Below are positions 1 through 64,000 of a DNA stretch of 64,000 nt, one piece after another. Source of the DNA: Eledone cirrhosa (Eukaryota); the NCBI GenBank assembly GCA_964016885.1, contig OZ024742.1, forward strand, positions 187,240,001 to 187,304,000, read 5' to 3'. The notes under the pieces were generated by a model that was given only the letters and a program-made list of their open reading frames with translations, had not been told where the DNA came from and ran no database searches. Both the position numbers and the translations under genes were made by a program. Positions within the stretch are counted from its first letter, which is position 1. Every line of letters starts with the position of its first letter.

Positions 1-148
1 TGCCTACGCTTTAGTCCTTTCTATTCCATTATTTATTAGTAATGGTGGGTACTGTCTTTCGAGTAGAATTTTCTTTAATTCTTGAAGTCTTTTATTCGCG
101 TTTCATAATTGGAGACAATTGTGAAAATTCTTCTTGCTAGGTTAAAAG

Positions 149-169
<21 letters not shown>

Positions 170-179
<10 letters not shown>

Positions 180-500
180 CTAAAGCTGACGGCCGTATAT
201 AGGTAACAAACTTTCCGCCAAACGGCTGGACCACACAGCACCAAATTTGCACCATAGAAGTAACTTTTTCCAAGTAAAAAAGTAAGGGTATTTTCGTCTA
301 CTGAATTTTGTTAAAAGATTAAAGACATTATTTAAATATTCACTTCTTGAAAATTTCAAATGTCAACACTTCCGGTTATACGTCATTCCTCACTTTTTCT
401 TATGACGTCGCACAACATTCCCCTCTTTTTCTTAGTCTGTATGTCTGGCTGTCTGCAATAGATAACATTTTTCGAAATATTTACTTCTGCGTTCACAGAG
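170..500 (+). mobile_element. Probable Helitron 5' terminal region
   Basis: Starts in an (AT)n run. Contains AAACGGCTGGACC...CCAAATTTGCAC, resembling the CCGATTTCAACCAAATTTGGCAC motif of the clearer Helitron at 46878. No clear 5' TC is visible. Confidence 0.4.
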
Positions 501-699
501 GATTTTTTTTAGTTAAGGGTGAAAGCAGCGATAATTTGCTTAAACTTTAATGTTATTTTAATATATATATTCGTGTACATATATTTTTGCATGCACAAAA
601 ACACAAACCTATTTATTTCACTAAGTAATAATCTAATTGAACTGAATAGAATTTATTAGAAAGGAAAAAAACGAAGATAATACGTCATTAATGAGTTAA

Positions 700-1871
700 T
701 ATCTGTATACAACAACTACAACGGTACGCGATGGGGCCCACCCACAGCCCTGGTGGACAGAATGGAGAGGCGTTTACTCGGAGGACGGCAAGGGAGACGC
801 CCTGGAAAAGCCACTCCAACTCGCGGGGCTCACACCTGCGGCTGGCCAGCTCAGCGCCTATGGTGGTAAGTAAGGAGGTAGCCCTGGGGCTGAGGACACC
901 AGAAATCTCCACTGAAAGGGGTACGACCGGAAACCTGTCGGAGAGCGACCGGTATTTGAGGAGTTTGGCCCGCTCAGCGCGACGTGCAGCAGAACCTGTG
1001 TCAGTCGCAGACTGCACCCAGATTGCGGCTGCAGAAAGTGTCGGTGCAATTGGCATCCCAGACAAGGGGTTTGCCACCACGGAATGGGAAGATAGTCATG
1101 CCATCTGGCATTTTGCCGTCCCCTCTATCCAGCCCCACCGGCTCGAGCTGGGAAGGGAAGCATGCAGCGTCCAAGCCATGCTTAATGATCTCGTTGAGGG
1201 CAGCATGGCGTGGAATGCGGTCGGCACTGTAGAGACAGGAAAGCGGGTGGAGGCTGAAATAATCCACGGTGGAACTGCAGCGACATTGGTGTAGTTGGTA
1301 GATCCGGATGCCGAGACTAAGGGAAACGCCGATTCGCAAGCTATGGTTGTCTAGCTGCGTGCCAGTGGAGAAGAAGGGCAGGGCATGGAGCCAGGCACCA
1401 CTGTGGGGTTTGGAGGCCGCACGAAAACAAGCAAGGTGGTGCTGGTCAAGCTTGCGCGTGAGCCTGTCTGAGGCCAGGCTGCACTGGATGGCATCCCAAG
1501 TGCTTTGGGGGACTTGACGTCAATAGGGGGAGAAAGAGGAGGGACGTCTATTGGGCTAAATCCCAGCCGGTTCCAGGTCTCATAGGCGGCCTCGCGTTCT
1601 CTGAACACAGAGGGTTCTGTTGTGTTTTGAAGAACCCTGCTGACGAGGACGCGGCACGAGCTTACCTATGAAAGATACGCCGGCAAAGCTAGTGAGATCG
1701 AGGACCGGAGGCCAAGGCCGCCATACGTGACAGGTAAAATGGCCTGTTGCCACCCTATGACGTCAAACTTGACGTTGCATACCCTCTCGGCTGTTGCTCG
1801 GATACAAGTATCGAGGTCAGCGAAGAGAGATGTCTGGGTGTAGCATGGAGTGCTAAAGCACAGACAGCTTA
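700..1871 (-). mobile_element. 5'-truncated CRE-clade non-LTR retrotransposon (RT C-terminus, CCHC-like finger, restriction-like endonuclease), frameshifted
   Basis: Consecutive minus-strand ORF pieces give GGLGLRS..LALPAYLS, SGAWLHALP, LRIGVSLSLG..HQCRC..H.LSC, RHAALNEII, EPVGLDRGDGKMPDGMTIFPF..GK.LVWD, AE.AKLLKY and VSLAVLRVNA. This is the typical RHN/PD..D RLE architecture. Confidence 0.85.
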
Positions 1872-2695
1872 TTGTCATTGTTATTGTTCGAGGTTAGAGG
1901 GCCACAGTCTTTCCAAGATCTGAGAACCGTCAATGGCCATCAATTTTCCACTAACCGTTTGGCTTGCCGGATGCGTGGTATGTTACACGATGACAGCCAT
2001 TGGCACCTCACCCTGCAAGAATCAGCAACCGCTAAAGTCCCTTCTCAGCTGCGAAAACTATTTGCTATTAGACTGCACAACTGCGATCTCGCCGACCCTC
2101 TCGCACTGTGGAACAACGACCGTGAAAGTTAAGCTGAGGACATCATGTACCGCACACGCAGACACAATTCAAACGTTACCTACGATGTCGTTTTCAATGA
2201 GGCGCTCATTTGTGTCGAAAACAGTGTCCTGGAGATTGGTGGTAGGCCTCTAACTCACTACAGCTTACCTGCTCCTAACAGGAGTATCCAGAGTTCAACG
2301 TCTACATAGCTTCTTCGCGAGACGAGCTACGAAATCAGTGATTCTCCTATGGTCAATTGTATGTAGGATGCTCTAGGTTTAGCTCGCAAAACAATCTCTA
2401 CATTTTTGCTGTTACTTGGAATTTCCAATATGGATGTACACATTATTGTTTGTTAAAAAATGTGTTCTTTGTTCAGGCTTTATTGTTGTAACTATTTATT
2501 TTCTTTAACGTACTGGCTGCTGAACTGGGGAATCTTAAAGCTATTCAAACTCAACATCAGAGCACGTTAACCCCCCCCCCCCCCCACGCTGACTTGAGAG
2601 GGCATGCGGTATCTTTGCACTGGAGTGTAGGGGGGATTCCTGAAAAGATAAAATGCCGGTATAGCTAGCCGGACCCTGCTGGACGGGCCAGCTAG
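1872..2695 (+). mobile_element. Helitron fragment: RepHel linker remnant plus intact 3' end
   Basis: LLL.VRGPQSFQDLRTVNG...AC..RGMLHDD..W..L.E....QLRKLF...C....P.ALW is the conserved Helitron inter-domain motif. The element ends in a GC-rich hairpin then CTAG (2692-2695), followed by T in (AT)n. Confidence 0.85.
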
Positions 2696-2708
2696 TATAT
2701 ATATATAT

Positions 2709-3249
2709 ATGAAAAAAAAGGAAAAGAATGACTTCACTTGTAGTGTTAAATAATTTTATTTTATTTTATAATATTATAATTGTTTCTACTTTAGGCACAA
2801 GGCCAGCAATTACCCAGTGTATTACTGGTACTTTATTTTATCGACCCTGTAAGGATGAAAGGCAAAGTCAACCTCGGCGGGATTTGAATTCAGATCGTAA
2901 AGGGACGTAACTATGCTGGAAAGCATGGCGTCCGACTCTCTACCGATACTGCCAATCCACCGCCCTTAATATTATAATATTATGAGTTGGTAGATCTAGT
3001 AAATTCTTTGTTAACTTCAGTGGGAAGGATTTTAAAGATTCCTGGTTAACTTTGTTGGAGAACTTTCTCGCATTCATCGGTGGCGATTGTCAAACTGAGA
3101 TCAGGTTGTGTTGTGATGTGTGACTCTATATATAAGAGAGATTTGGCTATGTCTGGGGTGTGGGGTGTGGGGTGTGGTGTTAATGAGTGTTGATGAAGAT
3201 TTGAAGGAATTAAAGCATACACACACACATACACACACACACACACATA

Positions 3250-3290
<41 letters not shown>
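2709..3290 (-). repeat. Duplicated block, copy A (inverted relative to 9125-9704), interrupted by a SINE
   Basis: The flanks GAAAAGAATGACTTCACTTGTAGTGTTAAA and GAGTTG..TGGCGATTGTCAAACTGAGA..AAAGCATAC(CA)n are reverse complements of 9220-9704. Confidence 0.85.
2781..2965 (-). mobile_element. tRNA-derived SINE (full length)
   Basis: Minus strand starts GGGCGGTGGATTGGCAGTATCGGTAG (A box), then GAATTCAAATCCCGCC (B-box-like), and ends GCCTTGTGCCTAAAGTAGAAACA. TSD is about TAATATTATAAT. Many copies occur in the window. Confidence 0.85.
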
Positions 3291-3298
<8 letters not shown>

Positions 3299-3299
3299 G

Positions 3300-6190
3300 C
3301 ACTCAGAAAATGGTTGGAGCCAAGAACACAATGGCTACATGAATATGAAAAAAACTATGGGAAAGTCCAAATAAAATCCCCAAAACAAGCCCAAAAGAAA
3401 ACCCTCAAATTCGGGAATGTACAAAAACACAAGAAATGAAGAATTCTCATGCAATAAACAAACATCAACCAGAAATCGGAGAATCCCAAACACACAATTA
3501 TACACAAACCAAATACTGAACACCAGAACCAGATACAACTACTATCAAAACCACAAGAACAATTACCAGCGGCAAAATCAAAGACATATGATGACCGAAC
3601 GGAACAAGAGAAGAACTAGACCCCCATATATCAACCACCAAACAAAATACTACCGTTCAGAAAATTATCAACATGAAATACCAGCAAACAGTATATTTCA
3701 CTACAACAGAAACACCGCTACCTCAAATGGGAATTATTTTTTAGAACAAGGTGCCTCCCAGAAAAAGAACAGAACACCACCCTTCAAGTGGCACCCGACG
3801 AGAAAACTCCAAGGGAACCAAAAATAATCAACATATCGGCATGAAAGCTAACACAACAGGAAATAAAATTGCTAGAAAATGGACTGAAATTCACACTCAC
3901 TTCAAAAGCAGATCAAGCCGACATTATAAAAGACAGAAGATTTTTGTCAAAAATTACGTCTAGGAGAATTCTCCCAGAGTGTAGAATACGAGGAGGAATC
4001 ACTAGTAAGAAACAAAAAGAACTCCAGGTCCCCGTTAAATAGAGGCAAACCTGGAAGAATACATAACCTGCCTCCGACGATCGGCATAGTCAAATATTGC
4101 AGACACGAAACACAAACTCAACATTCCTACAGACCAACTGCAAGCACTAAACAAACTACAAAAAGACTCCTCAATAATCATAAAAGAAGTGGACAAAGAT
4201 GGAGCAATCATCATCATGGACAAAAACTACTACAAGGATATGGTCCTAGAACAGTTGAATAACGAGGATTTTTATAGAAGCATCAGCAAAAACGAAGAAA
4301 GAAAATCGATGTTTAAAGTAGACAAAATGACGACCAAGTACCAAAACAACATCACACTAAAGGAAATCAATTAATTAACCAACTTCGAAAGGAAAACCAG
4401 CAATTTCTATGGTTTACCGAAGGTTCACAAATCCAGAGAAATCCAAAACAACATAAAAGGCAAAAATGCATCATATGTTGAAGTACCAAAACCGACAGAT
4501 TTAAAATGATGCCCAATTGTTGCTGGTCCAGCCTCAAGCACACAACGTCTAAGCAACCTATTAGACATCATACTGAAACCCTTATGTAAACAAGTGCCAA
4601 GCTTCATCAGAGATGATATGGAATTCCTGAACTATATCCCCCAGAAAGTACACGAAGAAACAATCTTAGTCAGCTTTGGTGTAACAAGCTTATATACTAA
4701 CATCCCACACGCCGTAGGAGTTGAAGCTGTTGACTTCTGGATTACAAAATACCCAGACTACATTTCAGAGAGATTCCTCAACAAATTTATTTTGGAAGGA
4801 CTCAAACTAGTACTGGAGTACAACCACTTCCTTTTTGATAACGAACTATATTTACAAATAAAAGGAACGGTCATGAGCACCAAAGTGGCCCCAACATATG
4901 CAACACTCGTTATGGGTCACCTAGAGGCAAAATTACATTCCAAACTGCAGGAAACATTCAGTCATGACTTCGCCACCTACATTAATCACAACTGGAAACG
5001 CTACCTAGACGACTCCTTCATCTTTTGGAATAGAAGCCAAGAAGATCTGCAAAGATTTAATTCCATCATAAACAATCTTCACGAAGAAATAAAATTCACC
5101 ATTGAATGTAATAAAAAGGAACTACCATTTCTGGATATCCTTGTCATTAAGGTAGGAAGGAATGGGAACATATCAAAACGGACTTATTTTACAAACCAAC
5201 AGACACACACCAATACTTGAATTTCCGTTCAGCACACCCTTCACATAACAAAAGGAACATTCCTTTTAACATGGCAAGACGCATCTGCACCATAGTAACA
5301 CACCCCCACACTACAGGAAAAAAGATTATATGAATTAAAAGAGTTCCTTAAAAGACAAGAATATCCGGTGAACCTCATCAACACAGCCATCTCCAAAGCC
5401 CAGAACATCCCAGTGACAACACTGAGAAAAACAAAGCAACAAAATAGAATGGCAAATGCAGTTATCCCTTTTGTCATCACTCACAATCCAAGGAACTGCA
5501 ACATTGTGAAAGCCGCTAAACAATATCTCCCGATTCTCCAGCAGTCCCCTAAAATGAATGCACTCATAAAAGACGCACAAATTATATATAGTAGACACCA
5601 AGAGCCCTACCTAAAGAAACTGCATACCGAGGCAAAATTTACGTCTAATAATGAAGCAATGCAAGTTAAGAAATGCGGGGACCCTCGATGCAGAACTTGC
5701 AAACACATTGAAGGGGGTGGAAAAATCTATTTTAAAAAGAACCAGTTAATGCAAACATGAATTGCAAAACCAAAAAACTTGATTTACTGTGCAACTTACC
5801 CACAATGTAAAGAATACTACATTGGTGAAATCGGAACGGGTCTACATGATAGAGTTCGAGTACATAAACAACAAATTAGAGAACCCTCTGTGAACACTTC
5901 GCAACATCCGGAAAGGGAAAATTCACAATGTTCCACTTCTTTAAGATATGGTCGGACAATTCTTTATTAGAAAATACAAAAAAAAGTGATATTCCATCTT
6001 CAAGTAACGGGATTCTGCCCCTCTCTTTTCTTTAAAAAAATCTCATATTGAAAAAGAAAAATAGTTGATAACACCCGTACTTTCAAACATTCGATCGCTG
6101 AAGAGAAAAAAAACCCTCAGAGGTACAATAACATTTTATTAATTCCCCCTTCCCCACGTACTGTATATGTGAACTTAAACACTTGAGAAG
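3300..6190 (+). mobile_element. Penelope-like element (Neptune-like), decayed: RT + Zn finger + GIY-YIG endonuclease
   Basis: DKDGAIIIMDK.YY, FYGLPKVHK, PIVAG, SFGVTSLYTNIPH, LQIKGTVM.TKVAPTYA, WKRYLDD, LPFLD, KPTDTHQYLNF.SAHP, C..PRC.TC, IYC....C..YYIGE.G..L..R...H. Several stops and frameshifts. Flanked by (CA)/(AT) tracts. Confidence 0.92.
4594..5220 (+). pseudogene. Penelope reverse transcriptase core fragment
   Basis: 208-aa ORF with the YLDD catalytic motif and PLE-specific SLYTNIP / QIKGT / LPFLD motifs. Truncated by frameshifts. Confidence 0.9.
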
Positions 6191-6311
6191 ATGTGTGTAC
6201 ATATATGTATGTATACATGTGTTTTTTTAAGATATATGTCTTTAGGTATACAGATATGTGTGTCTGCATATGTGTGTGTGTGTGTATATATGTGTATGTA
6301 TGCACGTGTGT

Positions 6312-6368
<57 letters not shown>

Positions 6369-6490
6369 ATGGGTGTATGTGTGTATATATATGTATATAT
6401 ATATATATATATAAATATATATATAAATATATATAAATATATATATATATAAATATATATGTATATATAAATATATATGTATATATAAAT

Positions 6491-6523
<33 letters not shown>

Positions 6524-6547
6524 GAAGATACACACACATATACGTAT

Positions 6548-6593
<46 letters not shown>

Positions 6594-6705
6594 GTTGTAA
6601 TAGAATGAAACGAAATTTCATTTCTCACTCTTAGTACGGCACTTACTTAAATGTAAGTATGTATGTATACGTACATACATATATGTATACAGACGTACAG
6701 TAGCA

Positions 6706-6775
<70 letters not shown>

Positions 6776-6777
<2 letters not shown>

Positions 6778-7056
6778 CAGGTACACATATATATATGTAC
6801 ATATCAGTTCAGCGGTCGTTTATTATAACGCCCGCTTTGTCCGTTTGTAAACAAACGGACAGCCTGATTTATGCCGTACGGTGTTAAGGCAACCACGTCA
6901 CCTTTTTGTTCAACACTGACACAGGAACGATGAACTAGTTTCAAGCTTCTTAGCTATCATCAGCACCGTATACCCTTCTGCACAAACGGACAAAGCGGGC
7001 GTTATAATAAACGTCCGCTAAACTGATACGTACATATATATATATGTGTACCTGTA
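6776..7056. repeat. Short HHR-bearing element with ~75-bp inverted termini in (AT)n
   Basis: TACAGGTACAC..CAGTTCAGCGGTCGTTTATTATAACGCCCGCTTTGTCCGTTTGT is mirrored at 6982-7056. The body is homologous to 13390-13560. Confidence 0.8.
6927..6969 (-). ncRNA. Minimal type-I hammerhead ribozyme motif (family A)
   Basis: Minus strand: acggug CUGAUGA uagcu-aaga-agcuu GAAAC ua GUU caucgu. Stem I is acggug/caucgu; stem III is the palindromic ACUAGU. Confidence 0.75.
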
Positions 7057-7231
7057 TATATATATATATATTAGAATTGGAGCTCTGAAATAGCAATATA
7101 TATATGGATGTATATATAATGTATTTTGCAATACACTTTATGCTTAATTAAAAGCATTTTGAAGACCGTATGCTATTGTTTTAGAGTAGTGACAAATTCA
7201 CTTACTTTAATCTCAGCAAACAGGGGAGATA

Positions 7232-7277
7232 AGCCGACAAGGCCTTGTTTCGCTTCTGTTGAAGCTTATGAAGGCTA
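7232..7277 (-). ncRNA. Hammerhead motif family B, inactivated copy (G5C)
   Basis: Minus strand: agcc UUCAUAA gcuuc-aaca-gaagc GAAAC aaggccuu GUC ggcu. Confidence 0.6.
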
Positions 7278-7699
7278 ACTACCCCTCCTGTCTACTGAGA
7301 TTACTGATGTTATATTCTTATAGAATTCTAGTAAATAATCAGGGACTGATTATACAGAGTTATTGTTGGTCAGGCAGAAATTAAAAATTAGAATTGGAGT
7401 TCTGAAATAGCAATATATCGGCTTATCTCCCCTGTTTGCTGAGATTAAATTAAGTGAATTTGTCACTACTCTAAAACAATAGCATACGGTCTTCAAAATG
7501 CTTTTAATTAAGCATAAAGTGTATTGCAAAATACATTATATATACATCCATATATATATATTGCTATTTCAGAGCTCCAATTCTAATTTTTAATTTCTGC
7601 CTGACCAACAATCGCTCTGTATAATCAGTTCCTGATTATTTACTAGAATTCTATAAGATAATATAACATCAATAATCTCAGTAGACAGGAGGGGTAGTT

Positions 7700-7744
7700 A
7701 GCCTTGATAAGCTTCAACAAAAGCGAAACAAGGCCTTGTCGGCT
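7700..7744 (+). ncRNA. Hammerhead ribozyme motif with U3-A8 core (family B)
   Basis: agcc UUGAUAA gcuu-caacaa-aagc GAAAC aaggccuu GUC ggcu. Palindromic stem III is ACAAGGCCUUGU. Confidence 0.75.
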
Positions 7745-7936
7745 TATCTCCCCTGTTTGCTGAGATTAAAGTAAGTGAATTTGTCACTACTCTAAAACAA
7801 TAACATACGGTCTTCAAAATGCTTTTAATTAAGCATAAAGTTAATTGCAAAATACATTATATATACATCCATATATATATATATGCATGCTACTCTACGT
7901 CCGTATACATATATGTATGTACGTATACATACTTAC

Positions 7937-7999
<63 letters not shown>

Positions 8000-8000
<1 letters not shown>

Positions 8001-8220
8001 GGTATAGAAAGTATTGTAGCAAGAAGCCAACAGTATTCCATAATATATAAATGACTATAGCGTCAAAATGGGAAAATAGTTAACGTAAGATGTGGGAAAA
8101 ATAATTCAAACTCAATTCAAAAAGAATCAGGATATAGATTTATCCACAGAATTTAGTGAAATCCAGGGAGAAATCAATAGAGCCTTACCTCATGATAAAA
8201 TAAAGTTTAAAATACTCATA
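8000..8220. repeat. Dispersed ~230-bp repeat (third copy of the 16828/17468 unit)
   Basis: GTATAGAAA..GCCAACAGTATTCCATAATAT..GTTAACGTAAGATGTGGGAAAAATAATTC..AAATACTCAT is shared with both other copies. Confidence 0.85.
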
Positions 8221-8560
8221 TAAAATACACATATATATGTGTGTGTGTATACATATATATATATATATATGTTAATGTGTGTGTATGTTTATGTGTATAC
8301 GTATTATGTACATGTATGTGTGGGTGTATGCATGTTTGTGTGTATATATATCCACCTCTTCGCTTCCACTTTGTTTTTTGTTTGTTTTTTGTTTACTGTC
8401 TCAACTATAAAATATACATATGTGTATATATATATATATATATATACATATATATGTGTGTGGGGGGTGGTGTATATATGTGTGTGTATGTGTATACATA
8501 TGCGTATGCATGTGTGTGTATATATGTGTATGTATATATATGTATGTGTATATGTGTGGG

Positions 8561-8628
<68 letters not shown>

Positions 8629-9124
8629 GGTGTATATATATGTGTGTATGTGTATATATGTGTATGTATATATATGTGTGTGTATATGTGTGGGTATGTG
8701 TATATATATATACGTATGTGTTGATATGTGTGTTCATGTGTGTGTGTATGTATGTAATATATATATAGACTGTAAATATATTTACATATAGGGAAGTCAA
8801 TATCTGAGCTAGCATGTCTTCCCCCACACTTGCTCTCCCAAACCAATACCAACAACATACATTTCTGACAAACATTCCAAAACTATCCTTCTCTTTTTCT
8901 TTTTACTGTCATCCCATTCTTATCAAAACACATGTATCTTACACCTCATTGAAACCCACCACCACCACCAACACGTACCTAAATTCATCTTTGATATAGA
9001 AATGTGTTGAAGATTACCTCTATAAATTTAAGAGAGTTGATTCACCTATTAGAAATGAATTTATTGAAATAAAACCAGCAGGTGGGGATTTTTACAACAC
9101 CTTTTCAAAAACCCTTATCTTGAG

Positions 9125-9145
9125 GTCACCTCACCCTTTTCAGAG

Positions 9146-9190
<45 letters not shown>

Positions 9191-9704
9191 GTGTGTGTGC
9201 GTGTATGTGTGTGTGTGTATGCTTTAATTGCTCAAATCTTCATCCACACTCATTAACACCACACTCACACCCCAGACATATCCAAATCTTTTTTATATAT
9301 AGAGTCACACATCACAACACAACCTAATCTCAGTTTGACAATCGCCACCGACGAATGCGAGAAAGTTCTCCACAAAGTTAACCAAGAATCTTTAAAATTC
9401 TTTCCACCGAAGTTAACAAAGAACTTAGTAGACCTCTCAACTCATAATATTATAATTGTTTCTACATTTGGCACAAGGCCAGCAATAACCCAGTGCATTA
9501 CTGGTACTTTATTTTATCGACCCCGTAAGGATGAAAGGCAAAGTTAACCTCGGCGGGTTTTGAACTCAGAATGGCAATGGCCGTAACTCTATGCGTTAAA
9601 GCATGGCGTCCGACCCTCTACCGATAATATTATAATATTAGAAAATTAAATCAAATTATTTAACACTACAAGTGAAGTCATTCTTTTCCTTTTTTTCAAA
9701 TATA
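9125..9704 (+). repeat. Duplicated block, copy B (inverted relative to 2709-3290), interrupted by a SINE
   Basis: Reverse-complement match to 2709-3290, including the (TG)n position and the end point next to (AT)n. Confidence 0.85.
9457..9625 (-). mobile_element. tRNA-derived SINE, 5'-truncated
   Basis: Same family as 2781-2965 but lacking the first ~20 nt. TSD is about ATAATATTATAAT. Confidence 0.85.
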
Positions 9705-9807
9705 CCTACTGTACCAAGGATCTCACACATTTTCCTATATCTATATACATGAGTCCAGACATAGCCGTCGAAGCGGTTTGAGCTCTGCCGTCGGGGTTAA
9801 AGATTTT

Positions 9808-9888
<81 letters not shown>

Positions 9889-10488
9889 CACATATAATAG
9901 AAATGGTCGTGGTGATAATGATGATGATAGTGGTGGTGGTGGTGGTGGGTGTGAGTATGTTGATGGTGTTGATGATGATGATGATGATGATGTGATGATA
10001 GTAGTGTTGGTGGGCGTGGTTATGTTGATGATGGTTGTTGTGATGGTCGGGTACCAAGGATCTCACACATTTTCCAATATCTATATATATGAGTCCAGAA
10101 ATAGCCGTCGAAGCGGCTTGAGCTCTGCCGTCGTGGTTAAAGATTTTCCAATATCTATATATATGAGTCCAGAAATAGCCGTCGAAGCGGCTTGAGCTCT
10201 GCCGTCGGGGTTAAAGATTTTCCAATATCTATATATATGAGTCCAGAAATAGCCGTCGAAGCGGCTTGAGCTCTGCCGTCGGGGTTAAAGATTTTCCAAT
10301 ATCTATATATATGAGTCCAGAAATAGCCGTCGAAACGGCTTGAGCTCTGCCGTCGGGGTTAAAGATTTTCCTATATTTATATATATATATATATATACTG
10401 TAGTCACATATAATAGAAATGGTCGTGGTGATAATGATGATGATAGTGGTGGTGGTGGCGGTGGTGGGTGTGAGTATGTTGATGGTGT

Positions 10489-10538
<50 letters not shown>

Positions 10539-10600
10539 TGATGATAGTAGTGTTGGTGGGTATGGTTATGTTGATGGTGATGATGATCATGATCATGATC
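9705..10600. repeat. Nested tandem duplication: ~340-bp unit x2, the second with four 74-bp subrepeats
   Basis: GTACCAAGGATCTCACACATTTTCC occurs at ~9711 and ~10051. GAGTCCAGAAATAGCCGTCGAAGCGGCTTGAGCTCTGCCGTCGGGGTTAAAG starts at 10091, 10165, 10239 and 10313. Confidence 0.9.
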
Positions 10601-10619
10601 ATGATGATGGTGGTTGTTG

Positions 10620-11240
10620 TGATGGTGGTTGTGATGATGATAGTTGTGACGTTGGTGGTGGTTGTGATGTTGGTGGTGGTTGTGATGATGATAGTTGTGA
10701 CGTTGGTGGTGGTTGTGATGTTGGTGGTGGTTGTGATGATGATAGTTGTGACGTTGGTTGTGGTTGTGATGTTGATGGTGGTTGTGATGATGATAGTTGT
10801 GACGTTGGTGGTGATTGTGATGTTGATGGTGGTTGTGATGATGATAGTTGTGACGTTGGTGGTGGTTGTGATGTTGCTGGTGGTTGTGATGATGATAGTT
10901 GTGACGTTGGTGGTGGTTGTGATGTTGGTGGTGGTTGTGATGATGATAGTTGTGACGTTGGTTGTGGTTGTGATGTTGATGGTGGTTGTGATGATGATAG
11001 TTGTGACGTTGGTGGTGGTTGTGATGTTGATGGTGGTTGTGATGATGATAGTTGTGACGTTGGTTGTGGTTGTGATGTTGGTGGTGGTTGTGATGATGAT
11101 AGTTGTGACGTTGGTTGTGGTTGTGATGTTGATGGTGGTTGTGATGATGATAGTTGTGACGTTGGTGGTGATGGTGGTGGTGATGGTGGTTGTGATGATG
11201 ATAGTTGTGACGTTGGTGGTGATGGTGGTGGTGATGGTAG
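10620..11240. repeat. 51-bp minisatellite derived from (GAT/GGT/GTT)n
   Basis: GATGATGATAGTTGTGACGTTGGTGGTGGTTGTGATGTTG.TGGTGGTTGT repeated about 12 times (TAGTTGTGAC at 10641, 10692...). Confidence 0.9.
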
Positions 11241-11760
11241 TAATGATGCTTGGTGTTGGTGGTGGTTGTGATAATGATGATGATGATGATGATGCTGCTG
11301 ATGATGATGATGATGATGATTATGATGATGATGATGGTGATGGTGATGATGATGATGGTGTTGTTGGTGGAGGTGGGTATGATGATGGCGGCGGTTATGT
11401 TGGTGGTCGTTGCAATAAAGATCCAATAACAAAGATTAACAGGAACAACTGCAATTGAGAAATAATTGAGGAGATATTAAAGGCTGACTACGTGATTAAT
11501 ACTCGGAAAATGGATTGATCTTTAACACATCTAATTTGTTATAATGTTCAAAGCTTCATAGTATTTAGTGAGCCATGCCAGGGCATTGGCCCTTAACTTC
11601 TGATGGAGTTATAGGGACACCGATGTGATATACGATGTGTCAGGGGTATTTCATGCATGATTGGAGGAACACACCCCTCTCCAGCCACAACATAGTCGAA
11701 GATCAATAAACTATTTAAACCAAATCTTTAAGTTCAGTTTCCAGTCTGGACTAATATTCT

Positions 11761-11920
<160 letters not shown>

Positions 11921-11940
11921 ATATATATATATATATGTAC

Positions 11941-11971
<31 letters not shown>

Positions 11972-11982
11972 GTACATATATA

Positions 11983-12027
<45 letters not shown>

Positions 12028-12196
12028 TACATATATATATATTGGTACATATATATATATATATTGGTGCATACATATATATATATATATATATAAGAAG
12101 ATTACTGATGACGGATAGTCCTGGTTCCTTGCTCTATTTTTTTAATTCATATGTATCACATTCGCAACAACGAAGCACGCCATTTTACATTCCATC

Positions 12197-12231
<35 letters not shown>

Positions 12232-12234
<3 letters not shown>

Positions 12235-12876
12235 AAATTAAATTAAGGTTGTCATGTCTGAGAGACATGCGCCATATTCACTCCAGAATAAGCTCAAAGT
12301 TTCCAATGAATAGTTCCGAGCATTTTATATCAACTAGAAATAGATTGACATATATATATAAAATAAACACATGAAACAATCTTAGGGAATAATTTGTAAA
12401 GTGTGTAAGCACACATAACTAGGTAGGTAGCTAATTAAAGTTTAACTAGAACTTCAAATATAGATACCTTTTAAAATGATTAATCTCCTTTGTATATATT
12501 TCTTTAAATAAAAAATGTATTTCACTAATTAATTAGTAAATCACAGCAGTCAAATCCTGGTTGGTCTCCAAAGGAGAAGATCCAACCATCTTTGTTTACA
12601 CAGCAAATGCAAATCTGAGAATGACTCGTACCACGTGTTGCATTTTATAAAAAATACAGACATCGCACCGCGTCATCCCAGTGGTTTGAATAGGATTATC
12701 GACAGCTAGAAATAGCTGCCGAGTCCATTCAACTGAATTAGATCTACAATCAAGAGGCCGTATATATATCCAAAATTAAATTAAAAATGTCATGTGTGAG
12801 AGACATGCGCCATATTCACTGCAGAATAAGCTCAAAGAATAGTTCCGAGCATTTTATATCAACTAGAAATAGATTG

Positions 12877-12915
<39 letters not shown>

Positions 12916-13165
12916 AAATAAACACATGAAACAATCTCAGTGAATTTGACTGCTGTGATTTGCTGATTAATTGGTGAAATATATTTTTTATTTAAAGAAA
13001 TATATACAAAGGAGATTAATCATTTTAAAAGGTATCTATATTTGAGGTTCTAGTTAAACTTTAATTAGTTACCTACCTAGCTATGTTTGCTTACACACTT
13101 TACAAATTATTCCTTGAGATAGTTTCGTGTTTATTTTATATATATATATGTGTCAATCTATTTTC
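12232..13165. repeat. Direct-plus-inverted repeat unit (Penelope pseudo-LTR-like arrangement)
   Basis: CAAAATTAAATTAA..GTCATGT.TGAGAGACATGCGCC occurs at 12232 and 12771 (direct). 12940-13165 is the reverse complement of ~12340-12555. Confidence 0.8.
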
Positions 13166-13560
13166 AAGCTTATTAGCTATCGTCAGCGTCGTATACCTTC
13201 CTGCCAGATGATTGAACGTCTGAAAGTATATACCTTCCTTATGCATTTCGTTTCATTTTTTCCATTTATATTTTTCGGTGCACTAACTCACTCGATATGC
13301 AAATTAGGCTGCTCAGCCGTTAATATGCATAAGGAAAGTATATACTTTAAAACGTTCAATCATCTGGCAGGATTCAGACCTTCAATCATCATACGATGCT
13401 GACGATAGCTAATAAACTTGAAACTAGTACATCGTTCCTTTGTCAGTGTTGAACAAAAGGGCAACGATTGTTGCTAAACACTGTACAGCTTAATTCGGGA
13501 TGATTATTTACAAACAAACCGAGCATTATAATAAATGTTCGGTAAACCCATACGTACATA
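13163..13560 (+). mobile_element. HHR family A element with 5' inverted duplication
   Basis: 13165-13247 is the reverse complement of 13323-13422 and includes the 5' half of the ribozyme. The 3' part is homologous to the minus strand of 6790-6980. Ends in (AT)n. Confidence 0.75.
13393..13435 (+). ncRNA. Minimal type-I hammerhead ribozyme motif (family A)
   Basis: acgaug CUGACGA uagcu-aaua-aacuu GAAAC ua GUA caucgu. Stem I is a perfect 6 bp. Confidence 0.78.
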
Positions 13561-13654
13561 TATATATGTGTGCATGTATGTATATATATACATACTACTG
13601 TACGTCTGTATACATATGTGTATGTACGTATACATACTTATATATATATATATT

Positions 13655-13709
<55 letters not shown>

Positions 13710-13785
13710 CGAAGGACTTGTGTTAAGGAACCAGATGGACCTTAACGCACCAGAGTACTCAATACTTAGGGTAGTAGAGTGTGTA

Positions 13786-13902
13786 ATAGGAAAAAGTATG
13801 ACCTCAACAGCAGAGCTCAAGCCGTTTCGACGGCTATTTCCTGTTCAGAAATAGCCGTCGAAACCGTTTGAGCTCTGCGGTTGGGGTCATACTTTCTCAT
13901 AT
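13786..13902. repeat. ~55-bp-arm palindrome of the 74-bp repeat family
   Basis: AAAGTATGACCTCAACAGCAGAGCTCAAGCCGTTTCGACGGCTATTTC pairs with GAAATAGCCGTCGAAACCGTTTGAGCTCTGCGGTTGGGGTCATACTTT. Confidence 0.85.
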
Positions 13903-13915
13903 ATATATATATATA

Positions 13916-13949
<34 letters not shown>

Positions 13950-15232
13950 ATGTTATACTTTGGAAGGGTCATGTTGTCAATAAGAAACACACGCACCAGT
14001 TACTTTCACTCCAATTTATTATAAATTAAATTATAAATTTAAAAATTTATAAATTTCCGGTTTGTTGGTTGGTTCCACAACCCGACGGTTGTTCATATAT
14101 TGTCAAAGTTCTTTCGTCACACATTCTGTGATCTCTTCAATGACTGGGTATTATTTTCTTTTTTTTTGTGCCACTCCTTTGTTCTGTCCTACGCCATCTT
14201 GTGTATGTGTGTGTTGTGTGCTTAGTTTGCGCATGTGTTACATCCGGGTGTCTGTGTCTGTTTTTATTTGTTTATTTATTTCTATTTACATGTTACTGGT
14301 TGGTTGTTTGTTCTATGTGTGTGTGTTTTCATTTTGTCCTTAATTGTAAGTTGTGATGTTGCTATTCTATTCATGTTTTCTATTTAATTTGGGTTGGAGT
14401 TCATTTATGTTTATTGCCTCTGTGATTTATGTTTAATGCGTCTTTTCTGTGTGTAGATTTTATTTTTATTTCTATGTTCTCTAATTTGGCCTTATTTTCT
14501 ATTTTAGCATGTTGGTGGAGTACTGATGACTCTTTTCTATCTTGAATCTCTCGCCAGTGTTCATTTAATCGTTCTCCTATACTACGAGCTGTCTCACCTA
14601 TGTACACTATATTCTTATCTTTATATTGTCCTTCAGTACATCTTATGCTATATACTATGGTTCTAGTTTTACAGTTAACATGGGGGCTTAGTTTACAGAT
14701 TATGCATTTCTTATCTATACAGGGAGGTCCTTGAAAACGGTATGTATTACTAATAAGTGTTTTTATGGAGGTACTTGGTCTTTCTACTATCTTAATATTT
14801 AGTTTAAGTTTATCTAGGGCCCTTCTAAATTTGTAAGCTAATTCACCTCTAGGGGTTGTATTGATGAACATTACGCTCTGGTATTTATTGCTATCATAGC
14901 ATGAGTTTATTCTATTAACTTTATTCCTAGTTCTTTCTATTCTATTCCAAAATTTGCTCCTATACAAGGGGCAAGTCCCATTTGTATCATTATTTACCAT
15001 ATTTTCCCATTTGGTTCTGGCTCCTCTATATACTCCGATTTTATCCCTCTGATTGTAACCAGAGAACAGCATACCATGGATGAAGTGTTGTATGTGTCTC
15101 TCTAGTTCTTTGAGGTTGCACATGTGGGCACGTTTCTCATCACCCGTACTAAATCCGCAATCATTATGTTGATTTTGGTGTGATCCGAAACAGCTGAGTT
15201 TCGGTGGATCAGATATTTGGAAGTCATGGGTT
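13950..15232 (-). mobile_element. 5'-truncated Penelope-like element (second family; RT thumb + Cys finger + GIY-YIG)
   Basis: Minus strand: KPMTSKYLIHRNSAVS...RVMRN, then SGY, TP.GELA, IKIVER, PC..KCIIC, CKTR.IVY.IRC...VYIGETARSIGERLNEH...SVLHQH. Both ends lie in (AT)n. Confidence 0.88.
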
Positions 15233-15305
15233 TATATATATATACATATATATATATATGAAAGGATAACAAGGACGATTGATTACTCCTTCATTGCATT
15301 TATTG

Positions 15306-15396
15306 ATAGGTGACGCGCGTTTCGCCACTGATTAGCTCAAGGTTCGATCTGTATCGATCCTACCCGACTCAAATATCGGCGGCTCAACGGACCCTT
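15306..15396 (-). ncRNA. Degenerate hammerhead motif with long stem II
   Basis: Minus strand: gggu CCGUUGA gccgccgau..(~45 nt)..aucaguggc GAAAC gcgc GUC accu. The core has two substitutions. Confidence 0.55.
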
Positions 15397-16435
15397 TTAA
15401 AATGCTGTAAGAAAATGAAATACATGCTATGTGGTAAAGTCAGAGTTTCAAGAGTTTAACAAAATGAGTTGTTTTGATTGGTCGGAAGGATCAAGGGGAT
15501 GTACTGGCCTGTAGTTTATGTGGGGGTGGATGTGATGGGTAGATGTTGGTGACGATCGGTGGATGTGATGGGCTGTGGTATGGTGGTGGCGGGTTGGCCT
15601 TTGCCTGTAGTGTATGTGGGGGTGGATGTGATGATAAGATGTTGGTTATGGTCGCTTACTGGCATGGGCTGTGGTGTGAGGTTAGTGGGTCATCGGTAGA
15701 CGGGTTGGCGTGTGTGGGGTGTGGTAGTGGCATTTGTGGAGGTGTGGTGGATGTGCTGGTGGTGTCGAGTCCTTGCGGAGATACATAGCTAGACGCTCTT
15801 CGTCTGACAAATACGTTGTATATATGTATACACACATATGTATACATGCGCAAATATATTGATGTATATGCACACACCCGAACACACCAACACACAACCC
15901 ACACACACACACCCTCGCCTACACACCCTCGCCCACACATATCCACACACACACATACACAGCCATATGCATATATACACACATGTATGTGCATGCGCGC
16001 ATGCGGACACATGTAGAGAGAGTAGGAGAGTATCGGAGGGGGTGGCGTAGGACAAATATGGAGGGAAGATGAGAGGCAATGGAGAAGGTGTTATACATAT
16101 ATACATACACATACATACACTCATACACACATACGGATATGCGCACATACACGCACACACACGTATACTTAAACATACACATACACACGTATTCACACAC
16201 ATATATATATACCTACACACACACACATACACATACATGCACATATACGCACACATATAGACATACATATAGATTCACTTATATACATATATATAAATAT
16301 ATATATACATACACACATATATATGCATACACGCACGCATATTTATACGCCCGTATATGTAAAAAATACTTACACACAGACACACACACTTGCGTTGGTT
16401 CGGGATGGGAGGTATGTGTTGGCGGTGTTGATGAA

Positions 16436-16473
<38 letters not shown>

Positions 16474-16729
16474 CGGCTATGAATTAGTTTTGCGAGGTTT
16501 TTGATATGAAATCGTGTGTCGAAACAAATATTGTTATACTTGGGGAGGGTCATATTTGTGTAATATTGCCAGAATTAATAGCAGAACCCACTCACTGTTT
16601 GGTTGGTTTTCGCTTTTCGCTTCTGTGTCTTTTATATCGGTTAATTTAATTTATTCGGTCCTCAATGATGCCATTGACTGACCAACGGTCAAAAATACAG
16701 ATACCATATAGACACAAACACATATATAT

Positions 16730-16821
<92 letters not shown>

Positions 16822-16827
16822 GAAAGT

Positions 16828-17708
16828 TATAGAAAACATTGTAGCAAAAAGCCAACAGTATTCCATAATATATTAGTGACTATAGCCTCAACATGGGAAA
16901 AATAGTTAACGTAAGATGTGGGAAAAATAATTCAAGCTCATCTCAAAGAGAATCAGGATATAGATTCATCCACAGAATTTAGTGAAATCCAGGGAAAAAT
17001 CAATTGAGCCTTAACTCATGATAAAATAAAGTCTAAAATACTCATCTTTCAAATTGGAAAAACTTCAAATGCTCTTTCAATTTGGAAAAACTTCAAATGC
17101 TCTTAAAGACTATTTCACGAAAACTCTCAGTGGAGATGGTCACGGTTGGAATCCGATCCTCAGCAGAGCTCAACTCGATAACCAAAATTCTCACAGATTA
17201 ATATGCCAAAAAGGGAATTTAAAACAGGCTAGTTCACCATCATGCGTGATTATGAAAAATAAAACGCACATGTTGAAAGACAGGGCTGGTGACGTCAGAA
17301 TGAGACGAATGTTTGTTTACAAGAAACAACAGTAAAAAAACATTCCGAAAAAAACTCTACAATAAGGAGTTCAGCAAAAAGCAATATTATCGCGGTTTTT
17401 TATAAAAAAATACCTGGATTAAGCACTCTAGGAAAGAAATCCGAGTATAAATATATAAACAAAAGGTATAGAAAACATTGTAGCAAAAAGCCAACAGTAT
17501 TCCATAATATATAAGTAACTATAGCCTCAAAATGGGAAAAATAGTTAACGTAAGATGTGGGAAAAATAATTCAAACTCATCTCAAAGAGAATCAGGATAT
17601 AGATTCATCCACAGAATTTAGTGAAATCCAGGGAAAAATCAATAGAGCCTTAACTCATGATAAAATAAAGTCTAAAATACTCATCTTTCAATTTGGAAAA
17701 ACTTCAAT
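16828..17708. mobile_element. Unit with ~235-bp direct terminal repeats (640-bp period), pLTR/retrozyme-like
   Basis: 16828-17065 is repeated at 17468-17708. Flanked by (AT)n. A candidate degenerate HHR lies on the minus strand at 17099-17170. Confidence 0.7.
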
Positions 17709-18593
17709 ATATATATATATATAAACGTCGGACTTCTGCACTTTCCGTTTATCAGACTTCACTCATAGCTGCAATAGTTGGCTATGTTAATGCCTCTTGG
17801 AACTGAATCCGGAACCACATGGTTGTGGAGCAAACACTTTAACCAGAGAGTCATACCAACGACATTTGATCACTTCTACAAGTAAACAGTATTAATGTAT
17901 TTAATTATTTTGAATGACAACCATTCAATTACCTTATCAACTAAATATACATTTTTATATAAAATTCTAAATTAAAATAGTGTATAAAATCTTTATTATA
18001 TTTTTGTATTTATTTTCTGTTTTAGTCCGTGTGTCTCGATATTTTAAAATATCTTTTGTTTACTTCCTATATACTTGAAAATTATAATTATTAAATTGCA
18101 TATGTCTTGGAATATCTTGAATAAAATTGATAATTGAAATAATAATCAATACCGGGCTAGAGAAAAACAACGTCATCATAATTATGATTGGATAGACATT
18201 CACGTCACTACGATTCTATTACACAGCAGATTCATCACAACCACTACTAATGTCTTGGAACAAAAGCTCATGATTTTGTTGTATTGAATGAAGTAAAGTA
18301 TAATATAGGAACTAGTTATATTAAATGAAAATGAATTTGACCTTAGAAACTTAAGGTAAGGCACAAAATAAAGGAAAATCAACCCATACAGCAGAGGTCG
18401 GGAATTCTTTTCAAACTGAAGAGACATTTTTTAGCTTAAAAAATATTTGAATCTATTGAAGCCGTATAATTTATTTAATATAAACAAAAGATACAGAGAA
18501 GTAAATATGAATTTAGCTAACATATTTTCTTACTCTGTGATATATGGCACTGAATCTTAACTGAAATTGCTTCGGTATCGGGGTTATAATAAT

Positions 18594-18781
18594 TGTTTCT
18601 ACATTTCGCACAAGGCCAGCATTTATCCCAGTGCATTACTGGTGCTTTATTTTATCGACCTCGTAAGGATGAAAGGCAAAGTTAGCCTCGGCAGAATTTG
18701 TACTCAGACCGTAAACGACCGTAACTCTATGCTGCAAAGCATGGTGTCCGACGCTCTACCGATACTACTAATCCACCGCCC
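18594..18781 (-). mobile_element. tRNA-derived SINE
   Basis: Same family as 2781. Flanked by TATC.GGGTTATAATAAT on both sides. Confidence 0.85.
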
Positions 18782-18842
18782 TCAATACCATTATAATATC
18801 TGGGTTATAATAATGGTTTTAAATTTATGCACAATACAAGCA

Positions 18843-19045
18843 TGGTGGATTGGCAGAATTAGTAGAGTGTCAGATAATATAACATTGCGTCGTTTATTAT
18901 AGCTCTTAAAAATTTCGAGTTAAAATACTGCCAAGGTCAACTTGCGTTTCATCCTCCCGGGTCGATAAAATAAAGTACCAATAAAGTAATGAGTTGATTT
19001 TCCCACTTTGCCACCCCCAAAATTTGCTGTTCTTGTGCCAAAATT
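18843..19045 (+). mobile_element. tRNA-derived SINE (older, diverged)
   Basis: GGTGGATTGGCAGAATTAGTAGAG...GAGTTAAAATACTGCCAAGGTCAAC...GTCGATAAAATAAAGTACC...TTGTGCCAAAAT. Confidence 0.75.
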
Positions 19046-19695
19046 GATTTCTAATTGAGGCACAAAGCCAGCAAATTTATGTAATGGACAAAATCGATTA
19101 AATTGACCATTTACTGACCGGTACTATAATCAAGGGAGAATGAAAGACTAGGTCTTTGGATTAATGGTACAAACAAACCAACGGGCTTGCTAGCATTTCA
19201 TTCTACACAATTTCTCTTACACAGCAGAGGTTGGCCGAAGGATATAGTCAAGACATTTGTCCAAAATTCAACAAAGTGAGATCGAACCCAAATCTAATTA
19301 TTGCGAATCGAACTTTTTTTTATCAATCAGCCATCCCTACGCCCACAATGTGCACAGTAATGAATTAGTGCAAAGTAATTGAATCACGTTTCCAACGTTT
19401 GCACTTTGGCGTAAATTAAGCAGAACAGTTTAGGTTTGTCCTACTTCGTGAACATTATTAATAGCCATAAGTTAACACCCTGTCAGTGGACAGGAAATGA
19501 GTAACGAATATATAATGGTGCTTTAATATACGGTAAAACAAGGTCAAATCGATCATATTTTCTAACCAGGCAGAAAAACCTGTGATATAACTACTTTCTA
19601 TAATTTTTAGTGTGAGGTTAAATTGGGTGTGGTGTAAAAACACACGCTCGTTAAGTTTGCCTCACATCTCTCTCAGCACCCTCTCTATATGGGAG

Positions 19696-19726
<31 letters not shown>

Positions 19727-19778
19727 CTTCCACAGAGAAAGTGTGCGTGAACCGAGAGGGGAAGTAACTAATATATGT

Positions 19779-19835
<57 letters not shown>

Positions 19836-19892
19836 GTGAATGAGCTTGTAAATGTATAGGTATTTATGCATATAATTATATATACATATATT

Positions 19893-19950
<58 letters not shown>

Positions 19951-20412
19951 GCGTGTGAGTGAGTGTATGTGTGTGTGTGTGTGTCTGTGTGCGTGTGCTT
20001 CTGGGCGTGTTTGTGTACATGTCTACGTATCATTAATCATTTGTCATCGTTGCTGAAGGCATCAATTCAACATTAAATCTGACAGATTTATTTCAATGCC
20101 TTTTCCCCTGCGACGGTCCAATGTCTTGCTGGCAGCAGTCGGCCATTTTCTTTTCTGCTCTAAGCTGTTTATCAATGCCGACACATATCAACACATGTAT
20201 CAACATGTTCTTCCAAATGTCACCTCTATCCATTTTGTTTTTCATACTCGACTTAACCCCACTCCACTCGCACTCTCACCCCTCTCTCTCACTCTCTCTC
20301 TCTGTATCTGTCTTTCTCTCTCTCCATCTCTTTTTCTGTTTTTCTTCTATTCATGCGTCTGTAATTTCTAACTTGAATCTATGTCAGTATCTAACATAGA
20401 AAATTATGGGTG

Positions 20413-20462
<50 letters not shown>

Positions 20463-20702
20463 TTAAAACAAAACAACAAAAACAATTACGGAGAGTGCAG
20501 TACAAAGTGTTAGTATTAGGTTCACACTTGAGAGTGAACATACATATATATATATATATATATATTAGAAAGTGACGTTTTTTTTTACAAAATGAAAAAT
20601 AACCGAGGTGTCCTACACGAGTGAAAGTATAAAGAAAAAAAGATGAAATGGAAAATGCAACTGGATTCTTATTTTAAAAAAAAATATATATATTTATTTG
20701 GT

Positions 20703-20742
20703 TCCTTTACCGGTTTCGCAGTTCTTCTGCTTTTCAAAAGTA
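20703..20742 (-). ncRNA. Minimal hammerhead motif with U3-A8 core (family C)
   Basis: Minus strand: uacuu UUGAAAA gcag-aagaa-cugc GAAAC cg GUA aagga. Palindromic stem III is ACCGGU. Stem I is short. Confidence 0.65.
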
Positions 20743-20813
20743 GAGTTGAGATGGAGGGTCTGTGGTTTTTAGGTGTGTATATATGTATGTATGTATATAT
20801 ACACACACGCATC

Positions 20814-20873
<60 letters not shown>

Positions 20874-20949
20874 TAACAGATTAAAGTTTAAGCAAAGAAT
20901 CGCTGCTTTCACCCTTAACGGGATCTTCTGAAACTAACAAAGTCAATCT

Positions 20950-21340
20950 GTGAACGCAGAAGCGAATATTTCAAAAAACGTTACAACTGGAGGAAGACAG
21001 GAAGACGTTACTTTGGTTCGTGGAAACGTTCCTTGGCAAAGAACGGGAAAAAACGAATATGTACCAGTAATGCACTGGGTAATTGCTGGCCTTGTGCCTA
21101 AAGTAGAAACAATTATTTGGAGCGGTGAAAAACAATTACAAGCAAAGACAAAACCACGTTTATGGTATAAAAGAAGTCGTAGACTAATATTCTCTTAAGT
21201 GGTTCATAGAGACGTTCTCTGCCAATGAACGGAAAACACGAAGATAATACGTCATATGTGGAACGGGGAGAACAATTGCACGCAAAGACAAAACCACGTA
21301 AATGGTATAACTGAAGTCGTAGACTAAAATTCTAACTAGG
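20950..21340 (+). repeat. Diverged tandem repeat (~140-200 bp) containing a SINE 3' tail (21061-21117)
   Basis: ACAATT.CA.GCAAAGACAAAACCACGT..ATGGTATAA..GAAGTCGTAGACTAA occurs at ~21132 and ~21272. ACGAAGATAATACGTCAT is also present at 671-688. Confidence 0.7.
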
Positions 21341-21806
21341 AAACCGAATGATTCTTGGCTTCAGAGTTAAGAATAAAGTAAATAAAATACAGAGGTAAAA
21401 GAAATTAAATGAATACATACACGCATCCATATACGTACATACACAAGCATACGCGAAAACACTCGCCATAGGTATACAAATACACGCACATATAAATATG
21501 TGTGTGTGAGTGCGTGTATACAAATAGTTAAATAAACGTATATAAATAAATAAATACCTATATAACACGCGCACACACATACCTACATGTAAATACACAT
21601 ATGTTCGGAGACGTACGTCAACGAAAACACGAAGTACACATATACACACACCCTAAATACGTACGAACCCGCATACTCACACAGACGTAAAACTCACGTA
21701 TACACATAACCAAAAGCATATGTAAATATTTGCTCTACGGTTTTTATATATTTGATATATATTTATCCTTACCGAGCCCTCTTTGGATTTTAGTTTTCAA
21801 ATTAAT

Positions 21807-21867
<61 letters not shown>

Positions 21868-22698
21868 ATTTTATATCCTAGATAGTGATGTATGTATATA
21901 TGGTCGATTTAAATAAATGATAGTTGTAAAAATGGGGTAAAATACCCCTAGTGACAGAAAAAAGTAGAAGGAGGACGGATGCCAGGCAAGTGCGCTAAGC
22001 GCTATGCTAAGGGGTCTCTGGTTAACCGATTGCCACCTTTCAGAAGATTTTAAGCCTGAAGCTAGAAGGGTGAAAATTCAGTTGACTTATGAGACTTATG
22101 AAACATTGGGAAAATGTGAAATTTCAAATGTGTCCGTACTAATTTAAATGACTATAATAATAGTTCATCCCTATACTACTGTATACTACGAGTTGCTCAA
22201 TGTTAAAGATATCAAATTTACTTATATTCTGGAAACATAATTTCTCTTTAGCTATCGCTTTATTTGCTCTGGATGTGGTTCTTTTCTCGTTATTTCTGGT
22301 TTTGAATGCAGTACTGGCTTAGTGGTCAAGAGGTTCGCTTCGCAATCGCGTGTCCCAGTGTTTGTGGCTCATTTGGTCGACCTATGCCTTGGCAAAAAAT
22401 TGTGAAACTGTCAGCTGGTTGAATGTATTGTACTTGTAATTCAAAAGACCAGCCATGTCATATTTCGTATCACGATGATTCAGTTTTGGAATTACGTTAA
22501 ATGGATGTGACTGTGATATAGTCAACCACTTTCATGTTAATTAATGGGTCGGGTGTTCAGTTGCTCGATGAAATAAAGGTTAATCCCTAATGTTCGAAAT
22601 GCATGGAGGATCCGTAGTAAGCTCAACACAGAATACTGTATTACCTGTTTCAGCCGTCAGGCTGAGGCCATGGTTGGCCATCGCCATTGAAACAATTG

Positions 22699-22792
22699 TC
22701 ACCTAGGTAAGGATCAAACTCACGACCTTCAAATTCCTCTGATTTCAGATTTGATTAGGAGACTGATGCGCTGCCTACTTCGCTAACTGATT
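22699..22792 (-). pseudogene. tRNA-Met(elongator)-like pseudogene with a 21-nt intron at the canonical 37/38 position
   Basis: Minus strand: TAGCGAAGTAGGCAGCGC A TCAGT CT CCT A [ATCAAATCTGAAATCAGAGGA] A TTTGA AGGTC GTGAG TTTGATC CTTAC, matching the eukaryotic eMet body. The anticodon reads CCT instead of CAT and the acceptor stem is unpaired. Confidence 0.7.
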
Positions 22793-24539
22793 AACAGTTA
22801 TGTGTGGCACACACTACGCACCTTTACAATACTTGGCCTCGTTCTGAAAATTAAAATTAGTGGCTCCGTCACAGGAATATTTGTCTGAAAAGAAAAAGAA
22901 GAGAGCAGTGACAGTATTTTTAACGCTTAGTAAAGTCTCGTCAGTCATTTCTCACTTCCTGTACATAGCCGATATTTGTATGAAATGGAATGAGATAGAT
23001 CTCTGTCGGTTTCGAGAATGATGTTCGATCCACAGAACAGTATGCTGGTGAAGTTAACGTGTAAGTGGCTGAGCATTCCATTCCACAGATGTGTGTAACC
23101 TTAACGTAATTCGCAAGGAGATTTAGCGTGACAATTTGAAACAAGGCAGGGATTTTAATTTCATGTACTGTCCATCTAAAAGGCTTTCACGTGGTTTGCT
23201 TCAACGAAATTTCACTCACTCAGTGTTTGGTTGATCTGAGGCTATTATAACTAGCATTTTCCCAAGATGTCATACTAAACACACTTTTTAACCACACAAT
23301 TATTTAAACTGTACAGAAAATCGAATAGAACCTACTTGGTTTGGCTGATTTGCACAACGATGAAAGCGTTGGTACATTATTTATTGTAAGGATGTTGACA
23401 TATTCGACGTTCTTGGATATATCAGCAACCACGCAAATGAAGTGTGCACATTAGGCATAGTAATGTCCACAAAGATAATTTTTTTCAACTTGCTACAGTT
23501 GAAAAACTTCTTCAAAGAATTCATAAGGGAAGAAATACAATTAGGTCTGGATAAAACACAGAATGACACCTTTTCTCTCTCAATATTTATTGTTAGGAAG
23601 TTTTGAAACGTGTTTTTGTCAAATCTTTCTACTATAAATGTTTTAAAACTCTGGATATTTGGTGTCTGAACTTGCTATATAAATCCTACAAAGGAACGCC
23701 GAAGAGGACTTATATGTTAAAAGGATTGAACCCATATATTGAGAATTCAAACGAAATCTATCACTGATCAATATAAGACTTAATAAGCAATGAATATTAT
23801 TCTTTTATACTCTTATTGGTTTTAGTCATTAAACTGCGGACATACTGGAGCACTACATTCAAGAGATTTCATTGCATCGAACCAAGTTTCGTTTCAGCTT
23901 TCTACATTCATCATGAATATAATATACAATATTTGCTTTATACATATTTTGACTAACAGATACTCTGAGGCATCTAAGTGGATGCTGGTGCTTCAGGAAG
24001 AAAATATATATTATAAGGAAACTAGAATCTGTACCCGGCTTTGCTCAGGTTCATAGAAAGTGTCAGAAAAATTTACATAGTGTAAGATCTTCATATTGAG
24101 GAAAGGTACTTCGTAAAACTTCAGATAACTAGCGATAAATCGGTGGCGTAGATTTATCACGACCATCCAAACCTTCATACTACCATACTTACATACATAC
24201 AAGCGTGCATACATGCCTCCATACATCATACATACATGTATACATACACATCCATCCATCTATACATACACACATCCATCCATCCATCCATCCATCCATA
24301 CATACATACATACATACATCCATTCATACATAATACATGGGTACGTGTATGCATGTATGCATGTAACTATCCATACATATACACATACATGCATGCATAG
24401 AAACATAAATGCATGCATACATTTACACACAAGCTTGTATGCATGTATACATGCATATCTACCAACATACGTACCTACCTGCTTACCTACATGCATACTT
24501 GATGATTGTTACTTCGTGTCAGAAGTGTGCCATCCCTTC

Positions 24540-24812
24540 ATTGAACATTGCACAGTCGTGACTTTTCAGACCCGTTTTTGTTTTGCAGATACGCTCACAG
24601 ATGTGACATTTGAACTGTCTGGCTCTTGGTAAAACCGGCTGGGCTGTGCCTTCATACATTTTACCACGTCTGACTTGCAATTTAAGCCACACTCACTGCA
24701 AATGTACTGTAGAGTGTGTGGCGGTAGAACGATGTCACAGTTGGCTCTATTTCTTCCTGGCTCATGTGATTTCAGATGGTTAACAAAACCAGCTCTTGCT
24801 AGAAGAAATCGG
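24540..24812 (-). mobile_element. Possible 3' fragment of an RTE-type LINE (C2H2-like tail)
   Basis: F.ARAGFVNHLKSH and YICSECGLNCKS Cys/His pattern. No RT is present. Confidence 0.35.
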
Positions 24813-24879
24813 TCACATACATACACACATACACACATATATACATACTTACACTTTTACATGTTAAGATAATGATGTC

Positions 24880-25490
24880 TTAGATTGGCAAAGGGCCATA
24901 TGTGAAAGGGTAGGAGTAAAATCGATGAAACTCACACTGGTACTTCCATCAACTTATTTTATCGATTTTAAAATGATGAAAGGCAAAGTCTAAGCCAGTG
25001 GGATTTAAGCTGAAGTCAGAAACCTACCGTCTATTCTATACAACATATCATTCTGTATGTCACACAACAAAGTCTGCCATCCACCACAACAAACCTTACT
25101 TATTTTCACCACCCAAATATAATGATGATGGTAATATTAATAATGATTTCTACATTGGCTGTAAGGCCAAATATTTGGATGGAAGGGTACTTGACTGGTG
25201 TTTATTTTATGGACCTCTGACAAGAAGAAGAAGAAGAAGAAGATGAAGAAGAAGAAGAAGAAGAAGAAGAAGAAGAAGAAGAAGAAGAAGAAGAAGAAGA
25301 AGAAGAAGAAGAAGAAGAAGAAGAAGAAGAAGATTATTTCTGTCTTTTGATTGTCAGTCACTAGAACAATAACAATATCAACAATTTGAACTCCATGGGA
25401 TTTGAACTCAGAACGTGAAGAATCATAATTTTATGCCACGAAGCATGTTGTCCGACGCTTTACCGATACTGATAATCCTCTTCCCTGTTA
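24880..25490 (-). mobile_element. Diverged SINE fragments, one split by (GAA)n
   Basis: TTATTTTATCGA..GATGAAAGGCAAAGTC and GGATTTGAACTCAGAACG..GTCCGACGCTTTACCGATACTG match the SINE family. Confidence 0.65.
25221..25332. repeat. (GAA)n microsatellite
   Basis: About 36 units. Confidence 0.97.
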
Positions 25491-25759
25491 TTAATAATAA
25501 TACTGTATTTTGAAAGGCTTCTCTAGCAATCAGTTGCTAGCTGAAGCTTTAATTGGCCTCAGCTCAGTCCCTGATCTCAGAGGCACAATGTGCTGTGCAT
25601 CAAGTGAATGAAACATTGCAACAAGGACAGGTTAAATAGACTGTGAGGTCTTACATATAAATCTGATGGGTTATGAAACAAACCTATACATACACAAATA
25701 AATTCAAATGAAAATGATACCATATGACTCAGAATGTTGATATACAATGAGAGAACGCT

Positions 25760-26040
25760 GCATGGCTGAATGTTTTAAGAAGTTCGCTTTGCAATGATTA
25801 TGTCGGGGGTGAATCCTACTGCTTGTCACCATGAGTAAGCCCTCGGATTGCCTGTACCTGTAATTCGGAAGGTCAGTCTTGTGACATATTGTGTCATGCT
25901 GAATCTCACTTAGAATTACGTTAAGGGTACACATATGTGTGGAATGCTCAGCCACATGTGCCTCACCTTCGTAAGCAGGCTGATCGATTGTTCGAAGAAC
26001 TTTAACACGCATCGTCGATACCGATGGAAGTGAATTCCAA
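25760..26040 (+). repeat. Dispersed repeat family (related copies at ~22400-22620 and, inverted, ~23030-23160)
   Basis: GAATTACGTTAAGGGTACACATATGTGTGGAATGCTCAGCCAC is shared with the minus strand of 23060-23115. Confidence 0.65.
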
Positions 26041-26532
26041 TAATATATTTTGAACTGTAGTACTTATTGAATAGAGTGTATTTTAATGATACGTGTGGAT
26101 GAAAATCCATTTCGGCACTGTTGACACTTCGCTAATTGATATTTTGAATATCACTTTAAAACACTTCCTCAATTGATAATAAGTTAATTGTTTGTTTCTA
26201 ACATAGGAGCAAGGCGGTGAAGACACATTTGAAAGAGCTTAATGTGTTGGATTCACAATCATAGTGCCGTGGGTTTTATTATTGGGCTGAAGAACTCTTA
26301 TCATTAAAACATCCAAGAAACCTCCTGTGAGATGCACCCTTGTTGGAGACCAGCTAAAACCTGCATGGGTTCATTAAAAGAAAGATAGTACCTGACAAAT
26401 ACTGAAGATGATATAATTGACTCCCTGTCCCCTGCTATTCCTACCCCCCCCCCCGCAAAAAAATTACTCAGCTTTCATGTTGTTTATTATGTTTTGCATC
26501 CAGCCCCACGGGTATTGCGGTTCGTATGTTTA

Positions 26533-26693
26533 AGAGAGTCGGCTTAAAAGTTCATAGGCTGACCAAGATACTCTCATGGAAAGGCCAAATGAGGGTTATT
26601 TTTTAACATACTCCCTGGAAAGAAACAATGCAGTTATTAACAAGAAGCATCACTTCTTCGTAGTCAGCCTTTGAAATTTTCAGCCGACCCTGG
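26533..26693. mobile_element. Tc1/mariner-type MITE
   Basis: ~30-bp TIRs AGAGAGTCGGCTTAAAAGTTCATAGGCTGAC / GTCAGCCTTTGAAATTTTCAGCCGACCCTGG, flanked by TA on both sides. Confidence 0.8.
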
Positions 26694-26952
26694 TACAATG
26701 GTTATAAAGTGAGCTGTAAATTCCATTTTTCAGGTACAAGACTAGGAAAATTTGTTGTTTTGAGATGAAAGTTTGATTACATTCATTGCACACCAGAAGT
26801 TTATTTTATGGACACTGGAAAGATGATTGAGGTGAGATTCGATTTCAGATCGATGCTGGTCTCTATATAAACGACTATACCCAGCCCGCCTCAAAATTCT
26901 ACTCCTGTACCTATTATAGAAACAATTATTATTATTCTAAGAGTTAAAAATG

Positions 26953-27486
26953 TGGTAGATTAACAGTATCGGTATAGCGTCGGACAAAATACTTTGTGGT
27001 ATATAATTATAGCTTTTTATATTCTGAGTTCAAATCCTGCTGAGGTCAACTTTGCCTTTCAATGTTTCTGGATCGCTAAAATAAAATATTAATCAAGCAC
27101 TCGGGTCGAGAGATTATTGTTGATTGAATGAGTCATCAGAGAGTTAACATTTTATTCCGAATCTTAAGGTTCTGAGTTTAAATTCATCCGCGTTCAACGT
27201 TTTCCTTTCATCATTCCGGCTAGCTGAAATAAAATATCAGTCAAATACTAAGGTCAATATAAAGCTCCTTGAAGGCGGTGCGTTGGCAGTAATGCTAGAG
27301 CGTTGGATAACATGCATTATGGTGTAATTTTACGGTCCTTTACTTTCTGAGTTCAAATTCTGCCGAGGTTAGCATTGCTTTTCATGCTTACGGTGTCAAT
27401 AAAATAAAGTACCAGTAATATACTGAGTCGATTTAATCGACTTTCGCCTCCCAAACATTGTTGGTTTTGTGCCTAAATTAGAAACC
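26953..27486 (+). mobile_element. Cluster of three tandem tRNA-SINE copies
   Basis: TTCTGAGTTCAAATCCTGCTGAGGTCAACTTTGCCTTTC-type B-box core at ~27022, ~27170 and ~27345. The last copy begins GGCGGTGCGTTGGCAG. Confidence 0.75.
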
Positions 27487-28087
27487 AATATAACAGGCTC
27501 CCTGCTCCTCACCACCAAACAAAAAAAAATGTCATTTTTCATGTTATACAGTATATTATGTTTCACGTAAATTACTGTTTTATAGTAATTTTACACTTAT
27601 TTCGTATCTTCTTTTCAAATATTAACACATCTTATAACGCCTTGTTCCTACCTAAACGTTTATGTAACGATGTCCATCCCACCATTGTATTGTGATCTCT
27701 ATGTTTTTGAGGTTTATTGTAGTAAAGGTTACAGCGTTGGGTAATTTACTTAATTGGTAATTTACTTAATTGACCGTTCCCTTCTTGTTCTCCGTGTTGT
27801 TGTTGTTGTGCATATTCTTCTTCATCTTCTTCGTTTCTTCTTCTTCTTCTTCTTCTTCTTATTATTATTATGAATACCATGGTTGACGGAGGCTCGGCTC
27901 TGTAAGGTATAGTAATTTTTAACCGCTATAACAATAGTAAATTGTTTCAAACTTTAACCAAATTGTAGATAAAAACACCCTCCTCCTCGTGAGCGGGGTC
28001 TTTCTGCCCGTTATTTGGCCCTTCCGGGTTAAAAAACCGCTTATTGGGGTGTTGTGTCCAATATTCATTTTAAACCCCCAAAAAAAC

Positions 28088-30241
28088 ATGGCTACAAAAA
28101 ATAATTTTCACAAATCACTCCCACTCTTTCCGTCTTCTTCTTCCTCAATCGTCACTACAGCAGAGAGAAGATTGTCTCTCTCCCTCCCTTCTCTAAATGT
28201 GTCTCTCTCCCTCCCGCCTCTTTCGCAAGCGACGCCAGTAAAGAAAAAGAAAAATATAGTTTCTGATAGTTTCCTCGAGCACGTGCAAACCGTGGAACAT
28301 TTCTCCACGACGACGACAACGACGAATAATGTGTGCGGTAAATACGGAAAGCCATTTCATTCGTCTGACGTCATGAAGAATAGCAGTATCAGCCGTAATA
28401 ACAGCAGCAGCAGCAACAGTGACAAGGAAAACAATAGTAGCAGCCGCAACAGCATCAGCAGCAGCATAAACAATAATAGCAGCAGCAGCAGCAGCAACAA
28501 CAACAGCAGTAGCAACAACAACAACAACAACCACAGCAACAGCGGTGGCGGCAGTCGTAGTACCAGCAGCAACAACAAAAGTAACAGCAGCTCTGACGAC
28601 AACAACAACAACAAGAAAGAAAAACCAAACTCGTTTGCAGGTATCGCAAAGAACCTGGAAACCATCCTTATAACAAATGAGGAATTACAGGAAGCAAAGA
28701 AGATGGTGACGAAAACCCGACACCGAGCAATCTGCAAGGCAGCCGAAACATTTTTCGAAACCCAACAGCATTGTACGGTCGCGTACCGTACAGTAAGCAC
28801 AAAATCACGTAGGGTTGAAAGAGCCACAGAGGCTCAAATACAAAGAGCCTTAGTGTCTGTGTGGAAGCGGAAAACGCATATCACCCGAGGCAAGAGATAT
28901 GCCACAGTAGACGTGCTTTTTGCCACACACCAGGAGGCAAAGGCTCAATCCTTAGTGACCCTAAGGAGCGAGGAAATGGTGTTGGTGCCCTCCTACTGCG
29001 GGCAAAAAATTGTGAGGGTCAAACTGACCCACGTCTCTCCCGGATGGCCCCTTCTTGGTTGGCCGCATCTGTCCTCGTCGGAATCGAGGACAAAACAATT
29101 GTACTGCAATAACAGAAAAAAGTAAGAGAAGATTGGGTCGGCACCTCCATTGAGATGTTAATCCAAACCAACCAGGAGTGCATCGAAGCTATCCCGGATG
29201 TGATAGACTTCGATAACGGCATTCAACTGCCCATAAGTGTTGAGGGCAAACGCCCGAAATGCTTTCGCTGTGGATCGAAGACTCACCTCAGGGCTTTCTG
29301 CAATGAGAAGACTCGGAGAAAGGAGAAAACTCCCCTCCTTCCGAAACGGAGCTCCACTGCTACCAGCACCAGGACAAGCGGCAACCAGGAACGATAGGTC
29401 CGTGGCACCCATACCCACGCCACGGAAATCAAGAACAGCAGCAGCAGTGGAAATATTAACAACAACAACAGTAATACCAACTGCAGCTGCAACGGAGACT
29501 CCACTGCAAACATCACCAACAACAACAAGTGAAAAAGTGGAGCTGGTACCCCTCCCCGACCTCACAGAATCAGACATGGAGTGTGAGGTGGGAGAGGGAT
29601 GGCAAAATATCGCAAGGAGGCAGAAACGCAGAAGCAGCGCATCGTTGCCTTCAAACAGGGAGGAAAGAAATGAAAAAAGAATAAAGGCTACTGCAAAGAG
29701 ACTTACAGCAGCACCACCACCAACACCACCACCACCCACACTAGCACCACCATCACCACCAGCCACAACCCCACCGCCAACAACAACAACACCTTAAACA
29801 CCACCACCACAAGCACCAACATCGCAAACACAACAAAAAAATACACACACCCAGCAACAACGACAAGAAAATAACAGAACCACACCCACCCCCAGAAAAA
29901 CAAATGCACGGCAATAAATACACAAGAAACTAATGACTTCCATAATTGAACACACAGAAATTTCACAGCACGACTACATAAAACCAGCACCAATCAAAAC
30001 ACCAACGAACATAAGACTGGTAAGAATAGCACAGAAACAATACACAAACATTAAAACAAAATTCCCCAACGCAGTTGGTAATTTCAGAGACCTAGGAGGG
30101 ACACTCAACCGGAGAGTATATTCGGACATACTCATAGAAGAGCCGACTACCAGCCGAAGGGACGATTCAACGGTCCCTTCACCAGACGATCAAATGAAAA
30201 GGGATGGAGAAACCATCCTTCCTCTACGAAAAGTAAGGTAA
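28088..30241 (+). pseudogene. Tx1 ORF1 (nucleic-acid-binding, CCHC knuckle), frameshifted, with poly-S/N and T/P microsatellite expansions
   Basis: ATG at 28088. Knuckle at ~29260-29300. Broken into several ORF pieces. Confidence 0.75.
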
Positions 30242-30275
30242 GTGGTCTTTCCCATCTTTTCCACTCCATTTCAAC

Positions 30276-33200
30276 ATGACTTCACTCAGAATAGGCAGCA
30301 TAAATGCGCGTGGCTTGGGGTCGTCATGGAAGCAGGGCCACCTGCTGAACGACCTCAGGTCACTAAACATAGATGTAGTGGCCATCAGCGAGACCAGAAT
30401 CTCCGAAGCACGGGCCTTCGCACCGATCTTCGGCTGCTACGATTTGTACGCATCTCCCAGCCGCCTGGATCGGGGGTAGGAGTTGCTGTGCTTTTTCGGA
30501 GAGGTTTGGATCTCGCCATACGGGCTATCCTCCTGGACCCAGAAGGTAAGTTGGTGGTGCTGGACGTGACCAGCGGAGACGGGCAAGCTTTCAGGCTAGT
30601 GGCCGTCTATGCCCCGACAGGAGCAGGGAGGCCTGATTTCTTCCGGTGTCTGGAGACCTTTCTTGGAACGTCCCGCTCTTTAGTGTTAGTGGGCGACTGG
30701 AACGGGATCTTAGATGCACGCTGGGATTGTATGGATTTAGCGGATAGTGGAGGAGGGTGTAAAACCCTCAAAAACCTACTCAGGCATTTTCAACTGTCGG
30801 ACAGGTACCGATTGGATTTCCCGAATGTGCCAATGTGGACTTGGACAAACCATCGGGTCATCCTGATCATATCTACATAGAGCATTTTGTAGGGAAATAG
30901 ATAGGTCTAGCATAGGCTGTCCACAATTCAAAATAGTCAGCTACACGGACCACAACTTCGTGATCTGTGTGCTTGATTTAGATAGGCTTCATAGACGAGG
31001 ACCCGGCTACTGGAAGCTAATCGCGTCCTTACCAGCGCGCAAGGCCTACAGAGACCGGATTAGCGAACTAGTTAAGCGGGCGTTGACGGGGGCCATCGTC
31101 AACAACAAGTGGTGGTTTGATCTGAAAAGAGCGATTAGAATAGAGTACATTAGGTTTAGTAAGGCTTTAGAAATAGAGAAAAATAGAGCAGAGGGAGAAC
31201 TAGTTAGAAAATTAGACGAGGCGCTTAGCAAAGGCATCACGACCGACGTACTTGCGGCGAAATTGGCCCTTGACCAATTCTTCAATGCAAAGCACGAAGG
31301 CTGCGATGTCAGAGATAGGGTGCGGGCTCTCAGACACGAGGGGACGAAAGCCGTTCAATGGGCCCGAGTGTCGGAGGCCCGTCGTGGCAACAAAGCCACG
31401 ATCCGGTTTTTGGTGGACCAGCTGTTCGGAGGCAGCGGCGGGCCGAATCGAGGGATGGACTTTAGTGTCTACCTCGACGGACTGCCGCGGCTCTCGGCCA
31501 CTGAGGCGGAGTGTTGCGAAAAGCCGATAACAGCCGCTGAAGTACTGGAGGCAATGACTGGCTGCAGAAGGGGTAAATCGCCTGTTTTGGATGGTCTGCC
31601 CTATGAACTTTACGTACAGATGCCAGACTTGTTCGGAGGCCTCTTTACGGACGTCTACTGCAACTGGCAACAGAACGGGAGAATTCCCAACTCTGTGAGC
31701 CTAGGAGATGTGGCGCTGCTGAGAAACTATCCGAACAAAGGGGATAACATAGATAATTTCAGGCCCATAACTCTGCTAAACACAGAGTTCAAGATTTTGG
31801 CCAAGGTGCTAGCAAAGAGGTTGGCGCTTGTCGTTGGTGGTCTGTGGGGAGATACGCAGACGTGCGCCATTCCCGACAGATCCATCCACGACAACCTCAA
31901 CCTCATGCGATACATTGTAGAGAGGGTAGCTAGGGAACCTGGCACGGGTGGGTCCTTGATCAATTTAGATCAGTCGAAAGCTTTCGATAGGGTCGACCAT
32001 CGTTACCTAGCCGCAGTCCTGAGGGAGGCTGGGTTTGGGCCCATCTTCAGAGGCTGGATCGCTGCCATGCACAGCGATATCTGCTCTGTGGTGAGAATGA
32101 ATGGTCACCTTTCGGAACCGTTCAACATCATGCGCTAGGTCCGCCAAGGATGTCCCCTCTCGTCCCTCTAGTACGTATTGACTCTCGAGCCATTATTGCA
32201 CAAACTGGAGACGTTGAGGGTGGTCCCGCGCGAACTAGGATGCGGAAGATCCATGTCAGCATATGCGGACGATGTCACCGTATTGGTGTCGAACGCCAAA
32301 CACATCGAGGCGATCGGCACTACACTAAGAGAATACGAAGCGGTGACAGGAGCAATGATCAACCAGGAAAAGTCAGTGGGCCTGCAGCTCGGCACCTGGA
32401 GAGGCAGGTCCATGCCGTCCAACAGCGTCGTCGGGCGCTGTACGGACGGACTGGTTAAATTGCTAGGGGTCAGGTTCGGTCCGGACCTCCAGACGGACAA
32501 AAACTGGGACGAGGTGACAAGCAGAGTGGCTTCTCTCATCCAGAAATGGGCGGAAAGGAGGCTATCCCTAAAAGGTCGAGCGGAGGTGGCTAACGCGTAC
32601 ATCGCGTCCATGGTTTACTACCGCCTGACCGTCGTACCTTGTCCTAAGCCCCGCCTGACTGCGCTGGAGCCTTTGCTCTTTCGCTTTTTGTGGAAGGGAC
32701 GCGCTCCGATGGTCAGGCGGTCCATCTGCTGTCAACACCCGCTACGTGGAGGGCTGGGCATGCCGTGGATGATGATGCGCAGACACGCGCTCAGGCTACG
32801 ACATCTCCACCTCTTCCTCGACAGTGATCAGGTGTGGTCGCCGTTTGCTAGACACGTATTTCCCCAGCTCGTTTCCTTGACGGCGTGCAGTCCTGGGTCA
32901 AGCGAAGACCGAGAGGGAGCGCCTGGAGACTGGAATGTCTTTAGGCGCTCACAGCCCTCGACAAATCGGGCAATGTGATCGGTGGAAACTCCACCTCGGC
33001 GTTCTATAGAGGATTAGTGGAGGGGAAGAGCGACGACGTACTTGGGGAAAATCTAGGCGTCGACGAAAATCAACTAGGCAATCTCTTCGGAAGAACTTTC
33101 GGGCCGGGACATATGTACAACTTTCAGAAATCTCTGGCCTGGCAGTGCTACCGAGGAGACTTGCCAGTTCGGGATAAACTCTACAGGCATGGAGGTGCCG

Positions 33201-33628
33201 TCAATCGGGCATGTCCGAGATGCGCGCAGGGCGACAAAACCGTCCTGCACGCACTCGTCCAGTGTCCGAAAATTACTGACTTGTGGGTTTATGTCGAACA
33301 CCTGCTGTCGCGTGTAGGACGGATCCGGCTATCATCTGAGTTCATCGGGAAGATTGCCCCGGCCTCTTCCTTTAGCCGGGAAGGGCAGGCAGTTTTTATC
33401 TGTCTGGTGGCCATGGCGAAAGAGATAGTATGGTGGACACGTTTGAAAGGGGTGAAGACGAGCACTTACCTCTTCGGTGATGCTCTGAATGACTTTTTCA
33501 AATTTCATTTGAAAAGGAAAATCAGAGTAGAGAGGGAAGTGCTCTCTTCCCAGCATTTTGTTGAAAGATGGGTGAGAGAAGCAAGAATGGCCCGAGTGAA
33601 TGGGCCTACTCTGAGTACGTATCTGTAA
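30276..33628 (+). pseudogene. Tx1 ORF2 (APE endonuclease + RT + zf-RVT), multiple frameshifts and stops
   Basis: ORF pieces 30276, 30242, 30960, 32178 and 32975 join into a canonical ORF2. Confidence 0.92.
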
Positions 33629-33905
33629 ATTAAAGGTGGAAAACTGAGAGAGGGCACTTGCCTTGGTGGTCAGGGTCACTGTGGCCTTTTACTGGGCTTT
33701 CTCCACAAATGTCCCTCCGAAGTCTGCCCCCCTATTGGGGAATTATTCATAGTTATTTTTTTGTTACATCCTCTGTTTTTGTTTTTTACACGCAGAAATG
33801 CCCATTTGTTCCGTCCTGTATTGTCCTGCACTGTCATTAATGTCTACTTTATATAAACCCTTGTGGTTAATAAAGAAATCATTATTATTATTATTATTAT
33901 TATTA

Positions 33906-36900
33906 AAAGAACTCATAAAATATATAAAGCAGCACACAGACATCACGGAAAAAAAACTACTACACCCCACTAACACCAAGAACTCTCCCGACAAACATAA
34001 GCATCATCGAAATCTCAATAGAACAGTACAAACCTTTAAAACAAAAATTCCCCAACGCAGTTGGAGACTTCAGAGGGACGGTTACCAAGAGGATATACAC
34101 TGACATCCTCTTGGAAACACCCATGACCAGCGAAAGGGACGGTTCTACTGTCTCTTCACCACACGAACAAGGTAAGTGACCCTTTCTCATTTGCCCCGTT
34201 TCTCATCCAACATGGCTGTACTCACATTAGGCAGTATAAATGCACGTGGCCTGGCGTCATCTTGGAAGCAGGGTCACCTGCTCAATGACCTCAGGTCACT
34301 AAACATAGATGTGGTGGCCATCAGTGAAACCAGAATCTCCAAGGCACGGGCCTTCGCACCGATCTTCGGCGGCTACGATGTATACGCATCTCCCAGCCGT
34401 CCAGGATCGGGAGGAGGGTTTGCCGTCCTTTTTCGGAGAGGCTTGGATCTCGCGATACGGGCCATCTTCCTGGACCCAGAAGGTAAGTCGGTGGTGCTGG
34501 ACGTGAGCGGCAATGCTTTCAGGCTAGTAGCCGTCTACGCCCCAGCAGGGGCAGGACGGCCAGATTTCTTCAGACGTCTAGAGAGCTTTCTTGGAACGTC
34601 CCGCTCTTTAGTGTTAGTGGGGGACTGGAACGGTATCTTGGATGCACGCTGGGATCGTGTGGGGTTAGTGGATAGGGGAGGAGGGTGCAAGAGCCTCACC
34701 AACCTGCTCAGACGTTTTGAACTGTCTGACAGGTATCGACTGGATCACTCGAATGTGCCAATGTGGACATGGACAAACCGTATCGGGTCATCCAGATCGT
34801 ATCTAGATAGGGTATTCTGCAGGGAATTATATAAAACTAGTATAAGTTGTCCACAATTTAAAATAGTCGACTACACAGACCACAAATTTGTGATCTGTGA
34901 GACGACATAAACAGACTTCATAGACATGGGCCTGGTTACTGGAAGCTGAAGGCGTCTTTCTCGGCGCGCAAGGCCTACAGAAACCGGATTAGCGTATTAG
35001 TTAAGCAGGCGTTGACGGGAGCGGTCATCAACAACAGGTGGTGGTTGGCTCTGAAAAGGGCAATTAAAGTAGAGTCGATTAGGTTTAGCAAAGGAGTAGT
35101 GATAGAGGAAAATAGAGTAGAGGGAGAGCTAGTCAGAAAGCTAGAAGAGGCGTTTAGGACAGGCATATCAACCGACGTGCTTGCGGCGAGATTGGCACTC
35201 GACCAATTCTTCAACGCAAAACACGAAGGCTGCGTTGTCAGAGCTAGAGCGCGTGCTCTGAAACACGAGGGGACAAAGGCAGAGTTCAAGATTTTGGCCA
35301 AGGTGTTAGCATCGAGGTTGGCGCTTGTCGTCAAGGGTCTGGTGGGAGAGGCGCAGACATGCGCCATTCCGGACAGATCCATACACGACAACCTCCACCT
35401 CATGCGATACATCATAGAGAGGGTGGTTAAGGAAGCTGGCAAGGGTGGGGCCCTGATCTACTTGGATCAATCCAAAGCATTCGATAGGGTCGACCATCGA
35501 TACCTGGCGGCGGTCCTCGAGGCAGCCGGTTTCGGTCCGTTGGATCGCAGCAATGTACAGCGACATCTACTCAGTTGTGAGGGTGAACGGTCACCTGTCG
35601 CAGCCGTTCAGCATCATGTGCTCAGTCCGCCAGGGTTTTCCCTTCTCTTCCCTCTTGTACGTATTGGCTCTCGAGACGTTACTGCACAAACTGGGGGCGA
35701 TGAGGGGCGTCCCGCGCGAATTAGGATGCGGGAAATCCGAGTCGGCTTACGCTGACGACGTCACCGTGGTGGTGTCGAGCACCAGACACATCCAGATGCT
35801 CGGCACCTCTCTAGGAATACGAAGCGGTGACAGGAGCAAAGATAAACCAGGAAAAGTCGGTGGGCTGGCAGCTAGGCACCTGGAGAAGCAAGTCCATGCC
35901 GTCCGACAGCGTCGTGGGGCGTTGGACGGACGGACCGGTTAAATTGCTCGGGGTCTGGTTCGGACCGGACCTCCAGATGGAGAAAAACTGGAACGAGGTG
36001 ACGAGCAGGGTGGCCTCCCTCACCCAGAAATGGGCTGAGAGGAAGCTGTCCCTGAAAAGCCGGGCGGAAGTGGCGAATGCGTACATCGCATCCGTCATCT
36101 GCTACCGTCTCACCGTCGTCCCTTGCTCCAGCCCAACTCTCACCAAAATGGGGCGCCCCCTCTTCCGCTTTTTGTGGAAGGGTCGCGCTCCCATGGTCAG
36201 ACGATCCATCTGCTGTCAATACCCGTTGCGTGGAGGACTGGGCACGCCATGGATCATGATGCGCAAACATGCGCTGAGGCTGCGACATCTCTAGTGCTTC
36301 CTTGATGGTGAACGTGTGTGGTCGCCGTTCGCCAGGCACATTTTCCCACAGCTCGTCTCCTTGACGGAGCTGCAGTCCTGGGTCAGAAAAAGATCGGGGG
36401 ATGGCGCTTGGAAACTGGAATGTCTCCAGGCGCTCACTGCCCTCTCCCAGTTGGGCACCAGTATCGGTGGAACATCCATCTCAGCGTTCTATAGAGGACT
36501 AGTGGAGGGGAAGAGCGACGACATTCTCGGTGAGATCCTGGGCGTCGAAGAAGATCAGCTGTTTGCTCTCTTCCGGAGAACTTTCAGCCCGGGGCCTATG
36601 GATAACTTCCCAAAATCCCTGGCCTGGCAGTGTTACCGGGGAGCGCTGCCGGTTCGAGATAAGCTCTACAGGCACGGAAGTGCCGTCAGCCGAGCCTCTC
36701 CGAGATGCGCGCATAGCGACGAAACCGTTGTGCACGCACTCGTTCAGTGCCCGAGCATTGCTATGTCGAACAGTTGCTGTCGCGTGTGGGACTGATTCAG
36801 TTGTCGACTGAGTCCATTGTGCAGATGGTCTCGCCGTCTTCCTTCGAGGAGGAAGGGCAGGCGGTTTTCATCTGCCTGGTGGCCATGGCGAAAGAGATTG

Positions 36901-37392
36901 TGTGGTGGACAAGGTTAAAAGGATTAAAGACAAACACTTTCCTCTTCGGCGAATCCCTAATTAACTTTTTCAAGTTTAACTTGAAGAGGAAAATCAGGGT
37001 GGAGAGGCAAGTGCTGCTTTCTAGCAAGTTTGTTGAAAGGTGGGTGAATGTAGCGAGAATGGTCCGAGTGAACGGGACCACTCTGAATATACGTCTGTAG
37101 TTTGAGAGATAGAAAAATTGAGAGAGGGCGCTTGCCCTGGTAGTCAGGGTGGCCGTGGACTTTTGTGTGGTTTTCGCCACGAGTAACCCTCGGAGGTTTC
37201 CCCCCCTATTGGGGAATTTTTCATTGTTTCATTGTTTCATTTTATTGTTTATATATATATATGTTTCTATGTCCTTTTTTTCTTTTCTTATATAAATAAT
37301 AAAAATATTTACACGCACAAAACCCACATCGTACCGTCCTGTTCCGTCTGTGATGTTTTTCTTGATGTCAGCCCTTGTGGCCAATAAAGAAA

Positions 37393-37429
<37 letters not shown>

Positions 37430-37430
37430 C
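33906..37430 (+). mobile_element. Second Tx1 LINE (related subfamily), 5'-truncated in ORF1, with an internal deletion
   Basis: Collinear with 29925-33880. ORF2 starts at ATG 34212. HEGTKA joins directly to EFKILAK (~435 bp missing). Ends AATAAAGAAATC(ATT)n. Confidence 0.93.
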
Positions 37431-38012
37431 ATTGTTCTTTATCTTAGTCTTTAAGAAACCGTCGAATAGGAGGAATGTATCGTTCGAAGAATTCCCTTAC
37501 GATAAAAGCCAACAAAATATACAAAGCCGCAATAAAAACAACAATTAAAAGCAACAACAACAACAACATTAAACACAAAAATAAAATAAGCCCCCAAAAA
37601 ATAACAAAGAACAACAAAAGAAATTAAAAAATAAAGAAAACAAGCAACTGGCGCATTTTCTAAGGTTGATATAACATATTAATACCTTAGAGAAATGTTT
37701 AGTCTATCAGTACTCCTTGCTATGTTACCTATTGGTGCTTTCACATAGATTTTTATACCGTTTCTTCGATTTTCTCCGTTATCAACTATGAGAGTTCACA
37801 CAGAAATTCATGAAAGAGTCTATAGATAAGGAAGACTGGTTATAAATCAAGACGAACGGCTCCAGAAATGTTTGTATTGCATTTAATAGATTCGGTGGAG
37901 GGGTGGCTGCGGGGAGGAAGGTCTCAGAGGAATTTCATCTATCAATTGGTTCACTGGTCCAACTTGAAGAAAGTTACTTTCATTTATAAAATCATCCATC
38001 ATCATATTACGC

Positions 38013-38045
<33 letters not shown>

Positions 38046-38067
38046 TGTATGTATGTATGTATGTATG

Positions 38068-41000
38068 TCTCTTTCTCTTAATTTCGAGTATATTTTTTTG
38101 ACCGGCCACCTTCCTGGTGGCAAGGTTGTAAAAGAAAAGAAATTGTCATCCCTTGAATCGCAAGAATGTTTCCAAATTTTGAAGGTGCCAGCTATCGCAG
38201 CTATTTGTAGACTATGAATTAGGGAGCTGCGCTTTTTGTCCGCAAATCCAAGTTCAGTCATACTTTGGTCCAAGCGGGTTGGTATATAACCCGTAGCTCC
38301 AATAATGATGGGTATGAAGCTAAAGGTGTATCTTGGATACTGGATTTGTAAACTCCTCATCAATGGTCCGTAGATGTCCTCCTTCTCCTGTATTTTTCTG
38401 ACAACTTTTACATCAAGTGGGCAGCTGATCTCCACAACAGAACACGTTTTCAATGTGTGGTCCCAAACAACAATATCAGGCCGGTTGTGCTTTAATTTGG
38501 TGGCAGTTTTTATTTTCAGGTTCCACCAGTATTCCTTAGTGCCATCTGTCTCAATATATTCTTCCTCGTTTGTTGTTAATTTTGTTTTCCGAAGTGCGTT
38601 CCAGATGGTTCTAGCTATCCCATCGTGTCTCATGGGGAGGTTGTAGCGAGATGACATTCTTTCGCAGCTGGCAACAATGTGGCTTACATCCTCGATCTTT
38701 GTTTTACATAGCCTACATTTATTGTCAGCTGCTGGCCCTCCTTTTTTGTGCAGCAGATATTTGGTAGGGAGTTCTTGTTCCTGTATTGCATAGAGATATC
38801 CCTCAAGGTGTGATGTCATAAACTTGTCGGAACTCCATGCCAGGCTTTTTGAGTGGTTTATCCCCTCTATGATCTGTGTTTTACGCCTGAAGTATCCATG
38901 CACAACTTTTTTCTGTAATTGGTCAATTTTTTTAATCTTGTTTGAACATTGAATAGGATCTTCCGATTTCTCTGGGTGAGAGATTTATATCAGGCTTTAT
39001 TCCATATCTCTCCTCCAGATCAGTCGCTATTCTAATGATATTTTTTTTTTCATGCTCATAAACCTGGGAAAGATGGTTGCCAACCTTTTTCCTCTGTTGA
39101 AGGTGTTGCTTCAGTGTTACTATCCGGGTGTCATATGTTGTTAATATTGATTTTAGACCCCGGCCACCTTCCTTGCGTGAGAAGTATAGCCTATCCACAT
39201 CACCATTGATGTTAAAGTTCCCAGTAACACTGAGAAGTTTTCGAGTTCTAACATCCATCTCACTTAGTTCTTGCAATGACCAGTTCAGCAGGCCAAATGT
39301 TGGCGTTAGAATTGGCACAGCATAAGTATTGTGGGCAATGTATTTGTTGTATGCTGACAGTTCTGATGACCATATTTTCTTTACTCTTCTGAGGTATTCA
39401 GTTCTGGCTCTCTCCTTATTTATGGGTCCATCATATCTGACATTCTCATCCTGTCCAAGATATCTGTAGTTGTCACCTAACTGCAGAGGTTGTATTGTCA
39501 GGCCGTTCATCTCTAGATTTCTAGAGGAGCGCACATCTCTTCCACGTTTTACTGCCAAATATGCACACTTGGACTCACCAAATTTCATTTTGATGTCGGT
39601 TGAAAATTGTGTAATGAGGTCCAATTGTTTCTTGATGTCATTGATATTTGGCTCATACAACTTCAGGTCCTCAACAAAGAAAAGATGGGAGATACTTCTG
39701 GGCCCACTTCTTTGTCCACCTTGTTTCCTGAGTAGGTAAGATAGTGGATTCAGTGAGAGAACGAAGAGTAGCTCTGACAAGCTATCACCCTGAAAGATGC
39801 CCTTCTGGTAATGTATCTTATCAGTCTTAACCTGCTCCTTCTCACCTCTAAGGATCAAATTGGTGTACCAGTTCTTGGTCAGGCGTTCAACAGCAGCTAC
39901 CAATGGTTGTGGGACTTTAGATAACTGTAAAGCCTTAATAATCCACCCATGAGGTACACTATCAAATGCTTTTTGATAGTCCAGCCACACCACAGTCATG
40001 TTTCTGCGATTCTTTGTTGTTTTTTTCTGAATCATTTTGTTAGTTAGTAGGTGATCTATGCAACCCCACACCTCCCTCTTTCTACCAGCTTGCTCAGGTG
40101 TTATGATGTTGTTGGTAGCACAGTGATCCTGTAAGAACAGGTTAAGGCATCCAGTATATAATTTATACATGATGTTTTGGCATGCAATTGGGCGGTAATT
40201 TTTAGCAAGGGTGGTTTGGCTATTTTGGGGAATGAGGAGAGTAGTGGCAGTTGATAACCATCTGGGCAGTTCTTGTGTGCCCTTAATGGTTTCTGTAAAC
40301 AGCCGTATGAGATCTTGCCGATAGAAAGTGAAATTCTTCAACCAGTATCCTGTAATGAGGTCTGGGCCTGGCGATTTCCTATTCGACATTTTCTGTAGAG
40401 CTGTTTCTAGTATTGACCAATCTATGTCATATTGTTTTGTCTGGACATGTTGGCAGTAGTCCTGTTCCAGTTCTTTTAACCAATTAGCTTGTCTGTTGAA
40501 TCCGTCATCCGTTTCCCATACATATCTCCAGTAGCTCTCAACCTATTCTTTTGAAGGGGTGTCGTTTACAGGGATTGAGATTTTGCCACCGAAGCTGCGA
40601 TAAACTGATTTAGGATCTCTGGCAAACAATCTATTTAGCACTTGTCGTTTATGTGCTGTTGACTTATATTTTAGTCTTTCTGTTGTAGCTGTGAGTTGTT
40701 GTTTCAACTGGTGTAATTTGGAGTTCAAAGTTTTAAATTTTGTATCTCCAAATCGTCTCTCTAACTTTTTCTTTAGGTCTTCCTGGTGTCGTGTGAAGTT
40801 GCTCTCTATGTTGCATTTCATAACGACTGCGATGTGTGAGATACTTCGTCTCAGGGACAACATTTTGGTTTTTAAATTTCGCATCCACGCTGGTTCAGGC
40901 TTTCTGTTTGTATCTTGATTGCGTGGTTTTAGATGTGTGTTATATGATAGCAATGTGACAGCTGAAACATATAACAAAACATTAAGCGTTTCAAATGTCG

Positions 41001-42281
41001 TTTCTACACCTTTAGATCGTATAGCCTTCAGATAATTGCCAGCTATTTCGTTCACCGCTCCCAATTCCAATTTAGTGGGTTCTTTACTGATTCTAGTGTT
41101 GTATGGTCTGTCACTAACATTAAGGCTGTGTATCTCTTGAAACATATCGTTCCATATCACTTGTAGGGTGTCCACAAGTTTTTGGTGCTCTGTTTGTTCA
41201 GTAGAGTCATGAATTTCAGCCTCGTTGTTGATGTAATGACAATTACTACTAGAGTTAGCTGACCTTTCTCGTTGTTCTTCAGTGGAAGTGGGATGGATTT
41301 CAGCAAAATTGTTGGTGAGCTGTTCACTGTTAGATTTAGCTGGCCATTCTCTTTGTCTGTCAGTGGAGGTGGGGTGGTTGTCTACAAGGGCTGCATTTGT
41401 AGTATCACTCAATTCCGTTAGATGTATCAATTTACATCTAATGATACGTTTTGCCTGTTCATTTAAATGCTTTGGAGAAAAGTCTAATTCTGGGTGTTTG
41501 GAGTTCCATAAAGTTTTTAACCTTTGCATAAAACCGAACTTTTGGGGTTCAGATTGTTTGTATACATCATATAATAATTTGTTAAGCGCGTAGCTCCACT
41601 GTGTCCAACGGTTGTAGTTGCGATTTGGTCGAAGGGGACTTGTACTCTTTGCCATGATGAGTTCGTCTATTCACTAATATTTCGTATTTATTTTTGAAAA
41701 TAGTCGATGATCTTCTTTAAAAGTTTCGACAAAGTTCTGTCAGAATCAAATTTAAAGTTATTCACAGCTTGGGTAATATTTCTTTTCAGTTAGTTTTTAA
41801 TTCTACAACTGCGTTTTAAACGTTGTTCTTGAATCGTTTGAATCGAGAACAAAAAGAACCGTTACTTAGTATATTCCTTTATGAATGTATTATAATATAA
41901 CAACGCTGTATTTATATGTTAAAGTTTATGTATCATTCATATAAATAGCTGTTCTAAAAGATATTCACAGTTCAAACACTTATGTTTTTGTTTCTGAATC
42001 GAAACCGTTGCTTGTATATTTCTTTATAAATGTAATATTAAATACGTTGCATTTATATGTTAAAGTGTATGTATCGTTCATATATCATAAGTGTATGTAT
42101 CGTTCATATAAATAGGTGTTTTACAACACACTTACAGTTCAAACTCTTATGTAGAATTATTGTATGTAATCTTACCGCCTAATGTAGCACAACTTTTTCC
42201 AATATATGGTATGTTGCATTCATGTAAGCCGTAATTACACACGTCCGATTATCGGACACTGACCACAACGGTCGCCATTTT
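38068..42281 (-). mobile_element. Near full-length R4/Dong-like non-LTR retrotransposon (single ORF: RT + CCHC + RLE)
   Basis: KSPGPD, NYRPIAC.N.MYK, WLDYQKAFDSVPH, GIFQGDSLS, SHLFFVEDLKLY, YRYLG, RKEGGRGL, HG.F, AIQEQ, CRLC....E...HIVASC, RHD, RPDIV.WD..K.C..VEISCP, K..EK...Y, PIIIGATG. Both ends abut (CATA)n. Confidence 0.92.
38140..41655 (-). pseudogene. R4-type RT-RLE polyprotein with one in-frame TAG (40543), a frameshift near 38930 and DD to ED in the RT motif
   Basis: ORFs 40543-41655 and 38932-40389 are in the same frame across a single stop. 38007-38903 continues in another frame. Confidence 0.88.
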
Positions 42282-42293
42282 TATGTATGTATG

Positions 42294-42327
<34 letters not shown>

Positions 42328-42617
42328 TGTATGTATGTATGTATGTATGTATGAATGCGTGTATGTATGTAGGTATGCGTGTGTGTATCTATGTTTGTAT
42401 GTATGTACGGCATGGATACGGCACACACAAATATATATATATATATATATGTGTGTGTGTATATATATATATATATAATTATATATATCCATACATCCAT
42501 CCATGCATATATATCTATATATCATATAATTATAAATATATATATATAGACGTACACACACACACATACACACACACACGTACACACACACACACACACA
42601 CGGACCCCCCCCCCCCC

Positions 42618-42658
<41 letters not shown>

Positions 42659-43774
42659 GATATTAAACAAATGGAAACTACATTTATAAAACCATATTTA
42701 TTTCATTATATATATTTCAGGGATATCATATTAAAAATATGGTATGCCCTCTTCAGACAAAATACAATATATAAACAGTTTTATAAATAAATTTGACATA
42801 CCTTACAACTTTACAACTTCCATTTAAAAAGTTGTTTTAGTAGTGAAAATGTTAAGGACAGTTAGAAAGAAAGACGAAGAGAAAAAAGAAAGAAAGTGTA
42901 TAGTGCTAAGGACAGTTAGAGAGGAAGGCGAAGAAAATGAAGAAATGTATGTAAAGAAAAAAACAACAGAGCGAGATAGAGAGAGAGAGATATGGGAGAG
43001 AGAAATATTGAGGAGGTGAAAAATGAATAACGTACAAATGAGAGATTTAGGAGGGAAGGGGGTACTGTAATTATTTATTTATTTATTTATTTATTTAGTT
43101 ATAGTGTTAAGGATACGGAGAGAAATAAAAATAAATAAAGAGAGGTAGAAAGAGATATAGGTGGTGGGAGAAAAGAGGTAGATCGAGTAATATCTATTAT
43201 ACGAGGTGGGAGAGATAGGGGAGGGGTGAGATACAGGAGGTAGAGTTAAATCGGCCGATACATAAGTCCCGTCAAGTGTAGAGGGAGGAGGAGAAGAGAT
43301 ATATTCAGAAATAAAGATGATAGTTTTAAAATATTATGTTTCATCAGTCTATCAATTCTTATGAATTAGGTATTATAATGTAAATATCAATATTCATGAA
43401 TGAGACACATATCAATAATGTGTGAACAAATAATGACTAATGTTTAGTTTAAAAATTCTTAGGTTTATAATCAAAATCTGAGATAAAACTTCAAAAAAAT
43501 ACTGAAATACATAAGTATATATGTATTTTCATGAAAAAAGAAAAAGAAAAAAAAAAGAAGAAAAAAAAGAAAAAAGAGAAAGAAAAAGAGAAGGTTATCT
43601 CAAATTCAAGTTGACATTATAGACACACATGTGAGTTTACGTGATCAGCTCTGTAAATTTTTATTTCACATGAAAATCTTCATTGCGTTACAAAAGATTC
43701 TACCATACATATATGTACATACATATATATATATACATAAAATATACATTATTAATAATAATATTCTTGCCCTC

Positions 43775-44375
43775 TTGCACACGCAGACACCAAACGCAAT
43801 ATACGATGTCGTTTTCAATGAGGCGGTCATTTGTCTTGAAAACAGTGTCCTGGAAATTGGTGGTAGGCCTCTAAGTCACTACAGCTTACCTGCTCCTGAC
43901 AGGAGTGTCCAGAGCTCAACGTCTACAGAACTTCTCCGCGAGATGAGCTACGAAATCAGTGATTCTCCCATGGTCAATTTATGTAGGATGCTCTAGGGTG
44001 AGCTGGCCAAACAATCTCTTCATCTTTGCTCCGGAGGGCCGAACAAAAAATATTGTATACTCTGAGGCTCTATCAATGTAATTTAAATATTTTATGTTAC
44101 TTGGAATATCCATTATGGTTGTACAAATTATTGTTTGTTAAAAAATGTGTTCTTTGTTCAGCCTTTATTGTTGTAACTATCAATTTTCTTTAACGTACTG
44201 GCTGATGAACTGGGAAAAACTAAAAATTATTCCAACCCAACATCAGAGCAAGTTAACCCCCACCCTCGCTGACTTGAGAGGCCGTGCGGTATCTTTGCAC
44301 TGGAGTATAGGGGGATTTCTTAAAAGATAAAATGTCGGTATACCCAGCCGGGCGCCATCCAGACGGGTCAGCTAG
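43775..44375 (+). mobile_element. Helitron 3' portion, same family as 2150-2695
   Basis: ACGATGTCGTTTTCAATGAGGCG..AAAACAGTGTCCTGGA..TTTGCACTGGAGT is shared. Ends in a hairpin plus CTAG (44372-44375), then T in (AT)n. Confidence 0.88.
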
Positions 44376-44382
44376 TATATAT

Positions 44383-44460
<78 letters not shown>

Positions 44461-44514
44461 GAACCCCCCCCCCCCACACATATATACTTGTAAATGCGTG
44501 TCTACATGTTAAAA

Positions 44515-44602
44515 CATATCTGAGAAGGTTCCGATTCCAGAGTCAAGTTCGATCATTGATAGATCGTTTCTCCAGCTGATCGAGAGTGAAACATGTAATA
44601 TG
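44515..44602 (+). ncRNA. Hammerhead-like motif with long stem II (core CUGAGAA)
   Basis: cauau CUGAGAA gguuccgau..(~45 nt)..aucgagagu GAAAC au GUA auaug. Downstream GTTAAGGGTGAAAGCAGCGAT is shared with 512-532 and, inverted, 20899-20919. Confidence 0.55.
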
Positions 44603-45565
44603 CAATTAAATATGTATATGAAGTGACACTGCTTCTTTGTTCCCTTATATATTAATACTTTAGAAAATCCCGTTAAGGGTGAAAGCAGCGATTCTTTGCT
44701 TAATGTTATTTTAATATATATATATATATACATATATACATGTTCTACAGTTTAACTAATAGGTAGCTGGGTATGTGATCCTGTCATTCCAATCAGCAGT
44801 CCGTGATGCAATAAGCAATAGCATTCGCCGTTATATGTATCTTCCATCATGAATGTAGTACCATGTAGTTGTTACAGGACCGGAGTGAGATATTTCAACT
44901 AAAAACATAAGAAGGCCGAATTCCATAAATCTCCATAATTGTTGCACAATACGTATTTCTGAGGTTTATTTGCGTTATCAGACAATGACTCAAAACAACC
45001 GTCGACTTCATCAGATGGTTTGAAAATAATAGATTTATGTAAGTGATCCTTATTGGGGCACTAGAATGAAACAGTTATATTCCTATAGAAACAATATATA
45101 AAATATAGCTGGCTATACTCTACTAACGTATTAAGTACTGGATATATTAGGTGTTAACACCATTAATCATGTCTTAACTTTGATGTATTCTGTTCCCTCT
45201 CAACCTTGTCTAAATTTGCTTCCTTTCTCTTCTGGAAGTAAACAACAAAATTAATATCGGTGTTTTATTTTGCGAAGAATATAATACCTTCCCATTGATT
45301 AGAACTGGCGTCTCTTCAATATTATAGGATAAACACGGTAGCCAATATAATGTTTATACGGTGACCGTCTGTGATTTCTTCAGATCTGTTATTTAGATTG
45401 ATTTCAAGATGATGATATCCATGGATGCTGGCTTCACCTGTCATAATAGAAATATTCTTCTTTACAAAAACCATCATTATTCAACTTCAGCTCTCTCACA
45501 AACACACTCTCTCTACTCTCTCTCTCTCTCTACTCTCTCGCTCTCTACTCTCTCTCTCCCTCCTC

Positions 45566-45611
<46 letters not shown>

Positions 45612-45649
45612 GTTAGTACTGCCTCTCTGTTTTGTTCCCGTTCCATTTT

Positions 45650-45680
<31 letters not shown>

Positions 45681-45690
45681 GATATATATG

Positions 45691-45746
<56 letters not shown>

Positions 45747-45747
45747 C

Positions 45748-46335
45748 TATCATATATTCATTTGTATTACACGTCTCAGAAATATTCCTTTCTTTGAGCT
45801 ATTTAATTGTAAAAGACTATTTCAGTTTATAACTCTATATATAATATTCTTGGCTCCATACGTGAGCTAATTTTTAGTCCCATAAAACCAGCTGCTATTT
45901 TTAGCGGCACAAGTATAGGATGTGCTAAGCGCTGTGACACATGTGCTTTCAACAACACATTTCTCTCAGTCTTCTTAAGTATTTTGAAGTGAAACTTACC
46001 AATTTCTGGATACCTGCAGAAGAGCACAAAAAATAGGAACTTTCACTTAATTGTTGCGAAAGAAATTAAAAATTTGTCCAGGAATCACGGCTATTGCCAA
46101 TATAGGTTTGTTTTTATTGATTTATTATTTTAAATCGAGACAGGCAGACCGTATTATTTTAATTAGTATTTTTCAATCTAGCTAACTTGGTCAATTGCAA
46201 TGCGAACACATGTACACTTGTATCAGTGTTTATCCCTATCATATATTCATTTGTATTACATGGCTCAGAAATGTTCCTTTCTTTGAGCTATTTAATTGTA
46301 AAAGACTATTTGCGGTTATAACTCTATATATATAT
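45748..46335. repeat. ~97-bp direct repeats about 490 bp apart
   Basis: CTATCATATATTCATTTGTATTACA..CTCAGAAAT.TTCCTTTCTTTGAGCTATTTAATTGTAAAAGACTATTT occurs at 45748 and 46237. Confidence 0.85.
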
Positions 46336-46346
46336 TCTTATAGACG

Positions 46347-46416
<70 letters not shown>

Positions 46417-46546
46417 CGTCTATAAGAATAAAATAAGAGTTTTATTTCTCGCTCTAACACAGTTGAGACATAAAAGTATGCATGCATACACACACACACA
46501 CACACACACATACACACACACACATATATATATATATATGTATATA

Positions 46547-46780
46547 TTTTAAGCTGTGCCGTGCCAGTGGTCGATCGTCACCTGGTTGATCAACATTACC
46601 TTTGAGGAACAATCAATATATTTCGGCAGCCGGTGTGTACTTAGGAAAATACTATCTATTTTCACCCGTTCAACGCATTGGCAGAGAAGTATACAGTCTT
46701 GAGGAAGGATAATGACCCAAAAAACATGTTCATTGTTCCCCAAAGCCAGTGATTGGTCACCGACACGGCACGGCTTCAAA
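46547..46780. repeat. Fold-back / MITE-like element with ~35-bp imperfect inverted termini
   Basis: AAGCTGTGCCGTGCCAGTGGTCGATC pairs with GATTGGTCACCGACACGGCACGGCTT. Confidence 0.6.
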
Positions 46781-46877
46781 TTGGACTCATTTGTTTACAA
46801 ACGAATCGAACATTATTATTAATGTTCGATATAAACCCATACACTCATATCTATATGTAAATATGTATGTGTGTATA

Positions 46878-47595
<718 letters not shown>

Positions 47596-47659
47596 ATATA
47601 TATATATTTAAAGAATGAAGATTAACATGGTTGGCTGTACAATAAGGGCTTTATTTAAA

Positions 47660-47770
47660 GTACTGACAATTGTTTCCTTGGTCATGTGGGTCTAAAGTTC
47701 GCTAATGGTTTGAGGTTGCGTTATTCGATCTCCAATACATTATTCACCTCTGGTCAACACAACAGGGTAC
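47660..47770 (-). ncRNA. Degenerate hammerhead motif with very long stem II
   Basis: Minus strand: guacc CUGUUGU ..(~80 nt).. GAAAC aauu GUC aguac. Palindromic stem III is ACAAUUGU. The core has two substitutions. Confidence 0.4.
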
Positions 47771-48364
47771 GTAGATATCAAATTAATTCACTCGAGGCAA
47801 GACTTATATAGAAAAATAGCGTATCATTAAAACAATAACATCAATAATAAAATAGCGTATAATCTAAACAATAACACCAATAATAATACATGTATGGTAA
47901 ATGGATAGATAAGTTACAGATGTAAAAAGTAAAAGTAAAATATAAGATAGGGTACATTAAAAAGCAAGAAAAAGAGAGAATGGAAAATATAAAGAGATAA
48001 ACAAATAAATAAGTGAGAGCGTGTAAGTACATAGTAGTAGTTTTTGAGTAAGTGTTCGTATAAGGATTCGTTGGTGGGAAACTAGATTCGAGATGTACAT
48101 AGATACGTGTACAGGGTCCGATAAAAGAGACAATAAATTAGAGATTAATTGCTAGATGCATGTATGATATTTATGGGCTAGGGATGACAAGACATTCTTT
48201 AACTATTACTACTTCAAGTATAAACTGCATAGAGATTACCGCGAACTTGCTGCATAATTATGGAAGCATCTTGTTGAGACGAAAAGAGCCGTTCATTAAA
48301 ACTATCCACGACGCAGAGTACTCATAACCTCTAACTGGATTACCTATAACGATAACTTGTTATC

Positions 48365-48421
<57 letters not shown>

Positions 48422-48423
48422 TT

Positions 48424-48474
<51 letters not shown>

Positions 48475-48505
48475 AGATTAAAAGATGGTTAAAAGAGTTC
48501 CATGT

Positions 48506-48574
48506 ATTTTATTATGCGCATTTCAAAAACAAATATCATCATGCAATAACATTTGCGTTTTCGTCAGATAAAAT
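48506..48574 (-). ncRNA. Hammerhead ribozyme motif, AUA triplet (mirror copy)
   Basis: Reverse complement of 48688-48756. Confidence 0.75.
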
Positions 48575-48687
48575 ATGGAGACATGATATGAAGGTTAAAA
48601 CACACTTGTGAATAGTGCAGTTTTAAATCAACATATTAAAACTGCACTATTAACAAGTGTGTTTTAACCTTCATATTATGTCTCCCT

Positions 48688-48756
48688 ATTTTATCTGACG
48701 AAAACGCAAATGTTATTGCATGATGATATTTGTTTTTGAAATGCGCATAATAAAAT
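48688..48756 (+). ncRNA. Hammerhead ribozyme motif, AUA triplet (family D)
   Basis: auuuuau CUGACGA [14-bp stem II] GAAA ugcgc AUA auaaaau. Stem I is a perfect 7 bp; stem III is the palindrome AUGCGCAU. Confidence 0.75.
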
Positions 48757-48883
48757 ACATGGAACTCTTTTAACCGTCTTTTAATCTTATATATTATTTA
48801 TACTCCAGTCCTACAAACTGTAGAGTGCTTCTTATCCGATATCTTCATTGCTTTATTGTACTACAATAAAACTCACCTCCTAC

Positions 48884-48948
<65 letters not shown>

Positions 48949-48993
48949 GCGCGCCAGTGTGTGTGTGTGTGTGTGTGTACGTACGTATACTTA

Positions 48994-49125
<132 letters not shown>

Positions 49126-50096
49126 TGTATCTCGGGTTCAGGCGGGGCTAACTAAAGTAAGTAAGGTACTCAATACATAGCACAGTATTAATTTTTACTA
49201 TAGAAAGGCCTTTTACAGGACTAGAACTGCTTCATTCGTGTGTGTGTGTATCCTTTCTCTCTCTCTTCCATCTTTTAAATTTCACAATGATTTATACAAG
49301 CTGCTCTTTTCTCATATCACCGGGAATAGTTTTCTCAACGTGTCTTTCTCATCCTTTCCTCTATTAACTCTCCTAAGGCTTCTTTCAACCAATTTCTGTA
49401 ATCGCGAATACGATTTTGAACTTTGCAACAAATGAGTTATATGTGTAATACAACCACACACACACACCCACACACACACGCACACACATATATGTATATA
49501 TAAATGTGTATGTATGTATGTATATATATATCTATATATATATATATCTATATATATATATATATGTATGTATATATATATGTATATATGTATATATATA
49601 TATATATATAATTTTTTATGAGAAACATTTTATATAAAATATTGAAACGTTTGTGAAAGCGGTGACAAATGAAATGGCATTAATAATAATAATAATGATA
49701 ATAATAATAATCATAGTAATAATAATGATATTAATAATTATCATTATTGTTGTTGTTGTTATTTTCATGAAAATTATTATAGTGATAATGATAATTATAA
49801 CAAGTCAACACATTACAAACAAACATTAACACACACATTACTTCTATCATCCTCATGAGTGACATCAACAAAAACAATATCAACAACAACAGCAATGATA
49901 TATTTAATATCAATAGCATCAAACTAATAATATATAAATGATAAAAAATAATATGAAAAAAATGAAAAAATCAAAATGGAAATAACAATAAAGTAAATGG
50001 CGCCCCTGGGGATTTTCAGTTTTATTTTGCTGAGAGAATCGTCTTTACAAAAAAGCAAAACAAATTAAAAAGGAAGAGAAAAGATTGACGGCTGAT

Positions 50097-50330
50097 AATG
50101 TATATATATATATATATATATACAGTATATATATATATATATATACAGTATATATATATATATACACACATATATATATATATTTATACTTATATGTATA
50201 TATATATTTATATATTTATATATATACAGTATATATATATATACATATATACATATATATATATACATACATATATATACATATATATATATATAAATAT
50301 ATATATACATACACACATACATACATGCAT

Positions 50331-50376
<46 letters not shown>

Positions 50377-50464
50377 GAAGTTGTTTTTCGCTAATTCCAA
50401 AGCCGAAATACGATTCTCGATAATTTATATTTGTATATATGTGTATATATATATATGTATATTC

Positions 50465-50514
<50 letters not shown>

Positions 50515-50579
50515 GTATATATATATGTATATACGTACATATATATATTATATATATATGTATATATATATATGTATAT

Positions 50580-50656
<77 letters not shown>

Positions 50657-50695
50657 CATAGGTACAAAAATATTTACAAAGATATATATAATATA
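50097..50695. repeat. Compound (AT)n/(CA)n low-complexity tract (similar tracts at 6190-6790, 8230-8770, 15820-16470, 42282-42660, 48885-49122)
   Basis: Direct inspection. The overlapping YIYI/HTHT ORFs are artefacts. Confidence 0.95.
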
Positions 50696-50984
50696 TGATC
50701 ACATGCAGTCAAGAATTCATGCTGCCGATGTTTGAGACATCTATTATCATGTATCTTAGAATATTTTTTATATAACTTGATTTATCTAGAAACTCTTTAT
50801 TAGACATACTTGTCCTTTTTACACCAGAACGAGATTAACAGCAACAACAACAACAACAACAACAACAACATTGTATAGCTGTAAGATATGTTGTCAGCTA
50901 TACAGCAAGTTGTGGTAAAAGTTAAAACGACATCGTCAATAATGAAGCAGAAACCCGCCAACTACATTGGAAAGGTAGAGAATC

Positions 50985-51266
50985 ACATCAACAGCAACAG
51001 CAACAGCAATAACAACAGTAATAACAACCAAAGATAACAACAGCACTAACGATAACAACAACAGCGCCAGCAACAATAGAAGCAGCAACAACGACAACAA
51101 CAACAACAACAACAACAGCAACAACAACAACAACAAGAGTAGCAAAAGTAATAATAGCAACAGCAGCAACAACATTGATAACAGTAACAGTAACAACAAC
51201 AAGAACAACAATAACAAAAACAACAACAATAACAACAAGAGTAGCAACAATAATAATAACAACAGC

Positions 51267-51318
<52 letters not shown>

Positions 51319-54300
51319 GTATCAACAGTAATAATAACAACAGCAGCAACAACATCAATTACAATAACAGCCATAACAACAACAACAACGATAAGAACAA
51401 CAATAATCACAACAGCGACAGCAGTAAAAACAAAATGAACAAAAATAATTACAACAGCAGCAATAACAACAACATGAACAACAAAAACACAATGAATCAC
51501 ATTAATAACAGCAACAGTAACACTAACAACAATTATATAATAACAACAACAACAGCAGCAACAACAACAGTAACAACAACAACAGCAACAACAACAACAG
51601 TAACAATAACAACAGCAGCAACAACAATAACAATAACAATAATTACAATAACAACAACAGCAGCAATGATATGAACAACAACAACAACAACAACAACAAC
51701 AAAGCCAATCACAACAACACCAACAGCAACAGTCACAATAACAAAACCAATCACAACAACACCAACAACACCAATCACAATAACAACATCAATAACAACA
51801 ACACCAACAACAACAATCACTATAACAACATCAATAACAACAACAACAACAACAACAATCACAATAACAACATCAATAACAACACCTACAACACCAATCA
51901 CAATAACAACATCAATAACAACAACACCAACAACACCAATCACAATAACAACATCAATAACAACAAGACCAACAACACCAATCACAATAACAACATCAAT
52001 AACAACAACACCAACAACACCAATCACAATAACAACATCAACAACAAGAACACCAACAACAACAATCACATAACAACATCAATAACAACAACACCAACAA
52101 CAACAATCACAATAACAACATCAATAACAACAACACCAACAACAATCACAATAACAACATCAACAACAATAACACCAACAACAACAATCACAATAACAAC
52201 ATCAACAACAACAACACCAACAACAACAATCACAATAACAACATCAATAACAACAACACCTACAACAACAATCACAATAACAACATCAATAACAACAACA
52301 CCAACAACAACAACAAAAACACCAACAACAACAATCACAATAACAACAACGCCAACAACACCAATCACAATAACAACATCAATAACAACATCAATAACAA
52401 CACCAATCACAATAACAACATCAATAACAACAACACCAACAACACCAATTACAATAACAACATTAATAACAACAACACCAACAACAACAATCACAATAAC
52501 AACATCAACAACAACACCACCAACAACAACAACCACAATAATAACAACACCAACAACAATACCAACAACAACAACAACACAATCAACAACAACACCAACA
52601 ACAACAATCACAATAACAACATCAATAACAACAAGACCAACAACACCAATCATAATAACAACATCAACAACAACAACACCAACAACAACAATCACAATAA
52701 CAACATCAACAACAACAACACCAACAACACCAATCACAATAACAACATCAACAACAACAACAATCACAATAACAACATTAATAACAACAACACAACAACA
52801 ACAATTGCAATAAAAACATCAATAACAACACCAACAGCAACAATCACTATGATAACATCAATAACAACAGCACCAACAACAACAATCACAATAACAACAT
52901 CAACAACAACAACACCAACAACAACAATCACAATAACAACATCAACAACAACAACACCAGCAACCACAATCACAATAACAACATCAATAACAACAACACC
53001 AACAACCACAATCACAATAACAACATCAACAACAACAACACCAACAACACCAATCACAATAATAACATCAACAACAACAACACCAACAACACCAATCACA
53101 ATAACAACATCAATAACAACAACAACACCAACAATCACAATAACAACATCAATAACAACAACACCAACAACACCAATTACAATAACAACATCAATAACAA
53201 CACCAACAACAACAACACCAACAATCACAATAACAACATAAATAACAACAACACCAACATCCACAATCACAATAACAACATCAACAACAACAACACCAAC
53301 AACACCAATCACAATAACAACATCAACAACAACAACACCAACAACACCAATCACAATAACAACATCAATAACAACAACAACACCAATAATGACAATACCA
53401 ACATCAATAACAACAACACCAACAACACCAATTACAATAACAACATCATCAACAACAACAACAACAACAACAACACCAACAATCACAATAACACCATCAA
53501 TAACAACAACACCAACATCCACAATCACAATAACAACATCAACAACAACAACACCAACAACACCAATCACAATAAGAACATCAACAACAACAACACCAAC
53601 AACACCAATCACAATAACAACATTAATAACAACAACAACACCAACAATCACAATAACAACATCAACAACAACAACACCAACAACACCAATCACAATAACA
53701 ACATCAATAACAACAACAACACCAACAATCACAATAACAACATCAATAACAACAACACCAACAACACCAATCACACTAACAACATCAATAACAACAACAC
53801 CAACAACACCAATTACAATAACAACATCAATAACAACAACACCAACAACACCAATCACAATAACAACATCAATAACAACAACACCAACGACACCAATCAC
53901 AATAACAACATCAATAACAACAACACCAACAACACCAATCACAATAACAACATCAATAACAACAACAACAACGACAACAACAACAACAATCACAAAAACA
54001 ACATCAATAACAACAACACCAACAACAACAATCGCAATAACAACATCAATAACAACAACACCAACCACAACTATCACAATAACAACATCAACAACAATAA
54101 CACCAACAACACCAATCACAATAACAACATCAATAACAACACCAACAACACCAATCACAATAACAACATCAACAACAACAACACCAACAACAACAATCAC
54201 AATAACAACATCAATAACAACAACACCAACAACAACAATCACAATAACAACATCAATAACAACAATACCAACAACAATCACAATAACAACATCAATAACA

Positions 54301-54680
54301 ACAACACCAACAACACCAATCACAATAACAACATCAATAACAACAACACCAACAACACTAATCACAATAACAACATCAATAACAACAACACCAACGACAC
54401 CAATCACAATAACAACATCAATAACAACAACACCAACAACACCAATCACAATAACAACATCAATAACAACAACACCAACAACACCAACAACACCAACAAA
54501 ACCAATCACAATAACAACATCAATAACAACAACACCAACGACACCAATCACAATAACAACATCAATAACAACAACACCAACAACAACAATCGCAATAACA
54601 ACATCAATAACAACAACACTAACAACAACAATCACAATAATAACATCAATAACAACAACACCAACAACAACAATAGCAAT

Positions 54681-54711
<31 letters not shown>

Positions 54712-56438
54712 CCAATCACAATAACAACATCAACAACAACAACACCAACAACAACAATCACAATAACAACATCAATAACAACAACAACAACACCAATCAC
54801 AATAACAACATCAATAAGAACAACACCAACGACACCAATCACAATAACAACATCAATAACAACAACACCAACGACACCAATCACAATAACAACATCAATA
54901 ACAACAACACCAACAACAACAATCGCAATAACAACATCAACAACAACAACACCAACAACACCAGTCACAATAACAACACCAACAACAACAATCACAATAA
55001 CAACATCAATAACAGCACCAACAACACTAAACACAATAACAACATCAACAACAACACCAACAACACCTGTCACAACAACATCAACAACAACAATCACAAT
55101 AACAACATCAATAACAACAACACTAACAACACACACAATATCAACATCAATAACAACAACACCAACAACAACACCAAACACAATAACAACATCAACAACA
55201 ACAACACCAACAACACCAATCACAATAACAACATCAATAATACCGATACCAACAACAACAATCACAATAACAACATCAATAACAACAACACCAACAACCA
55301 CAATCACAATAACAACATCAATAACAACAACACCAACAACCACAATCACAATAACAACATCAACAACAACAACACCAACAACACCAATCACAATAACAAC
55401 ATCAACAACAACAACACCAACAACAACAATCACAATAGCAACATCAATAACAACAACACCAACAACACCAATCACAATAACAACATCAATAACAACAACA
55501 ACACCGACAATCACAATAACAACATCAATAACAACAACAACAAAAACAATCACAATAACAACATCAATAACAACAACACCAACAACAACAATCACAATAA
55601 CAACATCAACAACAACAACACCAACAACCACAATCACAATAACAACATCAATAACAACAGCACCAACAACAACAATCACAATAACAACATCAACAACAAC
55701 AACACCAACAACAACAATCACAATAACAACATCAACAACAACAACACCAACAACCACAATCACAATAACAACAACAATAACAACAACACCAACAACCACA
55801 ATCACAATAACAACATCAACAACAACAACACCAACAACACCAATCACAATAATAACATCAACAACAACAACACCAATCACAATAACAACATCAATAACAA
55901 CAACAACACCAACAATCACAATAACAACATCAATAACAACAACACCAACAACACCAATTACAATAACAACATCAATAACAACACCAACAACAACAACAAC
56001 ACCAACAATCACAATAACAACATAAATAACAACAACACCAACATCCACAATCACAATAACAACATCAACAACAACAACACCAACAACACCAATCACAATA
56101 ACAACATCAACAACAACGACACCAACAACACCAATCACAATAACAACATCAATAACAACAACAACACCAATAATGTCAATACCAACATCAATAACAACAA
56201 CACCAACAACACCAATTACAATAACAACATCATCAACAACAACAACAACAACGACAACACCAACAATCACAATAACACCATCAATAACAACAACACCAAC
56301 ATCCACAATCACAATAACAACATCAACAACAACAACACCAACAACACCAATCACAATAAGAACATCAACAACAACAACACCAACAACACCAATCACAATA
56401 ACAACATTAATAACAACAACAACACCAACAATCACAAT

Positions 56439-56469
<31 letters not shown>

Positions 56470-56737
56470 CCAATCACAATAACAACATCAATAACAACAA
56501 CAACACCAACAATCACAATAACAACATCAATAACAACAACACCAACAACACCAATCACACTAACAACATCAATAACAACAACACCAACAACACCAATTAC
56601 AATAACAACATCAATAACAACAACACCAACAACACAAATCACAATAACAACATCAATAACAACAACACCAACGACACCAATCACAATAACAACATCAATA
56701 ACAACAACACCAACAACACCAATCACAATAACAACAT

Positions 56738-56769
<32 letters not shown>

Positions 56770-58841
56770 ATCACAAAAACAACATCAATAACAACAACAA
56801 CAATGACAACAACAACAACAATCACAAAAACAACATCAATAACAACAACACCAACAACAACAATCGCAATAACAACATCAATAACAACAACACCAACCAC
56901 AACTATCACAATAACAACATCAACAACAATAACACCAACAACACCAATCACAATAACAACATCAACAACAACAACACCAACAACAACAATCACAATAACA
57001 ACATCAATAACAACAACACCAACAACAACAATCACAATAACAACATCAATAACAACAATACCAACAACACCAATCACAATAACAACATCAATAACAACAA
57101 CACCAATAACACCAATCACAATAACAACATCAATAACAACAACACCAACAACACCAATCACAATAACAACATCAATAACAACAACACCAACGACACCAAT
57201 CACAATAACAACATCAATAACAACAACACCAACAACACCAATCACAATAACAACATCAATAACAACAACACCAACAACACCAATCACAATAACAACATCA
57301 ATAACAACAACACCAACAACAACAATCGCAATAACAACATCAACAACAACAACACCAACAACACCAGTCACAATAACAACACCAACAACAACAATCACAA
57401 TAACAACATCAATAACAGCACCAACAACACTAAACACAATAACAACATCAACAACAACACCAACAACACCTGTCACAACAACATCAACAACAACAATCAC
57501 AATAACAACATCAATAACAACAACACTAACAACACACACAATATCAACATCAATAACAACAACACCAACAACAACACCAAACACAATAACAACATCAACA
57601 ACAACAACACCAACAACACCAATCACAATAACAACATCAATAATACCGATACCAACAACAACAATCACAATAACAACATCAATAACAACAACACCAACAA
57701 CCACAATCACAATAACAACATCAATAACAACAACACCAACAACCACAATCACAATAACAACATCAACAACAACAACACCAACAACACCAATCACAATAAC
57801 AACATCAACAACAACAACACCAACAACAACAATCACAATAGCAACATCAATAACAACAACACCAACAACACCAATCACAATAACAACATCAATAACAACA
57901 ACAACACCGACAATCACAATAACAACATCAATAACAACAACAACAAAAACAATCACAATAACAACATCAATAACAACAACACCAACAACAACAATCACAA
58001 TAACAACATCAACAACAACAACACCAACAACCACAATCACAATAACAACATCAATAACAACAGCACCAACAACAACAATCACAATAACAACATCAACAAC
58101 AACAACACCAACAACAACAATCACAATAACAACATCAACAACAACAACACCAACAACCACAATCACAATAACAACATCAATAACAACAACACCAACAACC
58201 ACAATCACAATAACAACATCAACAACAACAACACCAACAACACCAATCACAATAATAACATCAACAACAACAACACCAATCACAATAACAACATCAATAA
58301 CAACAACAACACCAACAATCACAATAACAACATCAATAACAACAACACCAACAACACCAATTACAATAACAACATCAATAACAACACCAACAACAACAAC
58401 AACACCAACAATCACAATAACAACATAAATAACAACAACACCAACATCCACAATCACAATAACAACATCAACAACAACAACACCAACAACACCAATCACA
58501 ATAACAACATCAACAACAACGACACCAACAACACCAATCACAATAACAACATCAATAACAACAACAACACCAATAATGTCAATACCAACATCAATAACAA
58601 CAACACCAACAACACCAATTACAATAACAACATCATCAACAACAACAACAACAACGACAACACCAACAATCACAATAACACCATCAATAACAACAACACC
58701 AACATCCACAATCACAATAACAACATCAACAACAACAACACCAACAACACCAATCACAATAAGAACATCAACAACAACAACACCAACAACACCAATCACA
58801 ATAACAACATTAATAACAACAACAACACCAACAATCACAAT

Positions 58842-58872
<31 letters not shown>

Positions 58873-59140
58873 CCAATCACAATAACAACATCAATAACAA
58901 CAACAACACCAACAATCACAATAACAACATCAATAACAACAACACCAACAACACCAATCACACTAACAACATCAATAACAACAACACCAACAACACCAAT
59001 TACAATAACAACATCAATAACAACAACACCAACAACACAAATCACAATAACAACATCAATAACAACAACACCAACGACACCAATCACAATAACAACATCA
59101 ATAACAACAACACCAACAACACCAATCACAATAACAACAT

Positions 59141-59172
<32 letters not shown>

Positions 59173-62100
59173 ACAATCACAAAAACAACATCAATAACAA
59201 CAACAACAATGACAACAACAACAACAATCACAAAAACAACATCAATAACAACAACACCAACAACAACAATCGCAATAACAACATCAATAACAACAACACC
59301 AACCACAACTATCACAATAACAACATCAACAACAATAACACCAACAACACCAATCACAATAACAACATCAACAACAACAACACCAACAACAACAATCACA
59401 ATAACAACATCAATAACAACAACACCAACAACAACAATCACAATAACAACATCAATAACAACAATACCAACAACACCAATCACAATAACAACATCAATAA
59501 CAACAACACCAATAACACCAATCACAATAACAACATCAATAACAACAACACCAACAACACCAATCACAATAACAACATCAATAACAACAACACCAACGAC
59601 ACCAATCACAATAACAACATCAATAACAACAACACCAACAACACCAATCACAATAACAACATCAATAACAACAACACCAACAACACCAACAACACCAACA
59701 AAACCAATCACAATAACAACATCAATAACAACAACACCAACGACACCAATCACAATAACAACATCAATAACAACAACACCAACAACAACAATCGCAATAA
59801 CAACATCAATAACAACAACACTAACAACAACAATCACAATAATAACATCAATAACAACAACACCAACAACAACAATAGCAATAACGACATCAACAACAAC
59901 AACAACAACAACACCAATCACAATAACAACATCAACAACAACAACACCAACAACAACAATCACAATAACAACATCAATAACAACAACAACAACACCAATC
60001 ACAATAACAACATCAATAACAACAACACCAACGACACCAATCACAATAAAAACATCAATAACAACAACACCAACGACACCAATCACAATAACAACATCAA
60101 TAACAACAACACCAACAACAACAATCGCAATAACAACATCCACAACAACAACACCAACAACACCAGTCACAATAACAACACCAACAACAACAATCACAAT
60201 AACAACATCAATAACAGCACCAACAACACTAAACACAATAACAACATCAACAACAACACCAACAACACCTGTCACAACAACAACACCAACAACAATCACA
60301 ATAACAACATCAATAACAACAACACTAACAACACACACAATATCAACATCAATAACAACAACACCAGCAACAACACCAAACACAATATCAAGATCAACAA
60401 CAACAACACCAACAACACCAATCACAATAACAACATCAATAATACCGATACAAACAACAACAATCAGAATAACAACATCAATAACAACAACACCAACAAC
60501 CACAATCACAATAACAACATCAACAACAACAACACCAACAACACCAATCACAATAACAACATCAACAACAACAACACCAACAACAACAATCACAATAGCA
60601 ACATTAATAACACCAATACCAACAACACCAATCACAATAACAACATCAATAACAACAACACCGACAATCACAATAACAACATCAATAACAACAACAACAA
60701 CAACAATCACAATAACAACATCAATAACAACAACACCAACAACAACAATCGCAATAAAAACACCAATAACAACCACACCAACAACAACTATCACAATAAC
60801 AACATTAACAACAACACCAACAACACCAATCACAATAACAACATCAATAACAACACCAACAACACCAATCACAATAACAACATCAACAACAACAACACCA
60901 ACAACAACAATCACAATAACAACATCAATAACAACAACACCAACAACAACAATCACAATAACAACATCAATAACAACAACACCAACAACACCAATCACAA
61001 TAACAACATCAATAACAACAACACCAACAACACCAATCACAATAACAACATCAATAACAACAACACCAACGACACCAATCACAATAACAACATCAATACC
61101 AACAACACCAACAACACCAATCACAATAACAACATCAATAACAACAACACCAACAACACCAACAACACCAACAACACCAATCACAATAACAACATCAATA
61201 ACAACAACACCAACGACACCAATCACAATAACAACATCAATAACAACAACACCAACAACACCAATCACAATAACAACATCAATAACAACAACACCAACAA
61301 CACCAACAACACCAACAAAACCAATCACAATAACAACATCAATAACAACAACACCAACGACACCAATCACAATAACAACATCAATAACAACAACACCAAC
61401 AACAACAATCGCAATAACAACATCAATAACAACAACACTAACAACAACAATCACAATAATAACATCAATAACAACAACACCAACAACAACAATAGCAATA
61501 ACGACATCAACAACAACAACAACAAAAACACCAATCACAATAACAACATCAACAACAACAACACCAACAACAACAATCACAATAACAACATCAATAACAA
61601 CAACAACAACACCAATCACAATAACAACATCAATAACAACAACACCAACGACACCAATCACAATAACAACATCAATAACAACAACACCAACGACACCAAT
61701 CACAATAACAACATCAATAACAACAACACCAACAACAACAATCGCAATAACAACATCAACAACAACAACACCAACAACACCAGTCACAATAACAACACCA
61801 ACAACAACAATCACAATAACAACATCAATAACAGCACCAACAACACTAAACACAATAACAACATCAACAACAACACCAACAACACCTGTCACAACAACAA
61901 CACCAACAACAATCACAATAACAACATCAATAACAACAACACTAACAACACACACAATATCAACATCAATAACAACAACACCAGCAACAACACCAAACAC
62001 AATATCAACATCAACAACAACAACACCAACAACACCAATCACAATGACAACATCAATAATACCGATACAAACAACAACAATCACAATAACAACATCAATA

Positions 62101-64000
62101 ACAACAACACCAACAACCACAATCACAATAACAACATCAATAACAACAACACCAACAACCACAATCACAATAACAACATCAACAACAACAACACCAACAA
62201 CACCAATCACAATAACAACATCAACAACAACAACACCAACAACAACAATCACAATAGCAACATCAATAACAACAATACCAACAACACCAATCACAATAAC
62301 AACATCAATAACAACAACACCGACAATCACAATAACAACATCAATAACAACAACAACAACAACAATCACAATAACAACATCAATAACAACAACACCAACA
62401 ACAACAATCGCAATAAAAACACCAATAACAACCACACCAACAACAACTATCACAATAACAACATCAACAACAACACCAACAACACCAATCACAATAACAA
62501 CATCAATAACAACACCAACAACACCAATCACAATAACAACATCAACAACAACAACACCAACAACAACAATCACAATAACAACATCAATAACAACAACACC
62601 AACAACAACAATCACAATAACAACATCAATAACAACAACACCAACAACACCAATCACAATAACAACATCAATAACAACAACACCAACAACACCAATCACA
62701 ATAACAACATCAATAACAACAACACCAACGACACCAATCACAATAACAACATCAATACCAACAACACCAACAACACCAATCACAATAACAACATCAATAA
62801 CAACAACACCAACAACACCAACAACACCAACAACACCAATCACAATAACGACATCAATAACAACAACACCAACGACACCAATCACAATAACAAAATCAAT
62901 AACAACAACACCAACAACAACAATCGCAATAACAACATCAATAACAACAACACCAACAACAACAATCACAATAATAACATCAATAACAACAACACCAACA
63001 ACACCAATCACAATAACAACATCAACAACAACAACAACACCAACAACAACAATCGCAATAACAACATCAACAACAACAACACCAACAACAACACCAAACT
63101 CAATAACAACATCAACAACAACAACACCAACAACACCAGTCACAATAACAACAACACCAACAACACCAATTACAATAACAACATCAATAACAACAACATC
63201 AACAACACCAATTACGATAACAACATCAATAACAACAACACCAATAACACCAGTCACAATAACAACATCAACAACAATCACAATAACAACATCAATAACA
63301 ACAACACCAACAACACCAGTCACAACAACAACACTACCAACAATCACAATAACAACATCAATAACAACAACACTAACAACACACACAATATCAACATCAA
63401 TAACAACAACACCAACAACAACACCAAACACAATAACAACATCAACAACAACAACAACAGCAATCACAATAACAACATCAATAACCCCAATACCAACAAC
63501 AACAATCACAATAACAACATCAATAACAACAACACCAACAACCACAATCACAATAACAACATCAACAACAACAACACCAACAACACCAATCACAATAACA
63601 ACATCAATAACAACAACACCAACAACCACAATCACAATAACAACATCAATAACAACAACACCAACAACCACAATCACAATAACAACATCAACACCAACAA
63701 CACCAACAACACCAATCACAATAACAACATCAATAACAACAACAACACCAACAATCACAATAACAACATCAATAACAACAACACCAACAACAACAATCAC
63801 AATAACAACATCATCAACAACAACACCAACAACACCAATCACAATAACAACATCAATAACAACAACACCAACAACACCAATCACAATAACAACATCAACA
63901 ACAACAACACCAACAACAACAATCACAATAACAACATCAACAACAACAACACCAACAATCTCAATAACAACATCAATAACAACAACACCAACAATACCAA
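50985..64000 (+). repeat. >13-kb (ACA)-derived satellite: ~42-bp unit (TTPTTPITITTSIT-like) with kb-scale higher-order repeats; runs off the window end
   Basis: Unit ACAACACCAACAACACCAATCACAATAACAACATCAATAACA. The diagnostic variant GCACCAACAACACTAAAC occurs at 55015, 57418, 60217 and 61834. A TCA>TAA variant occurs at 53239, 56023 and 58426. Confidence 0.95.

What the first reader, a model, noticed from the sequence alone, without database searches (positions are those of the whole stretch)
7071..7875. 321-nt retrozyme monomer whose boundaries are exactly the ribozyme cleavage site
Seen: the plus-strand copy begins at 7420 with GGCTTATCTCC, immediately 3' of the predicted GUC cleavage site, and runs 321 nt to the next GUC (7738-7740) before repeating. 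An inverted ~1.1-mer sits head-to-head with it. Inference: the insertion was copied from a self-cleaved (possibly circular) 321-nt RNA, with the 5' inversion typical of Penelope-type integration. This is a genomic footprint of in vivo cleavage.
Basis: partly seen in the sequence, partly recalled or inferred. Interest (0 to 1): 0.75.

Follow-up and report, generated by a model that had tools for sequence, protein, structure and literature searches.

The report
Penelope-type retrozyme pair, coincidental boundary
This is one of hundreds of copies of a small repeat carrying a predicted self-cutting RNA, likely pasted in by Penelope-like transposon enzymes; its start beside the predicted cut site is chance, since other copies start anywhere.

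Summary
The 321-nt repeat, its hammerhead ribozyme and the head-to-head inverted copy are real. The claimed footprint of cleavage is not.

The plus copy starts 1-2 nt before the predicted cut site, and none of the other three arm ends lies there. In 47 position-ordered loci (79 arms), 5' ends are uniform around the unit: 0 at the site, 1 within 2 nt, 1.2 expected. Genome-wide, junctions at the site are no commoner than at a control site.

The 3' ends are what is fixed: 73 of 79 end either in the unit's (AT)n tract or after a 26-37 nt tail, almost all running into host (AT)n. Of 31 head-to-head pairs, 28 have one arm of each kind and none has two alike. This is the known Penelope-like signature: random 5' truncation, inverted copy, one-sided tail.

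The ribozyme has a U3-A8 core and compensatory changes in all three stems. Arms reach 6.5 units, so the template was a circle or an uncut multimer; which one is unresolved.

Verdict: a new family of non-LTR retrozymes (non-autonomous Penelope-type elements). The near-strict one-start-per-arm rule is the only mildly new detail.

The parts
7418..7882 (+). Plus arm, 1.45 units; 5' end at unit position 320-321 (TC before GGCT), 3' end merging with (AT)n, no tail
7070..7418 (-). Inverted arm, about 1.1 units; unit position 137 round to 168; carries the tail
7673..7768 (+). Type I hammerhead: long stem I with GUU bulge, core TTGATAA 7704-7710 (U3-A8), stem II 7711-7724, GAAA 7725-7728, stem III 7728-7739; predicted cut between 7740 and 7741
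   Evidence: sequence; fold; covariation
7208..7303 (-). Hammerhead of the inverted arm; core reads TTCATAA (G5C at 7270), likely dead (G5 being invariant is recalled knowledge); predicted cut between 7236 and 7235
   Evidence: TTCATAA in 1 of 104 sampled hammerheads
7418..7419 (.). Head-to-head junction, 1 nt microhomology (T7418); C7419 matches C17
7070..7095 (-). 26-nt tail (unit 143-168), followed by host (AT)n
7550..7587 (+). Internal (AT)6 tract (unit 131-142) and internal copy of the tail (143-168): the two fixed 3'-end positions of the family
6648..7069 (.). Left part of the host repeat (63-nt segment, (AT)n, imperfect 277-nt palindrome, (AT)n); likely target of the insertion
   Evidence: similar arrangement without a retrozyme in L058 and L026
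7883..7945 (.). Right part of the host repeat (inverted copy of 6648-6710)

Best explanation
The locus is a head-to-head pair of randomly 5'-truncated copies of a non-coding 321-nt hammerhead repeat, likely made when a Penelope-like enzyme nicked both strands of an (AT)n tract and reverse-transcribed the repeat's RNA twice. Shown: fixed 3' ends at two sites, uniform 5' ends, one tail-less and one tailed arm per pair, (AT)n flanks, junction microhomology, arms longer than one unit, arms of one locus more alike than copies of different loci. Inferred: one strand primes in the RNA's (AU)n tract and the other 26-37 nt further on, at the tail end; each run copies a circle or uncut multimer for a random length; the two cDNA 3' ends join through a few matching bases and fill each other in. 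The start beside the cut site is coincidence. Self-cleavage and circularisation are predicted, untested.
For: 5' ends uniform: 0 of 79 at the site, 1 within 2 nt against 1.2 expected. 3' ends: 36 at 138-143, 37 at 165-180, 6 elsewhere, nearly all followed by (AT)n. Pairs: 28 of 31 mixed, 0 alike, 3 with an end elsewhere; second set 12 of 16 mixed, 1 alike, 3 other (wider tract class 118-143; includes this locus). Either arm may be the longer (medians 366 and 377 nt, p = 0.90), so neither is a copy of the other. Microhomology of 2 nt or more in 25 of 46 junctions against 20% simulated. 47 of 79 arms exceed 321 nt, the longest 2102. Divergence 2.2-2.5% between neighbouring units and same-register arms (3.0-3.1% in two offset comparisons) against 5.0% between loci. 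98.8% of cells paired; double-sided changes in stems I, II and III. Long RT plus GIY-YIG open frames (796 aa or more) exist in this genome. Same signature described for Penelope-like elements (PMC8557442; PMC11167929).
Against: No autonomous element with a related terminal repeat was found; only one family (30 loci) was checked and it did not match. One pair (L015) has two tract-type ends. 15 of 46 junctions have extra bases rather than overlap, and the microhomology count took the best of several anchors. 17 of 79 arms have no inverted partner. Target duplications cannot be read in (AT)n. In vitro, the one enzyme studied showed no strand difference in start site, so the one-of-each rule has no shown cause. 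Covariation counts involve related sequences, and only 3 pairs change on both sides.
Confidence: 0.85

Rival explanations
1. One reading: this copy was made from a self-cleaved linear monomer, and reverse transcription ran off its 5' end at the cut.
For: The plus arm starts within 2 nt of the predicted site; the hammerhead looks selected for structure.
Against: The arm includes the base 5' of the cut, and it crosses an intact site at 7740, which a linear monomer cannot template without a jump. No excess of such ends in the family. For the one Penelope-like enzyme tested, cleavage was not needed and no RNA reads began or ended at the site (PMC11167929).
Confidence: 0.07
2. The template is specifically a ligated 321-nt RNA circle copied by rolling-circle reverse transcription, as proposed for retrozymes. 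This is a sub-case of the best explanation.
For: Arms up to 6.5 units; units of one locus equally alike in and out of register (11 against 13 loci, p = 0.83; minority-allele sharing 8/4847 in register against 18/11257 out). Circles are shown for other animal retrozymes (PMC7229834).
Against: An uncut homogeneous multimer predicts the same. L097 has two variants shared in register by both arms, as a mixed multimer would give. Many shared sites are alignment noise at loop III, so that test is weak.
Confidence: 0.5
3. The inverted arm and the tail arise at DNA level, by fold-back synthesis or by endonuclease resolution of an intermediate, not from a second RNA-templated start.
For: PMC8557442 attributes the tail to endonuclease-mediated resolution. 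L062 and L065 are near-perfect fold-backs.
Against: Arm lengths and 5' positions look independent, and either arm can be several times longer than the other. Two near-equal starts in 31 pairs is close to chance (about 1 expected). Later in vitro work maps the tail between two reverse-transcription starts.
Confidence: 0.12

Closest known systems
Non-LTR retrozymes of animals (PMC7229834; bioRxiv 10.64898/2026.07.22.740005)
   Same: Non-coding unit in the 150-450 nt range, type I hammerhead, tandem copies, low GC, co-occurrence with Penelope-like elements.
   Different: Mostly dispersed head-to-head pairs in (AT)n with two fixed 3' ends; U3-A8 core; 5-bp stem III and 23-bp distal stem I, where most animal type I motifs have a 1-2 bp helix III (PMC4209133). 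RNA circle not shown here.
Penelope-like element insertions (PMC8557442; Poseidon of the green anole, PMC11167929)
   Same: 5' truncation, partial tandems, inverted 5'-truncated copy, tail at one end only, (TA)n or AT-rich targets, hammerhead in the repeat.
   Different: No reading frame. One of the two 3' ends lies in an (AT)n tract that matches the target, whereas the anole element started at a non-homologous AC-rich site. Partner element not identified.
Twin-primed L1 insertions (recalled, not looked up)
   Same: Head-to-head junction with microhomology from priming on both target strands.
   Different: Here both 3' ends are at fixed sites and the two arms overlap in sequence; there is no poly(A).

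Membership tests
Type I hammerhead ribozyme | Core CUGANGA...GAAA...UH with a 3-8 base pair | tested here: met
   TTGATAA...GAAA...GTC; U3-A8 in 25 of 25 aligned copies; U3-A8 is a described natural, active covariant (PMC3088659)
Type I hammerhead ribozyme | Stems I, II and III, with stem I open | tested here: met
   98.8% of cells paired, one double-sided change in each stem; structure drawn by hand, the minimum-energy fold differs at stem III
Type I hammerhead ribozyme | Match to an Rfam hammerhead model | tested here: not met
   0 matches at gathering scores in the window; no E-value search run
Type I hammerhead ribozyme | Self-cleavage after C17 | not testable with these tools
   needs in vitro transcription
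Non-LTR retrozyme | Tandem non-coding unit of 150-450 nt with a type I hammerhead | tested here: met
   unit about 316-321 nt, arms up to 6.5 units; no frame of 200 aa or more between 5220 and 10229
Non-LTR retrozyme | Two consecutive complete hammerheads (the preprint's 'active' criterion) | tested here: inconclusive
   not met at this locus (one complete motif per arm); met at other loci such as L096 and L061
Non-LTR retrozyme | Expressed as linear and circular monomers | not testable with these tools
   no RNA run available to lay
Non-LTR retrozyme | Target-site duplication | tested here: inconclusive
   both flanks are (AT)n
Penelope-type insertion | Random 5' truncation | tested here: met
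Penelope-type insertion | Inverted 5'-truncated copy at the 5' end | tested here: met
   31 pairs in 47 loci
Penelope-type insertion | 30-40 nt tail at one end only | tested here: met
   26-37 nt beyond the tract; 28 of 31 pairs one-sided
Autonomous Penelope-like element | Encodes RT and GIY-YIG endonuclease | tested here: not met
   no such frame in the element; such frames exist elsewhere in the genome
Non-autonomous derivative of a named Penelope-like family | Sequence shared with an autonomous element's terminal repeat | tested here: inconclusive
   one family checked, no match; other families not checked

The most novel reading that the evidence does not exclude
Penelope-type integration is obligately two-handed and asymmetric: the enzyme primes both target strands on one RNA circle, one strand by pairing with the RNA's own (AU)n tract and the other at the tail end, so each complete insertion uses each start exactly once. 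The family would also be a natural, abundant U3-A8 hammerhead able to cut as a monomer.
Probability: 0.4. Interest if true: 0.55.

Novelty: new member of a known kind. Interest (0 to 1): 0.3.

Why it matters
The claim that a genomic boundary records ribozyme cleavage in vivo fails, which removes the main reason for interest. What remains is a tidy, young family showing that an animal retrozyme carries the full Penelope integration signature. That is insertion-level support for the retrozyme-Penelope link, which the papers read argue from co-occurrence and sequence kinship. The near-strict pairing of the two 3' ends (40 mixed, 1 alike, 6 other among 47 pairs in two samples) gives a sharp prediction for the in vitro Penelope system, where no strand difference was seen.

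Tried and rejected
1. 5' pile-up at the cut site: rejected. A second control site (85 hits) was too noisy with subfamily variants to count junctions. Control hits were classed by eye from 8 upstream bases; their loci were not fetched.

2. Short deletions ending at the cut site as a trace of ligation or template jumps. Six copies (5 independent events) plus one fold-back looked enriched against a BLAST-based background of 0.2 expected. A matched pattern search found 25 deletions of 3 nt or more in a 16-nt control spacer, and none of that size in loop II. The rate varies widely by site and the BLAST background was too low, so this is not evidence. One search used a gap as long as the intact spacer and served only as a partial denominator (1069).

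3. Circle against multimer by register: unresolved.

4. Penelope-like frames next to arms (L002, L003, L006, L065) as the partner: no shared junction among loci; treated as neighbours.

5. Flanking inverted segment as part of the element: it is a separate common repeat.

6. RNA evidence: no RNA holder listed. Four contig runs were laid and add nothing on ends or expression.

7. Earlier findings of the scan: none.

8. Paper searches for 'retrozyme, head-to-head, insertion, truncat' and 'hammerhead, U3A8, C3G8' found 0 papers; one search listed 12 of 19 papers, none with 'twin priming'. These searches do not cover most subscription journals.

Full report
Observation. The window lies in a 3.0-Gb, microsatellite-rich genome; that it is an animal is inferred. 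Numbering the 321-nt unit from G7420, the plus arm covers unit 320 to 142 of the second unit (7418-7882) and the minus arm covers 137 round to 168 (7418-7070), head-to-head. The TC at 7418-7419 matches the TC of the GTC before the next unit, so the plus arm starts 1-2 nt upstream of the predicted cut. T7418 is shared by both arms. The arm does not end at the next GTC either. A full unit bounded by two cut sites exists in any tandem longer than one unit, so it carries no information.

The ribozyme. 7673-7768 folds far better than shuffles (z = -6.8). The core is TTGATAA, a U3-A8 swap of the usual C3-G8 pair, reported as natural and active (PMC3088659, passages). It is the family norm: U3-A8 in 25 of 25 aligned copies, with 98.8% of cells paired and one double-sided change in each of stems I, II and III. 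The 25 were picked by me from the 104 hammerheads, one per locus; related sequences inflate such counts. Rfam gave no hit at gathering scores. The inverted arm's core has G5C, seen in 1 of 104 sampled motifs. Cleavage was not tested.

The family. The 24-mer starting at the cut site occurs 1547 times exactly. The first 100 listed matches fall in 47 loci on one contig, so roughly 700 loci by extrapolation. I fetched all 47 and mapped 79 arms, dropping one duplicated pair and arms under 85% identity. 5' ends are uniform: 0 at the site, 1 within 2 nt (1.2 expected), 3 within 10 nt (5.2 expected); KS p = 0.30. The 30 best-scoring loci show the same scatter.

Genome-wide test. A pattern demanding three mismatches upstream of the site gave 12 hits: 4 clear 5' junctions including this one, 1 fold-back, 6 short deletions and 1 duplication. 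Three of the 4 junctions carry C17. The same design at unit position 78 gave 15 hits among at least 2426 units. There is no pile-up.

What is fixed. 36 of 79 3' ends lie in the unit's (AT)n tract (138-143) and 37 lie at 165-180, after a tail of 26-37 nt; nearly all run into host (AT)n. Of 31 head-to-head pairs, 28 have one arm of each kind, none has two alike, and 3 have an end elsewhere. A second set gave 12 mixed, 1 alike and 3 other of 16. This locus obeys the rule. Junctions show microhomology of 2 nt or more in 25 of 46 cases against 20% simulated; 15 have extra bases. 47 of 79 arms exceed one unit and 19 exceed two. Arms and units of a locus differ by 2.2-3.1%, loci by 5.0%. Here the pair sits in an (AT)n tract of a common palindromic repeat that occurs elsewhere without it.

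Mechanism. Shown: the end geometry above. Inferred: a Penelope-like RT-endonuclease nicks both strands of (AT)n; each 3' end primes on the repeat RNA, one in the (AU)n tract and one at the tail end; each run stops at random; the cDNA ends anneal by a few bases and fill in. Arms that cross intact cut sites need a circle or an uncut multimer. Register tests could not separate these, and L097 leans to a mixed multimer. Long RT plus GIY-YIG frames are present in the genome, but the one family checked does not share its terminal repeat with this unit.

Against my own lead. Short deletions ending at the cut site first looked enriched. A matched control found 25 such deletions at an unrelated site, so I dropped the idea.

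Comparison. PMC8557442 (passages) describes 5' truncation, an adjacent inverted copy, a 30-40 bp tail often at one end only, and (TA)n targets. PMC11167929 (abstract, main text and part of the methods) maps the tail between two internal reverse-transcription starts, finds no strand difference, finds hammerhead cleavage unnecessary in vitro, and finds no reads ending at the cut. PMC7229834 (passages and discussion) shows circles for other animal retrozymes and names Penelope-like elements as likely partners. The 2026 preprint 10.64898/2026.07.22.740005 (parts 1-3 of 5, abstract to discussion) argues the same from phylogeny. PMC4209133 (passages) notes opposite-strand hammerhead pairs 100-700 bp apart and proposes circular templates. 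I read no supplements; those of the preprint are closed and could list this family. L1 twin priming and the essential role of G5 are recalled.

Verdict. A new family of a known kind. The one-start-per-arm rule puts numbers on a known feature; I did not find it stated as a rule. Interest 0.3.

Noticed in passing
window 48460-48900: A second, unrelated hammerhead-like family as a head-to-head pair (motifs at 48695 + and 48567 -, arms 95% alike). One arm stops at (AT)n and the other runs on, like a one-sided tail. The same family's end flanks L031, L070 and L074.
   Followed up: partly
window about 42756 (-): A third hammerhead-like motif from a simple pattern scan.
   Followed up: no
window 6648-7056, 7883-7945 and about 13390-13650: Common palindromic AT-rich repeat with inverted ends, MITE-like; found in many fetched loci.
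   Followed up: partly
window 50985-63994: 13-kb CAA-rich satellite, period about 126, with extreme strand skew.
   Followed up: no
L124, L136, L139, L140: Young Penelope-like family with a long RT plus GIY-YIG open frame (796 aa) followed by a TA/TG-microsatellite-rich stretch; copies 96-98% identical over the part searched.
   Followed up: partly
L097:2216-3879: Both arms share two stem III variants only in their 3'-most hammerhead, as a mixed multimer template or arm-to-arm conversion would give.
   Followed up: partly
L072:16-436: An 80%-identical older relative of the unit with the same 168 end followed by (AT)n.
   Followed up: no
L089 (minus strand): Reading frame with an SH3-like start near a copy of the repeat (domain name recalled, not searched); possibly a host exon.
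   Followed up: no
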